A stretch of DNA of 64,000 bases from contig JAFEBB010000025.1 in the NCBI GenBank assembly GCA_018266075.1, positions 26,613 through 90,612 on the forward strand. The letters run 5' to 3'. The DNA comes from Deltaproteobacteria bacterium. GTDB lineage: Bacteria; Myxococcota; Myxococcia; Myxococcales; SZAS-1. A model generated the notes under the pieces. The model was not told the origin of the DNA. It ran no database searches and saw only the letters and a list, made by a program, of their open reading frames with translations. Both the position numbers and the translations under genes were made by a program. Positions 1-64,000 of this stretch are shown here, piece after piece. Every line of letters begins with the position of its first letter. Positions within the stretch are counted from its first letter, which is position 1.

Positions 1-97
1 GGGCTCCAGGGTTCTTTCTAAAAGTGTCGTGCAGTCGATCCGTGACGCGTGTCACGTGCTAAAAGCCTGCGCCATTTCCCTCTCGAGGACCTTTCCC

Positions 98-937
98 ATG
101 AAGAAGCTGATTGGCATTGCCGCGGTGGCGCTCCTGGCCGCGGGCTGCTCGGGCTCCGACAACGGCAGCTCCGGCAGCACCACCACGACCACCGGCACCA
201 CCAGCCACACCACCAGCACCGGCGGGAACACCACCGGCTCCAGCACCGGCACCACCGCGAGCAACACCAGCGGCACCACTGGCTCCAGCACCGGCACCAC
301 CGCGAGCAACACCGGCGGCACGTCGGCCAGCGGCACGGCCACCAACGGCACGTCGGCGAGCGGCACGGCCACCAACGGCACCGGCACCACCGGCGGCGGC
401 GACAACGTCACCGGCACGCTCGGCTTCACCGTGGGCAAGACGATCGCGCTCGATTTCTTCAAGTACCCGGACGGCGGCGGCGCGGACAACACCGTGGCCG
501 AGATCGACATGACCGACGACGCCACCGACAGCTGCTCCGACGACTACGCGCTTCCGGACGGCGGCGCGCCGGCGGCCGAGCACTACTGGCTCTCGATGCG
601 CGCCCACGACCCGAACGGCGTGACCGCGGGCACCGCGTACCAGTCGCTCAGTGTGGGCCAGTGGAACAACGGCCTCGCCGACGGTGGCGGCACGCCGGCC
701 ACCAACCTCCAGGCGGTCTACTACAACCTCGACACCGGCGATGTGTACGTGGCCGTGAACGGCACCGCGACCTTCAACCAGGACGCCTCGCAGAACCCCA
801 CCATCAGCTTCCAGCTGACCATGGGCAAGGCGAACACCTCGGTGACCCCGCCCACCGTCTCCGCGGCCGGCACCAGCCAGCTCACCGGCGCGGGCACCGC
901 GGCCTGCGCCATTGGCCTCATCGAGTCCGGCCCCTGA
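98..937 (+). CDS. Hypothetical lipoprotein with Thr/Ser/Gly-rich linker
   Basis: Inside track ORF 29..937. ATG at 98 gives MKKLIGIAAVALLAAGC (signal peptide + lipobox LAAG|C), then a T/S/G low-complexity tract and a globular C-terminal domain. Confidence 0.75.
   Translation: MKKLIGIAAVALLAAGCSGSDNGSSGSTTTTTGTTSHTTSTGGNTTGSSTGTTASNTSGTTGSSTGTTASNTGGTSASGTATNGTSASGTATNGTGTTGGGDNVTGTLGFTVGKTIALDFFKYPDGGGADNTVAEIDMTDDATDSCSDDYALPDGGAPAAEHYWLSMRAHDPNGVTAGTAYQSLSVGQWNNGLADGGGTPATNLQAVYYNLDTGDVYVAVNGTATFNQDASQNPTISFQLTMGKANTSVTPPTVSAAGTSQLTGAGTAACAIGLIESGP
149..400 (+). repeat. T/S/G low-complexity coding tract with internal direct repeats
   Basis: Encodes ...GSSTGTTASNTSGTTGSSTGTTASNTGGTSASGTATNGTSASGTATNG...; units STGTTASNT and GTSASGTATN each occur twice at peptide and DNA level. 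Confidence 0.8.
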
Positions 938-960
938 TTTCGTCCCAGCGTTGAGGATGG

Positions 961-987
961 GGCCCGGCTGCCGCGAGGCGCCGGGCC
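961..987. terminator. GC-rich hairpin between convergent genes (possible bidirectional terminator)
   Basis: GGCCCGGC (961-968) pairs with GCCGGGCC (980-987) around an 11-nt loop, in the gap between stops at 937 (+) and 997 (-). No clean U-tract. Confidence 0.3.
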
Positions 988-996
988 TCGTCGTCT

Positions 997-1545
997 TCAG
1001 GCGGCCCGCCAGATCACCTCGAGCACGCACACGGGCGGCTCGTGCTTGACCAGCGAGACCTTCGGCTCGGGCGCGCCGATCATCTCCGCCGCGGACTGCA
1101 GCGTGCCCGCCCAGTAGCCGGGCATGCCGATGGCGTCGCGGAAGGTGACCCTGAACTGGTTGGGCGCGAGCTCCACCACCTCGGGCTCGCAGAAGTTGTT
1201 CACCGTGCGGTAGTTGCGCGCGAGGCGGTGCATCGAGCGCCGCGGGCCGATGAGCTTCAAGATGGCCATGGTCGCCTTGCCGATGGCAGTGTCCTTGAAG
1301 CCGTCGAGGGCGAGCGCGCCGATGCGTCGGTGGCGCTCGTCGATGGGCAGCTCGGAGAAGATCTCGGCCGCGGCGGCGTCGACCCAGCGGGCCCAGGTCG
1401 TCGCGGGCACGGCACCGGTGGGGGGCTTGTCCACGTCGAGGCCGACGGCGAGCAGCCGGGCCTTGAGCGCGGGCGTGAGGCTTCCGCGCAGCCCATGGAG
1501 CAGCGACTCGACCGAGGCCTCGAAGGCGACGCGCGTGTCCGCCAT
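997..1545 (-). CDS. DUF2378-like protein (myxobacterial paralogous family, TIGR02265-type as far as I can recall)
   Basis: 182-aa ORF. Clear paralogue of 4415..4984 (KATMAILKLIGPRRSMHRLARNYRTVNNF vs KALLAVLKLIGPRRALLRTEKNFRSANNY). Size and taxon fit the family. Confidence 0.75.
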   Translation of the reverse strand: MADTRVAFEASVESLLHGLRGSLTPALKARLLAVGLDVDKPPTGAVPATTWARWVDAAAAEIFSELPIDERHRRIGALALDGFKDTAIGKATMAILKLIGPRRSMHRLARNYRTVNNFCEPEVVELAPNQFRVTFRDAIGMPGYWAGTLQSAAEMIGAPEPKVSLVKHEPPVCVLEVIWRAA

Positions 1546-1663
1546 GGCCCGAGGATACGGCAGAACCGCTGGCCACCGATGGCGAGTCTCTCCGGGCGCC
1601 GCGCGAGGCGGGCCGCGGCTGCTTTGAACACCAACCGATCTCCGGAGACTTCGAGGTCGCTCG

Positions 1664-3382
1664 CTACGCGATCACCTGCTCCGGCGAGTCGGGGTTGACC
1701 ATCGCGGCGCCCACGCGCATCGCGAGCGCCATGATGGTCATCGTGGGGTTGAAGCCGCTGGAGGTGGGGAACAAGCAGCCGTCGGCGCCGAAGAGGTTGC
1801 CCACGTCGTGGAAGCGGCCGTTCGCGTCGGTGACGCTCGTGGTGGGGTCGGTGCCCAAGCGCAGCGTGCCCATGATGTGCTGCGACGTGGGCAGGCCGTC
1901 GAAGTTCGGCGCCACCGTGGCCCAGCGCGCGCCCGCGGCGCCGAGCAGCTCCAGCATCTTCGGCGCGTAGAAGTCGCTCGCGTTCAGCTCGAACGCGTGG
2001 CTCGCGTAGGTGATGCGCGGCACGGGAAGGCCGTCGAGGTCCTTCACGGCGGGATCGAGGTCCACCCGGTTTCCGGGCTGCGGCGCGTCCTCGGCCTGCA
2101 TGCACATGGCGATGATGCGATCGCGCAGCGGGCTCTGGCGCATGAGCTTCTTGAAGAGCGGGCCCGAGAACTTGTTGAGCGCGGTGAGCACCTGGATCGC
2201 GTACTCGGCCTCGCCGACCGGACCCTCGCTGCCCGAGAGCTCCACGATGCCGCCGAGCGGCTTGTTGTCCGGATCGGTGGCGTCGCCGCGGAAGTCGGCG
2301 AAGCCGTGCGTCACCGTGCGCCCGCGATGGCCGTGCAGGCGCTCTTCGAAGAGGCCGATCACGTTGGTCTGGTAGTGGAACGTGAGGTTCCGACCAACCT
2401 GGCCGCTCGAGTTGCCCACGCCCGGGCCCGTCGGGTCGGACAAGAGGCAGAGCCGCGCGTCCTCGATCGGGCTGGCCGCGAGCACGTAGCGATCGGCGCG
2501 GTAGCTCACGCGCGCGCCGTCTGGGCCAATGGCGTCGACGCTGGTGATGGTGTCGCCGGCGCCGTTGCGGTTGAGCTTCACCACGCGCGTCTCGGGGAGC
2601 ATCAGGCAGTTGCCGGTGAGGAGCGCGGCGCGCAGCGTGGTCACCGGCGGCGAGCCCTTGGCGTTGGTGGGGCAGCCGAAGCCCGAGCAGAAGCCGCAGT
2701 CGTTGCACGGCGGCCGGCCGCCGTACGGGACGGAGTTCACGGCCATCGGATACGGGAAGGGCGTGAGGCCCAGGCTGCGCGCGCCATCGCTCGCGAGCAG
2801 GCCCACGTACATCGGCGTTCCCGGCGCCATGGGGAAGGGCGCCGAGCGCGGCCCTTCGAGCGGGTTGGCGCCAGCGATGCCCTGCACGCCGATGACCTTC
2901 TCGGCGTAGGTGTAGAACGGCTCCAGCATGTCGTAGGTGACAGGCCAGTCCGCGAAGCTGGTGCCCGGAAACTTGCCGGCGAGCAGCGTGCCGAGCTGAA
3001 AGTCCGTCGGGATGTAGCGCGGCATCTTCAAGTCCGCGTGCACCGCGCCGCCGCCGACGGTCTTGGGCAGGTTCTGCACGTCGCCCACGTAGGTGCGGTC
3101 GCCGTCGGACTCGCTGGTGCGCCAGGTGCGCGGCTCCACGCGCGGGTCCTGCATGATCAGTCGACGCGGACCGTGGCCCAGCTCGTCGTTGGCGAAGCGC
3201 GACACCGGCTGGCGCGTCGGGTCGTCGAGGGAGTCGAACCGGTTCGCGCCCGCCTCGAGCACGAGCACCTTCAGCCCCGCCTTGCAGAGCACGTGCGTGA
3301 TCGAACCGCCGCCTGCGCCCGAGCCGATGACGAGCACGTCGAACTGCGTGAGCGCGGTGTTTCCCACGGGCTTGCTGCTCAT
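1664..3382 (-). CDS. GMC-family FAD oxidoreductase (large subunit)
   Basis: Track ORF 1664..3622 trimmed to ATG 3382 (MSSKPVG). Has an N-terminal FAD Rossmann motif DVLVIGSGAGGG and GMC-like length and C-terminus. The start overlaps the upstream stop (ATGA at 3379-3382). Confidence 0.9.
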   Translation of the reverse strand: MSSKPVGNTALTQFDVLVIGSGAGGGSITHVLCKAGLKVLVLEAGANRFDSLDDPTRQPVSRFANDELGHGPRRLIMQDPRVEPRTWRTSESDGDRTYVGDVQNLPKTVGGGAVHADLKMPRYIPTDFQLGTLLAGKFPGTSFADWPVTYDMLEPFYTYAEKVIGVQGIAGANPLEGPRSAPFPMAPGTPMYVGLLASDGARSLGLTPFPYPMAVNSVPYGGRPPCNDCGFCSGFGCPTNAKGSPPVTTLRAALLTGNCLMLPETRVVKLNRNGAGDTITSVDAIGPDGARVSYRADRYVLAASPIEDARLCLLSDPTGPGVGNSSGQVGRNLTFHYQTNVIGLFEERLHGHRGRTVTHGFADFRGDATDPDNKPLGGIVELSGSEGPVGEAEYAIQVLTALNKFSGPLFKKLMRQSPLRDRIIAMCMQAEDAPQPGNRVDLDPAVKDLDGLPVPRITYASHAFELNASDFYAPKMLELLGAAGARWATVAPNFDGLPTSQHIMGTLRLGTDPTTSVTDANGRFHDVGNLFGADGCLFPTSSGFNPTMTIMALAMRVGAAMVNPDSPEQVIA

Positions 3383-4263
3383 TCGAACACCTTCCCGCCC
3401 AACAGCTGCACGGCCGTGGTGATGAGCGCGCGCGTGTCGTCGTCGAGCGGCTCGGGATCCGGCCCGGGGCTCGGCGTGGACACCGGGTGGCCTTCGCGCT
3501 CGATGAGCGTCTGCGTCGACGCGTCCCAGAGCGAATAGCCGTACGGCTGCACATCGCCTTCGAAGCGCACCAGCGACCAGCCGATGCCGCCCGTGTTCCC
3601 GCCGTACTCCGGCGCCGACCACGCGGCCTGGAGCGTGAGCTCGACGATCAGGTCTTTGAAGTCCTGCGGCAGCCCGTTGAACGCGGCGGCCTGGTCGGCG
3701 ACGTTGAGCTCACCCACGGGCTTGGCGAGCGTGGCGAGCGCGGCCTGCAGACCGCTGCGCATCTGATCGCGCAGGCCGATGACCTTGCCCAGCACCGCGT
3801 CGTTGGGCCCGCCGCCGTCGACGCCGTCGGAGCCGTAGAGGTACAGCTTCCACGACGCGAGCTGCACGCGATCCAGCGGCAGGAGGTTGGCGAAGTCGTT
3901 CTCGCCGTTCTGGCCCGAGGGCTGGCCGTTGGTGTCGGGCACCGGGTTGCGGCCCGAGCTCGGCCCGGACACGAAGAGGGTGGGCGTCGCATTCGCAGGG
4001 TCGAGGGCCGTGAGCAGCCGCTCCACGAACGACACCGTGCCCAGGCCCGCGCCGCCGACGACCTCGTCCGGCGGCAACACCACGTCGGCCAGGTTGGCGA
4101 GCATCGCGCGCTCGTCGGCCGTGAAGAACGTCGGCCCGGTCGAAGGAGGCGTCGTCGTCCCCGCGGGGCCCGCACTCGACTTGCACCCGGGCATGATCAG
4201 GTAGGCCGCGCCGGCGCCTGCCCAGCCCAGCACCTGGCGCCGCGACGGTCGGTGTCCGCTCAT
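3379..4263 (-). CDS. Gluconate 2-dehydrogenase subunit-3-like small subunit, Tat signal + lipobox
   Basis: Track ORF 3379..4371 trimmed to ATG 4263. MSGHRPSRRQVLGWAGAGAAYLIMPGC carries a twin-arginine motif (SRRQVL) and a lipobox. Translationally coupled to the GMC gene. Confidence 0.8.
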   Translation of the reverse strand: MSGHRPSRRQVLGWAGAGAAYLIMPGCKSSAGPAGTTTPPSTGPTFFTADERAMLANLADVVLPPDEVVGGAGLGTVSFVERLLTALDPANATPTLFVSGPSSGRNPVPDTNGQPSGQNGENDFANLLPLDRVQLASWKLYLYGSDGVDGGGPNDAVLGKVIGLRDQMRSGLQAALATLAKPVGELNVADQAAAFNGLPQDFKDLIVELTLQAAWSAPEYGGNTGGIGWSLVRFEGDVQPYGYSLWDASTQTLIEREGHPVSTPSPGPDPEPLDDDTRALITTAVQLLGGKVFE

Positions 4264-4414
4264 GGGGCTCCCTGATACGGCAAGACGTTGGCGATGGGTT
4301 ATAGGCCGGCTTCGGCCGAAGTTGCGTGCGTCCGGCGTCAGAAGGGCATGCCGCGGCCGCCAGGCTCGCATGGAAGCGAGCCTCGAACGACGAGCGACGA
4401 TTGAGGGTCGCGGC

Positions 4415-4984
4415 TCAGCCCCACTTCACGTGGAAGAGCGTGCCGTCGTCCTGCTTGGCGAGCACCGACACCTGCGCGTCGCGCGCCCCCGCGGCCTCGA
4501 GCCCGCCCGACACGATGCCTGCGGTGTAGCTCGGCTCGCCGTTGGCCTCGTTCAGCCACATCTCGAACTCGCTCGGCCCGAGCTCCTTGAAGCGGCACTC
4601 GGTGTAGTTGTTGGCGCTGCGGAAGTTCTTCTCGGTGCGCAGGAGCGCGCGCCGCGGCCCGATGAGCTTGAGCACCGCGAGCAGCGCCTTGCCCACCAGC
4701 GTCTCCCAATAGCCGTCCACGAGGCGGCGGCCGAGCTGGTACAGCGCCTGCTCACGCGGGAGCTCGGGGAACGCGGCCTGCGCGGTGAGCCGCACCGCGG
4801 CCACGAAGGTCGGAAACGGGTAGCCGGGCAGGAACGGCTTGTCGAGGTCCAGCCCGGCCGCGCGGAGGTCTTCGCGCAGCGGCCCGTGGAGCAGCGCCGG
4901 CGGGAGCCGGCCGAGCATTCCCTGGATGGCGTGGGCGAAGACGATGCGGTCCTTCGCCTCCACGTGCGTCCGCGCGACCGCCAT
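4415..4984 (-). CDS. DUF2378-like protein (second paralogue)
   Basis: 189-aa ORF, alignable over its whole length with 997..1545. Confidence 0.75.
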   Translation of the reverse strand: MAVARTHVEAKDRIVFAHAIQGMLGRLPPALLHGPLREDLRAAGLDLDKPFLPGYPFPTFVAAVRLTAQAAFPELPREQALYQLGRRLVDGYWETLVGKALLAVLKLIGPRRALLRTEKNFRSANNYTECRFKELGPSEFEMWLNEANGEPSYTAGIVSGGLEAAGARDAQVSVLAKQDDGTLFHVKWG

Positions 4985-5087
4985 GGCGCACCCCCCGGTT
5001 CAAGAGCCTAGCGCGCAACCGCGATCGGCGCCGAGGACCCGGAGGGGAAGTGTTCTGGGGCAGCTCGAAGCTTCAGGGAAACGCTGG

Positions 5088-5708
5088 CTACGGCGGCAGC
5101 GGCTTGGAGAGATGCTCCTGCGCCACCTTGGCCAGGCCCACGAGCGTGTCGAGGCTCGCGTCATCGATGCCGGCGTCGGGGAGGACGGTGCACACGGGCT
5201 GGCCACAGGAAATCGACACCACAGAGTGCGTGGGCGGATCGGCGAACACCAGCACCAGCTCTTCGGGGTGGGTGCTCAGCGCGAGCGCGAGTGGACCCAC
5301 TGCGGGGAGCATACGCGCCTTGGGCTGCTCGTGGATCGACGCCTGGAATCGCTGCGCCACCGCTTGTGGCGTGGGGAAGGCCTGCCACTCCACGCTCACG
5401 CCTGGCCCCGGGGCGGCGGCCACGTAGCGCACGCCGTCGTAGGACGGGCTGGTGGGCGGCTTGCCGGCGATGGGCTGCGGACCCATGCCGCCTCTCACGT
5501 GGAGCTTGGCGATGTCGCCGGGCCCGAGCAGGTACTTCGCATCGAGCGGACGGGGCGGCCGATTGGCGAGCACGGGGTCGCGCGGCGGCGTGAACGCGAC
5601 GGGCGCAGGCGGACCGGAATCCACCACCTCGGCGGCGCGCTTCTCGGGGCAACCCGTCGCGACGACCAGCGCGGCGAAGATCAGGAGACGTGAGAGAGGC
5701 TGGGTCAT
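5088..5708 (-). CDS. Hypothetical lipoprotein
   Basis: MTQPLSRLLIFAALVVATGC gives a signal peptide + lipobox (VATG|C). Amino-acid composition is protein-like, unlike the Arg/Pro-rich overlapping frames. Confidence 0.65.
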   Translation of the reverse strand: MTQPLSRLLIFAALVVATGCPEKRAAEVVDSGPPAPVAFTPPRDPVLANRPPRPLDAKYLLGPGDIAKLHVRGGMGPQPIAGKPPTSPSYDGVRYVAAAPGPGVSVEWQAFPTPQAVAQRFQASIHEQPKARMLPAVGPLALALSTHPEELVLVFADPPTHSVVSISCGQPVCTVLPDAGIDDASLDTLVGLAKVAQEHLSKPLPP

Positions 5709-5776
5709 GGGGCGCGAAAATACAACGGGCCGGCGAGGAGTGCTCGCCAGCCCGAGGTGTCAGGCAATGCCGTCGA

Positions 5777-7291
5777 TCAGTAGCAGCAGCGGTACTGGTA
5801 GGCGTTGCCGCTGGCGGCCGGCGGGCCGTTGATGTTGTAGCCCGCGACGCTGCAGTTGGCCTCGTTCGACACCTCGAAGGTGTCGTCGGCGGTCTCGTCG
5901 CTGTACCAGGTGGTGTTGCCCGTGGCTCCCGCGAAGTAGTCGAAGGGGAACGCGGAGGGCGACTGGAGGTACGCGCCGCACGCGTCCATGGCCTCGGAGT
6001 AGTGGCACACGTGCGAGACCATGCCCTTGCCGGGCTTGTTCTCACAGGCGGCGAAGGCGTTGTAGATGGTGGCCGCCGTCTCGAGCGTGTTGTCTACGCA
6101 GAGCTTGCCGCCGTTGACCGCGCTGAAGCCGGTGGCGCAGCCCATGCCGATGTCGGCGATCTCGAAGCCGTCGATGCGGGTGTTGCCCGCGTTGGCGGCG
6201 TTGGTGAACACCACCGGCTTGATGAACCGGGTGTTCGCGGGGAAGTTGTAGATCGTGGTGCCCTCGCCGGTGACCTGGCCCTGGAACAGCGTCCAGGTGT
6301 TGGCCGTGAGCGCGGCGCCGTTGGCGATGAAGTTGGTGAAGGTGCCGCCGTTACCCGTGATGAAGACCTGGTTCTTGTCGTAGGCCGCGAAGCCCGCGGA
6401 GAAGGTGCCGCTGCCGCTGGTCATCTTGGCCCAGATGCGGCCCTCGTACAGGCGGGTCGGGTCGACGGGGATGAACTGGCCGAAGGTGTTCTGCGAGCCG
6501 GCGCCCGAGGACACGTTGGTGTCGGAGATGTCGAACGAGGCGTTGCCCATCTTCACGTCGGTGGTGTTGAGCGTGATGGTCGGCACGTCGCCGCCCACGT
6601 TGGTGAACTGGGTCACGTCCTTGGTGAAGTAGATGAGGTTCTGGCCGGTGCCGACCGGGGCCGCCGCGCCCGCAGGGCCGGCGGGACCGGTGGCGCCCGC
6701 GGCGCCGTTCGCACCCGCAGGGCCGGTGGGCCCAACGGGACCCTGAGCGCCATCGGCGCCGTTCGCACCCGCAGGACCGGTCGGACCCGCAGGGCCCTGG
6801 AGGCCAGCCACCGAGCCCACCCAGGCGCCGCTCGCGTTCACGATGGGCGCGCCATTCACGGAGATGCCGTTGGCGTCCACGGTGACGGTGCCGTTGTTCA
6901 CGCTGTCGGCCTCACCCGCGTGGAGCGCGTACGCCACGCTCACGATGGGCTGGCGCGGCGTGAGGACCTCGCCGTTCACCGTGAGCTGCAGGTAGCGCGT
7001 GGTGCCGTCCCAGAGGTTCGCCGGGAAGGCCGTCTGGGTGCCGAGGTTCAGGCTGTAGAAGCCCTCGACCACCGCCACCGCACCGCTGGTGCCGGACGAG
7101 TAGGTCTCGGTCCATAGGCTCGAGCCGCCCGTCAAGGCGGCGAAGACGTCCACGGTGATCGTGGCGGAGGCGTTGAGCGGGTTGCCGTTCTGGTCGAACA
7201 AGCGGCCCTGGTAGGTGAGCTGCTGCGGCACGCCCGCGAATGCGGTGCCCGCGAGGAGCAGCGTGGCCATGATCGTCATCAGTCGCTTCAT
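5777..7291 (-). CDS. Secreted collagen-triple-helix-repeat protein with tail-fibre-like N-terminal module and Cys-rich C-terminus
   Basis: Signal peptide MKRLMTIMATLLLAGTAFA; 16 consecutive G-X-Y triplets; C-terminal module with 8 Cys ending RCCY. Confidence 0.85.
   Translation of the reverse strand: MKRLMTIMATLLLAGTAFAGVPQQLTYQGRLFDQNGNPLNASATITVDVFAALTGGSSLWTETYSSGTSGAVAVVEGFYSLNLGTQTAFPANLWDGTTRYLQLTVNGEVLTPRQPIVSVAYALHAGEADSVNNGTVTVDANGISVNGAPIVNASGAWVGSVAGLQGPAGPTGPAGANGADGAQGPVGPTGPAGANGAAGATGPAGPAGAAAPVGTGQNLIYFTKDVTQFTNVGGDVPTITLNTTDVKMGNASFDISDTNVSSGAGSQNTFGQFIPVDPTRLYEGRIWAKMTSGSGTFSAGFAAYDKNQVFITGNGGTFTNFIANGAALTANTWTLFQGQVTGEGTTIYNFPANTRFIKPVVFTNAANAGNTRIDGFEIADIGMGCATGFSAVNGGKLCVDNTLETAATIYNAFAACENKPGKGMVSHVCHYSEAMDACGAYLQSPSAFPFDYFAGATGNTTWYSDETADDTFEVSNEANCSVAGYNINGPPAASGNAYQYRCCY
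6662..6805 (-). repeat. Collagen-like G-X-Y repeat region (16 triplets)
   Basis: Encodes GLQGPAGPTGPAGANGADGAQGPVGPTGPAGANGAAGATGPAGPAGAA. The DNA carries a near-identical duplicated segment (ggcgccgttcgcacccgcagg.ccggt, twice). Confidence 0.9.
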
Positions 7292-7315
7292 TGTTCTGGC
7301 TCCTGTTCCTGTTCT
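7292..7315 (-). promoter_or_regulatory. GGA-rich intercistronic leader / extended Shine-Dalgarno
   Basis: The coding strand reads TAG-AGAACAGGAACAGGAGCCAGAACA-ATG and fills the whole 24-nt gap between 7316..8122 and 5777..7291. Similar in style to 25191..25219. Confidence 0.5.
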
Positions 7316-8122
7316 CTACGGGCTGACCACGCCGCCCAGATTCTTGTAGCTGTTGCTGCTTCCAATGGGGCCGGGGTTCGTCGCGGAGACGGCCCCGATT
7401 CCGCGGTAGCTGTTGCTGCCCATCGGCTGGCTCACGTTGCTGCCGGCCACGAACCCGCCGTAGCTGGAGAAGTGCTGGCTGAAGGCGAACGGCGGCCCCG
7501 CTCCGAAGCTCACCGGGCCGTTCGGACCGGTGCAGCCCGATGCCGTGCACGTGACCTCACAGCCGTTGGCCGCGTTGCCATCGAGGTTGTACGTGCCCGG
7601 CGCGCAGCCGATGCCGCCGCCCGTCGAGCCGCCGGTGCTGCCGGTCGTGCCCGTGGTGCTGGAGCTGCTGCCGGTCGAGCCGGTGGTCGTCGTCGCGGTG
7701 GTGCCCGTGGAGCCGGTGGTGTTGGTGGCCGTCGTGCCCGTGGTGGCGCTGGTGGAGCTCGACGAGCCCGTGGTGTTCGTCGCGGCGGTGCCCGTGGAGC
7801 CGGTGGTGTTCGTGGCCGTGGTGCCGGACGAGCCCGAGGCGTTCGTGGCCGTGGTGCCGGACGAGCCCGAGGTGTTCGTGGCCGTGGAGCCGGACGAGCC
7901 GGTGCTGGCCGCGGTCGACGTCGAGCCGCTGGAGCCTTCGGTGGTGGTCGACGTGCCGGTCGAGGTGCTGCCCGCGGTGGCCGAGGTGGAGGTGCTGCCG
8001 TTCGCGGCCGTGGTGCCGGTGCTGCCGCCGGTGGACTTGCCGGTGGTGGCGCCGCCGCCGCAGCCGGCCCCGAGCAGCGTCGCCAGCGTCAGCCCAACGA
8101 ACGCCTTGCGCGGGAGAGCCAT
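7316..8122 (-). CDS. Hypothetical lipoprotein with long Ser/Thr/Gly repeat linker
   Basis: MALPRKAFVGLTLATLLGAGC (lipobox LGAG|C), about 150 aa of S/T/G repeats, then a short Cys-containing C-terminal domain. Confidence 0.75.
   Translation of the reverse strand: MALPRKAFVGLTLATLLGAGCGGGATTGKSTGGSTGTTAANGSTSTSATAGSTSTGTSTTTEGSSGSTSTAASTGSSGSTATNTSGSSGTTATNASGSSGTTATNTTGSTGTAATNTTGSSSSTSATTGTTATNTTGSTGTTATTTTGSTGSSSSTTGTTGSTGGSTGGGIGCAPGTYNLDGNAANGCEVTCTASGCTGPNGPVSFGAGPPFAFSQHFSSYGGFVAGSNVSQPMGSNSYRGIGAVSATNPGPIGSSNSYKNLGGVVSP
7613..8059 (-). repeat. S/T/G low-complexity coding tract with tandem ~36-nt units
   Basis: Peptide units GSSGTTATN(A/T)(S/T) recur. The plus-strand DNA shows gttcgtggccgtggtgccggacgagcccgagg three times around 7800-7900. 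Confidence 0.8.
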
Positions 8123-8241
8123 GGTTGCCTCGGGGATGTGCAGGGGGAGCCGCCGAACAGAGGCAAGAGGTTAGGCAAGCGACGCGCGAATTGTCCAACT
8201 GGATTCTTTGCGCGGCGCGCAACAAGCCCGTGCAGCGAACA

Positions 8242-9630
8242 CTAGGTCGTCGGCACTGACTCGACGTTCGGCTGAGGCTGGGGCGCGTGCCGGTGGGTGG
8301 CGTGCGCGTCGGCCTTTCCGGTCTCGCCGGCGTGATCGATGGCGTACTTGAAGAGCACGGGGCCGATGGTCTCGTTCAGTCCCACGACGGCGATGAGGAT
8401 CGACGCGAGCTTCTCGCCGAAGCCAGGGAACTCGCCGGCGATGGTCACGGCCATGCCGATGGTCACGCCCGCCTGCGAGACGAGCGGGAGCCAGCCGTAG
8501 CGCTTCACCACGTCCACGTCCTTCGCCCAGCGCGCGCCGAGCTTGGCCGCGCCCAGCGTGGAGAGCGCGCGCGTTCCAGCCAGCGCCAGGGCCACCGGCC
8601 AGAGCCGCGCCAGCATGCCGAGGTCGAGGTGCGCGCCAGCGAGCGCGAAGAAGATCACGTAGACAACGCGGCCACCGGCGGCCACCGCGTCGAGGAGCCG
8701 CTCGCCCTGGGTGGTGACGTTGGCCACCACGAAGCCCGCAGTGATGAAGAGCAGCATGGCCTCGAAGTGGAAGTACGCGGTGAACTCCGAGGCGCCGTAG
8801 CCCACCACCGCCAGGAACAAGAGGAGCTCGCGTCTCACCGTGCGCAGGTAGAGGGCCACGAGCAGGCCGAGGGTGGTGCCGCAGGCGAACGAGCCCACCA
8901 GGCCAATTCCCACCTCGCGCAGGACGTCGAGCGAGAACGTGGCTCCGGGCTCGGTGAGCACACCGCACACGTTCCGCGCGAGCGCAAAGAGCACCAGCAC
9001 CACCAGGTCCAGCGCGATGACCACGCTCAGCGTCCAGCGTGTGAGCGGGCCGTCCGGGCGGAGCTGGGAGATCACCCCGAGCGCCACCGACGGCGATCGC
9101 GAGAGCGCCACCACGCCCCAGAGCAGCGCGATGCCGATCGCGGCGGGGAGGGAATGCTCGCGGAGGAACGGCACCCACGGCCGCAGCGCGACCAGCACGC
9201 CCACGCACGCGGTGGGCACGAGCAGCAGCTGCGCGCCGATGCTGGAGACCAGCGAGCGCGCCCCGCGGCTCAACAGCTCCCAGGTGAGCTCGGCCCCGGC
9301 CGAGAGGGCGATGAGGGCGAGCGCGAGGGTGTTCACCGGCTTCAGCGCCTCCACGGCCGTCTCGGGGACGGCCTTGAGCACATGCGGACCGACGAGCAGC
9401 CCCGCGAAGAGGTAGCCCGAGAGGTGCGGCAGGCCGATGCGCTCGACGAGCTCTGCGGCCACGTCGCCCGCGAGCAAGAGGAGCCCCAGCCCGAGCACCG
9501 CGCCCGCAGCGCCTGCGACCGGCCCCGAGAGCTGCCGCGCGCCGACGACGAGGCCGAGCAGCACCACCAGCGCGGCGGCCTTTCGCGCGAGCTCGCCCCA
9601 GGTGTGGCCCATGGTGCTCGTGCCGCTCAT
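8242..9630 (-). CDS. Cation:proton antiporter (Na+/H+ exchanger family)
   Basis: Track ORF 8242..10905 trimmed to ATG 9630 (MSGTSTMGHTW). Polytopic, with typical HLSGYLFAGLLVGPHVL...LALIALSAGAEL. ATGA overlap with the upstream gene. Confidence 0.85.
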   Translation of the reverse strand: MSGTSTMGHTWGELARKAAALVVLLGLVVGARQLSGPVAGAAGAVLGLGLLLLAGDVAAELVERIGLPHLSGYLFAGLLVGPHVLKAVPETAVEALKPVNTLALALIALSAGAELTWELLSRGARSLVSSIGAQLLLVPTACVGVLVALRPWVPFLREHSLPAAIGIALLWGVVALSRSPSVALGVISQLRPDGPLTRWTLSVVIALDLVVLVLFALARNVCGVLTEPGATFSLDVLREVGIGLVGSFACGTTLGLLVALYLRTVRRELLLFLAVVGYGASEFTAYFHFEAMLLFITAGFVVANVTTQGERLLDAVAAGGRVVYVIFFALAGAHLDLGMLARLWPVALALAGTRALSTLGAAKLGARWAKDVDVVKRYGWLPLVSQAGVTIGMAVTIAGEFPGFGEKLASILIAVVGLNETIGPVLFKYAIDHAGETGKADAHATHRHAPQPQPNVESVPTT

Positions 9631-10817
9631 GGCGCGGGCTCCGGGGCGGTGGCCATCTCGCCGGAGCGCGCCAGCAGCGCGCGCAAGAGCGGCGTTCCCA
9701 GGAAGTCGCCGAGCAGGGCCATGGCCACCGCGCTCGAGAGCAGCAGGTCCGCCCCGCTCGGCGGCAGGCTTCGCGCGAGGGCCAGGGTCACGCCGAACGC
9801 GGTGCCGCCCGCGCCCAGCAGGCCCGTTCCGAAGTCGTGCCGCCGCGACGCAGCCGGGAGCAGCGGCGCCGCCACCCAGCCGCTCAAGAGCTTGGACAGC
9901 GCGCGCAACGCGGCCGCAGCGGCGCCGAGCGCGAGCGCGGTCCAACCTGCGGTGAGCGAGGCGCCGCCCAGGAGGAGCAGGGTGAGCACTGCCGGCCGCT
10001 CGGTGGAGCGGGTGAGCTCCTCGAGCGCCTCGGCATGCGGCGAAGCGATGCCCACCGTCCAGCCCGCGAGCGCGGCCACCGCCACGGCTGCCAACCCCAG
10101 CGACGCGGCCAGCCCGGTCGCCAGTGCGCAGGCACCGAAGAGCGCAATCCAGCCCAGGTCGCCGCGGAAGGCCTCGCGCCCGAGCAGCAGCGCCACGACG
10201 ATTCCCAAGCCCATGCCGAGCGACAGCGTCGCGGCCGCGGGCGCCCACACGTGCGCGGCGAGTCCCGGCGACGGCGCGAGCCTGGGAACGAGCAGCGCCG
10301 CCGCGCCGAGCAGCACCGCGTCGTCGAGGGTGCTCACCGCCTCGAGCGCATCGGAGACGCCGCCCTTGGCGCCGAGCTGCGCGCGGGCCCACGCGGACGA
10401 GGCCTTGGTCGTCGCCGAGCCGACGGCGGCGATGGCCCACGCACTGGCGCCGTCGAGGTCCACCACGCCCGCGCGCACCACCGCCTCGAGCAAGCCGCGC
10501 AGCACCAGCAGGCACACCAGCGGCTCCACCAGGCTGGCCAGTCGCATGCGCCAGCCGATCCCCGCGAGCGCGCGCGGCCGCACGCGGAGCCCGAAGCGCA
10601 GCCCGAGCCACGCCACGGCGAGCAGCTCCGCGGGTCGCAGGGCCTCGAGCAGATCGGCGGAGATGGCGTCGAGGCCAACCGGACCCATGGCCACGCCGAT
10701 GAGCGCGAACTCCGAGCCCGTCACCCAGCCGTAGCCCGCGCGACCGCCGCGCTCGAGCAGGATCGCCGTGGCCACCGCGAGGGCAGCCAGCGCCGCCAGC
10801 GGTAGGACGGCCGTCAT
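9627..10817 (-). CDS. Cation:proton antiporter-like membrane protein (second paralogue)
   Basis: 396-aa polytopic protein with GSEFALIGVAMGPVGL...AVAWLGLRFGLRV, resembling the Na_H_exchanger N-terminus. ATGA overlaps at both ends (9627-9630, 10814-10817). Confidence 0.7.
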   Translation of the reverse strand: MTAVLPLAALAALAVATAILLERGGRAGYGWVTGSEFALIGVAMGPVGLDAISADLLEALRPAELLAVAWLGLRFGLRVRPRALAGIGWRMRLASLVEPLVCLLVLRGLLEAVVRAGVVDLDGASAWAIAAVGSATTKASSAWARAQLGAKGGVSDALEAVSTLDDAVLLGAAALLVPRLAPSPGLAAHVWAPAAATLSLGMGLGIVVALLLGREAFRGDLGWIALFGACALATGLAASLGLAAVAVAALAGWTVGIASPHAEALEELTRSTERPAVLTLLLLGGASLTAGWTALALGAAAAALRALSKLLSGWVAAPLLPAASRRHDFGTGLLGAGGTAFGVTLALARSLPPSGADLLLSSAVAMALLGDFLGTPLLRALLARSGEMATAPEPAP

Positions 10818-12298
10818 GCCTGCTCCTTCGCGCGCGGTTCAGCGGGCGTCCGCGTGGCTTCCTCCAGGGCCAGCAGCAGCGGCGAGCGGAGCGACCGCAT
10901 CGCATCGGGAACGGTGACCCGGAACTGCGCCAGCGACGGCGTCACGCCGACGAGCTCGACCATGGGCGTCGTCTTGATGTTCGCGGTTGCGGCCACGCGC
11001 TGGGCGCTCGCGAGCAGCGCCTCGAGCGCCTGCTGCGGCGCCATCGACGCGCGCGCGACCGGAAGCTCGACCACGAGCACCGGCGCGGACATCAGATTCT
11101 CCACGCTGCTCCAAAGCGCGAGCAGGTGCGGCACGCGCAGCTCGCCGCCGCCGTCGGGCACGAGCCGCACATGAAAGAAGTCGACGCTGCTCACCTCGCC
11201 GAGGAGCTCCTTGCCGGTCGGGAGCCCCACGCGCAGCCAGATGCCGCCCGGATACTGGTTGGTGAAGAGCGCGTACACGCCCACGGCCACGTTCGCGAGC
11301 AGCGGCACGCTGGCGAGGCCGGCCACGGAGAGCAGCACCAGGCCGACGGCGTCGAAGAGCCCGCCCTCGCTGCCGAGCACCAGCGGCAGCACCATCAGGC
11401 CACCGACCACGAGCACGGCGCGCGCGATCAGCCGCGCGGGGATCATCTGGTGCGCGGCGAAGGCGCCCGGCGTGTCGCGGCCGGCCATGCGCGCGAAGCC
11501 GACCGTGATGCCGCGCCAGCCGCCGCGGACCACCGCCAGCACCACCAGCAACAGCAAGAGGTTCGGCAGGCCGTGCACCAGCCGCTCGCCCAGCGCGCGG
11601 AACGGCGCGGCCGCCCAGAGCGCGAGCCGGTCGCGGAACGGCCGCGCGGCCTCGAAGAGCGAGAGGCTCACGAGCAGGAAGACGTAGATCGCGCTCAGCG
11701 TCACCGCGATGCGCAAGGCCGAGAGCGCGAAGAGCCACGCGCCGCGGGAGCGCGTGTTCACGATGCCCAGCTTCTGCACGGTCGCGGGCAGGATCTCCTC
11801 GCCGCGCTCGAGGCGCTGCTCGAACGCGCGGGTGGCCCGGTAGAACGCGCGCAGGAGCACCCAGACCAGCACGCCGAAGAAGACCGCGAGGCTGACGCCG
11901 AGCACGCCGCGCTGGAGCTTGGCCCGACGGCGCTCCTTGGTGACGAAGCTCTGCAGATTGCTCTGCACGCGCGGGCCGTAGTCGGCGAGGGCGGTGGCGC
12001 CGTCGGCGCGGGCGTCGTCGTCGGAGAGCTGGAAGAGCAAGCGGCCGTCGCCGAGGACGTCCGCGCGATCGCCGTGGGGCACGACCTGCACTTCGCCCGG
12101 CGACTCCTCGTCGATGATCGCGCCCAGGCCCGCGCTGGCCTCGTTCGCGCGCTGCGACGCCGTCCGGGCACCCAGCGGCGCACGGAAGGTGAACGCCACG
12201 TGGTCGTGCACCTTGGCGCTCGCGGTCGCCTCGGGGCCGTCGGCGCGCGCCGGCAGCGCGGCCACCAGCATCACGATTGTGAACATTCCTTTCAGCAT
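10814..12298 (-). CDS. Mechanosensitive ion channel (MscS-family) protein
   Basis: Track ORF 10814..13138 trimmed to ATG 12298 (MLKGMFTIVMLVAALPARA signal). Several TM helices, then an MscS-like beta domain (LFTNQYPGGIWLRVGLPTGKELLGEVSSVDFFHVRL). Confidence 0.8.
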   Translation of the reverse strand: MLKGMFTIVMLVAALPARADGPEATASAKVHDHVAFTFRAPLGARTASQRANEASAGLGAIIDEESPGEVQVVPHGDRADVLGDGRLLFQLSDDDARADGATALADYGPRVQSNLQSFVTKERRRAKLQRGVLGVSLAVFFGVLVWVLLRAFYRATRAFEQRLERGEEILPATVQKLGIVNTRSRGAWLFALSALRIAVTLSAIYVFLLVSLSLFEAARPFRDRLALWAAAPFRALGERLVHGLPNLLLLLVVLAVVRGGWRGITVGFARMAGRDTPGAFAAHQMIPARLIARAVLVVGGLMVLPLVLGSEGGLFDAVGLVLLSVAGLASVPLLANVAVGVYALFTNQYPGGIWLRVGLPTGKELLGEVSSVDFFHVRLVPDGGGELRVPHLLALWSSVENLMSAPVLVVELPVARASMAPQQALEALLASAQRVAATANIKTTPMVELVGVTPSLAQFRVTVPDAMRSLRSPLLLALEEATRTPAEPRAKEQA

Positions 12299-12418
12299 GG
12301 CGCCCGATAGCGTCGCTGTGTCGCTGGGCCATGTCGAGGGTCGAGAGGCCGCAATCGCCCGTCTGGTGGATTTTTCCGCACGCTCCCCGCGCATCGATGA
12401 GGGAGCGCGCCTGCTCGC

Positions 12419-13678
12419 TTGATGAGGCGCCCGACGCAAACTTTGCGATGCGCCGCCGGCCCAAACGGCGCTATCTCCCGCCCCGTGAACACGCTCAACT
12501 GTCCCCAATGCGGCGCAGCGATGGCCATCGACGCCGAGAAGCGCGAGGCGCGCTGCGGCCAGTGCGGCGAGGTCCGCAAGCTCGAGCTCGTTACCGAAGG
12601 TTCCGACCAGCGTGCCCGCGAAGCGCTCGGCGCGCCGCCGTTCGCGCTCAAGCTCATGGTCGCAGGGGTGCTCATCGCGGCAGCCATGTTCCCGGTGCTG
12701 CGCTGGTGGGAGCAGCAGATCAAGCCGCGCTCTTCGAAGGCCGAGGCTCCCGTCGCGCCCGCGACCATGGCCTGGGACGTGACCTTTCCGCCGCTGCTCC
12801 GCGACTTGAACGGCGACGGCGTGCAAGACGTCATCGGCCGCTTCCGTCCGCTCGATGAAGCGCAACCGACCATGCGCGTGGGCGCGTTCGATGGCGCCAC
12901 GTTGAAGCCGCTCTGGACCACGGGCTCGCTCGGCGATTGGGCCGATGGGCTCGGGTCGGTGCAGCTCGCGCTCACGGGCAACGCGCTCCTGATCACCGAC
13001 GCGCACGGCGGCGTGGAGGTCCGCGACGCCAGCATCGGCGGCGTGTCCAAACGGTTTGCGCTGCCGGGCGTGGCGAGCCAGGCGTGCGCGTCGCCAGATG
13101 GGACGGTGAAGTTCTTCGTGGTCACGCAGGGCGACCAAGGCGCGATGGTCGAAGACAGCGTGCCCCAGCCGACGCCGGGCTCGCGTCCCGCGTGGTGTCC
13201 GCGGCCTGCGGCCTCAGCCGGCCCGCAGGCGCACCAGCTCTCGGCCAAGAGCGCGCCCGACGTCCCCGGGCTCGCGACCTCGCTCGTGCTCAACGAGGGC
13301 ACGAACGCCGTGGCGCTCGGGCTGGAGAGCGGGCTGCCCACGCTCGTCGGGTTCGATCCCAGCCGGCCCGGCGTGCGGTGGAAGCAGCCCGTGACCCTCG
13401 AGAATGATCAGGTCCGCAAGGAGGTGCCGCTCGGCGCGGATCTCGTGGCCGGCATCGTCTACGTGCCGTACCAGGTGGCGGCGGGGCGGCGCTTGCTGGC
13501 CGTCGAGGCGTCTTCGGGCCAGCGGCGCTGGGACATCGCCATCCCCGGGCAAGGGCTCGGCACCGCGCCCTGGGAGCGCATCGTCGCCACCGGGTCGCGG
13601 GTGTTCGTGCCTGGTCCGCTCGGCCTCGCCGTGTTCGACGCGCAGACCGGCAAGCCGCTCGGCCGGCTCGGGTCCTGA
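12419..13678 (+). CDS. Zinc-ribbon / single-TM / beta-propeller-like (PQQ or FG-GAP-type repeat) protein
   Basis: CPQCGAAM...CGQCG zinc ribbon, TM helix LMVAGVLIAAAMFPVL, DLNGDGVQDVIG and repeat-like C-terminus. The true start may be GTG 12485 (VNTLNCPQCG). Confidence 0.7.
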   Translation: MMRRPTQTLRCAAGPNGAISRPVNTLNCPQCGAAMAIDAEKREARCGQCGEVRKLELVTEGSDQRAREALGAPPFALKLMVAGVLIAAAMFPVLRWWEQQIKPRSSKAEAPVAPATMAWDVTFPPLLRDLNGDGVQDVIGRFRPLDEAQPTMRVGAFDGATLKPLWTTGSLGDWADGLGSVQLALTGNALLITDAHGGVEVRDASIGGVSKRFALPGVASQACASPDGTVKFFVVTQGDQGAMVEDSVPQPTPGSRPAWCPRPAASAGPQAHQLSAKSAPDVPGLATSLVLNEGTNAVALGLESGLPTLVGFDPSRPGVRWKQPVTLENDQVRKEVPLGADLVAGIVYVPYQVAAGRRLLAVEASSGQRRWDIAIPGQGLGTAPWERIVATGSRVFVPGPLGLAVFDAQTGKPLGRLGS

Positions 13679-13720
13679 CTGCCGTAGCGATTTGTGAACT
13701 GTGGTATCGAACGCGCCAGC

Positions 13721-15151
13721 ATGCACGCCTCCGACGCACCCGCTCCCGTCGCACCGCCGCCAGATGCGCCGATCGCGCCGGTGACGCCGGAGCCGGTCGC
13801 GCCGCCGCCTACGCCTGTGCCAAAGCGCGGCCCGCGCGCGTGGTACGGCGGGCTCTCGCGCGAGGCGCGCTGGGTGTTCTGGGCGACCCTGATCTCGGGC
13901 GTGTGGCGCTTGCTGTTCGTCGGCTTCATCCACCAGCCGTGGAAGCTTGACTTCAGCGACATGCACAACTACTACATCGCGGCCCAGCACTACGCGGACC
14001 TGGGCCGCTCCACGGACACCGGCGACTGGTATTACCCCAGCGGCACCGCGGCGATGATCGGCTTCTGGATCCTGATCTTCGGCTTGAACGTGGGGAAGGT
14101 GCTCGCGGCGCTCTTCCAAGCCTTGCTTTCCACGGCGGTCATTCCGCTCACGTACGTCGCGGGGCGACGCTTCTTCAGCGATGCGCGCGTGGGCACCTGG
14201 GCTGCGCTGCTCTACAGCGTGCACTACCTGCCCATGGGCTTCGCCGGCATGTACATGTCGGAGACGTACCTCACCATCGGGCTCGCGGCTGCGTTGGCGC
14301 TGCTCGATCCCGCGAAGCCGAAGTCGGCGTTCAAGGCCGGGCTCGCGCTGGGCTATGGAGCGTGGGCGAAGAGCCAGGCGTTCCTGCTCGCGCCGCTCTG
14401 GGCGCTGCTCTGGCTCTGGCGCGGCCGGCGTTGGAAGCCGGGCATCGCGGTCGGTGTCGCGGTGGTGATGTGCCTGGTGCCGATCTCGATCGTCGCGACG
14501 GTGAAGAGCGGGGTGCCCGCATTCATCTCCACCAACGGCGGCCAGACGTTCGCGCTGGGCCAGTGCCCGATTCGCTCGATCGTCTACGAGCACCCCAAGG
14601 AGCACTGGCGCATCGGCTGGAGCGCGCCGGACCTGAATCAGCGCACGCCGCGCGGCGAAGTTGAGGCCAGCTGGGGCGATGCGATCTTCAACGAGCCCTT
14701 CAACCACTCCAGCTACTACATGAAGGTCGGGCTCGACTGCATCCGCCGCTACCCGAAGAACGCGCTGCGCGCGATGTTCTACCACGTGGCCGACACGTTC
14801 TCGGGGCCGCCCTGGTCGAACATCGTGCCCTGGCCGGACTCACACAACGGCTACTACGTGCCCACGATGATCTCGAACTTGTTCCTCGCGTACTTCATCG
14901 CGCCGCTCGCGTTCTTCGGGCTCTGGAAGAAGCGCCACGAGGACGGAATCTGGCTCGCGTTCGGGCTTCCGTTCACGTCGCTGCTCGCGAGCGCCGTGCT
15001 CTTCCACGGCGACCCGCGCTTCCGCGAGCCGTACGACTTCATGTTCATGCTCGCGGGCATGCAGGGCTGGTTCATCCTGCGTGACCGCTGGCGCGCTCGG
15101 AAGACGCCGCCCGCTGTCGCCGCCGAGCAGCCGACGACGATCGCCGCTTAG
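13721..15151 (+). CDS. GT-C fold membrane glycosyltransferase (ArnT / PMT_2-like)
   Basis: Track ORF 13694..15151, ATG 13721 preferred. Pro-rich cytoplasmic N-terminus, more than 10 predicted TM helices, and a size and loop pattern typical of family 39/83-like transferases. Confidence 0.7.
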   Translation: MHASDAPAPVAPPPDAPIAPVTPEPVAPPPTPVPKRGPRAWYGGLSREARWVFWATLISGVWRLLFVGFIHQPWKLDFSDMHNYYIAAQHYADLGRSTDTGDWYYPSGTAAMIGFWILIFGLNVGKVLAALFQALLSTAVIPLTYVAGRRFFSDARVGTWAALLYSVHYLPMGFAGMYMSETYLTIGLAAALALLDPAKPKSAFKAGLALGYGAWAKSQAFLLAPLWALLWLWRGRRWKPGIAVGVAVVMCLVPISIVATVKSGVPAFISTNGGQTFALGQCPIRSIVYEHPKEHWRIGWSAPDLNQRTPRGEVEASWGDAIFNEPFNHSSYYMKVGLDCIRRYPKNALRAMFYHVADTFSGPPWSNIVPWPDSHNGYYVPTMISNLFLAYFIAPLAFFGLWKKRHEDGIWLAFGLPFTSLLASAVLFHGDPRFREPYDFMFMLAGMQGWFILRDRWRARKTPPAVAAEQPTTIAA

Positions 15152-15624
15152 TACTCCGCGCCGCCGCAATCGACGGGATCGATTCCGGTCACCGTCACGC
15201 TCACCGCGGGGTTGTCGCCCGCGTTGATCTGGTCGATGGGCGCCTTGAAGCCGATGCCCACCAACTTGTGGCTGCTGTCGATGGCCTCGACGACGAGCAG
15301 CACCTGCTTCGCCGGCGGAATCCCCGTCACCGTGGCGTTCTGTGTTCCCGTGCCGGAGATGGGGATCACCTGCGACGGGTGCTGCTTGCCGTCGGCGCCG
15401 GTGAGCTGCAGCGTCTGGTCCGCGGGGATCCAGGTCTTGGTGCAGGTGTTCTGGTGCGAGAGCGGATCGAACTTGGAGCTCGGCGCCGCGAGGATGACCT
15501 GGAGCTCGGCCACACTGCTCGGCGCGACGCCTTGAATCGTCAGGGCGATCGGCATCTGCGGCCCGCCGCTCGGCTCGCCGCCGCAGCCACACAGCGCGAT
15601 CATCGCCAGCGCGAGCCGCCTCAT
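15148..15624 (-). CDS. Hypothetical lipoprotein
   Basis: Track ORF 15148..15726 trimmed to ATG 15624. MRRLALAMIALCGC gives a lipobox. ATGA overlap with the upstream gene stop (15621-15624). Confidence 0.7.
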   Translation of the reverse strand: MRRLALAMIALCGCGGEPSGGPQMPIALTIQGVAPSSVAELQVILAAPSSKFDPLSHQNTCTKTWIPADQTLQLTGADGKQHPSQVIPISGTGTQNATVTGIPPAKQVLLVVEAIDSSHKLVGIGFKAPIDQINAGDNPAVSVTVTGIDPVDCGGAEY

Positions 15625-16562
15625 TGGAAGTTGACCGTGAGCGGCAACGTGCCCGTCTTGGGCCGCGAGAGGAAGTAGTAGGTCGCGCCGCCGCCGGCGA
15701 CGGCCGCCACGCCGACCGCAGTCCACACGTACCAGTGCTGGTACCAGGCCGTGTCATCGGCCGCCGTGTCCGGGCCGGGCGGGGGCGTGGTGATGGGTCC
15801 TCCCGTTTCGGGCGCGCGCACGCGGACGGTGAGCGGGGTGAGCGCGTCGCCCTTGCCTGCGAGCCGCCGGCCGGCGGCGTCGTCGACCTCGAGGTAGTAC
15901 TCGATGGCGAAGGGCGCGTCGGCCACGGGCAGCTCGTCGGCCGGGAGCACGCCGCCCGCTTGTTCACCTTTTGGTTTCAAATCGACGGCGCCGTAGGCCT
16001 CGCTGCCCACGCGCCGATAGAAGAAGTGCACCCGCGCGCTCGAGGGCAGGTCGTGCACCGTGGCGCTGATGGCCGCGGGTCCGCCGGCGGCGAGCTTGTC
16101 CAGCGCGTCGAAGTCGAGCGTCACCGGCTTCACCCGGCGCGCGCGCACGTCGGCCTGCACCTCGGAGAAGAGCTCCTTGATCTTCGGGGCAGTGCCCTTG
16201 GGCAGCTCGTAGTCCGGCCGCGCCTGGAACAGCTTCTCGAGCGCCCGCCGAGCCTCCGACCGATTGCCGCGGTAGAGCGCCACGATGCCTTGCAAACGAT
16301 ATATCTCGACGAGCGCGTCGTCCGAGTTGTCCTGCAAGAGGGCCTTCTGGAGCTCGGCCTGCGCCTTGTCGAGCTGGCCGGCGTCGAGCGCGGATTGTGC
16401 GGTGCCGATGTGAGGGTTCTGCGGGAAGGCGTCCTCGGCCCAGGTCAGGCCCGGGGCCGTCCAGAGCGTCAGGCAGAGGATGGCCGCTACCGCGCGCGCT
16501 CGCAGACCGGACCGGTGGCGGGTGGCTGGTGGCTGGTGCCTGGCCGCGAGGGCAGCTCGCAT
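15621..16562 (-). CDS. Hypothetical exported protein, TPR-like N-terminal region and C-terminal TM anchor
   Basis: Track ORF 15621..17345 trimmed to ATG 16562. Signal-like AVAAILCLTLWTAPGLTWA, TPR-like helices, C-terminal WYVWTAVGVAAVAGGGATYYFL. Confidence 0.7.
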   Translation of the reverse strand: MRAALAARHQPPATRHRSGLRARAVAAILCLTLWTAPGLTWAEDAFPQNPHIGTAQSALDAGQLDKAQAELQKALLQDNSDDALVEIYRLQGIVALYRGNRSEARRALEKLFQARPDYELPKGTAPKIKELFSEVQADVRARRVKPVTLDFDALDKLAAGGPAAISATVHDLPSSARVHFFYRRVGSEAYGAVDLKPKGEQAGGVLPADELPVADAPFAIEYYLEVDDAAGRRLAGKGDALTPLTVRVRAPETGGPITTPPPGPDTAADDTAWYQHWYVWTAVGVAAVAGGGATYYFLSRPKTGTLPLTVNFQ

Positions 16563-16654
16563 GGGGGCCGAGCGTACTGGCCATGGCCTAAACGGGCAAA
16601 CGTCGTGATGATTTTTCACCCGCCGGGGTCGCAATACGCGCCCGGCCCGCTCGG

Positions 16655-16682
16655 TTGACAGGGGGGGACCCCTGCGTATACT
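16655..16682 (+). promoter_or_regulatory. Sigma-70-like promoter for yceD-rpmF(-fab)
   Basis: TTGACA (16655-16660), 16-nt spacer, TATACT (16677-16682), 27 nt upstream of the yceD ATG. Confidence 0.45.
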
Positions 16683-16709
16683 GCGCGGCCCTTTTCGAGC
16701 CCGTCCGTC

Positions 16710-17303
16710 ATGCAATTCATCATCAAGATCGAGGAGATCCGCGAGAAGGGCGGCCTCGACTACGACCGCGAGCTGCCCAACGCCTTCCTCGAGCTGCTGC
16801 TCGGCGGCGGCCCGGAGTCCGCCTTCCACGCCGTGGGCAACGGCCGCTTCGGCGGGCACTTCGACAGGCTTCCCGGCCGCGTGCTCTTCAAGGGCAAGAT
16901 CGACCTCACGGTGCGCGCGCCGTGTAAGCGCTGCCTCACCGACGTGGTGAAGAAGTCGCCCATCGAGTTCCGCATGACCTGGGTGCACGAGCGCCCGGAC
17001 GTCCAGGCGGCCCTCGAGGACGCGGGCATCGACGAGGTGTCCGACGCCGAGGGCCCCGGCCGCGGCTCCTTCGACGATGGCGACGTGGACACCGAGCCCT
17101 TCGACGGCGAGAAGATCGATCTGGACAGCATGATCCGCGAGCAGATCCTGCTCAACCTGCCCATGGACGTGCTCTGCAAGCCCGAGTGCAAGGGCCTCTG
17201 CAGCGTCTGCGGGCAGGACCTCAACGAGAAGGACTGCGGCCACGATCAGAAGGTGCCGGACCCGCGCTGGGCCGCGCTGAAGAACCTCAAGCTTCCCAAC
17301 TGA
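16710..17303 (+). CDS. yceD: YceD/DUF177 family protein
   Basis: Cys motifs CKRC...CSVCGQDLN, an acidic central region, and the conserved position directly upstream of rpmF. Confidence 0.9.
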   Translation: MQFIIKIEEIREKGGLDYDRELPNAFLELLLGGGPESAFHAVGNGRFGGHFDRLPGRVLFKGKIDLTVRAPCKRCLTDVVKKSPIEFRMTWVHERPDVQAALEDAGIDEVSDAEGPGRGSFDDGDVDTEPFDGEKIDLDSMIREQILLNLPMDVLCKPECKGLCSVCGQDLNEKDCGHDQKVPDPRWAALKNLKLPN

Positions 17304-17368
17304 CTTGACCTCGCCCTCGGAGGGCGTGCTATCTGGCGCCCGCAATAGGCGTTTGAAGGAGATTCATC

Positions 17369-17548
17369 GTGGGCGTTCCCAAGAAGCGGATGAGCGCGCA
17401 GAAGCGCGACCAGCGGCGGGCGAACTGGAAGTTCACCCCCGTGGCAGTCGTCGAGTGCCCCAAGTGCAAGGAGCCCAAGGCTCCGCACCAGGTGTGCCCG
17501 AGCTGTGGCTCGTACAACGACCGCCAGGTCGTGACGGCCAAAGAGTAG
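17369..17548 (+). CDS. rpmF: 50S ribosomal protein L32
   Basis: Absent from the track (59 aa). GTG start preceded by AAGGAGA (17356-17362). Translation: VGVPKKRMSAQKRDQRRANWKFTPVAVVECPKCKEPKAPHQVCPSCGSYNDRQVVTAKE. Confidence 0.9.
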   Translation: MGVPKKRMSAQKRDQRRANWKFTPVAVVECPKCKEPKAPHQVCPSCGSYNDRQVVTAKE

Positions 17549-17565
17549 CGACTGGCTCTTTGCAT

Positions 17566-17604
17566 GAATGCCAGGCTGCCGCGCGTGCGGCGGTCTCGGC
17601 ATTC
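17566..17604 (+). terminator. Long hairpin after rpmF (terminator/attenuator candidate)
   Basis: GAATGCC...GGCATTC outer stem plus inner CUGCCGC/GCGGCGG stem (about 17 bp with wobbles and one bulge, 4-nt loop), followed by GTGTTTCC. Confidence 0.45.
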
Positions 17605-17731
17605 GTGTTTCCAGCGGTCGATGCAGCTGCCGGGCGATTGACAATCCGCAAGCTGCTTCTCAGAAACATCCTTTCCAATTTGGGCGTTCCCTGGCATTGG
17701 AACGCCCCGAGTTGCGGGCGAGGAGTCGATC

Positions 17732-18709
17732 GTGCGCGTGCGAATCGCAGGGACGGGCAGCTACGCCCCGAAGACGGTGGTCACCAACGCTGACCTCGAG
17801 AAGCTGGTCGAGACCAACGACGCCTGGATCGTGGAGCGCACCGGCATCCGCGAGCGCCGCCGCGCCGACGCCGACGAGGCCACCAGCGACATGTGCACCA
17901 AGGCCGCCAAGCAGGCCCTGGAGCTGGCCGGCTGGCGCGCGGATGAGCTCGACCTGATCATCGTCGGCACCATCACGCCCGACTACCCGTTCCCCAGCGC
18001 GGCCGTGCTGGTGCAGGCCAAGCTCGGCGCGAAGAAGGCCTTCGCCTTCGACATCTCCGCCGCGTGTGCGGGCTCGCTCTTCGGCCTGACCGTGGCGGAG
18101 AAGTTCATCCGCGCGGGCAACGTGAAGAAGGCGCTCGTCGTCGGCGCGGAGCTGCTCACGCGCATCACCGACTGGACCGACCGCAACACCTGCGTGCTCT
18201 TCGGCGACGGCGCTGGCGCGATGTGCGTGGCGCCCTCGACCGACGAGAGCGGCCTGCTCAGCTCGCACCTCTACACCGACGGCGACTCCGCGAAGATCCT
18301 CCTTCAGCCCGGCGGCGGCAGCGCGAACCCCGTGAGCCAGAAGGTCGTCGACGAGAAGCTCGCGACGATCCACATGGAGGGCAAAGAGGTCTTCAAGTTC
18401 GCGGTGCGCTCGCTCGTGGACGCCATGGAGACGGCGCTCAAGGAGAACGGCCTGCAGTCGAGCGACATCAAGCACGTCATCGCGCACCAGGCGAATCTCC
18501 GGATCATCGAGGCCGTCACCAAGCGCCTCGACATCCCCATGGAGAAGGTGTGGCTGAACCTCGAGAAGTACGGCAACACCTCGAGCGCGAGCCTGCCGAC
18601 CACGCTGGACGAAGCCAACCGCGCGGGTCGGCTCAAGAAGGGCGACCTCATCGGCATGATGGCCATTGGCGCGGGAATGGCCTGGGGCTCGGCCGTGGTG
18701 CGCTGGTAA
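17732..18709 (+). CDS. fabH: 3-oxoacyl-ACP synthase III
   Basis: GTG start. Active-site context AFDISAACAGSLFGL; full-length FabH-like sequence. Confidence 0.95.
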   Translation: MRVRIAGTGSYAPKTVVTNADLEKLVETNDAWIVERTGIRERRRADADEATSDMCTKAAKQALELAGWRADELDLIIVGTITPDYPFPSAAVLVQAKLGAKKAFAFDISAACAGSLFGLTVAEKFIRAGNVKKALVVGAELLTRITDWTDRNTCVLFGDGAGAMCVAPSTDESGLLSSHLYTDGDSAKILLQPGGGSANPVSQKVVDEKLATIHMEGKEVFKFAVRSLVDAMETALKENGLQSSDIKHVIAHQANLRIIEAVTKRLDIPMEKVWLNLEKYGNTSSASLPTTLDEANRAGRLKKGDLIGMMAIGAGMAWGSAVVRW

Positions 18710-18727
18710 TCGGAGAGGGCATTTCGC

Positions 18728-19663
18728 ATGGGCAAGCTGGCGTTCGTGTTTCCGGGGCAGGGCTCGCAGTCGGTGGGCATGGGCAAGGAGCTCGCCGAGA
18801 AGTTTCCCGAGGCGCGCGCGGTCTTCGATGAAGCCGACGCGGCCCTCGCCGAGAAGCTGTCCGCGCTCTGCTTCGAAGGTCCGGAAGACGCGCAGAAGCT
18901 CACCCGCAACACCCAGCCCGCGATCCTCGCGACCTCGGCCGCTGCGCACGCGGTGCTCGCCAAGCGCGCACCGAAGCCGGATTACGTCGCTGGCCACTCG
19001 CTCGGCGAGTACAGCGCGCTGACGGCGATGGGCGCGCTCTCCGTGGGCGATGCGGTGAAGTCCGTGCGCGCGCGCGGCACGTTCATGCAGGAGGCGGTGC
19101 CCGAAGGACAGGGCGCGATGGCCGCGATCCTCGGGCTGGAGCCCGCGCAGGTGCGGCTCGCGTGCGAGGCGGCGATGCAGGGCCAGGTCGTCGCGCCGGC
19201 GAACTACAACTCGCCCGAGCAGACGGTGATCGCTGGCCACGCGGGCGCCGTCGAGCGCGCGATGGCCAAGTGCAAGGAGCTCGGCGCCAAGCGCGCATTG
19301 CCGCTGCCGGTGAGCGCCCCGTTCCATTGCGCGCTCATGGCCCCCGTGCAGCCGCGGCTGCGCGAGGTGCTGAGCCAGATTTCGTGGAAGGCGCCTGCCG
19401 CGCCGGTGGTGGTCAACGTCGAGGCGCGTCCGAACTCGGATCCGGAGCGCGCGGTGAACCTGCTCATCGACCAGGTCGTCGCGCCCGTGCGCTGGATCGA
19501 GTGCGTGCAGATGATGGCCGAGGACGGCGTCACCCGCATCGTCGAGGTCGGCCCGGGCAAGGTGCTCGGCGGCCTGGTGAAGCGCATCAACAAGGGCGTC
19601 GAGGTCTTCAACGTCGAGGACGAGGCGTCGCTGACGAAGACGCTCGCCGCGCTGGGTGCATGA
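18728..19663 (+). CDS. fabD: Malonyl-CoA:ACP transacylase
   Basis: FVFPGQGSQ and GHSLGEYSAL motifs. Confidence 0.95.
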   Translation: MGKLAFVFPGQGSQSVGMGKELAEKFPEARAVFDEADAALAEKLSALCFEGPEDAQKLTRNTQPAILATSAAAHAVLAKRAPKPDYVAGHSLGEYSALTAMGALSVGDAVKSVRARGTFMQEAVPEGQGAMAAILGLEPAQVRLACEAAMQGQVVAPANYNSPEQTVIAGHAGAVERAMAKCKELGAKRALPLPVSAPFHCALMAPVQPRLREVLSQISWKAPAAPVVVNVEARPNSDPERAVNLLIDQVVAPVRWIECVQMMAEDGVTRIVEVGPGKVLGGLVKRINKGVEVFNVEDEASLTKTLAALGA

Positions 19664-20076
19664 GCGCAGACGCGCCCAAGAACACCGTGGGCTGCATCTT
19701 CTGGCTCTTCGTGGCGCCGCTGGTGATCGCCCCCGTGGGGACGCTCGTGGTGGTGGGCATGTCGCACCTGCGCAGCAGCGAGACGAAGGCCGCTGTGCAG
19801 ACGGCGCACCCGGAAGCGACGACTGCGCCGGCCGACGCGCGCGTGCAGAAGGACGGCTTGCGAATCTGCGCCGCCGCGAACGCGCTCACCAACGACGCCG
19901 GTGAGCCGCCGACCGATGCCGCGACCGTGTGGAACAAGCTCGGCTCGCCGACCGCGCCCGACGACCCCTGGGGGCGCCCCTACGAGTGGCAGCCCTGGAA
20001 TCGCACGGTGCGCAGCTACGGCCCAGATCGAGCGCGCGGGACGCCGGACGACCAGCTGGTCCGGTGCGACGGTTGA
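19660..20076 (+). CDS. GspG (T2SS pseudopilin) C-terminal-domain-like membrane protein lacking a prepilin motif
   Basis: In frame with track ORF 19162..20076. ATG 19660 overlaps the fabD stop (ATGA). TM helix CIFWLFVAPLVIAPVGTLVVVG. C-terminal DPWGRPYEW...SYGPDRARGTPDD resembles the GspG signature. Confidence 0.7.
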   Translation: MSADAPKNTVGCIFWLFVAPLVIAPVGTLVVVGMSHLRSSETKAAVQTAHPEATTAPADARVQKDGLRICAAANALTNDAGEPPTDAATVWNKLGSPTAPDDPWGRPYEWQPWNRTVRSYGPDRARGTPDDQLVRCDG

Positions 20077-20079
20077 GCG

Positions 20080-20358
20080 ATGAATGGCCTCCGCAAACAC
20101 CTGCGCAAGCTGCGCTTCCTGATCTGGTTCGCGCTGGCGTTCGCGCTGTTCACGTACATCGCCAAGCCGCTCAAGAGCGCGTTCTGGAAGCCGGTGGACG
20201 CCAACGACGTCTGTCAGGCGATGCGCGCAGGCCAGCCATCGAAGGATCGCTGGGGCCACGATTTGGTGTACGACGCGCGCATCGGCGTGGCGAAGTCGGC
20301 GGGCCCGGACGGCATCTTCGGCACCGGCGACGACCTCACCATCGGCTGCATCGAGTAG
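20080..20358 (+). CDS. GspG C-terminal-domain-like small membrane protein
   Basis: 92 aa with very high GC3. TM FLIWFALAFALFTYI. DRWGHDLVYD...SAGPDGIFGTGDD matches the pseudopilin G-domain pattern. No G|FTLIE cleavage motif. Confidence 0.75.
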   Translation: MNGLRKHLRKLRFLIWFALAFALFTYIAKPLKSAFWKPVDANDVCQAMRAGQPSKDRWGHDLVYDARIGVAKSAGPDGIFGTGDDLTIGCIE

Positions 20359-20379
20359 AACTTCACGGGGAGTGAAACC

Positions 20380-21129
<750 letters not shown>

Positions 21130-21272
21130 CTGCGAAGCGGGCGTGCCAGTCTGCGAAGGCGTTTACGCAGCAGATACAGCAATTTGGGCTAGACCGCGGA
21201 GCCGCCTGTGATACAAGGCGCCCGCACTCTTGCTGGGCCTTCAAGCGCCCGGCCACCTCCGGAGTCACGGCA

Positions 21273-21518
21273 ATGGCGGCAACCAACGTCGAGCAGAAGG
21301 TCAAGAGCATCATCGCCGAGCAGCTGGGCGTCGGCGAGGACGAGATCAAGCCCGAGTCGAACTTCATCGACGACCTCGGCGCCGACTCGCTCGACATCGT
21401 CGAGCTGGTGATGGCCATGGAAGAGGAGTTCGAGGTCGAGATCCCGGACGACGAGGCCGAGAACATCAAGACCGTCGGCGACGCCATCAACTACATCAAC
21501 AGCCACAAGAAGGCATAA
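21273..21518 (+). CDS. acpP: Acyl carrier protein
   Basis: 81 aa inside track ORF 20445..21518, with the phosphopantetheine site [14 protein letters not shown]. Confidence 0.95.
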
Positions 21519-21548
21519 GCAGCCTTCTCAGGCCGTTGTTAGCAGTGC

Positions 21549-21571
21549 ACACGGGCCCGCGCGGCCCGTGT
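21549..21571 (+). terminator. Hairpin after acpP (partial terminator/attenuator candidate)
   Basis: ACACGGGCC-CGCGC-GGCCCGTGT (9-bp perfect stem) followed by TCCATTTGT. Confidence 0.45.
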
Positions 21572-21628
21572 TCCATTTGTACGCCAGGCATGGTGCCAGG
21601 CGGCTAAGCGCAGTCTTGGGAGTCGGCC

Positions 21629-22870
21629 ATGAGCGAGCGTCGAGTCGTCGTGACCGGGATGGGCCTCATCACCTGCTGCGGTACGGGTGTCGAGAAGACC
21701 TGGCAGTCCATCATCCACGGCCAGAGCGGAATCTCGAACATCACCCTCTTTGACACCTCCAAGTCCGAGTCCAAGTTCGGCGGGCAGGTGAACGACTTCC
21801 AGCCCGAGCTCTTCGTCGAGAAGAAGGAGGTTCGGCGCATGGACCGCTTCGAGCTCTTCGCGCTCGGCGCGGCCGACATGGCCATGAAGGACGCCGGCCT
21901 TCAGATCACCCCGGAGATCGCGGAACGCGTGGGCTGCATCGTGGGCTCGGGCATCGGCGGCATCGGCAGCCTCGAGGAGCAGCACTCCAAGATGCTGGAG
22001 AAGGGCCCCGACCGCGTGAGCGCCTTCTTCATCCTGCAGATGATCACCAACCTGGCGCCCGGCTACATCACCATGAAGTACGGCATCAAGGGCCCGAGCT
22101 GGTCGACGGTCTCCGCGTGCAGCACCAGCGCGCACGCGATTGGCGAGGCCATGCGCGGCGTGCAGCGCGGCGACATGGACATCTGCGTCACCGGCGGCTC
22201 CGAGGCCTCGTTGACGCCGCTGTCGTTCGCGGGCTTCAACGCCATGAAGGCGATGTCCACGCGCAACGACGCGCCCCAGAAGGCGAGCCGCCCCTTCGAC
22301 GTGGACCGCGACGGCTTCGTGATGGGCGAGGGCGCCGGCATCCTGATCATCGAGGAGCTGGAGCACGCCAAGAAGCGCGGCGCCAGGATCCACGCGGAGC
22401 TGGTGGGCTACGGCGCCTCGAGCGACGCGCACCACGTGACCGCGCCCGCCCCGGAGCACGAGGGTGCGCAGCGGTGCATGAAGCTGGCTCTCAAAGACGC
22501 CAAGCTCAACCCGAGCGACATCCAGTACATCAACACCCATGGCACCTCGACGCCCATCGGCGACGTGCTCGAGATCCAGGGCGTGAAGAAGGTCTTCGGC
22601 GATCACGCGAAGACGCTCGCGGTGAGCTCGACCAAGTCGATGACGGGCCACATGCTCGGCGCGGCCGGCGCGGCGGAGACGGTCATCTGCATCCGCGCGC
22701 TGGAGACGGGGATCCTACCGCCGACGATCAACGTGGAGAAGCAGGACCCGGAGATCGACATCGACGTGGTGCCCAACAAGGCCCGCGAGGTGCGGTTGAA
22801 CACGGTGATGAGCAACTCGTTCGGCTTCGGCGGCACCAACGTCACGCTGATCGCCAAGCGGTTCGCGTAG
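21629..22870 (+). CDS. fabF: 3-oxoacyl-ACP synthase II
   Basis: Active-site SACSTSAHAIGEA, H..HGT.T and GGTN motifs; 413 aa. Confidence 0.95.
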   Translation: MSERRVVVTGMGLITCCGTGVEKTWQSIIHGQSGISNITLFDTSKSESKFGGQVNDFQPELFVEKKEVRRMDRFELFALGAADMAMKDAGLQITPEIAERVGCIVGSGIGGIGSLEEQHSKMLEKGPDRVSAFFILQMITNLAPGYITMKYGIKGPSWSTVSACSTSAHAIGEAMRGVQRGDMDICVTGGSEASLTPLSFAGFNAMKAMSTRNDAPQKASRPFDVDRDGFVMGEGAGILIIEELEHAKKRGARIHAELVGYGASSDAHHVTAPAPEHEGAQRCMKLALKDAKLNPSDIQYINTHGTSTPIGDVLEIQGVKKVFGDHAKTLAVSSTKSMTGHMLGAAGAAETVICIRALETGILPPTINVEKQDPEIDIDVVPNKAREVRLNTVMSNSFGFGGTNVTLIAKRFA

Positions 22871-22879
22871 TCCGCGCAC

Positions 22880-23908
22880 ATGAAGCCCGTGCTTGCAGGC
22901 ATCGCGGGGGCGCTGCTCCTGGCGGCTTGCGGCACCTCGCGCGAGATCCCCGACGGCGGCCCGATCCCCGACTCGGGGCCGACCACGCAACCGCTCGCGC
23001 CCATCTTCTACAACGTGGGCTTCGCCTCATCGGGAATCGTCATCAACGACGACGGCAACTTCCTGGCTGTGAGCGCGGACGCCGGGGTGACCCTCGTGCT
23101 CGACGCCGACGGGCTCGGCACCGATGACGAGGCCACCCTCCCCACGACCGGAGTCTGGCAGCCGCTGCTCACGCGCACCGGTCCCGGCGGCCGCAGCGAC
23201 CTGCTCAACGCCGACGGCACGATCTTCAGCCTGGATCTCGTCGATGCGGGTGGCTTGGTCTACGCGCAGCTCTCGCCGCCGCCGCGCTCGTTTGCGATGC
23301 GCCGCGACGCAGAGGGCGTGGTGGCCATCGTCCCGGACGCAGGCGTGCAGCTGCTGAATTCCACGGGTGCGCTCGTGCAGACCTTCGCACTTCCAGCTGG
23401 CACGCAAGCCGACGACATCGCCGCGGACGGGGCGGGACGATACTACGCGGCGCTGAACATCGACGGCGGCTGTGCGGGCATCGCTGTCCTCGCGGATGCG
23501 GGTGGCGGTGAGCTCTCACACGACTTCGGCGGCGCGCCGTGCGCGGTCACGCTGAGCAACGACAACACCTCGCTCTGGCTCACGGCCCAGGTCGACGGCG
23601 GCGCGACGCTGTATCACGTGCACGCGCGCCAGCTGCCCGACCCGGCGTCGCTCCTCGGGAGCTGGCCGCTGCCAGGCGTGTTCGCCACGCAGGTCCTGGT
23701 CTCGGGCGACGACGGTGTCATCGCGGTGCTGGGCCAGGCGCCGGGGAACACGCTGGCGATGTCGCGCGAGGCCGCGCTCGTGGGCGGCGGCCCGTTGCCC
23801 ACGGTGCCCGCCAGCGAAATCCAGAGCGCTGTCGGCGCGGTTTTCGACGACTCGGACGCGCTATACATTGCCGACCCCTTGCAGCAGACCATCGACGTGG
23901 TGCGCTGA
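22880..23908 (+). CDS. Hypothetical lipoprotein (beta-propeller-like) embedded between fabF and glyA
   Basis: MKPVLAGIAGALLLAAC lipobox; repetitive beta-rich sequence; 9-nt and 18-nt gaps to its neighbours. Confidence 0.7.
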   Translation: MKPVLAGIAGALLLAACGTSREIPDGGPIPDSGPTTQPLAPIFYNVGFASSGIVINDDGNFLAVSADAGVTLVLDADGLGTDDEATLPTTGVWQPLLTRTGPGGRSDLLNADGTIFSLDLVDAGGLVYAQLSPPPRSFAMRRDAEGVVAIVPDAGVQLLNSTGALVQTFALPAGTQADDIAADGAGRYYAALNIDGGCAGIAVLADAGGGELSHDFGGAPCAVTLSNDNTSLWLTAQVDGGATLYHVHARQLPDPASLLGSWPLPGVFATQVLVSGDDGVIAVLGQAPGNTLAMSREAALVGGGPLPTVPASEIQSAVGAVFDDSDALYIADPLQQTIDVVR

Positions 23909-23926
23909 CCGCGCCCAGGAGCGACC

Positions 23927-25189
23927 ATGGACCGCACGCTCGCAACCATTGACCCGCGCATCGCAGAGCTCATCCGCGCCGAGAACCGCCGCCAGGAAGA
24001 GGGTCTCGAGCTCATCGCCAGCGAGAACGTGGTCTCGCCCGCGGTGATTCAGGCCATGGGCAGCGTGCTCACCAACAAGTACGCGGAAGGGTACCCGGGC
24101 AAGCGCTACTACGGCGGCTGCGAGGTGGTCGACCAGGTGGAGCAGCTCGCCATCGATCGCGTGAAGCAGCTCTTCGGCGCCGACATGGCCAACGTGCAGC
24201 CGCACTCGGGCTCGCAGGCCAACATGGCCGTGTACCTCTCGCAGCTCAAGCCGGGCGATCCCATCCTCTCGCTCGACCTGAACTCGGGCGGGCACCTCAC
24301 GCACGGCTCGCCCGTGAACTTCTCGGGCAAGCTCTTCAAGGTCATCCACTACGGGCTCGACCGCGAGACCGAGCGCATCGACTACGACCAGGTCGACAAG
24401 CTCGCGCTGGAGCACAAGCCCAAGATGATCGTCGTGGGCGCGAGCGCGTACCCGCGCATCATCGACTTCGCGCGCTTCCGAAAGGCCGCCGATTCGTGCG
24501 GCGCGGTGATGATGGTCGACATCGCGCACATCGCCGGGCTCGTCGCGGCCGGGCTGCACCCGAGCCCCGTGCCGATGTCCGAGTTCGTGACCTCGACCAC
24601 GCACAAGACGCTCCGCGGCCCGCGCGGCGGCCTCATCCTGGCGAAGGAAGCGTACGGAAAGGCCGCGAACAGCCTCATCTTCCCCGGCATCCAGGGCGGG
24701 CCGCTGATGCACGTCATCGCCGCGAAGGCCGTCGCGTTCCACGAGGCGCTGCAGCCGAGCTTCAAGACCTACCAGAAGGCCATCGTCGACAACGCGCAGG
24801 CGCTCGCGAAGGCGCTCATCGCTCAGGGCATCCGCCTCACCTCGGGCGGCACCGACAACCACCTCATGATGCTCGACCTGCGGCCCAAGAAGCTCACGGG
24901 CAAGGTGGGCGAAGAGGTGCTGGGCAAGGCCGGCATCACAGTGAACAAGAACATGATCCCCTTCGACCCCGAGAAGCCGTTCGTGACCTCGGGCGTTCGC
25001 GTGGGCACGCCGGCGATCACCAGCCGCGGCCTGGGCGTGAAGGAGATGGACGAGGTGGGCGAGCTCATCGGCTACGCGCTCGACAACGCCGCCGACGACA
25101 CCAAGCTCGCTTCCGCCAAGGAGAAGGTGAAGGCGCTCTGCGCGCGCTTCCCGCTGTACCCGGACTTGAAGAACGGCTACCCGGGCTAG
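23927..25189 (+). CDS. glyA: Serine hydroxymethyltransferase
   Basis: Full-length SHMT with the PLP-lysine context [12 protein letters not shown]. Confidence 0.95.
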
Positions 25190-25190
25190 C

Positions 25191-25219
25191 GAACCAGGAA
25201 CAAGGAACCAGGAACCGAA
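25191..25219 (+). promoter_or_regulatory. GGA-rich heptamer-repeat leader of nrdR
   Basis: GAA-CCAGGAA-CAAGGAA-CCAGGAA-CCGAA-ATG fills the whole glyA-nrdR gap. Four GGA motifs, the last acting as the SD. Confidence 0.5.
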
Positions 25220-25717
25220 ATGCGCTGTCCCTTCTGCCACGAGGCCGAGAACAAGGTCATCGACTCGCGCGAGTCGCACGAGGGCGCTGTGATCCGCCGG
25301 CGCCGCGAGTGCGAGAAGTGCCAGAAGCGCTTCACCACGTACGAGCGCGTGGAAGAGCTCACGCCGCTCATCGTGAAGAAGGACGGCCGCCGCGAGGCGT
25401 TCGATCGCGAGAAGGTCATGGCCGGCTTGAAGAAGGCCTGCGAGAAGCGGCCCGTCTCCATCGAGCAGATGGAAGGCGTCATCGCCGGCATCGAGGCCAA
25501 GCTTCAGGGCATGGGCGAGAAGGAGCTGCCCAGCAAGGTCATCGGCGAGGCGATCATGGAGGCGCTGGCCGGGCTGGATCAGGTCGCGTACGTGCGCTTC
25601 GCCAGCGTGTACCGCAGCTTCAAGGACATCACCGAGTTCATGGAGGAGCTCAAAGACCTCCTCCACGACCGCACCACCAGTCCCAAGGACCCGTCCGGCA
25701 AGCGGGCGACGAGGTAG
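25220..25717 (+). CDS. nrdR: Transcriptional repressor NrdR
   Basis: MRCPFC...CEKC zinc ribbon followed by an ATP-cone. Confidence 0.95.
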
Positions 25718-25719
25718 CC

Positions 25720-26871
25720 GTGGCCGCGCGTCGCAAGCCTCGTGCGCGGCTCGGACCGCCGGGCGCCCGCCTCGGTCGCGCGCCCGAGTACTTCATGGGC
25801 AAGGCCATCGCCCAGGCGCGCCTGGGCCTCGGCACCACCAGCCCGAATCCGTGCGTCGGCGCGGTGATCGTCAAAGACGGCAAGCTCATCGCGCGCGGGC
25901 ACACCCAGCCGGTGGGCGGGCCGCACGCCGAGATCATCGCCATGCGCGCCGCCGGCAAGCGCGCGCGCGGCGCCGACCTCTACAGCACGCTCGAGCCCTG
26001 CAACCACATCGGCCGCACGCCACCGTGCACAGAAGCGATCCTCGACGCGGGCATCAAGCGCGTCTTCATCGGCGCGCGCGATCCGAATCCGCACGTCTCG
26101 GGCGACGGCGCAGCCCGGCTGCGGCGCGCGGGCGTGAAGGTTCACGAAGGTGTGCTCCAGGCCGAGTGCGAAGCGCTGCACGCCGCGTTCTTCAAGCACG
26201 TGACCACGGGCCGGCCGTTCGTGACCTTGAAGGTCGCGTCGACGCTCGACGGCCGCATCGCCGCGAGCTCGGGCGACTCGAAGTGGGTCACCGGCGAGCA
26301 AGCCCGCGCGCGCGTGCACCGGCTCCGCACCGAGGTGGACGCCGTGCTCGTGGGCGCCGGAACCGCCCGCGCCGACGACCCGCAGCTCACCGCGCGCGAC
26401 GTGGGTGCGACGCGACAGCCGCTGCGTGTCGTCGTGGAAGGCACGCGCGCGCTTCCGAGCACGCTCAAGCTCTTCCGCGACCGCGCCGCGCGCACGGTGC
26501 TCGCCACCGCGCGGGTTCGCAAGGCGCCTGCGGGCGTGGAGCTCTTGCACTGCCGCGGTCGCGACGGCCAGGTCGACCTCGATGATCTTCTGCGCCAGCT
26601 CGCGGAGCTCGGCGTGACCCACGTGCTCGCCGAGGGCGGCCAGAAGATCGCCTCGGGGCTGCTCTCGATTGGCCAGGTCGACGAGCTGGCGCTCTTCCTC
26701 GCGCCCAAGCTCCTCGGCGCGGGCTTGAGCTGGCTCGACGGCGCGCCGACCAAGGCCATGTCTCAAGCGCTGCCGCTCGACGGCGTGCGCGTGGAACAGC
26801 TCGGGCCCGATTTCTTGCTGACCGGTCGGCCGAGCCGTCGCGCGGGCGGCAGGAAGCAGCCCAGGACCTAG
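25720..26871 (+). CDS. ribD: Bifunctional diaminohydroxyphosphoribosylaminopyrimidine deaminase / 5-amino-6-(5-phosphoribosylamino)uracil reductase
   Basis: 3' part of track ORF 24496..26871. GTG 25720 chosen because EYFMGKAIAQARLGLGTTSPNPCVGAVIV aligns with the RibD N-terminus. HAE...PCNHIGRTPPC zinc motif. Confidence 0.9.
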   Translation: MAARRKPRARLGPPGARLGRAPEYFMGKAIAQARLGLGTTSPNPCVGAVIVKDGKLIARGHTQPVGGPHAEIIAMRAAGKRARGADLYSTLEPCNHIGRTPPCTEAILDAGIKRVFIGARDPNPHVSGDGAARLRRAGVKVHEGVLQAECEALHAAFFKHVTTGRPFVTLKVASTLDGRIAASSGDSKWVTGEQARARVHRLRTEVDAVLVGAGTARADDPQLTARDVGATRQPLRVVVEGTRALPSTLKLFRDRAARTVLATARVRKAPAGVELLHCRGRDGQVDLDDLLRQLAELGVTHVLAEGGQKIASGLLSIGQVDELALFLAPKLLGAGLSWLDGAPTKAMSQALPLDGVRVEQLGPDFLLTGRPSRRAGGRKQPRT

Positions 26872-26877
26872 GTTCCC

Positions 26878-27528
26878 ATGTTCACCGGACTCATCCAGGA
26901 CATCGGCCGCATCGCCGCGCTTCACCCGGGCGCCGTCTTGCGCCTGGACGTCGAGAGCGCGCTGCCGATGGACGACATCCAGCTCGGCGAGTCCATCGCC
27001 ATCGACGGCTGCTGCCTCACCGTCGTCGAGAAGCGCGGCAAGACGCTCGCCTTCGACGCGACGGAAGAGACGCTCCGTCGAACGACGCTCGGCGACTTCA
27101 AGATCGGCACGCGCGTCAATCTGGAGAGAGCCCTCGCGCTTGGGGACAGGCTGGGCGGACACCTGGTGCTCGGCCACGTGGACGCGACGTCGAGCGTGGT
27201 CCGCACCTGGAAAGAGGGCGGCGCGCTCGGCATGGAGATCGCGCTGCCCAAGGAGCTCGCGCCGTTCTTCATCGAGAAGGGCTCGGTGACTGTGGACGGC
27301 ATCAGCCTCACGGTGAACGCGCTCGGCCCGGACCGCTTTGCGCTCATGCTCATCCCCGAGACGCAGGAGCGCACGACGCTCGCTGCAAAAGGCATGGGCG
27401 CGCGCGTGAACCTCGAGGCCGACCTCATCGGCAAGTACGTGGTGCGCAACCTCGGCGCGTGGGGAAAGCCAAGCGCCGGGCTGACGGAACCAGCAATCTT
27501 GGCTGCAGGCTTCGGGAGCAAGCGATGA
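26878..27528 (+). CDS. ribE: Riboflavin synthase
   Basis: MFTGLIQDIG start and two lumazine-binding repeats (DGCCLTV / DGISLTV). Confidence 0.9.
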   Translation: MFTGLIQDIGRIAALHPGAVLRLDVESALPMDDIQLGESIAIDGCCLTVVEKRGKTLAFDATEETLRRTTLGDFKIGTRVNLERALALGDRLGGHLVLGHVDATSSVVRTWKEGGALGMEIALPKELAPFFIEKGSVTVDGISLTVNALGPDRFALMLIPETQERTTLAAKGMGARVNLEADLIGKYVVRNLGAWGKPSAGLTEPAILAAGFGSKR

Positions 27529-28658
27529 AGAGCGTGAACAGCGAGAGTCTGGCGCGCGTGGAGAAGGCGCTGAACCAGCTCCGCCACGGCAAGATGATCA
27601 TCCTCACCGACGACGAGGACCGCGAGAACGAAGGCGACCTCGTGCTCTCGGCGGAGAAGGTCACGCCCGACGCCATAAACTTCATGGCCACGCACGCGCG
27701 CGGGCTGATCTGTCTGTCGCTCACCGAGGAGCGCGTGAAGCGGCTGCGCTTGCCGCTCATGGTCACGGACAACACTTCGCCGTTCTCGACGGCGTTCACG
27801 GTGAGCATCGAGGCCGCGCGCGGCGTCACCACCGGCATCTCTGCGCGCGATCGCTCCGTCACCATCAAGGCTGCCGTGGCTCGCGACGCGCGTCCGGTGG
27901 ATCTCGTTCGGCCGGGCCACGTGTTTCCGCTCGCGGCGCGCCCGGGCGGCGTGCTGGTGCGCACGGGCCAGACCGAAGGATCCGTCGACTTGTGTCGCAT
28001 GGCGGGCCTCGAGCCGGCCGGCGTCATCTGCGAGGTCATGAACGCCGACGGCACCATGGCGCGCCGCAAGGAGCTGGTGCGCTTCGCCAAGCGGCACAAG
28101 CTGCTCATGCTCAGCGTCGCGGACGTGGTGCGCTATCGGCTCGAGCGCGAGCCGCTGGTGCGGCGCGTGTCGGAGACGGCGCCGAGCATCGAGGGCGCGC
28201 AGTTCCGCGCCGTGGCGTACACCAGCGACGTGGACGCCCACACCCACGTCGCGCTGGTGATGGGCAACCCCAAGCCGAGCCGGCCGACGCTGGTACGCGT
28301 GCACGCCGCGTGCTTCATGGGCGACGTGCTCGGCGCGCAGATCTGCGACTGCGGTCAGCTGCTGCGGCAGTCGCTGCGGCAGATCGCCGAGGCGGGTGAG
28401 GGCGTCCTGGTGTACCTCGACAAGGAGCCGCCGCCGGGCGGCAAGCTCGCGTGCACGCACGCCACGCGCACCGCGACGCTCGAGGACCAGCAGCGCGAGC
28501 TCGGCATCGGCGCGCAGATCCTCCGCGACGTGGGCGTGGGCAAGCTGCGGCTCTTGAGCAACAGCGGCCGGCGCATCTCCGGCCTCGAGGGCTTCGGGCT
28601 GCACGTGGTGGATCGCGTGGGCATCAGCGGCAGCCGGCGCACCAAGCGCGCCGGCTGA
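27525..28658 (+). CDS. ribBA: 3,4-dihydroxy-2-butanone-4-phosphate synthase fused to a degenerate GTP cyclohydrolase II-like domain (RibBA / RibBX-type)
   Basis: ATG 27525 overlaps the ribE stop (ATGA). DHBPS motifs DDEDRENEGDL and RTGQTEGSVDL. The C-terminal domain keeps C..CDC but lacks the GRGIGL/DTV/ER segment. Confidence 0.9.
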   Translation: MKSVNSESLARVEKALNQLRHGKMIILTDDEDRENEGDLVLSAEKVTPDAINFMATHARGLICLSLTEERVKRLRLPLMVTDNTSPFSTAFTVSIEAARGVTTGISARDRSVTIKAAVARDARPVDLVRPGHVFPLAARPGGVLVRTGQTEGSVDLCRMAGLEPAGVICEVMNADGTMARRKELVRFAKRHKLLMLSVADVVRYRLEREPLVRRVSETAPSIEGAQFRAVAYTSDVDAHTHVALVMGNPKPSRPTLVRVHAACFMGDVLGAQICDCGQLLRQSLRQIAEAGEGVLVYLDKEPPPGGKLACTHATRTATLEDQQRELGIGAQILRDVGVGKLRLLSNSGRRISGLEGFGLHVVDRVGISGSRRTKRAG

Positions 28659-28720
28659 TTTTCAGCGACGCCGGTGAGGCGCTCGTCGCGGCCACGCTTT
28701 CCCCCGGCTCGCGAGGTCGA

Positions 28721-29101
28721 TCAGGCCACCGCATCCACGATGTGGCAGGGGATGTCCTCGTTCTCGTCGAGGTGGTAGCTCGCGCAGATGCGGTGGTAGC
28801 CGTCGGCGATGACGAGCGGATACCCGCGCGCGAGCCGCCCGCGCACCAGCAACACCGGCGAGAGCTTCTTGCCCTTGCGGACCTTGTGCAGGTCCTCGGC
28901 CACGTGCGCGTTCTCCGAGGGCAAGAGCGGCAGCCCGCTTGCGCGCAAGAGGTCCTTCGCCTTGCGGCGCACGAGCGGCGCCTCCTGGAGCGCCTTCACC
29001 GTCCGGCTGGCCTCCTGCTCCGACATCACCAGCGACAGAAAGTCGCCCGCCGCCGGGTAGTCGTGCGCCTCCGGATCGGACATCCAATGCTCGGTCTTCA
29101 T
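28721..29101 (-). CDS. Small ParB/sulfiredoxin-fold-like protein (hypothetical)
   Basis: 126 aa. KLSPVLLVRG...PLVIADGYHRICA resembles the ParB N-terminal-domain DGxHR core. Assignment is by eye only. Confidence 0.55.
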   Translation of the reverse strand: MKTEHWMSDPEAHDYPAAGDFLSLVMSEQEASRTVKALQEAPLVRRKAKDLLRASGLPLLPSENAHVAEDLHKVRKGKKLSPVLLVRGRLARGYPLVIADGYHRICASYHLDENEDIPCHIVDAVA

Positions 29102-29241
29102 GGGCGGTCACCTCGCGCGTGAAATATGCGGCTGCGGGCGGAAAACGCGCATTCAGGCCGGCTGCAAGAGGCTCCTAACCTTCTCTTGGGATATGGGTCT
29201 CGTTCATTCTTGGACCCCTCGCGCCCTCCCGAGAGCCCACC

Positions 29242-31011
29242 ATGACCTCACGAAAGCCGCTTGGCCTGCTCATTCCGGCCGCGCTCCTGGTGCTGTCCGG
29301 CTGCCTGAACGACGTCGCAGGCACCGACGGCGGACCGCTCGACACCACCTGCATCGAGTGCAACGACGCGGGGCCGGACGCTGGCGTCGATGCCGGCAAT
29401 CTCGGCGATGGCGGTGAATACGACGCGGGTCCAATCGACGCGGGGCCGATCGACGCGGGGCCGATCGACGCCGGTGCGATCGATGCCGGTCCGGTCGACG
29501 CGGGGCCGGTTGACGCCGGTCCGGAGGATGCTGGCCCTGTCGATGCCGGCCCGGTGGACGCGGGTCCGGAGGATGCGGGCCCGGTCGACGCAGGGCCCAT
29601 CGACGCGGGCCCGCAGGGAGATGGCGGCCCGTGGATCGCCCTCAGCGTCTCCGGAAATCCGGTGAACGTGCTCAGCGCGGTCGGCAGCGTGACCGCGGAT
29701 CCAGCGGTGGTGAGCGTGCACGTCGACTTCGCGACCTTGGTCGACGCGGGCCCGGCGACCTCGACGCCCGAGTTCGCGATGCGGTCGGGCGCGGTCATCG
29801 TTCCGGTGCTGCCGCTCCGGGCGCAGACGTCGTACAGCTTCACGGCCGTGGGCGCGCTCAGCGACGGCGGCACGCTCAGCAGCGCCCCGGCCACGCTCAC
29901 CACCAACGCGCTCCCGCTCGCGTTGCACGCCTTCACCGTGACCACCGACGGCGGCCCGATCGAGCCCGGGTACACGTTGATCGCGCGGCTGCCGCAGGTC
30001 GCTTCCGGCAGCGTGAACTACGTGAGCATCGTGGACGCCAGCGGCGCGCCGGTCTGGTACCTCGGCCTCAACCCGGGCCTGGTGGGCGACTTCCAGAAGC
30101 AGCCCGACGGCACGTACACCATTGCCGTGGACGATGTGGCCCACGCGGTCAGCGGGCTGCCCGAGGCGGTGGCCACGTTTGCGCAATACGACGTGCTCGG
30201 AAACCAGGTCGCGACCTGGGCCACGCAGGGCACCATCGCCACCGACTGCCACGAGTTCCTGCTCCAACCCGACGGCACTGCGCTCATGCTCGGCCTCGTG
30301 GAGCAGACCGTGGACATGAGCGCGTACGCCGCCAACGGCAACCCCAGCGCCACGGTCATCGAGAACGTGGTGCAGCGCGTGGCCCCCGACGGCGGCGTGC
30401 TCTTCTCCTGGAACACCTTCGACGATCTCTCGATCGACGCCATGGATCACACGGTGCCGCGCACGGGCAGCGTGATCGACGCCACCCACGCCAACTCCAT
30501 CGCCGTCCTCGCCGACGGCAACTACCTGGTGAGCCTGCGCAACATGAGCCAGTTGGTGAAGGTGAACGCCACCACCGGCGACGTGATGTGGAAGCTGGGC
30601 GGCCAGTACAGCGATGGCGGGGCCGCGGGCGACTTCAACTTCGTGAACGATCCGCTCGGCGGGTTCTCGCTGCAGCACGCGGCGCGCGAGCTCCCCAACG
30701 GCGACATCATCCTCTTCGACGACGGCAACGGGCACGTGCCCCCCCAGAGCCGCGCCGTGGAGTACATGCTCGACACCACCAGCTCGCCCATGACCGCCAC
30801 GCTGGTGTGGTCGGCCGAGGACTCGCCGCCGCTCTACGCGTACGCGCTCGGCTACGCGCAGCGGCTCGGCAACGGCGACACGCTCATCACCTACGGCACC
30901 ACCTCGCACGTGCAAGAGGTCGACACCAACGGGAACGTGCTCTGGGATCTCTTCGACCTCACGCATCCCTTCGGCATCTACCGCGCGTTCCGCGTGGGCT
31001 CGCTGTACTGA
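29242..31011 (+). CDS. Arylsulfotransferase (ASST)-like beta-propeller lipoprotein with DAGPx repeat linker
   Basis: Lipobox LVLSGC, 13 DAGPx pentapeptides, C-terminal region with ASST-like motifs (IDATHANSI, LQHAARELPNGDIILFDDGN). Confidence 0.8.
   Translation: MTSRKPLGLLIPAALLVLSGCLNDVAGTDGGPLDTTCIECNDAGPDAGVDAGNLGDGGEYDAGPIDAGPIDAGPIDAGAIDAGPVDAGPVDAGPEDAGPVDAGPVDAGPEDAGPVDAGPIDAGPQGDGGPWIALSVSGNPVNVLSAVGSVTADPAVVSVHVDFATLVDAGPATSTPEFAMRSGAVIVPVLPLRAQTSYSFTAVGALSDGGTLSSAPATLTTNALPLALHAFTVTTDGGPIEPGYTLIARLPQVASGSVNYVSIVDASGAPVWYLGLNPGLVGDFQKQPDGTYTIAVDDVAHAVSGLPEAVATFAQYDVLGNQVATWATQGTIATDCHEFLLQPDGTALMLGLVEQTVDMSAYAANGNPSATVIENVVQRVAPDGGVLFSWNTFDDLSIDAMDHTVPRTGSVIDATHANSIAVLADGNYLVSLRNMSQLVKVNATTGDVMWKLGGQYSDGGAAGDFNFVNDPLGGFSLQHAARELPNGDIILFDDGNGHVPPQSRAVEYMLDTTSSPMTATLVWSAEDSPPLYAYALGYAQRLGNGDTLITYGTTSHVQEVDTNGNVLWDLFDLTHPFGIYRAFRVGSLY
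29422..29616 (+). repeat. 13 tandem 15-nt repeats encoding DAG(P/A)x
   Basis: gac gcg ggg ccg atc-type units, in frame: DAGPI x3, DAGAI, DAGPV x2, DAGPE, DAGPV x2, DAGPE, DAGPV, DAGPI, DAGPQ. Confidence 0.95.
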
Positions 31012-31047
31012 GCGTGCGACACTCGCGCGGCAACGCTCGAGGCCATC

Positions 31048-31659
31048 ATGAAAGCGCGCGTGAAGCTCTTCCGCCCCGAGGGCGCTGGAACGGGCACGTT
31101 CTTCATCGTCCCGTTCGATGTCGAAGCGGCCTTCGGCAAGAAGCGCCCGCCGGTCGTGGTCACGATTGGCAAGATCACCTACCGCACCACGGTCGCGGTG
31201 TACGAGGGCAAGCCGCACCTCATCGTTCGAAGCGAGCTGCGCGAGAAGGCGGGCGTGGAGGCCGGCCAGACCGTGACCGTGAAGCTCGAGCTCGATCGCG
31301 CGGCGCGCGTGGTGGCGCTCACGCCGGAGATGAAGACGCAGCTGCGACAGAGCAAGCGCGCGTCGGACGCCTGGGCGCAGCTGAGCTACTCGCACCAGAA
31401 GGAGCACGCGGCCTGGCTCGCCGACGCGAAGAAGCCCGAGACGCGTGCGCGTCGGCTGGCCAAGTGGATCGACGTGCTCGAGGCGCTGCCGCCGAAGAAG
31501 AAGCGGGTGGGCGGAACGACGGGCGGCGACTCCACCGGCTCGGACGGCAGCTCCGATGACGGCAGCGACTCCGGTTCCTGCGATGGCTGCAAGAAGGCGC
31601 CGTCGCTCACCACCGGCCACGGGACCACGCGCGCCCGGGCGCGGCTGCTGCAGCGCTGA
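31048..31659 (+). CDS. DUF1905 + YdeI/OmpD-associated domain protein
   Basis: FFIVPFDVEAAFGKKRPPVVVTIGKITYRTTV (DUF1905-like), then WAQLSYSHQKEHAAWLADAKKPETRARRLAKWIDVL (YdeI-like). Unusual Gly/Ser/Asp-rich tail. Confidence 0.8.
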   Translation: MKARVKLFRPEGAGTGTFFIVPFDVEAAFGKKRPPVVVTIGKITYRTTVAVYEGKPHLIVRSELREKAGVEAGQTVTVKLELDRAARVVALTPEMKTQLRQSKRASDAWAQLSYSHQKEHAAWLADAKKPETRARRLAKWIDVLEALPPKKKRVGGTTGGDSTGSDGSSDDGSDSGSCDGCKKAPSLTTGHGTTRARARLLQR

Positions 31660-31694
31660 TCGATCGCAGCCCGACGCCTGCCCGCCTGGCCGGC

Positions 31695-31877
31695 CTACTT
31701 GCACATCACGATGTGCGGCTTGGGGCAGGGGGCGCCTAGGTTGCAGGGCTTGTCACAACAGGTGCCGTTCAAGCATCGGTACGTGGTCGCACCCAGCACG
31801 GTCTGGATGACGCGCTCGCTCCTCAGCGCCGGTCGCCGATACGTACCTCGTGCACTGGGCCTGCTCGGACGCACCAT
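31695..31877 (-). CDS. 60-aa Arg-rich / Cys-rich small protein (unannotated-type small ORF)
   Basis: Part of track ORF 31695..31964. ATG 31877 is preceded by GGAG at a 5-nt spacing. High GC3 inside an otherwise lower-GC spacer. MVRPSRPSARGTYRRPALRSERVIQTVLGATTYRCLNGTCCDKPCNLGAPCPKPHIVMCK (6 Cys). Confidence 0.45.
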   Translation of the reverse strand: MVRPSRPSARGTYRRPALRSERVIQTVLGATTYRCLNGTCCDKPCNLGAPCPKPHIVMCK

Positions 31878-32039
31878 CCCTGCTCCAACATTTTGGTAGG
31901 GACGGTTTATCGGCTCGCCGGTTACAACTCCCAGGGGAGCGGGCGGCCGGGCGGACGGCCTCACGTCATGCCGCGTCCGGGCGCGCCGCTTCCGGCTCCG
32001 GGGCCACCGCCGGCGAGGCCCCGGGTCGCCGGAGGGCCG

Positions 32040-32429
32040 CTACTGGCAGAACGACGAGTCGTCGCGCGTGGCCGAGCAGGCGCCGCTCGAGTTGCACTTG
32101 CCGTTGAGGCAGTACACGGCGAGCCACTGGTTGCTGCCGCTGGAGCACGAGCAGCACGTGGGCTGGCACTCGGTCGACGCGCTGCACGACTCGCCGTCCG
32201 ACTTGCTGCCGGTGAGGTTCGAAGGGTTCGAGGGACAGCCGCCGTTCACCTGCTCGGTGTTCGAGTCGCTGGAGCTCGAGCCCGTGGTGCCGCTGGTGCT
32301 GCCGCCGCTCGTGTTGCCGCCGTTGCCGCTTCCGTTTCCACCACTGTTGCCACCGCTGCTGCTGCCAGAGTTCCCTCCGCCGCAGCCCACCAGGCACGCC
32401 ACCACCACCGCAAAGAAGATCCGCTTCAT
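32040..32429 (-). CDS. Small Cys-rich lipoprotein with Gly/Ser linker
   Basis: Track ORF 32040..32495 trimmed to ATG 32429. MKRIFFAVVVACLVGC lipobox, G/S/N linker, then a 10-Cys C-terminal module (...CQPTCCSCSSGSNQWLAVYCLNGKCNSSGAC...). Confidence 0.7.
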   Translation of the reverse strand: MKRIFFAVVVACLVGCGGGNSGSSSGGNSGGNGSGNGGNTSGGSTSGTTGSSSSDSNTEQVNGGCPSNPSNLTGSKSDGESCSASTECQPTCCSCSSGSNQWLAVYCLNGKCNSSGACSATRDDSSFCQ

Positions 32430-32539
32430 GGCTCGCTCCGCCGGCGAATTCCGCCGAATCGACGGCGGCGGAATGCCGCGTCTCGTACGGTTCACCCGCG
32501 GGAGCGGAGGACTGCGCAGAAATTCTCAAAGCCCCGTCG

Positions 32540-33283
32540 TCAGAAGCAGACGCCGCCGCCGGTGGGGAAGGTGGTGCAGTGGTTGTTCTGGCAGTCGGCG
32601 TTGGTGTCGCAGGCCTGGCCGAAGGAGCCGTCGCTGCACTGGCCGAGCACGTCGTTCGGGTTGGCCTTGATGCACTTCCAGTTGGTGGGGCAGTCCGTGG
32701 CGTCGGCGCAGAGGCCGGCCAGGCAGACGCGATCCTTGCCGGTGATGTAGCCGTCGTTGCACACCGCGCCCATGGTGCCCTTGGGGCAGCTGCCGTCGCG
32801 CGCGCACGCGGGGTACGACTGACAGGAGGTGGTGGCGTTGCCGCTGTTGTCGCTGTTCTGGATGCAGATGGAGTTGGCGTTGCAGCCGTCGCTGCCGTCG
32901 AGGGTGACGTTGCAGACCGTGGTCGGCGGCGGCGTGCTGCAGAAGCCCGTCGAGCACACCTGGCTGCTCGCGCACTGGGAGTTGCTGCCGCAGGTGGGCA
33001 CGTCGATGTCCTGGCAGAGCCGCGTGCTCGCGGTGTCGCAGTACTGGTTGCTGGCGCAGTCGCCGTCGGTGGTGCAGCCCAGCTCGCAGATGCCGTTGAA
33101 GCAGAGCTGGCCGCTGGGGCAGGGGTTGGCGCTGGTGCACGGGATGATGGTCAGCGTGCCCGTGGTGCCGCCGCTGCTGCCGCTCGAGCCCGAGGTGCCG
33201 CTGGTGCCGCTGGTGCCGGTCTTCACGCCGCCGCCGCACGCGAGGAGCGCCACGCTCGTTAACAGGATGGTTAGGTTGCGCAT
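32540..33283 (-). CDS. Cys-rich repeat lipoprotein with S/T/G linker
   Basis: Track ORF 32540..33598 trimmed to ATG 33283. MRNLTILLTSVALLAC lipobox, TSGTSGTSGSSGSSGG linker, repeated C-x(n)-C-x(n)-G-x-C disulfide modules. Confidence 0.75.
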   Translation of the reverse strand: MRNLTILLTSVALLACGGGVKTGTSGTSGTSGSSGSSGGTTGTLTIIPCTSANPCPSGQLCFNGICELGCTTDGDCASNQYCDTASTRLCQDIDVPTCGSNSQCASSQVCSTGFCSTPPPTTVCNVTLDGSDGCNANSICIQNSDNSGNATTSCQSYPACARDGSCPKGTMGAVCNDGYITGKDRVCLAGLCADATDCPTNWKCIKANPNDVLGQCSDGSFGQACDTNADCQNNHCTTFPTGGGVCF

Positions 33284-33299
33284 GTCGTCTCCGCGTCCA

Positions 33300-34841
33300 T
33301 CAGATTCCCACCGCGACGCCCAGCCAGCCGAAGGGGAGGATGATCCAGGCGGCCTTGGCGTCGCGTTCGGTGAGGGCGAGCGGGAGCCGGGCCTCGGCGG
33401 TGAGCGCCACCGGCCCGGCGAGGTGCACCGCGGCGCCCAGGGATGCGGCCGCGGCGCCAATGGGCGAAGCGTCGACCTCGCCCGTGTCCCAGCCTTGAAC
33501 CGCGACGCCCGCGCCGGCCTCGCCCGCGATCCACGCGCGCACGGGACCGAGATCCGTGCCGAGCCGATAGCCCACGAGCGCGAGCATCGTCGTCTCACGG
33601 TAGTCCTGGGCGCGTCCGGTGCCGACCGCGAGCGTGATCGCCGAGCCTTGTGCGCTGTTGCCGCGCAGGGTGACGTCGGCGAGCGCCAGGCCCACGTTGG
33701 TCACGCCATAGCCGACGCCGAGCCCCACGCCGAGCTCGAGCCCGTTCGACGTCGGCGTCGGCGCGGCGGCCACGCTCACCGATGGATCGCCCTTGGTGGC
33801 GGCGGTGATCTCGGGGCCCAGCTTCACGTCGGTCCACGACACAGGATGGATTTCGCCGGCGGCGATCTGCACACGCCCGGTGAACGCGCGGCCCTCGCGC
33901 CACATCTTCACGCCGTACGGACCGGGCACCACCGCGAGCTGTCGCGCCGCGCCGGGAACGAGCTCGGCGATGACCTGATCGCGCACGAGGTCCGTCACCA
34001 GCGCGCGCTCGAAACCTTCGGGAAGCGTGACCGCCGCCGCGGGATGTCCCAGCTCCGCGAGCACGAGCTCGCCCTCGCCCGAGAGCTGCACGTCGAACTC
34101 GGGATGCTGCGGGCCGATCTCCGTCGCGGCCGTGGCAGACACGGTGTGCACGTACGCGTACTGGTACGCCTCGCTGAGCGTGACGCGCCCATCGCCCGAC
34201 GCATCCGCGGCGCCGCGCAATCCGGAGAGGAAGCTCTCGGTGAAGTAGCTCCCGCGCAGCTCCTTCGATTCGAGCGCCACCTCGTCGGCCGCGCTCGACG
34301 TCAGCAGCACCTGGCCGCTCGTCGCGAGCTCGTCGGTCAAGCGAATCTGAAAGCCGTTGCCGCGCGTGCCGCCCTTGAGCGTGAGCAGCCCGCCCGAGCG
34401 ACACGAGTCCACGATCGCCAACCGCACCTCGGCGCCCGTCGCCTGCAGCCGCCGCCGCAGCTCGCTGAACGGCAGCCGATCCTTGCCGAGCTCGAGCGCC
34501 TCGCCGTCCGAGTGCCCGGAAAAGTAGAAGACGAGCAGCACGCGCGCGTCGCCCTGTGCGTGGTACGCGGCGGTGCGCGTCTGCGCGCGGGTGAAGGCCT
34601 CGTCGAGCTCGGCGAGCGAGCGGCCCTGGAGGAGCTCGAGGTCATCGCGACCCACGTCGCCGACCTCGGCGAACGTGCGCGCCACCTTCCCGGCGTCATC
34701 CTCGGCGTAGTGGAGCGGCGGCTGATCGCCCGAGCCCGCGTTGTTGCCGACGACGATCGCCACGCGGCGGGTCTCGGCCCGCGCCGCACCGGTCCACGCG
34801 GCCAGGAGACCCGCAAGGGCGACGGCGAGGGCGCGGCTCAC
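33300..34841 (-). CDS. Exported caspase-like (peptidase C14) protein with C-terminal beta-barrel-like domain
   Basis: Track ORF 33300..35486 trimmed to GTG 34841 (GTGA overlap with the anti-sigma stop). Signal VSRALAVALAGLLAAWTGAARA. His/Cys dyad contexts LLVFYFSGHS and AIVDSCRSGG. C-terminal ~150 aa is G/A/V-rich with alternating hydrophobicity. Confidence 0.8.
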   Translation of the reverse strand: MSRALAVALAGLLAAWTGAARAETRRVAIVVGNNAGSGDQPPLHYAEDDAGKVARTFAEVGDVGRDDLELLQGRSLAELDEAFTRAQTRTAAYHAQGDARVLLVFYFSGHSDGEALELGKDRLPFSELRRRLQATGAEVRLAIVDSCRSGGLLTLKGGTRGNGFQIRLTDELATSGQVLLTSSAADEVALESKELRGSYFTESFLSGLRGAADASGDGRVTLSEAYQYAYVHTVSATAATEIGPQHPEFDVQLSGEGELVLAELGHPAAAVTLPEGFERALVTDLVRDQVIAELVPGAARQLAVVPGPYGVKMWREGRAFTGRVQIAAGEIHPVSWTDVKLGPEITAATKGDPSVSVAAAPTPTSNGLELGVGLGVGYGVTNVGLALADVTLRGNSAQGSAITLAVGTGRAQDYRETTMLALVGYRLGTDLGPVRAWIAGEAGAGVAVQGWDTGEVDASPIGAAAASLGAAVHLAGPVALTAEARLPLALTERDAKAAWIILPFGWLGVAVGI

Positions 34842-35584
34842 GGCGACGGCTCCTTCTCGAACCAGGTGCTCACTTCCGACGCACCCGGGACGCCCAGTAT
34901 TCCACCCGCGCGAATGGCCGGCGGGCCGCCTTGCGCCACGGCCGTCAACGCAGGCTGGACGCTCTCCGTCGAGATCGGCGCGTCGCTGAAGAGCGCGTAC
35001 AGCCGCTCCGGTCCAGGCGCGCGATCGAGCACCACGCTCCCGGGGATCTCCACGCGCGGACCCGAAATGGGCGCGCTCTCGTTGCCGTCGAACGGCTCGT
35101 ACACGCTCACCGTACCCGCGCCGTCGACGGACATGATGAGCAGGAACCTCCGCTTGCCCGGCTCGATCACGAAGCGGAGCTCGTCGCCGGCCGCGAGCAT
35201 CTCGCCGGGCCTGAGCGGCGACACGCGCGCGCCGTGCTTCACCACCACCTGCAGCGCGGGCCCGCCCTTGATGCCGTTGTCCGGCGCAGGCGGACGCAGG
35301 AGCACCAGCAGCAGAATCGGGATCGCCAACGCGAGCGCGGCGTAGAGCGGCGTCCGCGAGGTGAAGAACCGACGCCAGCCGCTCGCGCGCTCCACAGCAC
35401 CCGGCATCAGGAGCGGAAGCCTGGTGCTCGCGAACTGCGCCTGGCGTGCCTTGAGGTCGGCCAGCGTGGCGCTGCACGTGGCGCATGAGCCCAGGTGCGC
35501 CTCGAGGCTCGCGCGCTCGTCGGCTGGGAGCCCGCCGAGCAGGTAGGTGTCGAGCTTGAGCTGAGAGAGATGGCCGTCGCTCAT
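34838..35584 (-). CDS. Anti-sigma factor (zinc-binding ZAS type, single TM)
   Basis: HLGSCATC (H-x3-C-x2-C), TM LYAALALAIPILLLVLL, ~150-aa extracytoplasmic domain. ATGA overlap with the sigma gene. Confidence 0.8.
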   Translation of the reverse strand: MSDGHLSQLKLDTYLLGGLPADERASLEAHLGSCATCSATLADLKARQAQFASTRLPLLMPGAVERASGWRRFFTSRTPLYAALALAIPILLLVLLRPPAPDNGIKGGPALQVVVKHGARVSPLRPGEMLAAGDELRFVIEPGKRRFLLIMSVDGAGTVSVYEPFDGNESAPISGPRVEIPGSVVLDRAPGPERLYALFSDAPISTESVQPALTAVAQGGPPAIRAGGILGVPGASEVSTWFEKEPSP

Positions 35585-36066
35585 GGCTCGCTCCGGGCGA
35601 CGAACTTTCGCGCGCGCGCGAGGAAGTCGGCGAGGTGGTTCACCACGCTGCGCCGCGAGATGCCCAGCACCTTCGCGACCTCGTCCTGGGTGAGGCCATC
35701 GACATAGGTCAAATACGCGCAGGCCCGCAGCTTGGCGGGCACGCGGTCGATGAGCGCGCGCGCGAGCTGGGCGTCGGCGAGGCGCGCTTCACTCAGGTCA
35801 TCGGCGATCTCGGGAAGTGTGTCCGTCGGCTCGGCGCGCTTGCCGCGATCGCGGAGCTCATTGAGGCAATAGTTCGTGGCGATTCGATAGATCCACGGAA
35901 CGGCTTCGTCGACGTTGGGGGCTTCGGCGAGGTGGCGGTGGACGCGCACGAACGTCTCCTGGGTCGCGTCGTCGGCGGCTGCGCCGTCGCCCAGAATGCG
36001 GCGACAGCGCTCGTGGATGAGCGGTCCGTACGTGCGGAAAAGGCGCTCGAGCTCGGCCGCGGTCAT
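35581..36066 (-). CDS. ECF-family RNA polymerase sigma factor
   Basis: Track ORF 35581..36225 trimmed to ATG 36066. Region 2 (DATQETFVRVHRHL, WIYRIATNYCLNELR) and region 4 HTH (LTQDEVAKVLGISRRSVVNHL). Confidence 0.85.
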   Translation of the reverse strand: MTAAELERLFRTYGPLIHERCRRILGDGAAADDATQETFVRVHRHLAEAPNVDEAVPWIYRIATNYCLNELRDRGKRAEPTDTLPEIADDLSEARLADAQLARALIDRVPAKLRACAYLTYVDGLTQDEVAKVLGISRRSVVNHLADFLARARKFVARSEP

Positions 36067-36197
36067 TCCCGCGTCTGGGCTTAGCACGGTTCCGCCAGGC
36101 GGACGTGTCCGACGACTTGTGACGGGATAACCCGGGCGGGCGAGAGATTGCGCAAACGGAGTTCGCGCGCGAATCGGATAGCCTGCGCCTTCACGTG

Positions 36198-37400
36198 ATG
36201 CGGACTCTCTTCGCGGCCCTGGCATTCATTGCCTTCGCGTCTCCGGCGGTCGCGGCGCCGGTGCGCAAGCTCGCGGTGGTGGTGCCGCCGTCGTCGAGCT
36301 GCCCGGATGCGATCGCGGTGGTGGAGACGCTGCGCGAGGAGCTCCCGCGCTGGACCGTCGCGCCGGGCGGGCAGGGCGAGGCGCTCTCGGCCGTGGTCGA
36401 GCTCGCGAAGCCGGACACGCTCGCGGTGAAGCTCATCGATCACGGGCGGCTCGTGGAGCATCGCTCGATCGAGTTCGCGCCGGGCGGCTGCGCGGACCTG
36501 CCGCGCACCATCTCGCTCATCGTGAAGCTCTGGGTGCGCGCGTTGCCCGGCGTGCGCGATGAAGCGCCGGAGCCCAAGCCCGTTCGCCAGATCGCGAAGC
36601 GGCAGCAGCCTGTACGCGAAGAGCCGAAGCCGGAGCCTGTCGCGATCGCGCCCGAGCCGCACGAGACGCCGGCGATTCCGGAGCCGCCGCCGCAAGTCGC
36701 CGCTCCCATGCCCGCGCCGGATGCGGGGCCACCGCCGACGATTCCGCCGCCGCAGCCGGCGCCCCCGCCGCCGCCGGTCGTCGTTGCCGTCGCCGATGTG
36801 CCGAAGCCCGCGCCCAATGCGGCGGTTGCGCATCCCGCCGAGTCGAAGCCCGCCGCGAGCACCTGGACGCTTCCGCCGCTGCACCTCGAGCTGCTCGCGG
36901 GCGGTGGAGGGATGGCGTCGTTCAGCGGCGACGTGTCGCCCACTGCGGGGCTGCGCATCGATCTCGGGATGGGCGCGCGGTTTGGACTGGAGCTACACGG
37001 CGCGTGGGACGGCTCGCTCACCGGCAGAAGCGATGGCGGCTCCGTCACGGTCAGCCGACAAGCGCTCGCGCTGCAGCTTCGCGCGACGCTTCATCCGCGC
37101 AGCGTCGACACGAGCCGCATCCTGATTCTCGCGGGACCCGCTTTGCAGCACGTCTCGGGGCAGAGCGCGAACTTCCAAGGCGCCAACAGCGCCAGCTCCA
37201 CGGACTTCGGCGGCGAGCTCGGCGCGCTCTGGGCACAGGATCTTCCCGCGGGCTTCGCCATCGCCGGAGGACCCTCCGCGCGGCTCTGGAGCCGCTCGGA
37301 CAACTTCTGGGTGAAGATCAGCGGCAATCCGCACACCCTCGAATCCACGCCTCAATTCTGGCTGGGCGCCGAGGTCTGCGTGACCTACCGCGTGTTTTGA
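36198..37400 (+). CDS. Exported protein with Pro-rich linker and C-terminal outer-membrane beta-barrel-like domain
   Basis: Signal MRTLFAALAFIAFASPAVA (GTG 36195 is an alternative start), a ~90-aa Pro-rich tract, beta-strand-rich C-terminus ending VTYRVF (aromatic terminal residue typical of OMPs). Confidence 0.7.
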   Translation: MRTLFAALAFIAFASPAVAAPVRKLAVVVPPSSSCPDAIAVVETLREELPRWTVAPGGQGEALSAVVELAKPDTLAVKLIDHGRLVEHRSIEFAPGGCADLPRTISLIVKLWVRALPGVRDEAPEPKPVRQIAKRQQPVREEPKPEPVAIAPEPHETPAIPEPPPQVAAPMPAPDAGPPPTIPPPQPAPPPPPVVVAVADVPKPAPNAAVAHPAESKPAASTWTLPPLHLELLAGGGGMASFSGDVSPTAGLRIDLGMGARFGLELHGAWDGSLTGRSDGGSVTVSRQALALQLRATLHPRSVDTSRILILAGPALQHVSGQSANFQGANSASSTDFGGELGALWAQDLPAGFAIAGGPSARLWSRSDNFWVKISGNPHTLESTPQFWLGAEVCVTYRVF

Positions 37401-37434
37401 AGGTAGTTGAAGCCCGGGACACTCACCGGGCCTC

Positions 37435-38019
37435 GTGAAGCCCCAACTGGTTCATTCGGCGCGCGACGCCTTCGAGCCGGAGCTGTCCGCGGTGGAGGTG
37501 GCCGTGTCGGCAGCGCCGAGCTTGTCGAGCTTGTACGCCACGCACCTGCCGTTCGTGCGGCGCGCGGTGGCGCACCTCGCCGGGCCCGACCTCGAGCACG
37601 ACGACCTCGTTCAGGACGTGTTCGTGCAAGCGGTGAAGAGCCACCACACCTTCGAGTCGCGTTCGAGCGTGCAGACCTGGCTCTACGGCATCGCCCTGCG
37701 CGTCGTCGGCAATGCGCGGCGGCGCGCGAAGTTTCGCCGGCTGCTCGGCTTGCAGGCCAAGCAGGAGCCCCAAGCGCCATCGACCGACGCGAGCCAGCTT
37801 CTGGATCGCGCGCAGACGCGCGCGTCGGTGCATCGAATCCTCGAACGGCTGCCGGAGAAGAAGCGCACCGTGCTCGTGCTGCATGAGCTCGAGGGCGTGC
37901 CCGGCGAAGAGATCGCGGAGATCTTGCAGTGTCCCGTGGGCACGGTCTGGACGCGGCTGCACCACGCGCGAAGGCAGTTTCAGCTCGAGCTCGAGAAGGA
38001 AGCCGGGAGGTCGCCATGA
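37435..38019 (+). CDS. ECF-family RNA polymerase sigma factor (second)
   Basis: DLVQDVFVQAVKS, WLYGIALRVVGNARR and the region 4 HTH IAEILQCPVGTVWTRLHHAR. The start may lie downstream of GTG 37435. Confidence 0.85.
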   Translation: MKPQLVHSARDAFEPELSAVEVAVSAAPSLSSLYATHLPFVRRAVAHLAGPDLEHDDLVQDVFVQAVKSHHTFESRSSVQTWLYGIALRVVGNARRRAKFRRLLGLQAKQEPQAPSTDASQLLDRAQTRASVHRILERLPEKKRTVLVLHELEGVPGEEIAEILQCPVGTVWTRLHHARRQFQLELEKEAGRSP

Positions 38020-39191
38020 AACCCACTCCCTGGACGACGGAGGCCGCCGAGCCTGCGGAGAAGCGGGCCGCCGAGGCGCTGGCAGCGGCGCGTGTCGAGC
38101 CCGAGCCGTGGTCGCCGGCCAAGGAGCGTGAGGTGCTCGCGGCGGTTCGCGCGCGCGTGGAGGAGCGGCCGTCGCTCGCGGGACGGCTGGTGCTCTTTGC
38201 CGCGGTGGCCGGTGCGTCGGCAGCGGCCGTCTTCTTCGCGTCTCGCCTCGTCTCGTCGACGCCGCCCGCGCCGCCGCAGCTCCTCGCCTCCGCCGATGCC
38301 GACTACACGGTGACGCCGAGCGCGCCTTCGCAGCCTGTGGCGCTGAGCGTTCACCGCGGCTCGGTCCACGTGAAGCGCGATGCGTCTGGGGTGTACACGC
38401 TCGACGCGCCGGGGCTGAGCGGGCGAGTCGAAGCGCGCGTGTTCGACGTGCAGGTCGCCGGTGCGCGTGCAGAGCTCGTGGTGGAGGAGGGCAGTGCCGA
38501 CGTCGTCACGCGCGACGGCCGCACGCTCCACATCGCCGCGGGTCAGCGCATCGCCTCGGATGATCCCCGGCTCCAACCGCCGACGCCTGCGCCGCAACCG
38601 CAGCCCCAGCCGCAGCATGCGTCGACGCGGTCGCCAAGCGCTGACTTGTGCGCGGCCATCACCGATCTCGCGTCGCGTCGCGCGTGCTACGTGCGCGTGG
38701 CCCAGGGCGACGACCTCGCCGCGCAGAACGCGATGATGGAGCTGGGCATGCTCGAGCAGGACGAAGCCCACGATGGCGCTTCGGCGCTCGAGTATTGGAG
38801 CGCCTACCAGAAGCGCTTCCCCGCGGGCGCGCTCGGGCCCGAGGCCTCGGTGGCGATCCTGGGAGAGCTGCTCTCGGAGCAGAAGCTCGTCGAGGCGCGC
38901 AAGGAAGCGGAGAGCTTCATGGCCAAGTATCCGCAGGACGGTCGCGTGGGCGAGCTGCGCATCACGCGCGCGTCGCTGGGCTGCCAGCTTCGCGGCGCGT
39001 CCGGGTTGAGTGAGCTCGACGCGCTCGAGGGCGTGGCGGGCGTGGATCTGCCGTCGCTGCGGCTCGAGCAGGGCAAGTGCGAGGCGCGGCTGGGTCGCCA
39101 TGATGAAGCGCGGGAGCACTGGCTCGATGCGGTCCAGCGCGATCCGAATGGGCCGCACGTCGACGAGCTGCGACGTCTGCTGGGCGAATGA
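38016..39191 (+). CDS. FecR-like anti-sigma factor / transmembrane sensor with TPR-like C-terminus
   Basis: ATG 38016 overlaps the sigma stop (ATGA). TM LVLFAAVAGASAAAVFFA. FecR-like beta region (VHRGSVHVKRD...VVEEGSADVVTRDGRTLHIAAGQ). Confidence 0.75.
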   Translation: MKPTPWTTEAAEPAEKRAAEALAAARVEPEPWSPAKEREVLAAVRARVEERPSLAGRLVLFAAVAGASAAAVFFASRLVSSTPPAPPQLLASADADYTVTPSAPSQPVALSVHRGSVHVKRDASGVYTLDAPGLSGRVEARVFDVQVAGARAELVVEEGSADVVTRDGRTLHIAAGQRIASDDPRLQPPTPAPQPQPQPQHASTRSPSADLCAAITDLASRRACYVRVAQGDDLAAQNAMMELGMLEQDEAHDGASALEYWSAYQKRFPAGALGPEASVAILGELLSEQKLVEARKEAESFMAKYPQDGRVGELRITRASLGCQLRGASGLSELDALEGVAGVDLPSLRLEQGKCEARLGRHDEAREHWLDAVQRDPNGPHVDELRRLLGE

Positions 39192-39237
39192 AGGTGTTTC
39201 CGGGTCGAGACACCTACGGGCCACTTCGGAGGTCCAC

Positions 39238-40797
39238 ATGAGGCTCAGGTTCTTCGCGCTGGTCGTCGCAATCGGTGTTGCGGGTTGCCAGGACAAACAG
39301 CTCCAGGTCGGCGAGGCGTCTTCGTCGGGCTCGAGCGGCACCACTTCGAGCTCGGGCTCGACTGCGACATCCGCGAGCAGCAGCGCGTCGTCGTCGAGCT
39401 CGAGCAGCACGTCGACATCGGGCAGCAGCGCGTCGTCGTCCTCGACCACCAGCAGCTCGTCGACGAGCAGCGGCAGCGGCTCCACCAGCACCACAGGCAG
39501 CTCGGGAAGCTCGAGCGGCTCGACGACCGGCGGCCAGGCTGCGTTCTGCAGCGACATGGTTCAGCCGCTGTGCACGCTCAAGAAGGCCTGCGGCCTGCTC
39601 GATCCGCAGGCGGACTGCAGCATCGCCGCAGCATCGATGACGCAGCAGTGCAACGACGGAAACCTTGCCTTCGATCTCGGCGCCGCGACCACGTGCCTGA
39701 CCGCGCTCCAGACCGCGTCGCAGAGCAGCGACTGCAACAGCCCGCTCCTCACGCTGCAGACGAACGCGTGCTCGAGCGTGTTCAAGCCCAACGTGCCCGA
39801 GGGCGGAACGTGCTCCGTCGGCTCGACGAACGAGTGCATCCCGCGACCGGACGGCGGCGAGGTTCCGTGCCAGGGCCCGCCATTCGCGTCGTGCACGGGC
39901 GTGTGCAGCCTGGGCCCGCTCCTCGGTCAGCCGTGCGTCACCGGCTGCCAGGAGGGCGTGTGTGACCAGAGCTCCGGCACCTGCGTGCCCTTCACCGACG
40001 GCGGCCCGTGCCAGGGCATCGACACCGGGTGCGAGCCCGGGGTGGAGTTCTGCAACCACGACGGCGGCGCCGGCTACTGCTCGCCCCGCGGCCAGCCGGG
40101 CGAGAGCTGCTCCGACTGGAACGGCGACACGTGCGCCCCTGGCAGCACCTGCGTGGAGCCGGCCGACGGCGGCCGCGACGCCTACTGCTTCGCGCAGATC
40201 GCCGTGGGCCAGGCCTGCCCGCAGGAGCTGAGCGGAAGCGCCATTTGCCAGGGCAACGCCCAGTGCGTGGACGGCAGCTGCCAGATCACGGTCGCCGTGG
40301 AGGGCGAGCCGTGTGACGCGACGATCGCGTGCTACGGCAGCGTGTGCAACAACCCCGACGGCGGCGCAGGGGTGTGCATCGACGGCCCGACGCTCGGCCA
40401 GCCGTGCAACGGGGGCGCCTGCGCGCAGGGCCTGGTGTGCGCGTCGGGGACCTGCCAGAGCGCTCAGACGGCAGGTGAGTCGTGCTTCTCGGTGAACTGC
40501 ACCACGGGAGACTACTGCGACAGCACCAACACCTGCCGGGTGCTCGGCGGCCTCGGCGACGCGTGCGACCCCAATTCGATCTACTGGCCGTGCCGAGAGG
40601 GCCACTGTGACACGACCGGCCACTGCTCGGCATTCAAGGCGCCAGGCATGGCCTGCAACCCGTTCGATCTGGACTGCTCGGCCTTCATCGGCACCACCAC
40701 GCCCACCGACGGTGGCCCGGTGATGAAGTTCGACTCCGCCTGCCAAGCGACGACCGACGGCGGCGGTTCGGTCTGTGTCCAGCTGAGCTGTCCGTAG
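39238..40797 (+). CDS. Large Cys-rich repeat lipoprotein with Ser-rich linker
   Basis: Track ORF 39010..40797 trimmed to ATG 39238 (GGAGG upstream). MRLRFFALVVAIGVAGC lipobox, ~73-aa Ser/Thr/Gly tract, about 9 repeats of the G-x-x-C...C...G-x-C type. Confidence 0.8.
   Translation: MRLRFFALVVAIGVAGCQDKQLQVGEASSSGSSGTTSSSGSTATSASSSASSSSSSSTSTSGSSASSSSTTSSSSTSSGSGSTSTTGSSGSSSGSTTGGQAAFCSDMVQPLCTLKKACGLLDPQADCSIAAASMTQQCNDGNLAFDLGAATTCLTALQTASQSSDCNSPLLTLQTNACSSVFKPNVPEGGTCSVGSTNECIPRPDGGEVPCQGPPFASCTGVCSLGPLLGQPCVTGCQEGVCDQSSGTCVPFTDGGPCQGIDTGCEPGVEFCNHDGGAGYCSPRGQPGESCSDWNGDTCAPGSTCVEPADGGRDAYCFAQIAVGQACPQELSGSAICQGNAQCVDGSCQITVAVEGEPCDATIACYGSVCNNPDGGAGVCIDGPTLGQPCNGGACAQGLVCASGTCQSAQTAGESCFSVNCTTGDYCDSTNTCRVLGGLGDACDPNSIYWPCREGHCDTTGHCSAFKAPGMACNPFDLDCSAFIGTTTPTDGGPVMKFDSACQATTDGGGSVCVQLSCP
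39316..39534 (+). repeat. Ser/Thr/Gly low-complexity coding tract
   Basis: Encodes ASSSGSSGTTSSSGSTATSASSSASSSSSSSTSTSGSSASSSSTTSSSSTSSGSGSTSTTGSSGSSSGSTTGG. Confidence 0.85.
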
Positions 40798-40896
40798 GGC
40801 GCCCGACCCGCGCGGGCCTTGTAGCAGCTGCTACCGGCGTCGAAGGTGCCGTCCGGCAAGCGCTGCGCTATACAGGGCTCGCGCAGGAAGGGATCC

Positions 40897-41391
40897 ATGC
40901 CCCGCTTCATCGAAGGAAAGCTCACCGCCGAGGGTCTGCGGTTCGCCATCGTCATCTCGCGGTGGAACAGCTTCATCACCGAGGAGCTGCTCTCGGGCGC
41001 CATCGACGCGCTCATCCGCCACGGCGTTGACGATGCCGACATCGACGTCGTCCGCGTGGCCGGCTCGTTCGAGATTGGCCCCGCGGCGCGCACGCTGCTC
41101 GAGAAGAGCGCCGGCCGCTACGACGGCCTCATCGCCCTCGGCGCCGTGATCCGCGGGGGCACGCCGCACTTCGACTACATCGCCGGCGAGGTGGTGAAGG
41201 CTGTGGCCAGCCTGGCCATGGAGTCGAGCGTGGCCGTGTCGTTCGGCGTGTTGACCACGGACTCCATCGAGCAGGCCATCGAGCGCGCGGGCACCAAGGC
41301 GGGCAACAAGGGCGCCGAGGCCGCCATGGCGTGCGTGGAGCAGGCCAATGTGCTGCGCGCCATCGCCGGTGCGAAGGGAAAGAAGAAGTGA
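40897..41391 (+). CDS. ribH: 6,7-dimethyl-8-ribityllumazine synthase
   Basis: Track ORF 40846..41391 trimmed to ATG 40897 (AGGAAGG SD). FAIVISRWNSFITEELL and GAVIRGGTPHFDY motifs. Confidence 0.9.
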   Translation: MPRFIEGKLTAEGLRFAIVISRWNSFITEELLSGAIDALIRHGVDDADIDVVRVAGSFEIGPAARTLLEKSAGRYDGLIALGAVIRGGTPHFDYIAGEVVKAVASLAMESSVAVSFGVLTTDSIEQAIERAGTKAGNKGAEAAMACVEQANVLRAIAGAKGKKK

Positions 41392-41807
41392 CGTCGGCCC
41401 GGCACACCGCTCGCGAGCGCGCGCTGCAGGCGCTCTATCAAGTCGATCTCGCCAACGCCGAGCCCGGCGCTGCGCTGCAGGCCGCGTTCGCCGCCGATGA
41501 GGCGAAGCTCGATCTGCCCAACCAGCAGTTCGCGCGCGCGCTCGTGGACGGCGTTCTCGCGCACCTCGCGGAGCTCGACGCGCTGATTCAGAAGCACTCC
41601 ACGCACTGGCGCGTGGAGCGCATGCCCAAGATCGATCGCAACGTGCTGCGGCTCGCGACCTACGAGCTCAAGTTCGATCCCGAGACGCCGGGCAAGGTGG
41701 TGCTCAACGAGGCCGTGGAGCTCGGCAAGGCCTTTGGCTCGGAAGAGTCGAGCAGCTTCATCAACGCCATCCTGGACAAGGTTGCCCAGGAGCTGAACCG
41801 GAAGTAG
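41388..41807 (+). CDS. nusB: Transcription antitermination factor NusB
   Basis: GTG 41388 overlaps the ribH stop (GTGA). ARERALQALYQ...NVLRLATYEL...VVLNEAVELGKAFG...FINAILD. Confidence 0.9.
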   Translation: MTSARHTARERALQALYQVDLANAEPGAALQAAFAADEAKLDLPNQQFARALVDGVLAHLAELDALIQKHSTHWRVERMPKIDRNVLRLATYELKFDPETPGKVVLNEAVELGKAFGSEESSSFINAILDKVAQELNRK

Positions 41808-41810
41808 CCC

Positions 41811-42290
41811 GTGACCGTCGAGCACCTGGACGCCACGTTTGACGCGCTGGACACGCTCTCCATCGAGACGCTGGCGCTGTTCATGCTCACCGACCGCCGG
41901 CCGCTGAGGGGCGTGGCGGGGCTCGTCGACTGGCGGCTTTGCGGCGAGCTCTCGCGCGCGCTGCAGTCGGGCGGCATCACCGGCAAGCTCGGCGAGCGGC
42001 TCTTGATGCCCACGCACAGTCGGGTCGGCGCGCGGCGCCTGCTGGTGTTCGGCGCGGGGTCGAGCACCACGCCGCTGCCGGCGCTCGAGCTGGGCAAGGC
42101 GCTCGCGGCCGCGCGGCTGGCGGGCGCGAACGAGCTCGCGCTGGAGCTGCCCGAGAACGCGTCGCCGGACGCGGTGGCGAGCGCGGTGAACAGCTTCGAC
42201 GGCAAGCGGCTGGTGCTCATCGGCGCGTCGGCCGAGCAGAAGGAGCGGCTCTCACAGCGCGCGAGTGAGCGGGCGAGCAAGCGCGCCTAG
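41811..42290 (+). CDS. Hypothetical protein
   Basis: 159-aa ORF 3 nt after nusB with protein-like composition. It vaguely recalls the N-terminal domain of M17 aminopeptidases, but I cannot support a family call. Confidence 0.55.
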   Translation: MTVEHLDATFDALDTLSIETLALFMLTDRRPLRGVAGLVDWRLCGELSRALQSGGITGKLGERLLMPTHSRVGARRLLVFGAGSSTTPLPALELGKALAAARLAGANELALELPENASPDAVASAVNSFDGKRLVLIGASAEQKERLSQRASERASKRA

Positions 42291-42379
42291 GGCGTCGGCG
42301 CTGGGAAGCGCCTCCCACAACCCTCCCTCGACGAGCAGGAAGGCGAGCGCGCGCCAATCGCTGTGGTACGCTTCCCCAC

Positions 42380-42781
42380 GTGAGGCCGGGCTCAGGAATC
42401 AAGGTCCTGGTGGTGGACGACTCGAAGGCGGCGCGCGAGCTCTTGTGCGCCACGCTCGAGGAATTGCCCGACACCGAGGTCACGGAGGCGGTGAGCGGCT
42501 TTGACGCCCTCAAGGTCCTCCCGCGCCACCAGTTCGACCTCATCATCACCGACATCAACATGCCCGACATCAACGGGCTCGAGCTCATCAACTTCGTCAA
42601 GAAGAACCCCAGCTACCGCGACGTGCCGCTCTTCATCCTCTCCAGCGAGAACAAGGAGCAGGACAAGCAGCGGGGCCTGGCCCTCGGCGCCGCCGAGTAC
42701 CTCACCAAGCCCTTCGAGCCGCCGCACCTTCTGGAGCTGGTGAAGCGTCACCTGGGACTCGGCGATCAGCAGGCGGTGTAG
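42380..42781 (+). CDS. cheY: CheY-like single-domain response regulator
   Basis: VLVVDDS, phospho-acceptor context DLIITDINMP, conserved K in YLTKPF. Confidence 0.85.
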   Translation: MRPGSGIKVLVVDDSKAARELLCATLEELPDTEVTEAVSGFDALKVLPRHQFDLIITDINMPDINGLELINFVKKNPSYRDVPLFILSSENKEQDKQRGLALGAAEYLTKPFEPPHLLELVKRHLGLGDQQAV

Positions 42782-42784
42782 GCC

Positions 42785-44872
42785 GTGGCTTCTTCGAGCA
42801 AGAAGGCGCTGGCGGAGTTCCTCTCCGAGTCGCAGGAGATCGTCGAGGCCTTTGCCGCGAACCTGCTGCGGCTCGACGTGGAGAAGGGCGAGCCCGACCC
42901 GGAGCTGGTGAACGCGATTTTTCGTGGCGCCCACTCGCTCAAGGGCCTGGCGGGCATGTTCGGCGTGGGGCGGCTCTCGGACCTCGCGCACAACGCCGAG
43001 GATCTGCTCGACGCCCTGCGCATGGGGCGTGCGCGCTTCGACCGCGCGGCCGTGGATCTGCTGCTCGAGTTCGCGAACCTGGCGACCGCGTTGATCGGCG
43101 AGGTGGCGCGCGGCGAGGAGAGCCCGGCGAGTGGGGCGTCGGTGACCCAGCTCGTTTCGCGGCTGCAGACCGCCTCGCGACCAGCGCCGCCGACGACGTC
43201 GGTCGATCCGCTCGATGCGATGGGCCTGGACGCCTCGGTGCGCGCGGTGCTCACGGAGTACGAGGAGCACCGGCTCCGCGAGAACGTGAAGAAGGGCCTG
43301 CGGCTCTTGCGCGTGCGCGCGCGCTTCGAGCTGGCCACGTTCGATCAAGGCCTCGCTGACCTGAACGGCCGATTGAAACCATCGGGTGAAGTGATCTCCA
43401 CCCTGCCATCGCCAGAGCCCGGCGAAGGCATCGCGTTCGACCTGCTCTTCGGGACCGCGAGCGCGCCGGACGACGTCCGCAAGGTGCTCACGGGTCTGCC
43501 CGTTGAGGTGAACGCCCTCGGCGGCAGCCAGGAACCAGGAACCAGGAACCAGGAACCCGTCATTGCGACGCCTCCCACCCAGGCCGCGCCGGTCTTCGCC
43601 CGCAAGCCGGAATCTCCTGCGTCGCCGATCAGCGTCGCCGACGACATCTCGCTGCGCTCGGTGAGCCAGACGGTGCGCGTGGACATCACCAAGCTCGACC
43701 GCTTGATGAACACCGTCGGCGAGCTGGTGGTGAGCAAGACGAACTTGCAGCGGCTCGCGGAAGCGCTGCGCGCCGAGCGTGATCCGGCGGCCTCGCGCGC
43801 GCTCCAGGGCGAGCTCTCGCGCGAGACGCGCACCCTGGAGCGCAAGCTCAACGAGCTCCAGGGCGGCATCCTCGAAGTGCGCATGGTTCCGCTGGAGCAG
43901 GTGTTCGACAAGCTGGCGCGGCTGGTCCGCAAGATTGCCCGCGACGCCGGCAAGGAGCTCGACTTCAAGGTCTCCGGCGGCGACGTGGAGCTCGACAAGC
44001 TCATCGTGGAAGAGCTCAGCGATCCGCTGATGCACCTCATCCGCAACGCCATCGACCACGGCATCGAGCTTCCCGACGAGCGCGAGCGGCAGGGCAAGCA
44101 ACGCCGCGGCACGGTGGCAATGAGCGCGCGGCAGCAGGGCAACCACGTGGTCATCGAGGTGTCCGACGACGGCGCGGGCATCGACGACGAGCGCGTGCGC
44201 GCCGAGGCCATCCACCGCGGGCTCACCACCGAGCGCGCGGCGGAGGAGCTCAGCCGTCGCGACCTCTTCAACTTCCTCTTCGTGCCCGGCTTCTCCACGG
44301 CGCGCAGCGTGACCGAGCTCTCCGGCCGCGGCGTGGGCATGGACGTGGTGAAGACCAACATCGCCAACCTCTCCGGCATCATCGACGTGGCCAGCGAGCG
44401 CGGCGCCGGTACGCGCTTCTCCATCACGCTCCCGGAGACGCTCGCCATCCTGCGCGCGCTGCTCGTGGACGCCGCCGGCCGCCGCTACGCCGTGCCGCTC
44501 AACAGCGTGCTGGAGATCGTGGAGGTGAAGGTCCACGAGGTGGGCACGCTCGAGGGCCGCGAGGTGATGACCTTGCGCGGCCAGAGCTTGCCGCTGGTGC
44601 GCCTGGCGCGGCTTTTCAAGCACCCGGAGCAGCCGCCGCAACACTTGTACGTCGTCGTGGTGGGCCTGGCGCAGGAGCGGCTGGGCATCGCCGTGGACGG
44701 GCTGCGCGGCCAGCAGGACATCGTCATCAAGCCGCTGGGGAAGGTGCTCGGGCCCGTGCCGGGAATCGCCGGCGCGACGGACCTCGGCAATCGCCGGACG
44801 GTGCTGGTGCTCGACGTGGGCGCCATCGTGGAAGAGGTCCTCTCGCCCACCCGCGATCGTCAGGTGGCCTGA
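42785..44872 (+). CDS. cheA: Chemotaxis-type histidine kinase CheA
   Basis: Hpt (FRGAHSLKGLAGMFG), dimerisation, HATPase (DDGAGID, GRGVGMDVV) and C-terminal CheW-like domains. No receiver domain. Confidence 0.95.
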   Translation: MASSSKKALAEFLSESQEIVEAFAANLLRLDVEKGEPDPELVNAIFRGAHSLKGLAGMFGVGRLSDLAHNAEDLLDALRMGRARFDRAAVDLLLEFANLATALIGEVARGEESPASGASVTQLVSRLQTASRPAPPTTSVDPLDAMGLDASVRAVLTEYEEHRLRENVKKGLRLLRVRARFELATFDQGLADLNGRLKPSGEVISTLPSPEPGEGIAFDLLFGTASAPDDVRKVLTGLPVEVNALGGSQEPGTRNQEPVIATPPTQAAPVFARKPESPASPISVADDISLRSVSQTVRVDITKLDRLMNTVGELVVSKTNLQRLAEALRAERDPAASRALQGELSRETRTLERKLNELQGGILEVRMVPLEQVFDKLARLVRKIARDAGKELDFKVSGGDVELDKLIVEELSDPLMHLIRNAIDHGIELPDERERQGKQRRGTVAMSARQQGNHVVIEVSDDGAGIDDERVRAEAIHRGLTTERAAEELSRRDLFNFLFVPGFSTARSVTELSGRGVGMDVVKTNIANLSGIIDVASERGAGTRFSITLPETLAILRALLVDAAGRRYAVPLNSVLEIVEVKVHEVGTLEGREVMTLRGQSLPLVRLARLFKHPEQPPQHLYVVVVGLAQERLGIAVDGLRGQQDIVIKPLGKVLGPVPGIAGATDLGNRRTVLVLDVGAIVEEVLSPTRDRQVA
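43528..43557 (+). repeat. Heptanucleotide tandem repeat (CCAGGAA)x4 + CC inside cheA
   Basis: Read directly: gcag CCAGGAA CCAGGAA CCAGGAA CCAGGAA CC cgtc. It encodes [10 protein letters not shown] in the P1-P2 linker. The unit length is not a multiple of 3. Confidence 0.95.
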
Positions 44873-44876
44873 CCAA

Positions 44877-45464
44877 ATGGACCCGACTCGTCCCACCAGC
44901 GGCGGCGCTCGACCGGTCACCAACCCGGGTGCGCGGAACACCGTCGTGGACGCGCCGGGGCTCGAGGAGTTCTTCCTCCGCTCGGACGAGCAGCCCGCAC
45001 AAGAGGCGTCGACGGGCGTGGCCATCGATCCCCTCGAGGAGCTCTTGCTCTTCGCGCTGGGCAACGAGTGGTTCGCGCTGCCGGTGCCGCTCCTGCGCGA
45101 GATCGTCATGCCGCCGCCGCTCTCGGAAGTTCCGCGCGCGCGCGCCTCGGTGCTTGGCGTGACCATGCTCCGCGGCGAGGTGGTGCCGGTGATGGACCCG
45201 CGGCAGAAGCTGCGCCTCGGGGAGCGCCTGCCCGCCGGGCACGGCACGCGCGTGGTGATCGTCGACGTCGGCGACGGGCCGCTCGGGCTCTGGGTGGACA
45301 AGGTGGTGCAGGTGCTGCGCGTGCGCGCGAGTCAGCTCGAGGAGCCGCCGCCGGGCGTGGCCGTCGAGGGCGATCCCGTGGTGCGCATTGGCCGGCAGGG
45401 CGAGCGGCTCTACGGCGTGCTGGACATGGGGCTCTTGCTCGTCGACGACGGCGAGGAGGGCTGA
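44877..45464 (+). CDS. cheW: CheW-like coupling protein
   Basis: CheW domain LLLFALGNEWFALPVPLLREIV...VLGVTMLRGEVVPVMD, with a ~45-aa N-terminal extension. Confidence 0.85.
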   Translation: MDPTRPTSGGARPVTNPGARNTVVDAPGLEEFFLRSDEQPAQEASTGVAIDPLEELLLFALGNEWFALPVPLLREIVMPPPLSEVPRARASVLGVTMLRGEVVPVMDPRQKLRLGERLPAGHGTRVVIVDVGDGPLGLWVDKVVQVLRVRASQLEEPPPGVAVEGDPVVRIGRQGERLYGVLDMGLLLVDDGEEG

Positions 45465-45465
45465 C

Positions 45466-45957
45466 GTGACCACGCCGGAGCCCTCCGCCATCGCGCCGCT
45501 CTGCGCCTTCGCCGTGGGCGAGCAGGAGTACGTCATCGACGTGATGCGCATCCGCAGCATCGTGCGCCCGCTGCCGGTGACCGCCGTGCCGCACGCGCCG
45601 CCGTTCGTGGAGGGGATGATCGAGCTGCGCGGGGCCGTGATTCCGGTGGTCGATCTGCGCAAGCGGCTGGGCGCGCCGGCCGTGCCGCCGGGGCCCAAGG
45701 CGCGTATGCTCGTGGTGCTCGTCGGGGGACGTGAGGTGGCGTTGCTGGTCGACCGGGTCCTCGAGGTGATGCGAATCCCCCGCTCGGCGGTGCGCGCGGC
45801 GCCGCCCTTGCTGGGCGGTAACGGTCCCAAGTTCTACCTGGGCGTTTGCGACGCCACCGTGCGCGGCGAGACGCGGCTGCGGCTCCTGCTCAATTTGCGC
45901 GCGCTGCTCGAGTCGGTGGATGCGGTGCCGCGGGCGCTGGTCGGAGGCGCGCCGTGA
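45466..45957 (+). CDS. cheW: CheW-like coupling protein (second)
   Basis: GTG 45466, in frame with track ORF 45388..45957, 1 nt after the cheW1 stop. LCAFAVGEQEYVIDVMRIRSIV...VEGMIELRGAVIPVVDL. Confidence 0.85.
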   Translation: MTTPEPSAIAPLCAFAVGEQEYVIDVMRIRSIVRPLPVTAVPHAPPFVEGMIELRGAVIPVVDLRKRLGAPAVPPGPKARMLVVLVGGREVALLVDRVLEVMRIPRSAVRAAPPLLGGNGPKFYLGVCDATVRGETRLRLLLNLRALLESVDAVPRALVGGAP

Positions 45958-47933
45958 CCGCCGAGCTCACCGGCGGCGAGGAGAGCCGCTACCGCGCCGT
46001 GCGCGAGCTCTCGCTCGAGTCGCCCAAGGCGTTGGAGCAGCTCCTCGAACGGCTCTCCGACGAGAGCTGGCGCGTGCGGAAAGCGGCCGTCGAGCGGCTC
46101 GCCGAGGTGAAGCCCGTGGCGCGCGCGCTGCCGCACCTGGTGGCCGCGCTGGGCAAGGGCGATGACGCGCAGGCGCGAAACGCCGCCGCCGAAGCGCTCG
46201 CGCGAATCGGTGCGCCGGCCGTTGCGGCGCTCGCGGAGCGGCTCGGCAGCGACGACGGCGACGTGCGCAAGTTCGCCGCGGACATCCTCGGCGAGATCGG
46301 CCACGCCGACGCCATCGAGCCGCTCGCGCAGGCGCTCGACGACAAAGATCGCAACGTGCGGGCCGCCGCGGCCGAGGGACTCGGGAAGATCGGCGGGCCG
46401 CGCGCAGCCGTCGCTTTGGAGCGCGCGCTGAAGGCCGACGATCACCTGCTGCGCGTGTCGGCGCTGGATGGGCTCGCGCGCATCGGCGCCGTGCCGCGGA
46501 CGGAGACGCTCGAGCCGCTCGCGCGCGATCGCTTCTTGCGTCGGCCCGTGTATCGCTTGCTCGGACGACAGACCGGCGATCGCGCGCTGGAGCTGCTCCT
46601 TCAAGGTTTGAGCGATCCGGGCCGCAGCACGCGGGAAGCGGCGCTCGCCGGCATCGCCGAGCAGACGCGCCGGGCGACGGGGTTCTTCTGGGGACGCCTG
46701 GTGCTGCTCGTGCACCGCGTGCCCGGCGGGACGGCGCCGCTGCTCAAGGCCGCGCTGGAGGCCCTGGGTCGTGAAGAGCCGGCCGCTGTCGAGGGCGCGG
46801 TCCTCATCCTGGGCGCGCTGCAGCACGCGGACGCCGCCGTCGCTGTTGCCGATCTCGGCGGCACCGAGCGCTACCGCGAGGCCGCGAGCACCGCGCTGTC
46901 GGCCATGGGCGCCGCGGCTGTGGCACCGCTCGCGGCCGGCGTCGACAAGCTCGCGCCGAGCGCGCTCTCGCTCGCGGCCGATGTGCTCGGCGAGCCGCAC
47001 GCGAACGCGCTCTCGAGTCGCGCATTGGGCGCGCTCGACACGGCGACGCCGGAGCTCGCTTCGGAGCTCTTGGATCTGCTCGGGCGGATCGGCGGACCCG
47101 CGTCGGTCGAAGGGCTGCTCGCGCGCGTGGATGATCCGCTGCTCGGCGAGAGCGCGCGACGGGCGCTGGATCAGGTGGCCGCGCGTCATGGACAGGCGCT
47201 GGTCGAGCGCGCGCGTCAGCTCTGGGCGCAGGATCGCTCGCCGGCCACGCTCTTCCTGCTCGGCGCCGTGGGCGGACCGTCGGAGCTCGACGCCGTCCGC
47301 GAGGCACTGCACGAGAGCGATCCCACGATGCGCGTGGCTGCCGTGCGCGCGCTCGCCTCGCGGGGCCAGACCGACGCTGCCGAGGCGGTGGCTGCAACAC
47401 TCACCGACGAAGCCGCAGAAGTTCGCGCAGCTTCGGTGCGTGCGCTGAACGCGCTCAAGCACGCGCAGCTGGAGACGGTGGTTCAGTCCGCGCTCGCGGA
47501 TCCGGCGCCGCGGGTGGCGCTCGCCGCGGCCGAGGTCGCAGGTGTTGCACGGCTTCGCTCGCTCGTGCCTGCGCTCACGCAACTGGTCGAGCGCGGCACC
47601 GGCTCGGCCGCGCTGGCGGCGCTCGAGGCCCTGGAGCGGCTCGACGGGCTCGAGGCCGGTCTCCTCGCGCGCGCCAGCGAGCACGCGCACGCCGAAGTGA
47701 GCCGCGCGGCGCTGGAGCTCGCCGCAGGAAGAGCAGGGGGCCTGACGCTCTTGCGCGAGCGGCTGCGGCACGCGCGCTGGGAGGTCCGTCGCGCGGCCGC
47801 GCGGGTCGCGGGACGCGTCGGCGACCGCAAGCTGGTGCCCGAGCTGCAAGCGCGGCTCGAGTCCGACGAGGATCCGCTGGTGGTCGAGGCGCTGCACCAG
47901 GCCATCGCGGCCATTCAGGCCCGGGGAGGCTGA
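45954..47933 (+). CDS. HEAT-repeat (PBS-lyase-type) protein
   Basis: GTG 45954 overlaps the cheW2 stop (GTGA). Many repeats of the type D..VR..AA.ALG.IG...A...L across ~660 aa. Confidence 0.8.
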   Translation: MTAELTGGEESRYRAVRELSLESPKALEQLLERLSDESWRVRKAAVERLAEVKPVARALPHLVAALGKGDDAQARNAAAEALARIGAPAVAALAERLGSDDGDVRKFAADILGEIGHADAIEPLAQALDDKDRNVRAAAAEGLGKIGGPRAAVALERALKADDHLLRVSALDGLARIGAVPRTETLEPLARDRFLRRPVYRLLGRQTGDRALELLLQGLSDPGRSTREAALAGIAEQTRRATGFFWGRLVLLVHRVPGGTAPLLKAALEALGREEPAAVEGAVLILGALQHADAAVAVADLGGTERYREAASTALSAMGAAAVAPLAAGVDKLAPSALSLAADVLGEPHANALSSRALGALDTATPELASELLDLLGRIGGPASVEGLLARVDDPLLGESARRALDQVAARHGQALVERARQLWAQDRSPATLFLLGAVGGPSELDAVREALHESDPTMRVAAVRALASRGQTDAAEAVAATLTDEAAEVRAASVRALNALKHAQLETVVQSALADPAPRVALAAAEVAGVARLRSLVPALTQLVERGTGSAALAALEALERLDGLEAGLLARASEHAHAEVSRAALELAAGRAGGLTLLRERLRHARWEVRRAAARVAGRVGDRKLVPELQARLESDEDPLVVEALHQAIAAIQARGG

Positions 47934-47936
47934 GCC

Positions 47937-48788
47937 GTGGCCCTGGGGCCCGCTCCGGTGGAGATGACGCCGGAGGAGTTTCGCCTCCTGAGCGAGCAGC
48001 TCTACGCCTACTCGGGCCTGCTCTTCCGCGAGGAGATGAAGTACCTGCTCGAGCGGCGCCTTCAAGTGCGCTTGCAGGAGCTCGAGCTCGGCGACTTCGG
48101 CGCGTACTACCGCTTCCTTCGCTACGACGCCGGCGGCCGCGACGAGCTGGCCATCGCCACCGAGCTCCTGCTCACCCACGAGACGTACTTCTTCCGCGAG
48201 CCGGAGCAGCTGCGCTCGTTCGCGTCGGAGGTGTTGCCGCAGCTCGCGCAGGAGAAGGCGACCAGCAAGCGGCTGCGCATCTGGAGCGCGGGCTGCGCCA
48301 CCGGCGAGGAGCCGTACACGCTGGCGATGATGCTGCTCGACTCGGGGCTGTTCGAGGGCTGGGACGCGACCGTCTACGGATCGGACTTGTCGCGGCGCGT
48401 GCTCACCCAGGCCCGGCGCGGCGTGTACGGAGAGAGCGCCATGCGCGCCATGCCGCCCGACGCGCTCGCGCGCCACTTCGACACCACCGGGCCGGGGCAG
48501 CACCGCGTGCGCGACGAGGTCCGTCGGCGGGTGACGTTTGGGCAGGTGAACCTGCTCGATGATCAGAACCTGGCGCTGGTGGGGCGCATGGACGCCATCT
48601 TCTGCCGCAACGTGATGATCTACTTCGACCTGCCCGCGCGGCGGCGCGTGCTGCGCCACTTCTACGACAAGCTCGCCGAGGGCGGATATCTTCTGCTCGG
48701 GCACTCGGAGAACCTCATCAACGTGACCGCCGACTTCGAGCTGGTGCACCTGCGCGGCGACCTCGTCTACCGCAGGCCGAGGAGCTGA
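47937..48788 (+). CDS. cheR: Chemotaxis protein methyltransferase CheR
   Basis: THETYFFRE and IWSAGCATGEEPYTLAM (SAM-binding) motifs. Confidence 0.9.
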   Translation: MALGPAPVEMTPEEFRLLSEQLYAYSGLLFREEMKYLLERRLQVRLQELELGDFGAYYRFLRYDAGGRDELAIATELLLTHETYFFREPEQLRSFASEVLPQLAQEKATSKRLRIWSAGCATGEEPYTLAMMLLDSGLFEGWDATVYGSDLSRRVLTQARRGVYGESAMRAMPPDALARHFDTTGPGQHRVRDEVRRRVTFGQVNLLDDQNLALVGRMDAIFCRNVMIYFDLPARRRVLRHFYDKLAEGGYLLLGHSENLINVTADFELVHLRGDLVYRRPRS

Positions 48789-48794
48789 CCCGCG

Positions 48795-49838
48795 ATGGCG
48801 CTCCGCAAGCTCCGCGTACTGGTGATCGACGACTCGGCGCTCAACCGGCGCCTGCTGTCCGATCTCTTGTCCGACGACCCGGATGTGGAGGTCATCGCCA
48901 CCGCGGCCGACGGCGAAGAGGGCCTCAAGCTCGCGCTCTCCGAGCGGCCCGACGCGGTGATCCTCGATTTGCAGATGCCGCGCGTGGACGGCTTCACCTT
49001 CCTGCGGCTCCTGATGGCCAAGCGGCCCACGCCGGTGGTCGTGTTCTCGAGCTACGCGCGCAAGGCCGACGCGTTCCGCGCGCTGGAGCTCGGCGCCATC
49101 GACTTCGTGGCGCGACCGGGACGGCCGCTTTCCCCGGGTGATCCGGTGGTCGCGGAGCTGATTCAGAAGCTCAAGGGGGTGCGGCTGCTCGGTCCGGGCG
49201 CGCTTCGAGCGGGTCGAACCACGACGGGAGAGTTGCAGATGGCGCGACGCCCCGCGCGCATCGCCGTCATCGGCGCGTCGACGGGCGGACCTCCGGCCAT
49301 CACCCGCTTGCTGAGCCGGTTGCCCGCGGATCTGCCGATGGCCGTGCTCATCGCGCAGCACATGCCGGAGAAGTTCACCAAGGCGTTCGCCGAGCGGCTC
49401 AATCGCTCCAGCTCCTTCGAGGTCGACGAGGCCGGCGATGGCGAAGAGATTCAGGCCGGTCGCGCGCTGATTTCACCCGGTGGCGGCGACCTGGTGATCA
49501 GCCGTCGCGGCGAGCGGCTCTGCGTGCGGGTGCTCACCGGCGAGTCGAAGCGCAAGTATCGCCCGAGCGTCGACGCGCTCTTCGAGAGCGCCGCCGCCGT
49601 GGGGCACGAGCTCGGCGTGGGCATCGCCGGCGCGGTGCTCACCGGCATGGGCGCCGATGGGAGAGAGGGCATCATCGCGCTGCAGAAGGCCGGCGCGCTC
49701 ACCCTCGCCGAGAGCCCGGAGACGGCTGTCATCTGGGGCATGCCCAAGGAGGCCGTCGACACCGGTCGCGTGTCGCGCGTGCTCCCGCTCGACGCGCTCA
49801 TCGAGGCGCTCGTGCGATTTGGACGCGAAGGACGCTGA
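48795..49838 (+). CDS. cheB: Chemotaxis response regulator protein-glutamate methylesterase CheB
   Basis: Receiver domain (VLVIDDS...ILDLQMP) plus an esterase domain (IGASTGGP...). Confidence 0.9.
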   Translation: MALRKLRVLVIDDSALNRRLLSDLLSDDPDVEVIATAADGEEGLKLALSERPDAVILDLQMPRVDGFTFLRLLMAKRPTPVVVFSSYARKADAFRALELGAIDFVARPGRPLSPGDPVVAELIQKLKGVRLLGPGALRAGRTTTGELQMARRPARIAVIGASTGGPPAITRLLSRLPADLPMAVLIAQHMPEKFTKAFAERLNRSSSFEVDEAGDGEEIQAGRALISPGGGDLVISRRGERLCVRVLTGESKRKYRPSVDALFESAAAVGHELGVGIAGAVLTGMGADGREGIIALQKAGALTLAESPETAVIWGMPKEAVDTGRVSRVLPLDALIEALVRFGREGR

Positions 49839-49901
49839 GCGTTCCGTCCGATCGCGGGACGTGGGCCGTGGGTCCTGCGGCCGATGCGGGTGGTGCACGG
49901 C

Positions 49902-51317
49902 CTACTGGCAGTAGCCGCTGGATCTGCAGGTGCTGCCCGTGCCGCAACCCCAGCCCGGATCGGTGCAGGGCGGCTGACAGATGCCGTTCGTCGCCAGGCC
50001 GCCGTCGACGTAGTCGTAGGGCCAGCAGAGGTACCCGAGGTGGCAGCTCGAGCGGCCGCCGCCCGGGCTGTTGCACGCCTGCTGGCAGAGCGCGAAGGTG
50101 CCGAACGACGCGCACGTGCCCGTGGGGCCGCACGCCCCCGCAGGCGCGAAGTCGCAGTCCGCGAGGCAGTAGCCGTTGGGCCAGCCGTCGCCGCCGCCGT
50201 CGGGGAAGAAGGGCGTGGCGCAGAACGCGTCGGCGTCGGTGCACTGCGCGTCGCTGGTGCAGGCCGTGCCCGGGACGCCCGAGCCCAGCGGCGTGGGATC
50301 GCAGTAGCCCTGCGCGTTGCAGGTGTAGCCCGTCGCGCACGGATAGGTGGCGCAGTTGGTGTCGCAGATGCCGGTGGAGGCCACGCCGCCCGTGGAGTCG
50401 TACCAGAAGTCGCAGACGTAGCCCGAGCGGCACGTCGACTGCCCGCCGCGAATCGACGGACACGACTGCATGCAGAACTGCCCCGTGGTGTAGCTCACGC
50501 ACTCCCCGCCCAGGCAAATGGAGGCGTTGGCGCTGCAATCACCCGTGCAGTAGCCGCCAGGCCAAGCGCTGCTGAGCTGGCAGTAGCCGTCGCTGCCGCA
50601 GGGCGCATTCGAGGTGCACGCGGCGCCGCTCTCCACGCCGATGACGCCCGTTGTGCCCGTGCTGCCGGTGGTCGTGCTGCTGCTGGTGGTGCCCGTGGTG
50701 CCGGTGGTGCTCGTTGCGGTGCTGGTCGACGTCGAAGTCGTGGTCGATGTCGACGTCCCGGTGGTTGTGGTGCTGCTGCTCGAGGAGGTGGTGCTGCTCG
50801 AGCTCGACGAAGAGGTGCTCGAGGTGGCGCTGCTCGAGCTCGACGTGGTCGACGACGACAACCCGCCGGTGGTGCTGGTGCTCGCGCTGCTGCCCGTGGT
50901 CGACGTCGACGACGCGCCGGTCCCGGTGGTGCTCGCGGCGCTGCTCGAGGACGAGGAGCGGCCGGTGGTGCCGGTCGTGGATGACGCGCTCGAGCCCGAA
51001 GTGGATGCCGAGCTCGAGCTCGAGCCGTGGGTGCCCTCGATGGTGCCGCCGCTCGAGCCGCCGGACGCGCCCGAGCCAGACCCGCCGCCGATGGCGATGC
51101 CCGTGCTGGCGCCACTCGCCGACGCGGTCCCCACCGGCGGACAGCGCTTCTCCTCGCCGGGCGACTGGATGCAGTAGCCGCTCCTGCACTGCGCGGGCAG
51201 GGCGCAGTCGTTGTCCGACTCGCAGCGGATGCATTTGAACGTGGGGGAGCTTCCGCAGCCCGCAAGGGCCACGAGCAGCAGCGCGCTCAAACCCCCGAGG
51301 ATTGACGGCAACCGCAC
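49902..51317 (-). CDS. Cys-rich lipoprotein with very long Ser/Thr linker
   Basis: MRLPSILGGLSALLLVALAGC lipobox, an N-terminal 6-Cys knot (CIRCESDNDCALPAQCRSGYC...C), ~160 aa of S/T/G, then a ~240-aa C-terminal Cys-rich region. Confidence 0.8.
   Translation of the reverse strand: MRLPSILGGLSALLLVALAGCGSSPTFKCIRCESDNDCALPAQCRSGYCIQSPGEEKRCPPVGTASASGASTGIAIGGGSGSGASGGSSGGTIEGTHGSSSSSASTSGSSASSTTGTTGRSSSSSSAASTTGTGASSTSTTGSSASTSTTGGLSSSTTSSSSSATSSTSSSSSSSTTSSSSSTTTTGTSTSTTTSTSTSTATSTTGTTGTTSSSTTTGSTGTTGVIGVESGAACTSNAPCGSDGYCQLSSAWPGGYCTGDCSANASICLGGECVSYTTGQFCMQSCPSIRGGQSTCRSGYVCDFWYDSTGGVASTGICDTNCATYPCATGYTCNAQGYCDPTPLGSGVPGTACTSDAQCTDADAFCATPFFPDGGGDGWPNGYCLADCDFAPAGACGPTGTCASFGTFALCQQACNSPGGGRSSCHLGYLCWPYDYVDGGLATNGICQPPCTDPGWGCGTGSTCRSSGYCQ
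50646..51131 (-). repeat. Ser/Thr/Gly low-complexity coding tract
   Basis: Encodes ...SSSSSASTSGSSASSTTGTTGRSSSSSSAASTTGTGASSTSTTGSSASTSTTGG...TSTSTSTATSTTGTTGTTSSSTTTGSTGTTG. Confidence 0.85.
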
Positions 51318-51374
51318 GACACGCCTCCACGATCGACTTCCCAGTCTATGTCGAAAGTGTGTGGGCGTGTCGCG

Positions 51375-52937
51375 TCAGTGCGCGGGCGTGGCGAAAAGCT
51401 TCCGCACGCTGGTGAAGGCCTCGGCCACCTCGCCCGCCTTCTGGTAGCGCGCCGCCGGGTCCTTCATGAGCAGCTTGAGGATGATGGCCTCGAGCTGCGC
51501 CGGCAGGCGCGGGTTGAGCGAGCGCGGCGGCGGCGGGTCTTCCTTGAGCTGCTTCTTGAGCAGCTTGAGCATGTCCTTGTCGCCGAAGGGCACGCGCCCG
51601 GTGCACATGCGGTACGCGGTCACGCCGATGGCGTAGAGGTCGGTCGCCGGCGAGACCTTGCTCGAGTCGACGATCTGCTCCGGCGCCATGAACTCCGGCG
51701 TGCCCACGCCCATGCCCGGCGAGGTGAGCTTGGCCGCCGCGGAGAACTTGGCGATGCCGAAGTCCATGATCTTCACCACCCGCTGCTCGGTGATGAAGAG
51801 GTTCTGCGGCTTGATGTCGCGGTGAATCACGCCCACCGCGTGCGCTGCCTCCAGCCCGCGACAGGCCTGCACGAGCAGGTCGAGGCTCTCCGACACCGCG
51901 ATGGGCTGCGCCAGGCGCTCCTTCAAGTCCTGGCCCACGAGCAGCTCCATGGTCAGGTACTTGTGCTCCGCGTAGGTGCCGATGTCGAAGAGCCGCACCA
52001 CGTTGGGGTGCGCGATCGATCGCGAGGAGAGCAGCTCTTGCTTGAAGCGCGCGAGCAGCGTCGCGTCGTCCATGCGATCGAAGACCTTGACGGCGATCTG
52101 CTGGCCGATCTCGCGATCTGTCGCGCGAAAGACGCGGCCCATGCCGCCGCGGCCAATCAGCGGCCCCAGCTCGTAGCGCTCGGCGATGACCGCGCCCTCT
52201 TGAAAGCCCGGCTCCAGCTTCGCCGGGTTTACGCTCGACGGCCGGGCCTGTGCCGCTTGCAGGTCGCGCGTGTTGCGCCGCGCGGGCGTGCCGGTCGACG
52301 AGGTCATGCGCTGCGGCGGCCGCGTGGTCTGCTCCTCGAGCTCGGGATCGTCGGGTGGCTCGGCCTTGGGTGGCGCCGTGAACCTGATGGGCGTGGCCAC
52401 CTTGGGCGGCGTGGCCATCCTCGGCGGCGCGGGCGTGCTCGACCGGGTGGGCGCGCGCGGCTGGATTTTGGTGGGCTCGGGGGCGTCGAAGAGCGGCTCG
52501 AGCTGCAGCATGGTGGGCGGCACGTCGCCCGTCTGCGTGTTGGGCCGGCCGATCTGCGTCTTCTCATCGGACAGGTCGGACGAGGCGGAGCGGAGCGTCT
52601 TCTCCGGCGCGCCCGGCCCAAAGCGATCGGAGCGCTCGAGCTGGGTCTCGATCTCGTCGGCCGCCTTGTTGAACCCGCCTTGCCGCAGGAGCGAGGCCGC
52701 GTGCTGGGCGCGCGCGCGCAGGTGCGGATCGCGCAGGGTGGCGAGCTCGTTGGTGCGCACGCCGAGCGTGTTCAGCAGGAGCTCCGCGCCCTCGATGAAG
52801 CGGCGCGCCTGGCCCAGGGCGCGGGCAGCCTCGTCGTGGGCCTCGGCCTGGACGAACTCACGCACGGCGGCGTCGAGGTCGCCCTTCTTCAAGAGATTGC
52901 GAGCGTTCGCAAGGATCTTGGGGTCGGCGGTGGCCAT
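51375..52937 (-). CDS. Hanks-type Ser/Thr protein kinase with C-terminal kinase domain
   Basis: Track ORF 51375..53027 trimmed to ATG 52937. GRGGMGRVFRA, AVKVF, HRDIKPQN, DFGIAK and GTPEFMAPE all present. Helical N-terminal region and a Pro-rich linker. Confidence 0.9.
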   Translation of the reverse strand: MATADPKILANARNLLKKGDLDAAVREFVQAEAHDEAARALGQARRFIEGAELLLNTLGVRTNELATLRDPHLRARAQHAASLLRQGGFNKAADEIETQLERSDRFGPGAPEKTLRSASSDLSDEKTQIGRPNTQTGDVPPTMLQLEPLFDAPEPTKIQPRAPTRSSTPAPPRMATPPKVATPIRFTAPPKAEPPDDPELEEQTTRPPQRMTSSTGTPARRNTRDLQAAQARPSSVNPAKLEPGFQEGAVIAERYELGPLIGRGGMGRVFRATDREIGQQIAVKVFDRMDDATLLARFKQELLSSRSIAHPNVVRLFDIGTYAEHKYLTMELLVGQDLKERLAQPIAVSESLDLLVQACRGLEAAHAVGVIHRDIKPQNLFITEQRVVKIMDFGIAKFSAAAKLTSPGMGVGTPEFMAPEQIVDSSKVSPATDLYAIGVTAYRMCTGRVPFGDKDMLKLLKKQLKEDPPPPRSLNPRLPAQLEAIILKLLMKDPAARYQKAGEVAEAFTSVRKLFATPAH

Positions 52938-53068
52938 GGTGTCGCCAGAAGCGACAGACGCAGCGTAGCCCACCTCCCGGGGTGTTCGCGCGTCTTGCCG
53001 GGCCATTGGGGCTCCGCTAGCGTGCACCCCGGCCGGAGCGTTTCACTCCGCTTTCCGGGCCTCCGCGA

Positions 53069-53452
53069 ATGAAGTCCCACAAGGTCCGCGCGCTGGTGGT
53101 CGACGACAGCCCCATGCTCCGCAAGAGCGTGGTGGCCGCCTTGCGCCGCATCGACGCCCTTCACTGCGTGGAGGCCGGCGACGGCGGCGAGGGCTTGAAG
53201 CGCCTGTCGAAGGAGCACTTCGACATCCTCCTCACCGACATCAACATGCCGGTGATGGACGGGCTCAAGCTCATCGCGGCCGTCCGGCAGCCGCCCCTCG
53301 GGCTGAAGATCCCCATCGTGGTCATCACCACCGAGTCGGACTCGAAGGACCGGGACCGGGCGCTCGCGCTGGGCGCCACCCGCTACATGGTGAAGCCGGT
53401 GCAGGCGCCCGAGGTCATCGCAGCCGTGAAGGAGCTGCTGGACCTGCCGTAA
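53069..53452 (+). CDS. CheY-like single-domain response regulator
   Basis: ALVVDDS, DILLTDINMP, YMVKPV. Paralogous to 42380..42781. Confidence 0.9.
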   Translation: MKSHKVRALVVDDSPMLRKSVVAALRRIDALHCVEAGDGGEGLKRLSKEHFDILLTDINMPVMDGLKLIAAVRQPPLGLKIPIVVITTESDSKDRDRALALGATRYMVKPVQAPEVIAAVKELLDLP

Positions 53453-53512
53453 GCATCGCTACTCCCTTCGCGGCCCAGTGGGGCTATCATCTGTCCGCAC
53501 CTTTGCGCGGGA

Positions 53513-55243
53513 ATGCGGGGAGACATGTCCGAGCCCAAGCTGCGACTGGGGGAGCAGCTCCTGGCCGCCGGCCTCATCACCGATGAGGGCCTGCGCGAGG
53601 CCCTCGCCGAGCAGAAGGTGGAGGGCGGCTACCTCGCCGACCGGCTGGTGGAGCTCGGGCTGGTGGACGAACGCAACCTCCTGCGCTTCCTCGCCGAGCT
53701 CACCGGCGCCAAGTACATCACCGTGGACACGCTGGCGAAGGCGCAGCTCCCGCCCGAGGCGCTCGAGAAGGTGCCCGCGCGGCACGCGGAGCTGCTGTGC
53801 GTGCTGCCGCTCGCCTTCGACGCCCGGGACAGCGTGCTCACCCTGGCCGTGCCCGAATTGGAGCAGGGGCTCTTCGAGCAGGTTCGGCTCGCGGCGGCGG
53901 TGGCGAAGGTTCAGCCCATCGTGGCCCTGCGGGCGAGCATCCGGGCGGGCATCCGGCGCTTCTACTACGCGGACCACTACGCGTTTGCGACCCTCGATCA
54001 CGGCACCGCCAAGCCCGTCGTTCGGCCGGCGGTGCGCGAGAGCATCATCGCCCGCTCGAGCGCGCCCAAGCCGATGCCGCAGCCGAAGGCGGCCGAGGAC
54101 ACCGAGCGGCTGCGCAACGAGCTCAACCGCTGGAAGGCGGTGGCCGAGCTCTCCCGCGTGCTGGCGCGCGAGCGGAACGTGAAGGCGCTCTTGCACCGCG
54201 CGCTGGCGTTCGCGTTCGACCAGATCCCCGCGGACGACGGCGTGGCGCTGCTCTGGGACCCCAAGGCCAAGCAGCTCGTGCCGCGCGGCGTGCGCGTGCG
54301 CTCGGGCGAGGTGGCCGAGGTGCCCGTGTCGGAGACGCTGCTCAAGGAGATCATCTCCGAGGGCGGCGCCATCACCACCGACGCCACCGTCGACGAGCGC
54401 TTCTCGTCCTCGGAGAGCATCATGGCCTCGGCGCTGCGCTCGGCCCTGGGCGTGGCCTTGAAGGTGAGCGATCAGCTCTCGGGCGCGCTGGTGTTCGGCA
54501 CCCGCGGCGAGAACGCGGCGGTGTTCAAGCCCGAGGACCTGGCGCTCGCCGAAGAGCTGGCCAAGGAGCTCGCGCTGGCCATCGAGCGCATCCAGACCTT
54601 CCGCCGCGAGGAGACCGAGAACCTCCAGCGCGACCGCTACTCGAAGCACTTTCCGCCGGCCACGGCCGACCAGATCAACCAGGGCGCGCTCAAGCTCCCC
54701 GAGGGCGGCGAGCGCTACCGGGCCACGGTGCTGTCGGCGCGGGTCATCGGCTCCTCGGCCGAGCTCGGCGACGACGCCACGCCCAGCTCCATGGTGGGCA
54801 CGCTCTCGCTTCACGCCGAGCAGATGTCGGACGTGGTCTTTGCCCACGGCGGCATGGTGCTCGACAACCCCGGCGCGCACACCGTGGCGCTCTTCGGCGT
54901 GCCCCGGGAGCGTGGCGACGAGCTCGACCGCGCGGTGATCACCGCTCGAGAGCTGCTGGAGCGGGTGCAGTTCGCCAACGAGCTCCGCATCGCCGAGGGG
55001 CGGCCGAGCCTGGAGATCTCCATCGGGATCGCGCGGGGCGACGTGATCGTCGGCGTGGTGGGCGAGCGGATGCGAAGCCAGTTCACGGCGCTGGGCCACG
55101 CGCTCTCCCGCGCGCAGCAGCTCGTCTCCAGCGCGCACGCGGGCGAGTTGGTGCTCGACGACGAGGTGGCGCAGGCCATCGAGGGCCGCGCGGGCGCCCT
55201 CGAGCCCGGCCCCATTTCCGGCAGCCAGAGGGTGAGGAGATAG
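53513..55243 (+). CDS. MshEN (T2SSE_N) - GAF - degenerate class III cyclase-homology-domain protein
   Basis: RLGEQLLAAGLITDEGLREALAEQ matches the MshEN 24-residue motif. Central GAF domain. The C-terminal CHD-like domain has its catalytic positions substituted. Alternative start ATG 53525. Confidence 0.85.
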   Translation: MRGDMSEPKLRLGEQLLAAGLITDEGLREALAEQKVEGGYLADRLVELGLVDERNLLRFLAELTGAKYITVDTLAKAQLPPEALEKVPARHAELLCVLPLAFDARDSVLTLAVPELEQGLFEQVRLAAAVAKVQPIVALRASIRAGIRRFYYADHYAFATLDHGTAKPVVRPAVRESIIARSSAPKPMPQPKAAEDTERLRNELNRWKAVAELSRVLARERNVKALLHRALAFAFDQIPADDGVALLWDPKAKQLVPRGVRVRSGEVAEVPVSETLLKEIISEGGAITTDATVDERFSSSESIMASALRSALGVALKVSDQLSGALVFGTRGENAAVFKPEDLALAEELAKELALAIERIQTFRREETENLQRDRYSKHFPPATADQINQGALKLPEGGERYRATVLSARVIGSSAELGDDATPSSMVGTLSLHAEQMSDVVFAHGGMVLDNPGAHTVALFGVPRERGDELDRAVITARELLERVQFANELRIAEGRPSLEISIGIARGDVIVGVVGERMRSQFTALGHALSRAQQLVSSAHAGELVLDDEVAQAIEGRAGALEPGPISGSQRVRR

Positions 55244-55246
55244 CCA

Positions 55247-55966
55247 ATGAGCGAGCTCGACCCGGGACTCAGCGGTGGGCCGTATGTCCCTGCGACGCAG
55301 ACCAGCCGCTTGGCGGTGTTCTCGTTCTTCTCGTCGCTGCTCTGCTTGCCTGGCATCTCGGGGCTGCTGGGCGTGCTGCTGGGGGCGCTGGCGCTGCGGC
55401 AGATCAACAGCACCAACACCATCACCGGCTCCAACCTGGCGCTCACCGGCATCCTCGGTGGGCTCATGAACCTCGTGGTGTGGGGCGGCGTGGCCCAGCA
55501 CTACGCCGAGGTGCAGAAGCACATCGACGAGCCGACGTCGGCGTTCATGGCCGCGTACCTCAAGTCGGAGGCCGATGGCGAGGCCGCTGCCGCGCCAGGC
55601 CTGCGCCCGCTCATGCGCCACGGCGAGGGCGAGCTCATCCGCAAGGCGCTCCTGGAGCGGTTCGGCGGCTTCAAGGAGCTCGGGCCGCGCAGCAAGTTCG
55701 ACTACAAGTTCGACATCAAGGGCGAGCACATCTCGACCACCTACGCGATCGTCTTCAACAACGGCGCGCCCTGCACCGGCCGCTTCGAGTACGCCACCAA
55801 CGAGAAGGAGCTCCGGGTGGTGGGCTTCGAGTTCACCTCGCCGGTGCTTCGCGACCTCACCATCAACAACCAGAACGGCCTGCACGGCAAGTCCACGCCG
55901 GACGTGGGCGACTTCTCGGAGCCGTCGAGCAACGATGCCGCGTCGCGGCTGAAGTCGTTCAAGTAG
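55247..55966 (+). CDS. DUF4190-like membrane protein with soluble C-terminal domain
   Basis: Two TM helices (LAVFSFFSSLLCLPGISGLLGVLLGALAL; ALTGILGGLMNLVVWGGV). Starts 3 nt after the upstream stop. Confidence 0.7.
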   Translation: MSELDPGLSGGPYVPATQTSRLAVFSFFSSLLCLPGISGLLGVLLGALALRQINSTNTITGSNLALTGILGGLMNLVVWGGVAQHYAEVQKHIDEPTSAFMAAYLKSEADGEAAAAPGLRPLMRHGEGELIRKALLERFGGFKELGPRSKFDYKFDIKGEHISTTYAIVFNNGAPCTGRFEYATNEKELRVVGFEFTSPVLRDLTINNQNGLHGKSTPDVGDFSEPSSNDAASRLKSFK

Positions 55967-56022
55967 AAAGTCAGGCATCGAACCGGGCCGAGCCCCATTG
56001 TTGAAGGAGCCGAGGGCACTCC

Positions 56023-56580
56023 GTGACCGCCAGCCAGCCCCAGGATCCCAGCGCCTTGCCTGCCGCGCCGCTGCGCCTCGTGCCCGCCGGGCCCGAGCAC
56101 GCTGGCCTCTGGCTGCGCTGGCGTGACGAGCGCTTGGCCCAGCGCTTCAACCCGCTGGACACGATGACGCTCTCCGACCTGCGCCGCCGCCTCGAGGGCT
56201 GGGACGGCCGCCTCACCGATCGCCGCCGCGACGAGTACCGCTGGCTCATCCTCCACGGCGAGGAGCCGGTGGGGACGGCCGCGCTGATGAAGCCGTCGTG
56301 GCGCATGGGCTACGGCGAGATCGGCTACCTCATCAGCGAGCCCTTTCAGGGCCGCGGGCTGGGCACGCGGGCGGTGCGACTCCTCGTGACCCACATCTTC
56401 CAGGAGACGGCGCTGCGAAGGCTTCAGGCGCTGGTGAGCGTGGAGAACATCGCCTCGCAGCGGCTGCTGGAGCGGCTCGGCTTCACCTACGAGGGCACGC
56501 TGCGGCAGTACTTCGTCATCCAGGGCAAGCCGGTGGACGAGAAGCTGTACGCCATGCTCCGCGGCGATTGGCGTCAGTAG
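56023..56580 (+). CDS. GNAT-family N-acetyltransferase (RimJ/RimL-like)
   Basis: GYLISEPFQGRGLGTRAVRLLVTHIF...NIASQRLLERLGF acetyl-CoA-binding core. Confidence 0.85.
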   Translation: MTASQPQDPSALPAAPLRLVPAGPEHAGLWLRWRDERLAQRFNPLDTMTLSDLRRRLEGWDGRLTDRRRDEYRWLILHGEEPVGTAALMKPSWRMGYGEIGYLISEPFQGRGLGTRAVRLLVTHIFQETALRRLQALVSVENIASQRLLERLGFTYEGTLRQYFVIQGKPVDEKLYAMLRGDWRQ

Positions 56581-58991
56581 GCTTCGCGGACCACGGTGGT
56601 GAACGCGAGGCCGCCGTCGCCCAGCGGGCAGCCCTGGCTCCAGGCCACCCAGAGGTCCGTCTGGCCCGCGGCGATGCTGGGCGCGGTGTTGATGCACTCG
56701 GGCCGCTCGGCGATGGCGCCGCCGTTGGGACCGGGATCGGCGGTCCAGGGATCGTCCTGGCTGGCGGCGAGCGGCAGGTGGTGGAGGGCGATGTTGCCGC
56801 TCGCGGTGACCACGAAGATGGTGCGGCCGAGCTGCGCCGCAGCCAGGTACTCGTCGGCGGGCAGGGCATTGCCAATCGCCGAGAAGTCCGCTGCGCTGCC
56901 CGCGGGTACGGAGCCCGTGCTGTAGAGCTGCGCGGTGCTGCCGTTCTCGTTCTGCAGCACGAAGGGGACGCCGTCGGCCTCGAAGAGGAAGAAGTCGGAG
57001 ATCGTCGGCACCGGGCTGGTGGAGCCGACGGCCGGGTAAGCGCCCGTGTCGCGCTGGAGGACCTGGACCACCTGGTTGTTCGAGCCGCCGGCCGGGTCGC
57101 GATCCACGGCGCCGACGAAGAAGTCGCGCGCGCTGCCGGCCGCGCGCACCCACGTGGTGGCGGAGACCGAGGCGTTGGTGAAGGCGAGGTTGATGGCCGG
57201 GTCGAGCGTGCCCGCGCTGGGGTCGAAGGGCTGGAGGCTCACCTCGCCATTGCTGGCGTCGGTCAAGATGACGATGAAGAGGCCCGTGCCGTCGGAGAGC
57301 TCGCCGTAGACGTCCTGGCTGCCGTTCGGAAATCGCTGTAGCCACGTGCCCCCCGCGTACTCGTAGAGGTCGTAGGTGGTGGGGCCGCGGTCGTTGCCCA
57401 GCAGCGCGTAGAGGTTTCCGCCGGCCTGCGCGAGGTGGTGGTGGCCCGCGATGGGGTCGTCGCCCTGGGTGAACTGGTCGGACACGCAGCCCGACGGGTC
57501 GGTGGGCACCAGTCCGGCGTCGGTGACGTCGAGCGGGTAGAAGCGGCCATAGTCCATCGCGTTCGAGTCCGACGCGCACGCGGCCGCGCCGCGCTGGCGG
57601 GAGATCACGTGCACGCCGCCCGGCGTCCAGGCGATGACCGGCGTGGTGTCGAGGTTGGTGGCATCGACGGAGACGTTTCCGCTCACGTCGCTGAAGAGCC
57701 GCCAGCGGATGGCGTGCGGCGTGAAGTGCAGCGTGAACGGCACCACCGAGGTCGGGTTCGCGCCGTCGGTTCCGAGCACGTTCTGCACGCTCAGCGTGTA
57801 TCCCGTGTCCAGCGCGAGCGGCGTGTCGTAGGTGAGCGTGATCGTGCGCGACGTGGCGTCGTAGCTGAGCGTGCCGGAGATGAGTTGGTTGCTGCCGTCG
57901 GCGGTCACGCTCACGTTCGCGGGATCGGTCGCCGAGGTCGCGCTCACGTCGAGGGTGAAGGTGACGCGCGCGCCGAAGATGGCGTTCTGATCGGCCGTCG
58001 AGGGATCCGACGCGAGCACGTACAGCGTGCCGTCCGGCGTGATGTTGCCGCCGTCGCCGCCGTTCGGGCCCGCGTCAGTTCCGCTGGTCGGGAGCGGTGT
58101 GGTTCCGAGCGTCGTCTGCACCGCCGTGAGCTCGCCGGCGAGCACGACCACGTTCGGGATGGGCGCGTCGACGTAGCCGTCGTGATGCACGGCGACGGCG
58201 TACACGCCCTCTGCGATTCCGTCGAAGCGGCCGTCGCCGTTCGAGTCGGTGGTCGCGTCGGGCGGCAAGCTTCCCGCGCCGGTGAGGTGCAGCTTCGTGC
58301 CCGACTTGTCTGCGGCGGGGTTGAGCTCCACGTGCACGCTGAGCGAGCCGGTGCCAGGCGGGCCCTGGTGCGGTGTGAGGATGATGTCGTCGACGGTGAA
58401 GAGCTGGCCTGCGCCGAGCGCGAGCGCGCCGAGCGTGACCGGCTCGTAGCCCGTGAGGAACACCGACAGGGTGATCGAGCCCGCCGGCAGGCCGGCGAGG
58501 ATGAAGCTCCCGTCGTCGGCGGTGGTCACCGTGAACGGCCCCTGCGGCACGAACACCACTGCGCCGCCGTTGCCGCCGGGCGAGTCGAGCGCGTCGCCGC
58601 GGCGCACCCGGCCCTTTACCGTGGCAGGACGCGCGACCACGATGTCGCCGGTGTCGATCTGCAGGCCCGGACCCGCGTGCAGATCGGCCAGGCTGAGCGC
58701 GCTCCGGCGATCGATCTGGCCGTCGCCGTCGCTGTCGAACTCCACGAGCAGCGTGCCGTCGGTGATGGTGATGCCCGAGAGCAGGAAGCGGCCGTCGCTG
58801 CCGCAGGTCGTGGCCAGCGAGCTGCCGAGCAGGCCCACCCGCGCGCCGCCCGCGGGCTCGAGCTCTCCCGAGGCGCTCCGCTGGACGACCACCCGACCGT
58901 AGAGCGTGCCGGGCTGGCTGGCGACCGGCGCGTCGAAGCTTCGCGAACATCCGCAGAGCAGGGCGAGCAAGAGCAGGACAGGGCGGCGCAT
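56574..58991 (-). CDS. Large lipoprotein with CarboxypepD_reg-like, Ig-like and beta-propeller-like regions
   Basis: Track ORF 56574..59135 trimmed to ATG 58991. MRRPVLLLLALLCGC lipobox. Three G.V...G.P..GA.V....T..DG.F-type modules. 7-nt convergent overlap with the GNAT gene. Confidence 0.8.
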   Translation of the reverse strand: MRRPVLLLLALLCGCSRSFDAPVASQPGTLYGRVVVQRSASGELEPAGGARVGLLGSSLATTCGSDGRFLLSGITITDGTLLVEFDSDGDGQIDRRSALSLADLHAGPGLQIDTGDIVVARPATVKGRVRRGDALDSPGGNGGAVVFVPQGPFTVTTADDGSFILAGLPAGSITLSVFLTGYEPVTLGALALGAGQLFTVDDIILTPHQGPPGTGSLSVHVELNPAADKSGTKLHLTGAGSLPPDATTDSNGDGRFDGIAEGVYAVAVHHDGYVDAPIPNVVVLAGELTAVQTTLGTTPLPTSGTDAGPNGGDGGNITPDGTLYVLASDPSTADQNAIFGARVTFTLDVSATSATDPANVSVTADGSNQLISGTLSYDATSRTITLTYDTPLALDTGYTLSVQNVLGTDGANPTSVVPFTLHFTPHAIRWRLFSDVSGNVSVDATNLDTTPVIAWTPGGVHVISRQRGAAACASDSNAMDYGRFYPLDVTDAGLVPTDPSGCVSDQFTQGDDPIAGHHHLAQAGGNLYALLGNDRGPTTYDLYEYAGGTWLQRFPNGSQDVYGELSDGTGLFIVILTDASNGEVSLQPFDPSAGTLDPAINLAFTNASVSATTWVRAAGSARDFFVGAVDRDPAGGSNNQVVQVLQRDTGAYPAVGSTSPVPTISDFFLFEADGVPFVLQNENGSTAQLYSTGSVPAGSAADFSAIGNALPADEYLAAAQLGRTIFVVTASGNIALHHLPLAASQDDPWTADPGPNGGAIAERPECINTAPSIAAGQTDLWVAWSQGCPLGDGGLAFTTVVREAY

Positions 58992-59133
58992 CGCGCGAGT
59001 GTACCGGCTCGCTCGCTCTTCGCGTCTTCCCATTTTCTTGCAGATCGAACCGACGGTCTGGCCCGCGTCGGCCGAGCAGCAGCCCGAGCGCCGTCGGCTT
59101 CCACCCGCGCGGTCGCGTGCGGACCTTCTGCCC

Positions 59134-59511
59134 ATGGGCCGGACGTTTCCGAACCTCGATGCCGTCCGCGTGACGGTCCCGGGCTACTACTTCAACGCGA
59201 AGCTCATGAAGCTGGCGCGGCTCTCGATTGGCGAGAAGCTGCCGCACCATGTGGGCGCCTGGGAGTTCGTGGCCCCGGAGCACGCCATGAGCTCCAGCGA
59301 GGTGGTTGCCGCGCTGCGGCGTGAGCGGCCGGAGCTGGACTTTCGGAGGCTCACGTACACCGTCCGCAGCCCGCTGGAGCGGCGCTTCCCCATTGGGCTG
59401 TCGCCGCGCGTCCAGCTCATGCGCTACGCGCTGGTGGCCCTGGGGGCGCTGGCGCTGGGGGCGTGGGCCGGGAGCCTGAGGCGTCGTCGCCGACGCAGAC
59501 TGTGGGTCTAG
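59134..59511 (+). CDS. Hypothetical protein with C-terminal TM anchor
   Basis: Track ORF 58906..59511 trimmed to ATG 59134 (the upstream part overlaps the divergent gene). C-terminal LMRYALVALGALALGAWAG followed by an Arg tract. Confidence 0.5.
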   Translation: MGRTFPNLDAVRVTVPGYYFNAKLMKLARLSIGEKLPHHVGAWEFVAPEHAMSSSEVVAALRRERPELDFRRLTYTVRSPLERRFPIGLSPRVQLMRYALVALGALALGAWAGSLRRRRRRRLWV

Positions 59512-59582
59512 GTGGCATCGCTGCGGGCGGGCGAGCGGGTGGCCTATACTCAGGGGGCTTGGTTCTTCGCTGCGAGCAGGGA

Positions 59583-61436
59583 ATGGGACGGGTCGTCTGG
59601 GCGCTGGGGTTGGGCGCCGCGATGGCGCTTTGGACGCGGCCCGCGGCGGCGCAGGAGCGCCCTGCCGTCGATCTCGATGCGATGCACGAGGCGATGTCGG
59701 GCGGCCCCGACGAGCACTACTCGAGCGCGCGCGCGTACTTCTACTACCTGCGCGCGATGACGCTCTCCGGCAACAACGACCACGCCGCCGCGATCGAGGA
59801 CCTGCGCCAGGCGGAGATCTACGACCCCGACTCGCCGCGCGTGCGCGTGGCCCTCGCGGAGCAGCTGGAGCGCCTGGGCGAGCTGAGCAAGGCCGACGAG
59901 GAGCTGCGCAAGGCGGCCGCGCGCACGCCCAAGGACGAGCCCACGCTCTTCGCGCTCGGACGCGTGCTGAGCGAGGAGAAGAAGCCGGCGAAGGCCATTC
60001 CCTGGCTGCAGAAGGCGCTCGCCATCGATCCCAAAGACGCCAGCGCCGCCATCGCGCTCGCGCAGGCGCACCTCGAGCTGGGCCAGGTCGAGGTGGCGGT
60101 GAAGACCATCGACGTCTTGGCCAAGGCGAGTCCGCTCGAGTCCGCGGGCTACAAGTACCTCGGCCAGGCGCTCGCGGAGCGCGGCGATGTGCGGCGCTCG
60201 GAGAAGGCGCTGCGTCAGGCCAAGGTGCGGGCGCCGGGCGACGTGGAGACGCTGCAGCTCTTGGCGCGGCTCCTCGAAGACACGGGGCGCCTCGCCGAAG
60301 CCGCGAGCGCGTACGACGAAGCGCTCGCCAGCGATCCCGAAGAGCCGAACGTGCTGCTCGCCGCAGGCACGCTGGCGCTGCGTCGGAGCGATCCGCAGAC
60401 CGCCAAGGCCTACTTCGACCAGCTCCTGGGCGTGATGCCCGACGACACGGACGTCAAGGTGAAGGTCGCGTTCGCCTGGTTCGGCGCTCACCGGCTGCAC
60501 GAGGCGGGGCAGCTCCTCGATGAAGCGCGCCGCAGCGTGCCCGACGACTCGCGGCTCGCGTTCTACGCGGGCCTGGTGCACGAGGACGAGCACGCCTTCG
60601 ATGCTGCGGCCGAGTCGTTCAACGGCGTGGACAAGGGCGCCGAGCTCTACCCCGAGGCGCGGCTGCACCTGGCGACCTGTTTGTCCGAGGCCGGTCACCA
60701 CGACGCGGCCATCACCGCGCTGCAGCAAGCGCTGGTGGATCACCCGGGCTCGACCGTGTACCTCACCGCGCTCGCCGACGCGTACGCGCGCGCAGGCAAG
60801 CTGCAGCAGGGCATCGAACTCTTGCAGCACGAGGCCGACGGCCAGGGCTCCGACGATCTCTACGCCGCGCTCGCGGACCTCTTCGAGCGCAACCACCGCA
60901 CGGGCGAGGCGATCGCTGTCCTCGAGAAGGCGCGCCTCGAGCACGTGAACCACCCGCGGCTCATCTACTCGCTCGCGGTGGCGTACGCGAAGGCCAACGA
61001 TCCGTCGAAGGCCGTGGGCACCATGAAGCAGCTGCTATCGCTCGAGCCCGAGAATGCCAACGCGCTCAACTTCATCGGCTACACCATGGCCGAGGCGGGG
61101 ACGGATCTCGAAGAGGCGGAGAAGTTCGTGAAGCGCGCGCTGCAGCTCCGGCCCGACTCGGGCGCGTTCACCGATTCGCTGGGCTGGGTGCTCTACAAGC
61201 GCGGCCTGTTCCGGCAGGCCGTCGAGGCGCTGCAGCACGCGGAGACCCTCACGCCCAACGAGCCGGTGATCATCGAGCACCTCGGCGACGCGCTCTCCAA
61301 GGTTGCGCGGCGCAACGACGCCGGCGACGCCTACAAGCGCGCGCTGGAGTTGCTCGATCAGGACACCGATCCCATCGAGCGAGACCAGGTGGAGCGCAAG
61401 CTCAAGGCCATCAGCGTGCAGCAGGCGGGGAACTGA
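59583..61436 (+). CDS. Secreted tetratricopeptide-repeat protein
   Basis: Track ORF 59463..61436 trimmed to ATG 59583. Signal MGRVVWALGLGAAMALWTRPAAA, then multiple TPR units along ~600 aa. Confidence 0.85.
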   Translation: MGRVVWALGLGAAMALWTRPAAAQERPAVDLDAMHEAMSGGPDEHYSSARAYFYYLRAMTLSGNNDHAAAIEDLRQAEIYDPDSPRVRVALAEQLERLGELSKADEELRKAAARTPKDEPTLFALGRVLSEEKKPAKAIPWLQKALAIDPKDASAAIALAQAHLELGQVEVAVKTIDVLAKASPLESAGYKYLGQALAERGDVRRSEKALRQAKVRAPGDVETLQLLARLLEDTGRLAEAASAYDEALASDPEEPNVLLAAGTLALRRSDPQTAKAYFDQLLGVMPDDTDVKVKVAFAWFGAHRLHEAGQLLDEARRSVPDDSRLAFYAGLVHEDEHAFDAAAESFNGVDKGAELYPEARLHLATCLSEAGHHDAAITALQQALVDHPGSTVYLTALADAYARAGKLQQGIELLQHEADGQGSDDLYAALADLFERNHRTGEAIAVLEKARLEHVNHPRLIYSLAVAYAKANDPSKAVGTMKQLLSLEPENANALNFIGYTMAEAGTDLEEAEKFVKRALQLRPDSGAFTDSLGWVLYKRGLFRQAVEALQHAETLTPNEPVIIEHLGDALSKVARRNDAGDAYKRALELLDQDTDPIERDQVERKLKAISVQQAGN

Positions 61437-62156
61437 GTGGCCCTCGCGCCCGACGTCCTCGATGCCCTGGGGCTGCCGATCCTCGAGGTCGGCGGGGTGC
61501 AGCTCGCCGTGGAGTCCGCGCGGCTCTACTGGCCCAGCGGCGAGGCGCGCGTGGCCGTGCTGGTGCAGGCCGCGTGGTCGGGCGCGGTGACGGTGGAGCT
61601 CGAGCTCACCTCGGGCAACGCGCGCGCCGTGCGCCAGGTGACCGTTCGCGACGCCGAGGTGCGGCGCGCGCGGCTGTCGCTCTCGCTGCCTGAAGGCGTG
61701 GCGCCGATTTCACTGGCGGTGAAGTCGAAGATTCCCGAGGGAGTCGAGCGCGTGCGCGCCGCCTGGCTCAAGGACCAGGTGGCGCCGGAGCCGAAGGCCG
61801 ATGCGTCCACGTTTGGCGCGATGTTTGGCGCGCTGCGCTTCGCCATGGGCAAGCGCGAGAAGAAGGTCGACGCGCGCGGGCCGGAGCAGGGCGCGCTGAG
61901 CGTCGAGCTGGAGGCGGTTGGCGCCGCGCCCCCCATTGCCGCCGAGGACGAGGCCGTCTGGCAGCCGGGCATGCCCGAACCGGAGGCGACCGGTGAGCTT
62001 CGCGTGTCCATGCCCGCGCCGCCGATGTCGACGGAGACGCGCACCGGCTCGCGCGGTGAGCGCATCGAGTGTCCGCACTGTTTCGCGCTCGCGTACGTCG
62101 AGGAAGTCCGCGTGGAGCTGCGCTGCCCGAGCTGTGCGCACGACTGGCGACTCTGA
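61437..62156 (+). CDS. Hypothetical protein with C-terminal zinc ribbon
   Basis: GTG start immediately after the TPR gene stop. C-terminal CPHC...CPSC. Confidence 0.6.
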   Translation: MALAPDVLDALGLPILEVGGVQLAVESARLYWPSGEARVAVLVQAAWSGAVTVELELTSGNARAVRQVTVRDAEVRRARLSLSLPEGVAPISLAVKSKIPEGVERVRAAWLKDQVAPEPKADASTFGAMFGALRFAMGKREKKVDARGPEQGALSVELEAVGAAPPIAAEDEAVWQPGMPEPEATGELRVSMPAPPMSTETRTGSRGERIECPHCFALAYVEEVRVELRCPSCAHDWRL

Positions 62157-62223
62157 GCGTCGAAGCGCGCTTGCCGCGTCGAAGCAGCCCAAGTAGGGTC
62201 CGCGCTCTTTCCCCGGAGGGACC

Positions 62224-63063
62224 GTGGCCGACATCCGCCGCGACGAGGGCAGCTTCCCCACCGCCGATAACCTGAAGCTCTTCTGGATCTCGGCCACGCC
62301 CGAAAATCCAAAGGCGCACCTCGCGCTGGTGCACGGGTACGCGGAGCACATTGGCCGCTACGGGCACGTCGTCGATCACTTCGCGGGGCTGGGCTACGCG
62401 GTGCACGGCTTCGACGTCCGCGGTCACGGGCGCAGCGAGGGCCGCCGCGGCCACGTGCGGCAGTTCAGCGACTACATGGACGACCTGCAGCGCTACCTCG
62501 ACCGCGTGAAGATCGCGGCGGGCGGCAAGAAGGTCTTCTTGTTCGGCCACTCGCACGGCGGGTTGCTCGCGGCCACGCACCTGCTCGGGCATCCGACGGA
62601 TCTCGCGGGCGCGATTCTCACCTCGCCGTTCTTCGGGCTCGCGTTCAAGCCGCCGGCGGTGAAGGTCACCGCAGCGAAGATCATCGGCCGCGTGGTTCCG
62701 GGACTGCACCTGGGCAATGAGATCAAGAGCGAGCAGCTCACACGCGACCAGGGCTTCGTGGAGGCGCACCGCGCCGACAAGCTGGTGTTCAACGTGACCA
62801 CGCCGGGCTGGTTCATGGCAGCCACGGCGGCGCAGGAGCGGATCATCGCCGAGGCAGGCCAGGTGACGTTGCCGGTGGGCATCTTCGCCGGCGGCAACGA
62901 CCCCATCGCCGACGTGAAGCTCGCGCAGGCGTTCTACGAGCGCTGCGGCTCGGCGGACAAGAGCTTCAAGGTGTACGAGGGCGCGCTGCACGAGGTGCTG
63001 AACGAGACGAACCGCGCGGAGGTGTATGCGGACATCAACGCGTGGATCGAGAAGCACCTCTAG
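62224..63063 (+). CDS. Alpha/beta hydrolase (lysophospholipase / monoacylglycerol-lipase-like)
   Basis: LVHGYAEH, GHGRS and nucleophile elbow GHSHGG, with C-terminal D and H positions. Confidence 0.9.
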   Translation: MADIRRDEGSFPTADNLKLFWISATPENPKAHLALVHGYAEHIGRYGHVVDHFAGLGYAVHGFDVRGHGRSEGRRGHVRQFSDYMDDLQRYLDRVKIAAGGKKVFLFGHSHGGLLAATHLLGHPTDLAGAILTSPFFGLAFKPPAVKVTAAKIIGRVVPGLHLGNEIKSEQLTRDQGFVEAHRADKLVFNVTTPGWFMAATAAQERIIAEAGQVTLPVGIFAGGNDPIADVKLAQAFYERCGSADKSFKVYEGALHEVLNETNRAEVYADINAWIEKHL

Positions 63064-63071
63064 TTCGGGCG

Positions 63072-63797
63072 ATGCGGTTTCGTTTTCTCGCGCTGGCTTC
63101 TCTCGTTGCGGTCGCTGCGTGCGTCGCGGCGAAACATGAAGAGAAGGCCAACGTCATTTCGCAACCTGATGGTGGCCGGCCGCTTTCGTTTCCGCGCGTC
63201 AAGCCGGGACTGAAGTGGCCGCCCCCGCTGGCGAGCGTGCGCGGGCGCGGGCTCGCGCTCTTCCGCTGCGACGTCACCATGCGTGGCACGGCGGAGAACT
63301 GCACGGTCGAGAAGGGCGTGGACGGGGTGGACGATGAAACGCTGCTCGCATTCGCGCGCAGCCTGAGCTTCGAACCCGCGCAACGGCCGGACGGGACACC
63401 CATCGACTTTCAGGACGACCGGTTTTCGATCGATATCAGGCCAGCGCGAGCTGCAGCAGACGGCGGCGCGTACCACGCGAGCGGCACTGACGACGACCCG
63501 GTCTTCTTTACGCCTGACATGAAGAAGCCGAAGTTCGATGAGGTCCGCTCTGAGCCGTTTCATTGGACGGCTCGCCAAGTCGACGCTCAGATCAGCGGGC
63601 TGGTGCTCGTCCAGTGTGACCTCACCAGGACCGGGCACCTCTGGAATTGCATGGTGCTGAAGCGACTCGAGGCGGTCAGCGACGATCAGATCCTCAAATA
63701 CGCCGACGGAGTCGTCTACTCGCCGGCTGAGTTTCCCGACGGAGGCGCCGCCGCGATCGCGCGCTTCACCGTCCCGTTGCGGCTCAAGGTGCCGTAG
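63072..63797 (+). CDS. Lipoprotein with two TonB C-terminal-like domains
   Basis: Track ORF 63042..63797 trimmed to ATG 63072. MRFRFLALASLVAVAAC lipobox. Two units of the type G.....C.V...G....C.V.K......D...L..A....F.PA..PDG. Confidence 0.65.
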   Translation: MRFRFLALASLVAVAACVAAKHEEKANVISQPDGGRPLSFPRVKPGLKWPPPLASVRGRGLALFRCDVTMRGTAENCTVEKGVDGVDDETLLAFARSLSFEPAQRPDGTPIDFQDDRFSIDIRPARAAADGGAYHASGTDDDPVFFTPDMKKPKFDEVRSEPFHWTARQVDAQISGLVLVQCDLTRTGHLWNCMVLKRLEAVSDDQILKYADGVVYSPAEFPDGGAAAIARFTVPLRLKVP

Positions 63798-64000
63798 GTG
63801 CGCTGAGGTTGCGCGGACATCGCCCCGAGGGTCGAGAGAGAGGCGCTGGCGATGATTGTCCTTCGTGCGCGAATCGTGCGGAGCAAGAACCCGGAGCCAC
63901 CGTGGCAGCCGGGACCCTACGTGGCTCCCGACAGTGTGTTTCCCACGCCGACGCGACTCGAGATTGAACTCGATAGTTCAGGCTTTTTGCTAATTGGATA

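What the first reader, a model, noticed from the sequence alone, without database searches (positions are those of the whole stretch)
32040..36066. ECF sigma - ZAS anti-sigma - exported caspase-like protease operon ending in disulfide-rich lipoproteins
Five minus-strand genes run head to tail:
- an ECF sigma (35581..36066)
- an anti-sigma with HLGSCATC and one TM helix (34838..35584)
- a signal-peptide protein with caspase/C14 His and Cys contexts, FYFSGHS and IVDSCRSG (33300..34841)
- two lipoproteins with S/T/G linkers and Cys-rich modules (32540..33283, 32040..32429)

The first two junctions are ATGA/GTGA overlaps. A 9-bp hairpin (32448..32474) separates the two lipoprotein genes. The protease ends in a ~150-aa G/A/V-rich segment of alternating hydrophobicity (GLELGVGLGVGYGVTNVGLALADVTLRG...). 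That segment looks like an outer-membrane beta-barrel anchor, giving an autotransporter-like display of a caspase fold. I know of no characterised ECF regulon with this composition. The protease might process the anti-sigma factor or the co-encoded lipoproteins.
Basis: partly seen in the sequence, partly recalled or inferred. Interest (0 to 1): 0.7.

Follow-up and report, generated by a model that had tools for sequence, protein, structure and literature searches.

The report
Sigma factor module with outer-membrane caspase
This is a three-gene signalling cassette found across many myxobacteria: a stress sigma factor, its membrane anti-sigma factor, and a caspase-like protease anchored by a small outer-membrane barrel. 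The protease probably faces the periplasm and may switch the system on by cutting the anti-sigma factor, but no one has tested this.

Summary
Five head-to-tail minus-strand genes encode:
- an ECF sigma
- a zinc-finger (HxxxCxxC) single-pass anti-sigma
- a signal-peptide Peptidase_C14 protein with an invariant His110/Cys147
- two Cys-rich lipoproteins

AlphaFold2 and Foldseek show the protease C-terminus is an 8-stranded OmpA/OmpX/NspA-like barrel, not a 12-stranded autotransporter barrel. The caspase domain should therefore be periplasmic, not surface-displayed.

Sigma, anti-sigma and caspase sit adjacent in 66 of 80 Myxococcota loci, usually with 4-nt overlaps. The lipoproteins are lineage-specific.

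A promoter motif, TGCRCA-N15-GGGTY, precedes the sigma gene in most loci. A matrix built without the window gives two top hits in the 64 kb: upstream of sigma and upstream of lipoprotein 2. Related loci carry a second copy just after the caspase gene, driving varied envelope proteins.

The anti-sigma periplasmic domain is DUF4384-like. An invariant Lys-Gly lies in its disordered juxtamembrane linker. Conserved Lys-Gly pairs also lie in two disordered linkers of the protease, whose S1 residues look metacaspase-like (Lys/Arg-specific).

Best reading, inferred only: the caspase is the site-1 protease of this anti-sigma. Sigma–metacaspase operons were noted in 2012, and DdvA and Craspase are precedents. 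I rate it a new variant of a known kind.

The parts
36124..36160 (-). Promoter P1 of the operon. The -35 element TGCGCA is at 36154..36149 and the -10 element GGGTTA is at 36133..36128, with a 15-nt spacer.
   Evidence: A position weight matrix built from 45 other loci, without the window, scores 19.1 here. That is the best hit in the 64 kb on either strand. The same bipartite motif lies upstream of sigma in 45 of 61 loci.
35581..36066 (-). ECF (group 4) sigma factor, 161 aa.
   Evidence: Sigma70_r2 at 5e-16, Sigma70_r4_2 at 3e-8, TIGR02937 at 1e-21. The N-terminus MTAAELERLFRTYGP matches homologue starts. Orthologues at 42-61% identity sit in the same position in related loci.
34838..35584 (-). 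Single-pass transmembrane ZAS anti-sigma factor, 248 aa.
- H30-x3-C34-x2-C37 at 35474..35497.
- TM helix at 35297..35356.
- Disordered linker carrying invariant K106-G107 at 35264..35269.
- Periplasmic Ig-like/DUF4384-like beta-sandwich at 34841..35263.
   Evidence: zf-HC2 at 2e-6; DUF4384 at 0.009, below the cut-off. Homologues P0130-P0132 carry PF14326. AF2 model pLDDT is 89.8, with helices 8-59, TM 77-96, disorder 99-105 and strands 110-244. K106 is Lys in 65 of 66 sequences and G107 is Gly in 66 of 66. ATGA overlap with sigma.
33300..34841 (-). Exported caspase-fold (orthocaspase/metacaspase-like) cysteine protease with a C-terminal outer-membrane anchor, 513 aa.
- Signal peptide at 34776..34841.
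- C14 domain at 34122..34775, with His110 at 34512..34514 and Cys147 at 34401..34403.
- Conserved K156-G157 in a disordered loop at 34371..34376.
- Beta-sandwich at 33837..34100.
- Disordered tether at 33744..33812 carrying conserved K350-G351.
- 8-stranded barrel at 33303..33740.
   Evidence: Peptidase_C14 at 1.8e-13. The dyad, K156/G157 and K350/G351 are conserved in alignment A1. AF2 pLDDT is 82.8 overall and above 90 for the barrel. Foldseek matches caspase-6/-9/-7 and metacaspase-9, plus OmpA-TM, NspA, Ail, OmpX and OmpW. GTGA overlap with the anti-sigma.
32540..33283 (-). Lipoprotein 1, 247 aa, 29 Cys. It starts 16 nt after the caspase stop, with no promoter motif in between, so it is probably co-transcribed.
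   Evidence: Lipobox LLAC followed by a G/S/T linker. Dickkopf_N at 25.1 bits against a cut-off of 25. It belongs to a small family of about 20 clusters. In the same position in L007 (39% identity) and in L081. Elsewhere its homologues sit next to other ECF modules without a caspase.
32488..32524 (-). Promoter P2, of the same sigma type, in front of lipoprotein 2. The -35 element TGCGCA is at 32518..32513 and the -10 element GGGTGA is at 32497..32492.
   Evidence: PWM score 15.2, the second-best hit in the whole window. The next hit scores 13.0 and lacks the -10 element; all others score 7.5 or less. First-order Markov simulations give 0.083 hits of 15 or more per window. The motif is conserved in L081.
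32448..32474 (-). 9-bp inverted repeat with a 9-nt loop. It lies in the predicted 5' UTR of lipoprotein 2, downstream of P2, and has no U-tract.
   Evidence: Sequence confirmed. The RNA fold of the UTR gives z = -0.23 against shuffles. The stem arms are kept in the 93%-identity relative, but the whole spacer is 92% identical there.
32040..32429 (-). Lipoprotein 2, 129 aa: a G/S/N linker followed by a roughly 70-aa, 10-Cys domain.
   Evidence: Lipobox LVGC. No Pfam or NCBIfam family. The domain has 113 cluster representatives at E <= 1e-3, mostly proteins of 95-130 aa.

Best explanation
**Shown.** The locus is a Myxococcota-wide three-gene envelope-signalling cassette:
- an ECF sigma
- a single-pass zinc-finger anti-sigma with a periplasmic DUF4384-like Ig-fold domain
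- a Sec-exported metacaspase-type cysteine protease

The protease's catalytic domain and a beta-sandwich are tied by a roughly 23-residue disordered tether to an 8-stranded outer-membrane barrel. The cassette is driven by an autoregulated promoter, TGCRCA-N15-GGGTY. A second copy of that promoter drives lineage-specific envelope proteins; here that is lipoprotein 2, with lipoprotein 1 read through from the operon.

**Inferred mechanism.**
1. The barrel is inserted in the outer membrane with both termini periplasmic, so the caspase faces the periplasm.
2. An unknown envelope cue activates it. Activation possibly involves self-cleavage at the conserved Lys-Gly in the loop after Cys147 (K156-G157) and at the Lys-Gly in the tether (K350-G351).
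3. The protease then acts as the site-1 protease. It cuts the anti-sigma at the invariant Lys106-Gly107 in its disordered juxtamembrane linker.
4. An RseP-type site-2 protease and cytoplasmic proteases finish the job.
5. The freed sigma transcribes P1 (positive feedback) and P2.
For: Module and synteny:
- Domain identities.
- Invariant dyad.
- Sigma and anti-sigma lie directly upstream on the same strand in 66 of 80 loci spanning Kofleriaceae, Polyangia, Myxococcaceae and Archangiaceae.
- The association is reciprocal. Anti-sigma homologues P0132 and P0135 are each followed by a Peptidase_C14 gene with a 4-nt overlap. The same holds on the P0002 contig.

Barrel:
- AF2 predicts 8 strands with pLDDT above 90.
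- Foldseek matches OmpA-TM at 1e-6, NspA (TM-score 0.70), Ail, OmpX, OprF-N and OmpW.

Promoter and regulon:
- A PWM trained on other genomes picks exactly P1 and P2 as the two top hits in the window.
- About 26 secondary sites occur in 1.26 Mb of loci, against about 1.6 expected by extrapolation from the simulations. Ten of them lie within about 55 nt after the caspase stop.
- These sites drive lipoproteins, exported proteins and TM proteins.

Protease-to-anti-sigma link:
- The anti-sigma periplasmic domain is DUF4384-like.
- The literature reports DUF4384 fused to proteases, including caspase homologues. It also forms the C-terminal domain of some Csx30 proteins, the sigma-binding substrates of the caspase-like Csx29.
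- K106 and G107 are invariant in a segment with pLDDT below 50.
- K156/G157 are invariant and K350/G351 are at least 90% conserved in otherwise variable, low-pLDDT linkers of the protease.
- The only local profile-profile match between the two families pairs the two KGG segments (E = 0.05).
- Alignment to metacaspase-1 and AtMC4 places D49 and D145 at the acidic S1 positions. Orthocaspases cut after basic residues (PMC6426788 abstract).

Precedent: M. xanthus DdvA, a ZAS anti-sigma with a periplasmic caspase-fold CHAT domain, is proposed to act as its own site-1 protease upstream of RseP (PMC11506125).
Against: - There is no direct evidence of cleavage or interaction. The KGG profile match is not statistically significant.
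- Paralogous caspase-barrel genes with the same Lys-Gly motifs exist without an adjacent sigma or anti-sigma (13 loci, e.g. L073). The protease family therefore has a function independent of this anti-sigma, and its own Lys-Gly sites need not relate to the anti-sigma.
- An outer-membrane-anchored enzyme must reach an inner-membrane substrate across the periplasm and peptidoglycan, unless it is released from its tether.
- Co-transcription of effectors with sigma/anti-sigma pairs is common, so synteny alone cannot separate sensor from output.
- The periplasmic orientation rests on general OMP topology, not on a test.
- The window's own DUF4384 hit is below Pfam's cut-off.
Confidence: 0.45

Rival explanations
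1. Output model. The anti-sigma senses the signal by itself through its DUF4384 domain, or is cut by a housekeeping protease. The outer-membrane-anchored caspase is simply a regulon product. It would be an envelope effector that processes or degrades periplasmic or outer-membrane proteins, possibly the co-regulated lipoproteins, during stress, development or predation.
For: - The caspase is transcribed from the sigma's own promoter together with variable envelope proteins.
- Paralogues with identical architecture occur with no sigma or anti-sigma nearby. This shows a sigma-independent role for the family.
- ECF operons often carry effectors.
Against: - It does not explain why the caspase is the one invariant partner while all other outputs vary, nor the reciprocal anti-sigma-to-caspase adjacency with 4-nt overlaps.
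- It does not explain the invariant Lys-Gly in the anti-sigma's disordered linker.
- It does not explain the recurrent DUF4384-protease association in the literature.
Confidence: 0.3
2. Tether/partner model. The anti-sigma DUF4384 domain binds the periplasmic part of the outer-membrane-anchored caspase without being cut. This forms a trans-envelope bridge. Disruption of the bridge, through outer-membrane damage or a change in periplasm width, exposes the anti-sigma to other proteases. This would resemble a TonB-transducer/FecR or RcsF/IgaA-type logic.
For: - One partner is outer-membrane-anchored and the other inner-membrane-anchored, each on a flexible linker.
- Tight translational coupling suggests a stoichiometric complex.
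- Precedent: TonB-dependent transducers protect their anti-sigma from proteolysis (PMC11637429, abstract).
Against: - The catalytic dyad and the S1-type residues are strictly conserved. A pure scaffold would not need them.
- No interaction data exist.
Confidence: 0.12
3. First reader's model. The C-terminal barrel works like an autotransporter and displays the caspase on the cell surface.
For: The layout is an N-terminal passenger-like domain, a flexible linker and a C-terminal barrel.
Against: - The barrel has 8 strands. Among its barrel matches, those with good TM-scores are 8-stranded barrels (OmpA-TM, NspA, Ail, OmpX, OmpW), which have no translocation pore.
- There is no Autotransporter or related Pfam hit in any of 37 homologues.
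- There is no alpha-helical plug segment before the barrel.
- The partner anti-sigma domain is periplasmic.
Confidence: 0.06
4. Cytoplasmic redox switch. The ZAS motif senses thiol oxidation, as in RsrA, and releases sigma. The periplasmic parts would be irrelevant to signalling.
For: H-x3-C-x2-C is invariant.
Against: - Many membrane ZAS anti-sigmas, such as RsiW and ChrR-type proteins, are not redox switches (established knowledge).
- The periplasmic domain and the adjacent caspase are as conserved as the ZAS motif itself.
Confidence: 0.05

Closest known systems
Sigma-metacaspase operons of Myxococcus xanthus DK1622 and other Deltaproteobacteria (Asplund-Samuelsson et al. 2012, PMC3501461)
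   Same: This is almost certainly the same kind of operon. Four of the five M. xanthus metacaspases were reported in predicted operons with sigma-70-family sigma factors. The same was seen in Anaeromyxobacter, Haliangium and Sorangium.
   Different: That paper only lists the co-occurrence. It does not describe the anti-sigma, DUF4384, the outer-membrane barrel, the promoter, the regulon or any mechanism. I could not map the window's genes to specific MXAN loci.
DdvS/DdvA of M. xanthus (PMC11506125)
   Same: It pairs an ECF sigma with a single-pass ZAS anti-sigma. A periplasmic caspase-fold His-Cys protease module is proposed to cut the flexible linker next to the TM helix as site-1 protease, followed by RseP. 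It is restricted to Myxococcota.
   Different: - In DdvA the protease module is a TPR-CHAT domain fused to the anti-sigma and acts in trans within a dimer. Here it is a separate Peptidase_C14 protein anchored in the outer membrane, and the anti-sigma carries a small DUF4384-like domain.
- The DdvA regulon is a CBASS/CRISPR defence island. Here the regulon is lipoproteins and envelope proteins.
Type III-E CRISPR Craspase: Csx29 (TPR-CHAT), Csx30 and the ECF sigma RpoE
   Same: A caspase-fold protease cleaves a sigma-binding, anti-sigma-like protein in a flexible linker. Some Csx30 C-terminal domains are DUF4384.
   Different: Craspase is cytoplasmic, RNA-guided and CRISPR-associated, and uses CHAT rather than C14. 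It has no membrane components.
Regulated intramembrane proteolysis of anti-sigmas: sigmaE-RseA-DegS-RseP and sigmaW-RsiW-PrsW-RasP
   Same: The proposed logic is the same: a dedicated site-1 protease clips the extracytoplasmic part of a single-pass anti-sigma, then a site-2 protease acts. RsiW is also a ZAS anti-sigma. This is established knowledge.
   Different: The known site-1 proteases are serine proteases, metalloproteases or signal peptidases located at the inner membrane. None is a caspase-fold cysteine protease or is anchored in the outer membrane by a barrel.
Bacterial orthocaspases and eukaryotic metacaspases (Peptidase C14B)
   Same: Same caspase-hemoglobinase fold and His-Cys dyad. 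The motif pattern also matches: xxDA / SGH / DSCxSG, with acidic S1 positions.
   Different: Sequence similarity is weak (E = 0.018 to PDB metacaspase-1 with a family profile). This protein is exported and has a beta-sandwich plus an outer-membrane barrel. Characterised members are cytoplasmic.
Eight-stranded outer-membrane barrels (OmpA N-domain, OmpX, NspA, Ail, OmpW)
   Same: Same predicted fold and size. Residues at positions 1, 3, 5 and 7 from the C-terminus are hydrophobic.
   Different: No sequence-family hit. The last residue is Ile or Leu rather than Phe in most members. The soluble domain lies N-terminal to the barrel, the reverse of OmpA.
[quoted passage not shown]
   Same: An ECF/anti-sigma system physically linked to the outer membrane through a beta-barrel. 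This rests on the abstract listed.
   Different: In Dma the barrel is part of the anti-sigma itself and no protease is involved. I did not read this paper beyond the abstract.

Membership tests
ECF (group 4) sigma-70 factors | Sigma2 and sigma4 domains only, about 160-200 aa | tested here: met
   Sigma70_r2 at 58.6 bits and Sigma70_r4_2 at 33.7 bits, both above their cut-offs. TIGR02937 at 77 bits against a cut-off of 42.9. Length 161 aa.
ECF (group 4) sigma-70 factors | Co-transcribed cognate anti-sigma and an autoregulated promoter | tested here: met
   ATGA overlap with a ZAS anti-sigma. A conserved bipartite motif lies upstream of sigma in 45 of 61 loci and in the window. Promoter activity itself was not tested.
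Class I / ZAS anti-sigma factors | N-terminal anti-sigma domain with H-x3-C-x2-C | tested here: met
   zf-HC2 at 28 bits against a cut-off of 22.2. The motif is present in 65 of 66 family members. A helical N-terminal bundle is predicted.
Class I / ZAS anti-sigma factors | Binds zinc and its sigma | not testable with these tools
   Requires biochemistry.
Peptidase C14 (caspase/metacaspase/orthocaspase) | Pfam PF00656 above the gathering score | tested here: met
   51.1 bits against 21.4. All 37 homologues match.
Peptidase C14 (caspase/metacaspase/orthocaspase) | Catalytic His-Cys dyad in the canonical motifs | tested here: met
   FSGH110SD and VDSC147RS. Both residues are invariant in A1.
Peptidase C14 (caspase/metacaspase/orthocaspase) | Caspase-hemoglobinase fold | tested here: met
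   Foldseek matches caspase-6, -9, -7 and -3 and metacaspase-9 at E = 1e-6 to 1e-4, with target TM-scores up to 0.66.
Peptidase C14 (caspase/metacaspase/orthocaspase) | Metacaspase-type acidic S1 pocket (Arg/Lys specificity) | tested here: inconclusive
   Weak profile alignments to 7qp0 and 6w8s put D49 and D145 at the ND and DSC positions. The mapping of these positions to the S1 pocket rests on my knowledge of metacaspase structures. Activity was not tested.
Classical autotransporter (type Va) | C-terminal 12-stranded barrel (PF03797) with a linker threaded through its pore | tested here: not met
   8 predicted strands. No Autotransporter Pfam hit in 37 members. The barrel-region Foldseek matches are almost all small 8-stranded barrels.
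OmpA/OmpX-like 8-stranded outer-membrane barrels | 8 antiparallel amphipathic strands closing a barrel of about 150 aa | tested here: met
   AF2 strands span residues 368-512 with pLDDT above 90. NspA target TM-score 0.70, OmpX 0.64, OmpA-TM 0.65.
OmpA/OmpX-like 8-stranded outer-membrane barrels | Sequence-family membership (Pfam OMP_b-brl, OmpA_membrane and similar) | tested here: not met
   No such hit at E <= 0.1 in any of 37 members. The resemblance is in fold only.
OmpA/OmpX-like 8-stranded outer-membrane barrels | Actual insertion in the outer membrane with periplasmic termini | not testable with these tools
   Requires fractionation and protease-accessibility experiments.
DUF4384 (PF14326) | Pfam model above the gathering score | tested here: inconclusive
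   The window protein scores 16.6 bits against a cut-off of 27. Homologues P0130, P0131 and P0132 carry precomputed PF14326 hits, one of them marked weak. The model shows an Ig-like sandwich with no strong PDB match.
Bacterial lipoproteins | Signal peptide ending in a lipobox [LVI][ASTVI][GAS]C | tested here: met
   LLAC|GGG in lipo1 and LVGC|GGG in lipo2, read directly from the sequence. No dedicated predictor was available.
DdvA-type anti-sigma | Periplasmic TPR-CHAT domain fused to the ZAS anti-sigma | tested here: not met
   The anti-sigma is 248 aa with only a beta-sandwich of about 140 aa. It has no CHAT or TPR hit.

The most novel reading that the evidence does not exclude
The module is a trans-envelope proteolytic switch of a kind not yet demonstrated. 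A caspase-fold cysteine protease is parked on the inner face of the outer membrane by an 8-stranded barrel. On an envelope cue it activates itself and releases itself by cutting its own Lys-Gly sites. It then acts as the site-1 protease on the Lys-Gly of a DUF4384 anti-sigma at the inner membrane.

If true, this would assign a signalling function to a large family of bacterial caspase homologues. It would also define DUF4384 as a caspase-recognition module shared with Csx30.
Probability: 0.3. Interest if true: 0.8.

Novelty: new variant of a known kind. Interest (0 to 1): 0.58.

Why it matters
Bacterial caspase homologues are abundant, yet almost none has a known physiological substrate. Most ECF sigma systems also lack a known trigger or site-1 protease.

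This cassette is present in many Myxococcota genomes. The genome scan found 251 related stretches, and the protein search found hundreds of proteins. It offers a concrete, testable pairing of a caspase-fold protease with a candidate substrate. The candidate cleavage site is Lys106-Gly107, and there is a ready transcriptional read-out in the TGCRCA-N15-GGGTY promoters.

The cassette would extend the emerging theme of caspase-like proteases controlling ECF sigma factors, seen in Craspase-Csx30 and DdvA. It would be an unfused, outer-membrane-anchored periplasmic version of that theme, and it would give DUF4384 a function. M. xanthus, a genetic model, is reported to carry sigma-metacaspase operons.

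Tried and rejected
- **Autotransporter reading.** Rejected on strand number and fold matches.
- **Hairpin as a meaningful terminator or riboswitch.** It has no U-tract, its folding z-score is -0.23, and it lies downstream of P2.
- **Lipoproteins as conserved operon members.**
  - tblastn found lipo1 in only 1 of 80 loci and lipo2 in none.
  - A 67%-identity relative lacks both.
  - lipo1 homologues elsewhere sit next to sigma2-like ECF modules, without a caspase and without the promoter motif.
- **Protease middle domain as DUF4384.** There is no Pfam support, only weak CarboxypepD_reg and fn3_3 hits.
- **Sequence search of the protease against PDB.** A single-sequence search gave nothing relevant. 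The profile search gave nothing at 0.01 and only weak metacaspase hits at E <= 10.
- **Anti-sigma model against PDB.** No match below 1e-3, and no Csx30 hit.
- **Divergent gene 36195..37400 as a homologue of the caspase barrel or a regulon member.** BLASTP gave E = 2.2. The best plus-strand PWM score in the spacer is 3.9. It has no homologue in the related loci.
- **ECF group assignment.** The main text of Casas-Pastor 2021 and its preprint do not mention caspase, C14 or DUF4384. Its supplements are not held.
- **Literature searches.** Searches for M. xanthus + metacaspase + ECF, and for orthocaspase + periplasm + anti-sigma, found no characterisation.
- **Profile-profile comparison of the anti-sigma and protease families.** The only match is the KGG segment, at E = 0.05. 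I report it as suggestive only.

Full report
**1. What is in the sequence**

The window is about 70% G+C throughout.

- **35581..36066** is an ECF sigma: Sigma70_r2 at 5e-16, Sigma70_r4_2 at 3e-8, TIGR02937 at 1e-21.
- **34838..35584** matches zf-HC2 at 2e-6. It carries HLGSCATC at 35474..35497 and one hydrophobic helix.
- **33300..34841** matches Peptidase_C14 at 1.8e-13, which is 51 bits against a gathering score of 21.4. It starts with a plausible signal peptide, MSRALAVALAGLLAAWTGAARA|E.
- **32540..33283 and 32040..32429** begin with signal peptides that end in lipoboxes (LLAC, LVGC). G/S/T-rich linkers and Cys-rich modules follow, with 29 and 12 Cys.

The ATGA (sigma/anti-sigma) and GTGA (anti-sigma/protease) overlaps are real. 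So is the 9-bp inverted repeat at 32448..32474.

**2. The protease**

The word-indexed search returned 899 relatives at E <= 1e-3. The 120 best are nearly all about 500 aa and mostly cover over 94% of the query at 46-55% identity. The named ones are all Myxococcota 'caspase family protein' entries.

In an alignment of 37 of them, His110 and Cys147 are invariant. So are D49, D145, S108/G109 and many others.

An AlphaFold2 model built on that alignment has mean pLDDT 82.8. It shows:
- a caspase-type alpha/beta domain at residues 23-240
- a beta-sandwich at about 248-333
- a disordered segment at 344-365
- eight long antiparallel strands at 368-512, with pLDDT above 90

Foldseek against the PDB returns two kinds of match at E = 1e-6 to 1e-4:
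- caspases-6, -9, -7 and -3 and plant metacaspase-9
- 8-stranded outer-membrane barrels: OmpA transmembrane domain, NspA (target TM-score 0.70), Ail, OmpX, OprF N-domain and OmpW

The 'autotransporter-like display' reading is not supported:
- The barrel has 8 strands rather than 12.
- No autotransporter family matches any of the 37 members.
- No helical plug precedes the barrel.

In all characterised 8-stranded barrels both termini are periplasmic and the lumen is closed (established knowledge). The N-terminal caspase should therefore hang into the periplasm on its roughly 23-residue tether. This orientation is an inference, not a test.

Weak but sensible profile alignments to metacaspase-1 (7qp0, E = 0.018) and Arabidopsis metacaspase-4 (6w8s) pair three motifs:
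- LRyAEaDA with LRGCINDA
- FYFSGHS with FHYSGHG
- DSCkSG with DSCHSG

This puts D49 and D145 at the positions I know as the acidic S1 residues of metacaspases. It predicts cleavage after Lys or Arg, as reported for orthocaspases (PMC6426788 abstract).

**3. The anti-sigma**

Its homologues keep H30-x3-C34-x2-C37. Three of them carry precomputed PF14326 (DUF4384) hits. The window protein itself scores below the cut-off, at 0.009.

The AlphaFold2 model has pLDDT 89.8. It shows:
- an N-terminal helical anti-sigma domain
- a TM helix at residues 77-96
- a disordered stretch at 99-105
- an Ig-like beta-sandwich at 110-244

The sandwich has no PDB match better than 2e-3.

**4. Conservation of the gene order**

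A scan of one genome per GTDB species found 251 related stretches. The best 80 are all Myxococcota: Kofleriaceae, Polyangia, Myxococcaceae, Archangiaceae, and cultured Pyxidicoccus, Myxococcus and Corallococcus.

tblastn with the window's proteins finds an anti-sigma homologue directly upstream of the protease on the same strand in 66 of the 80. A sigma homologue precedes it wherever the contig extends far enough.

The association is reciprocal. Two anti-sigma homologues looked up independently (P0132, P0135) are each followed by a Peptidase_C14 gene of about 530 aa with a 4-nt overlap. A 67%-identity relative has both 4-nt overlaps.

Thirteen loci carry a paralogous caspase-barrel gene with no sigma or anti-sigma next to it. 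One example is L073, which has a Maf-like gene upstream.

The lipoproteins are not part of the conserved core:
- lipo1 recurs in the same position only in L007 (39% identity) and in a 93%-identity relative. lipo2 recurs only in that close relative.
- The 67% relative has neither.
- lipo1 homologues elsewhere (L082, L084) lie divergent from a different ECF operon. That operon's sigma resembles the window's second sigma at 37435..38019, and there is no caspase.

**5. Promoter and regulon**

Upstream of the sigma genes there is a bipartite motif with fixed spacing, TGC[GA]CA-N15-GGGT[TC]. It is often preceded by a T-rich or AAAGG stretch, and it occurs in 45 of 61 loci with enough upstream sequence.

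I built a weight matrix from those 45 instances, excluding the window. Scanning all 64 kb on both strands gave these results:

| Position (strand) | Score | Location |
|---|---|---|
| 36124..36160 (-) | 19.1 | upstream of sigma |
| 32488..32524 (-) | 15.2 | in the lipo1-lipo2 spacer, upstream of lipo2 |
| 40318..40354 (-) | 13.0 | inside a gene; lacks the -10 element |
| all others | 7.5 or less | |

First-order Markov simulations give 0.083 hits of 15 or more per window. So lipo2 has its own promoter of the sigma's type. lipo1 starts 16 nt after the protease stop and is probably read through.

It is not more stable than shuffled sequence (z = -0.23).

In the related loci the same matrix finds about 26 secondary sites, against roughly 1.6 expected by extrapolation from the simulations. 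Ten of them lie within about 55 nt after the protease stop: L001, L002, L003, L005, L017, L030, L035, L063, L075 and L077.

The genes behind these sites are unrelated to each other. They include lipoproteins with Big_5, PPC, WD40 or Cys-rich domains, exported proteins, and a GIDE-family membrane protein in the Archangium clade. The regulon thus has a constant core and a fast-changing set of envelope proteins.

One caveat applies. The sigma-upstream instances were pre-selected with a regular expression. The window hits and the secondary sites are independent of that selection.

**6. Clues to mechanism**

In the anti-sigma family, Lys106 is conserved in 65 of 66 sequences (Arg in one) and Gly107 in 66 of 66. 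They lie in the otherwise variable, low-confidence linker between the TM helix and the beta-sandwich.

The protease family has two similar features:
- K156-G157 is invariant. It sits nine residues after the catalytic Cys, in the low-pLDDT loop 150-174. This is the position of the intersubunit linker where caspases and metacaspases self-process (my knowledge).
- K350-G351 is at least 90% conserved in the otherwise unalignable tether to the barrel.

A profile-profile comparison of the two families returns a single local match. It is exactly the anti-sigma GIKG--GPALQVV against the protease TLKGGTRGNGFQIR (E = 0.05, not significant).

With the predicted Lys/Arg specificity, this suggests the following sequence:
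1. Self-activation and perhaps self-release of the protease.
2. Site-1 cleavage of the anti-sigma at K106|G107.
3. RseP-type intramembrane cleavage.

Three points from the literature fit this:
- DUF4384 is reported as fused to proteases, including caspase homologues.
- DUF4384 forms the C-terminal domain of some Csx30 proteins. These are the ECF-sigma-binding substrates of the caspase-like Csx29.
- M. xanthus DdvA is a ZAS anti-sigma whose periplasmic caspase-fold CHAT domain is proposed to cut its own juxtamembrane linker before RseP acts.

Against the model:
- Nothing here shows an interaction.
- The sigma-less paralogues keep the same protease Lys-Gly motifs.
- The enzyme must bridge the periplasm.
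- Effectors are often co-transcribed with their sigma.

I put the site-1 model at about 0.45, the pure-output model at about 0.3, and a non-proteolytic trans-envelope tether at about 0.12.

**7. Comparison with what is known**

The co-occurrence of metacaspases and sigma factors in operons was reported in 2012, without further analysis. It covered M. xanthus (four of five metacaspases), Anaeromyxobacter, Haliangium and Sorangium.

I found no paper that characterises such an operon. The main text of the ECF reclassification does not mention it, and its supplements were not available.

The module works like regulated-proteolysis ECF systems (sigmaE/RseA/DegS, sigmaW/RsiW/PrsW). It most resembles DdvA-DdvS and Craspase-Csx30 in using a caspase-fold enzyme. 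It differs from all of them in three ways:
- The protease is a separate C14-family protein.
- The protease is anchored by an outer-membrane barrel.
- The anti-sigma carries a small DUF4384-like domain.

The following appear to be undescribed: the barrel anchor, the anti-sigma domain assignment, the promoter motif, the secondary promoters and the conserved Lys-Gly sites. I rate the finding a new variant of a known kind, with interest about 0.58.

Noticed in passing
window 36195..40797 (+): A second ECF module is transcribed divergently from the first. It comprises:
- an exported 401-aa protein with a Pro-rich linker and a C-terminal beta-rich segment ending ...FWLGAEVCVTYRVF
- a second ECF sigma (37435..38019)
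- a 391-aa anti-sigma-like protein with a C-terminal TPR (38016..39191)
- a 520-aa, 51-Cys lipoprotein with an S/T-rich linker (39235..40797)

In L082 and L084, sigma2-like operons lie divergent from lipo1 homologues. The caspase cassette may therefore have been inserted between an older sigma2 module and the lipoprotein pair.
   Followed up: partly
L016, L051, L054, L064, L073, L074 (about 0.1-3 kb downstream of the protease paralogue): Sigma-less paralogues of the caspase-barrel gene are usually followed by a conserved gene of about 200 aa. A convergent lipoprotein of about 760 aa with 33-36 Cys then follows. In L051 that lipoprotein sits directly behind a sigma/anti-sigma pair carrying the same promoter motif (score 30).
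   Followed up: no
L017 11597, L019 7030 and 13243, L023 5449, L030 11616, L046 13174, L055 13155: In the Archangium/Myxococcaceae clade the secondary promoter drives a conserved membrane protein of about 520-570 aa. It starts MGxLLLIVGL..HLKGKRILAAPFKKTGD and has GIDE and PPC Pfam hits. It is sometimes present in two copies per locus.
   Followed up: partly
window 29242..31011 (+): A lipoprotein with an arylsulfotransferase (ASST) beta-propeller domain (1e-28). It is preceded by a tandem (P/I)(V/I)DAGP repeat region.
   Followed up: no
window 33303..33340 and 37356..37397: The caspase barrel family ends in a nearly invariant LPxxWLGxxVxL. The unrelated divergent exported protein ends in a similar PQFWLGAEV... 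stretch. This may be a shared lineage-specific beta-signal. BLASTP gave only E = 2.2.
   Followed up: partly
window 40318..40354 (-): The third-best promoter-matrix hit (score 13.0) has a good -35 element, TTGCACA. It has no GGGTY -10 element and lies antisense inside the 520-aa lipoprotein gene. It is probably chance.
   Followed up: no
window 32043..32258 (-): The roughly 70-aa, 10-Cys domain of lipoprotein 2 defines an unnamed family. There are 113 cluster representatives at E <= 1e-3. Most are small proteins, and some carry 3-14 tandem copies (P0165, P0168).
   Followed up: partly

Follow-up and report, generated by a model that had tools for sequence, protein, structure and literature searches.

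A MshEN-GAF protein with a degenerate class III cyclase-homology domain, encoded near a Che cluster in Myxococcales and probably a non-catalytic adaptor

The window analysed here, a 64-kb stretch of a Myxococcales contig, carries a chemosensory gene cluster on the forward strand (42380..49838) encoding CheY, CheA, CheW, a HEAT-repeat protein, CheR and CheB, as assigned by Pfam and by the open reading frame of CheY, while no MCP was recognised within the cluster. A Ser/Thr protein kinase gene (Pfam, synteny) lies on the reverse strand at 51375..53027, divergent from the gene of a single-domain CheY-like receiver (53069..53452, forward strand). According to Pfam and its sequence, the receiver possesses the full set of phospho-acceptor and switch residues (D12, D13, D57, T87, Y106 and K109), and it is 38% identical to the CheY heading the Che operon. 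Next to the receiver is the gene that is the subject of this study, which encodes an MshEN domain, a GAF domain and a class III cyclase-homology domain (CHD) in one protein. It is followed on the same strand by genes for a DUF4190 membrane protein (55247..55966), with two transmembrane helices and an alpha+beta C-terminal domain of about 150 residues, and for a GNAT acetyltransferase (56023..56580; Pfam, synteny). The AF2 model of the DUF4190 protein gave NTF2/cystatin-like Foldseek matches that were too weak for a fold assignment (E >= 0.02).

The open reading frame of the MshEN-GAF-CHD gene runs from 53513 to 55243 on the forward strand, as do all features described for it below, and its translation comprises 576 residues. 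However, the true start is probably the ATG at 53525 (coding sequence 53525..55243, 572 residues), because homologs begin with MAEPKL and a Shine-Dalgarno-like GGGGAGA is present at 53516-53522; residue numbers are nevertheless counted from the ATG at 53513 throughout. The three domains, which a first-pass annotation had recognised from the letters of the DNA, each scored above the curated cut-off. Exactly this architecture was found in about 19 representative clusters, the majority of which are catalytically intact, and one relative, P0043, joins a Pkinase domain to two MshEN domains, GAF and CHD, a fusion that connects the kinase encoded nearby with this family. A contig scan of public genomes returned two loci, both from Myxococcales MAGs and both encoding relatives of about 41% identity. 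Members of the catalytically degenerate clade to which the window protein belongs are annotated by automated pipelines as "class 3 adenylate cyclase".

The first-pass annotation also regarded the domain combination as uncharacterised. As far as experiments are concerned this holds, for a literature search for an experimentally characterised MshEN-cyclase protein found nothing specific; the fusions as such, however, had already been listed by Wang et al. 2016 (Nat Commun 7:12481), for instance MXAN_7396 of M. xanthus, and were presented there as evidence of cross-talk between c-di-GMP and cAMP. MXAN_7396 and the window protein both come from Myxococcales and both have an N-terminal c-di-GMP-type MshEN module fused to a class III cyclase domain. 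MXAN_7396 is a (MshEN_N)2-REC-ACyc protein, in which MshEN_N is doubled, the receiver is internal and GAF is lacking, whereas the window protein has one complete MshEN, a GAF domain, a receiver encoded as a separate gene and a dead cyclase domain.

The MshEN domain was identified by the NCBIfam model NF053729 (c-di-GMP_motif) at residues 11-62 (51.3 bits, cut-off 38, E = 7e-14), by Pfam MshEN (PF05157) at residues 75-154 (25.8 bits, cut-off 23.1), and by a PDB sequence search in which the region matched the N-domains of PilF, PilB and MshE. Motif I (RLGEQLLAAGLITDEGLREALAEQ, 53543..53614, residues 11-34) fits the consensus RLGxx(L/V/I)(L/V/I)xxG(L/V/I)(L/V/I/F)xxxxLxxxLxxQ at 11/11 key positions, just as the first reading of the sequence had it, a point of likeness to VcMshE and the PilF GSPII domains. 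It is identical in the five closest relatives of the window protein, and within the nine-member clade it shows only conservative swaps (I/V, D/E, G/A, R/K), including K for the first R in P0009. The second, looser copy that had been proposed was found exactly five residues further on (YLADRLVELGLVDERNLLRFLAEL, 53630..53701, residues 40-63), and it keeps eight of the 11 key positions, departing from the consensus by R1 to Y, G3 to A and Q24 to L. [quoted passage not shown] Behind the motifs lies a C-terminal, T2SSE_N1-like alpha/beta subdomain (53702..53992, residues 64-160), defined by PF05157, the PDB matches and dN/dS; with a dN/dS of 0.08-0.16 it ranks with the most strongly constrained regions of the protein.

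Whether this domain binds c-di-GMP, as predicted by the first-pass annotation, is a separate question. The intact motif I speaks for it, but binding is not established, because a complete site needs two motifs and motif II deviates at three positions. The backbone of Gly3 in motif II contacts guanine, and substitutions in motif II of VcMshE lowered the affinity 72-fold (G40I) and 12-fold (Q61A) (Wang et al. 2016, Supplementary Table 1); in the window protein the Gly is an Ala and the Gln a Leu. Among solved domains, PilF GSPII-A (45 bits) is the nearest to the window MshEN; it is a proven non-binder of c-di-GMP that has the same Gly-to-Ala change in motif II, and the window MshEN is most like it in sequence, in this change and in model score. 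In a calibration of NF053729 on four reference domains, the binders scored 84.4, 63.1 and 60.2 and the non-binder GSPII-A 53.5, with the window MshEN at 55.7, and the relaxed search pattern of Wang et al. is violated by the window MshEN at three positions. On these grounds we consider it unlikely that the domain is a bona fide high-affinity (nM to sub-µM) receptor like VcMshE with c-di-GMP as the main input of the protein, even though motif I is kept across the clade, the NF053729 cut-off is passed, the 53-residue site has its full set of six hydrophobic Leu positions and its two turn Gly, the dN/dS of MshEN is the lowest within the protein, and PilF GSPII-B, a 6 nM binder, accepts a hydrophobic residue at position 1 of motif II and even gains from it. 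Judging from sequence, we give somewhat less than an even chance that the window MshEN still binds c-di-GMP; its affinity, if any, is probably weakened, and it may be a docking domain instead of a receptor. More generally, neither a perfect first MshEN motif nor an NF053729 pass predicts c-di-GMP binding, because a proven non-binder, GSPII-A, scores the same as the window MshEN.

The GAF domain (54173..54589, residues 221-359), which had been placed after MshEN, is supported by three Pfam profiles above their cut-offs (GAF_3, 39.4 bits; GAF, 34.7 bits; GAF_2, 34.0 bits) and by the secondary structure of the AF2 model, where residues 223-331 form a GAF fold of a beta-sheet with flanking helices. 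No NKFDE-type cNMP motif was seen in it by eye, and phmmer found no match for the GAF segment in the PDB. According to the AF2 model and the family alignment, GAF and CHD are joined by a long helical connector (54599..54712, residues 363-400, part of helix 340-389), which includes an RDRY..HFPP segment directly ahead of the CHD, and the best Foldseek match, 6fht, is a sensor-coiled-coil-cyclase. The tandem of GAF, helical connector and CHD is shared with the GAF-CHD relatives found here and presumably with the GAF-regulated class III adenylate cyclases of the cyanobacterial CyaB1/CyaB2 type; the relatives keep the canonical catalytic hexad DKDTNR (132/160 sampled, HMM alignment), whereas the window protein is degenerate and has the extra MshEN.

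The CHD (54713..55180) retains the features of a class III cyclase in profile and fold, in line with the first reading. Guanylate_cyc (PF00211) matched residues 412-556 with 30.1 bits against a cut-off of 21.9, compared with 96.9 bits in the intact relative L001, phmmer matched the CHD to 2w01 at 1e-14, and Foldseek assigned the AF2 model (pLDDT 73.7) to the class III cyclase fold, at TM 0.70-0.77 when normalised to CyaC, Cya2, RhGC and Rv1625c. The catalytic positions were read from five pairwise HMMER alignments to solved cyclases, a 27-sequence family alignment and an HMM alignment of 160 relatives. In all three kinds of alignment the two metal-binding Asp are replaced, the first by R410 (54740-54742) and the second by A455 (54875-54877). 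The substrate Lys has become D451 (54863-54865), and in the transition-state helix alpha-4 the motif GDxVNxAxR reads GHALSRAQQ, as first noted, with S532 (55106-55108) for the Asn and Q536 (55118-55120) for the Arg. The specificity position (T/D) is T525 (55085-55087); Thr is canonical in DKDTNR as well, so of the Lys/Thr pair the window protein itself loses only the Lys, while the position varies among T, M, S and G in the degenerate clade.

That the window protein is not a cyclase enzyme, as had been suggested, is therefore strongly supported by the sequence, and because its catalytic residues are lost it would make no cyclic nucleotide. Some pseudoenzymes called from sequence were later found to be active through migrated residues, and D451, at the former Lys position, lies near the pocket. 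An active nucleotide cyclase using relocated, non-canonical residues is nevertheless extremely improbable here and was rejected, because the catalytic positions (both metal ligands and both transition-state residues) are changed and the first metal site is occupied by an Arg, which would repel Mg2+; nor does the clade alignment show an evident compensating pair of conserved acidic residues. A literature search on bacterial pseudo-cyclases found nothing specific.

The catalytic loss is common to nine relatives with identities of 65-100%, in which the replacements are fixed. The relatives at E <= 1e-30 numbered 4,997, many GAF-CHD proteins among them. In the tree, the degenerate clade is monophyletic (support 100/100) and nested in another 100/100 clade of mostly DKDTNR proteins; its nearest outgroups are P0031, P0033, P0034 and P0036, and zinc-ribbon-FHA-GAF-CHD proteins form the sister group. 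Its stem is long (1.46 substitutions per site, compared with a median tip of 0.49), and the branches inside the clade that follow are short.

Such a long stem, together with the loss of catalysis and a dN/dS of the helical connector that reaches about 1 in some pairs, could be taken as the mark of a decaying relic without function. We attach next to no weight to this reading, and it was rejected because at least nine lineages, with identities down to 65%, have an unbroken frame, dN/dS is below 1 for every domain and synteny is kept, along with translational coupling; the short branches within the clade also argue against it. By NG86 estimates, which are rough at 70% G+C, dN/dS was 0.32-0.52 for the CHD, near the 0.28-0.46 of the GAF domain, and mostly 0.08-0.16 for MshEN. 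The dead CHD is under purifying selection, with weaker constraint than MshEN.

Synteny was compared between the window and six loci of relatives (L001, L003, L004, L005, L006 and L007). The receiver gene is always immediately upstream of the MshEN-GAF-CHD gene, and the order receiver, MshEN-GAF-CHD, DUF4190 was found in 7/7 loci. The DUF4190 gene, which is kept beside dead and intact cyclase forms alike, begins 3 nt past the stop codon in the window and overlaps it by 4 nt in relatives, which indicates translational coupling. In six of the seven loci, namely the window and five of the six others, intact relatives included, the triad follows an MCP-less CheA-CheW-HEAT-CheR-CheB cluster, either directly after HEAT-CheR-CheB (L004, L005 and L001) or with the kinase gene inserted (window, L003 and L006). 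L003 has the same Che gene order with two CheW. The kinase is absent from that position in L004, L005 and L001. In the degenerate clade (window, L003, L004 and L006) the gene after DUF4190 is that of the GNAT, which is missing from this place in the intact-type L001 and L005. The adjoining CheY-like regulator and the nearby Che cluster had both been pointed out before, and their link to the protein is stronger than first noted because the synteny is conserved. The association of the triad with Che genes is frequent and not obligatory, since L007 carries the triad without an adjoining Che cluster.

The same loci bear on another possible role of the dead CHD, as an inhibitory partner that forms heterodimers with a canonical class III cyclase from another part of the genome. 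Class III cyclase domains form head-to-tail dimers whose active sites are built from both subunits, and a dead CHD, having neither metal-binding residues nor Asn/Arg to contribute, would silence both composite sites. This would also account for a CHD that is conserved though catalysis is lost, and L007 does have, about 3 kb upstream of its triad, the gene of a canonical membrane cyclase with the DKDTNR residues. However, the 64-kb window and the other five loci contain no second cyclase-homology domain, and what is conserved beside the gene is a receiver and DUF4190 rather than a cyclase, so that we regard this role as quite improbable.

The Che cluster of the window can be compared with known chemosensory systems. 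M. xanthus Che8 (MXAN_4751-4759), the function of which has not been identified, comprises two CheY, two CheW, a non-hybrid CheA, CheR and CheB, with no MCP in operon tables, and it matches the window cluster; the likeness is one of gene content only, because M. xanthus lists no MshEN protein beside CheY8a. A literature search on MXAN_4750-4755 found nothing specific. M. xanthus Che7 works with the HEAT-repeat protein Cpc7, and a HEAT-repeat protein is also encoded in the window cluster. In Pil-Chp of Pseudomonas aeruginosa, which we take to be a Che-type pathway that controls the class III cyclase CyaB, and not a motor, via the CheY-like PilG, the output logic from Che to a class III adenylate cyclase is the one proposed here for the intact relatives of the window gene. 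However, the module has no gene-level homology to Pil-Chp and the window cyclase is dead, and CyaB is, we presume, encoded outside the Chp cluster and lacks MshEN and GAF. The retention of a second-messenger enzyme domain as a non-catalytic module also recalls degenerate GGDEF/EAL proteins of the FimX, LapD and PelD type (PMC8844925). These have a different fold and the dead domain itself binds the messenger, whereas in the window protein the dead domain is of the cAMP/cGMP cyclase family and a different domain holds the putative c-di-GMP site.

Taken together, the findings suggest a non-catalytic adaptor that evolved from an adenylate cyclase linked to a Che system. In Myxococcota, three genes, for a CheY-like receiver, an MshEN-GAF-cyclase and DUF4190, form a conserved module that usually closes an MCP-less, Che8-like cluster. 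Most lineages have a canonical cyclase (D-K-D-T-N-R, ATP-type), and there the Che signal, through the phosphorylated receiver and together with GAF/MshEN inputs, would plausibly be turned into cAMP. In the lineage of the window, the catalytic residues were lost on one long branch, after which the whole protein, dead domain included, stayed under purifying selection with its receiver and DUF4190 partners retained. The present protein is predicted to be cytoplasmic and probably dimeric, composed of MshEN, a disordered linker, GAF, the long helix and the CHD. Without a cyclic nucleotide output, it would most likely act as an adaptor or switch in which a conformational change of the GAF-helix-CHD dimer is relayed by protein contacts, with the receiver, DUF4190 and the neighbouring Ser/Thr kinase as candidate partners. 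Dimerisation, partners, direction of signalling and ligand are inferred here, whereas the order of domains, the lost residues, the nesting in the tree, the selection and the synteny come from the data. We put the probability that the protein is a positional ortholog of a Che-module adenylate cyclase that lost catalysis and was kept as a non-catalytic adaptor or switch at roughly 0.7. A more specific version, in which the intact module is the CheY- and c-di-GMP-gated cyclase of a Che8-type MCP-less pathway and the window protein a cyclase-dead scaffold that reads c-di-GMP and CheY~P and contacts DUF4190, GNAT or the kinase, is decidedly doubtful; if true, it would show that in nature the synthase of a second messenger became a receptor at one orthologous position.

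Many chemosensory pathways of myxobacteria serve "alternative cellular functions", and few of their outputs are known. The conserved module of CheY, MshEN-GAF-adenylate cyclase and DUF4190 offers cAMP as a concrete candidate output of such a cluster and is a possible meeting point of c-di-GMP and cAMP signalling. The clade of the window protein provides an evolutionary contrast, in which genomic position and partners are the same, catalysis is abolished and the protein is kept.

The window carries, on the plus strand at 53513..55243, an open reading frame whose translation joins an MshEN domain, a GAF domain and a class III cyclase-homology domain (CHD). Its true start is probably the second ATG (53525) rather than the first (53513), because homologs begin MAEPKL..., equivalent to M5, and an SD-like GGGGAGA (53516-53522) lies 3-9 nt 5' of the second ATG; residue numbers here count from 53513. 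The architecture read in the first-pass annotation was recovered by Pfam and NCBIfam, with the 53-residue c-di-GMP motif model NF053729 at residues 11-62 (51.3 bits, cut-off 38), MshEN at 75-154 (25.8 bits, cut-off 23.1), GAF at 221-359 and Guanylate_cyc at 412-556 (30.1 bits, cut-off 21.9). An AlphaFold2 model (11 homologs as input, pLDDT 73.7) orders the protein as a helical N-terminal bundle with an alpha/beta subdomain, a disordered linker (173-191), the GAF domain, a long helix (340-389) and a C-terminal alpha/beta domain. The latter matches solved class III cyclases at TM 0.70-0.77, normalised to the targets, and the best overall structural match is the sensor-coiled-coil-cyclase 6fht.

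The catalytic positions were assigned from three independent alignments, namely five pairwise HMMER alignments with solved cyclases, a 27-sequence family alignment and an HMM alignment of 160 relatives, which concur on the identity of the residues. The two metal-binding Asp residues are replaced by R410 (54740-54742) and A455, the substrate-defining Lys by D451 (54863-54865), and the transition-state Asn and Arg by S532 and Q536; the remaining substrate-defining (specificity) position, canonically Thr or Asp, reads T525. In the predicted secondary structure, these positions sit as in the family, at the end of beta-1, in the beta-2/beta-3 hairpin and in helix 529-540. The substitutions first noticed at the metal and Asn/Arg positions are therefore borne out, and the suggestion that the protein is not an enzyme agrees with the loss of the metal, Lys and Asn/Arg residues, by which the cyclase domain is predicted to be catalytically dead. 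Class III active sites span a dimer, in which one subunit brings the metal and substrate residues and its partner the Asn/Arg pair. Since both residue sets are lost, the protein would be unable to supply part of any active site, even in a heterodimer. Among the 160 relatives, the canonical hexad DKDTNR (two metal Asp, Lys, Thr, Asn, Arg) is present in 132, and its complete loss is confined to the window's clade. R410 and D451 are the two invariant replacements in this clade and both are charge reversals (Asp to Arg, Lys to Asp); they possibly form a salt bridge filling the former active-site pocket. As well, three members of the clade (P0006, P0007 and P0008) are annotated by JGI as 'class 3 adenylate cyclase', which is probably a functional mis-annotation.

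Proteins of the same architecture formed 12 clusters in a word-indexed search, while an exhaustive profile search, with representatives taken at 50% identity, gave about 19 clusters aligning end to end with the window protein. GAF-cyclases are plentiful in the latter search, and those with other N-termini number in the thousands (4,997 hits at E <= 1e-30). Nine sequences, 65-100% identical to the window protein, share the degenerate pattern R-D-A/S-x-x-Q/L/V, and relatives at about 40% identity have ADIRGF, KFxGD and GDAVNxAxR. A maximum-likelihood tree was built from the GAF-CHD region, with FHA-GAF-CHD proteins as the root. In it the degenerate clade is monophyletic (support 100/100), its stem measures 1.46 substitutions per site where the median tip branch measures 0.49, and it sits inside a larger clade, also supported at 100/100, whose members are mostly canonical; the dead form was derived from canonical cyclases. 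The nearest outgroup (P0031, P0033, P0034 and P0036) has an intact hexad and, as read by eye, a zinc-ribbon-like Cys motif and an FHA-like region N-terminal to GAF-CHD. Partial or full CHD degeneration arose independently in four further MshEN-bearing lineages (P0020, P0026, P0043 and P0047), giving 5 of the roughly 19 MshEN-bearing representative clusters, while it is rare in the other ~125 GAF-CHD representatives sampled. Within the degenerate clade, pairwise NG86 dN/dS, which is rough at 70% G+C, was about 0.08-0.16 for MshEN in most pairs, 0.28-0.46 for GAF, 0.32-0.52 for the dead CHD and 0.34-1.0 for the helical connector. According to these values, the dead CHD is kept under constraint by purifying selection rather than decaying.

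The gene is directly preceded by a single-domain CheY-like receiver (REC, 53069..53452, plus strand), and a gap of 3 nt separates it from the next gene, which encodes a DUF4190 protein (55247..55966, plus strand). The receiver is phosphorylatable, having D12, D13, D57, T87, Y106 and K109, and is 38% identical to the CheY heading the upstream Che operon (42380..49838, plus strand; CheY, CheA, CheW, HEAT-repeat protein, CheR and CheB by Pfam). For the DUF4190 protein, which is 30-57% identical across dead- and intact-type loci, the prediction is two TM helices followed by an alpha+beta domain at the C-terminus. The nearby regulator and Che cluster pointed out earlier are thus confirmed, and the linkage is also kept in relatives, as seen by comparing the window with six other loci. 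L003 and L006 (78% and 83% identity to the window protein; dead) read CheB, minus-strand Ser/Thr kinase, REC, MshEN-GAF-CHD, DUF4190, GNAT, and L004 (65%; dead) runs from CheR and CheB through the same three genes to GNAT with no genes between. L005 (42%; hexad DKDTSR) and L001 (41%; intact, cyclase score 96.9 bits) read HEAT, CheR, CheB and the triad. In L007 (83%; dead), the triad stands in a different neighbourhood, not adjoining a Che cluster. In L003, L004, L006 and L007, the end of the MshEN-GAF-CHD gene, with its stop codon, shares 4 nt with the start of DUF4190. From this arrangement, the core unit is the triad of REC, MshEN-GAF-CHD and DUF4190, usually joined to the 3' end of this Che cluster, with dead and intact forms as positional orthologs of each other.

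A GNAT gene follows DUF4190 in all four complete dead-clade loci (window 56023..56580, L003 10426-10959, L004 5245-5784, L006 5878-6405) and in neither intact-type locus (L001, L005), and its gain may go with the loss of catalysis in this small sample of 4 versus 2. In all loci reaching that far (window and L003, with partial copies in L001 and L005), cheW and cheR flank a HEAT-repeat protein (window 45846..47933; ~660-695 aa). Between cheB and REC, the window has minus-strand genes for a Cys-rich S/T-linker lipoprotein and a Ser/Thr kinase (49902..53027), L003 and L006 have the kinase alone, and L004, L005 and L001 have neither; because the intervening genes differ by locus and are absent from the last three, the Che cluster and triad were formerly contiguous and later split by insertions. 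Moreover, P0043 (1118 aa) fuses a Ser/Thr kinase (Pkinase) to two MshEN, GAF and a degenerate CHD (hexad QENGKR), which independently supports a putative functional link to the kinase gene found beside REC in three loci (window, L003 and L006).

In the intact lineages, the module would turn Che signalling into cAMP, while in the window's lineage the protein would signal without catalysis, as a dimeric adaptor or switch with partners that sense its state. It is possible that the protein acts as a dominant negative on another cyclase, and L007 is the sole locus in support of this, encoding a multi-TM class III cyclase with canonical DKDTNR (1511-2845) about 3 kb upstream of the triad. However, a further cyclase-homology domain was looked for in the 64-kb window and the other loci and was found nowhere outside L007.

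As its strong conservation shows, the MshEN part has an important role, which could be ligand binding or docking, the latter being a function served by the N-domains of secretion ATPases. For the predicted c-di-GMP binding, motif I (residues 11-34) fits at 11 of 11 key positions, and the clade as a whole conserves it. The second, looser copy noted in the first pass is present at residues 40-63 after the correct 5-residue spacer, but has 8 of 11 (R1 to Y, G3 to A, Q24 to L), a count that no motif II in the MshEN-GAF-CHD family exceeds; all hydrophobic positions and the turn Gly are retained. In Vibrio cholerae MshE, the backbone at Gly3 of motif II hydrogen-bonds guanine, and by ITC G40I and Q61A weakened binding 72-fold and 12-fold, respectively, while G11L abolished it (Wang et al. 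2016). The first position of motif II is typically aromatic in this family, and a hydrophobic residue is tolerated there, because Thermus thermophilus PilF GSPII-B, with Leu, binds c-di-GMP at 6 nM. The closest solved sequence is PilF GSPII-A (45 bits), a non-binder. In calibration, NF053729 scored 84.4 bits for V. cholerae MshE, 63.1 for GSPII-B and 60.2 for GSPII-C (all binders), 55.7 for the window domain and 53.5 for GSPII-A, so passing its cut-off does not separate binders from non-binders. Taken together, physiologically meaningful c-di-GMP binding is conceivable from these motifs, though we lean slightly against it.

MshEN fusions to adenylate/guanylate cyclase, REC, GAF, CheA, CheX and Ser/Thr kinase domains, such as the MshEN-cyclase MXAN_7396 ((MshEN_N)2-REC-ACyc), were already reported (Wang et al. 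2016), so the domain combination, which the first-pass annotation did not know to be characterised, is of a kind already on record; our literature search nonetheless found no paper characterising any MshEN-cyclase, nor one on the Che-linked triad. By gene content alone, the window Che cluster equals M. xanthus Che8 (two CheY, two CheW, non-hybrid CheA, CheR, CheB and no MCP; Moine et al. 2014, table), which has no function assigned in the literature and, unlike the window cluster, no MshEN protein listed beside CheY8a. The HEAT-repeat protein recalls Cpc7 of M. xanthus Che7. GAF-cyclases are abundant, and c-di-GMP biology offers familiar cases of dead enzyme domains that serve as signalling modules. 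In Pseudomonas, Pil-Chp acts on CyaB, and the Che-to-cAMP route proposed for the intact relatives would follow the same logic. Modest follow-up is merited mainly by the family-level hypothesis that an adenylate cyclase may be the output of a Che8-like pathway, and by the natural contrast at a single genomic position, where some lineages have the active form and others the dead one.
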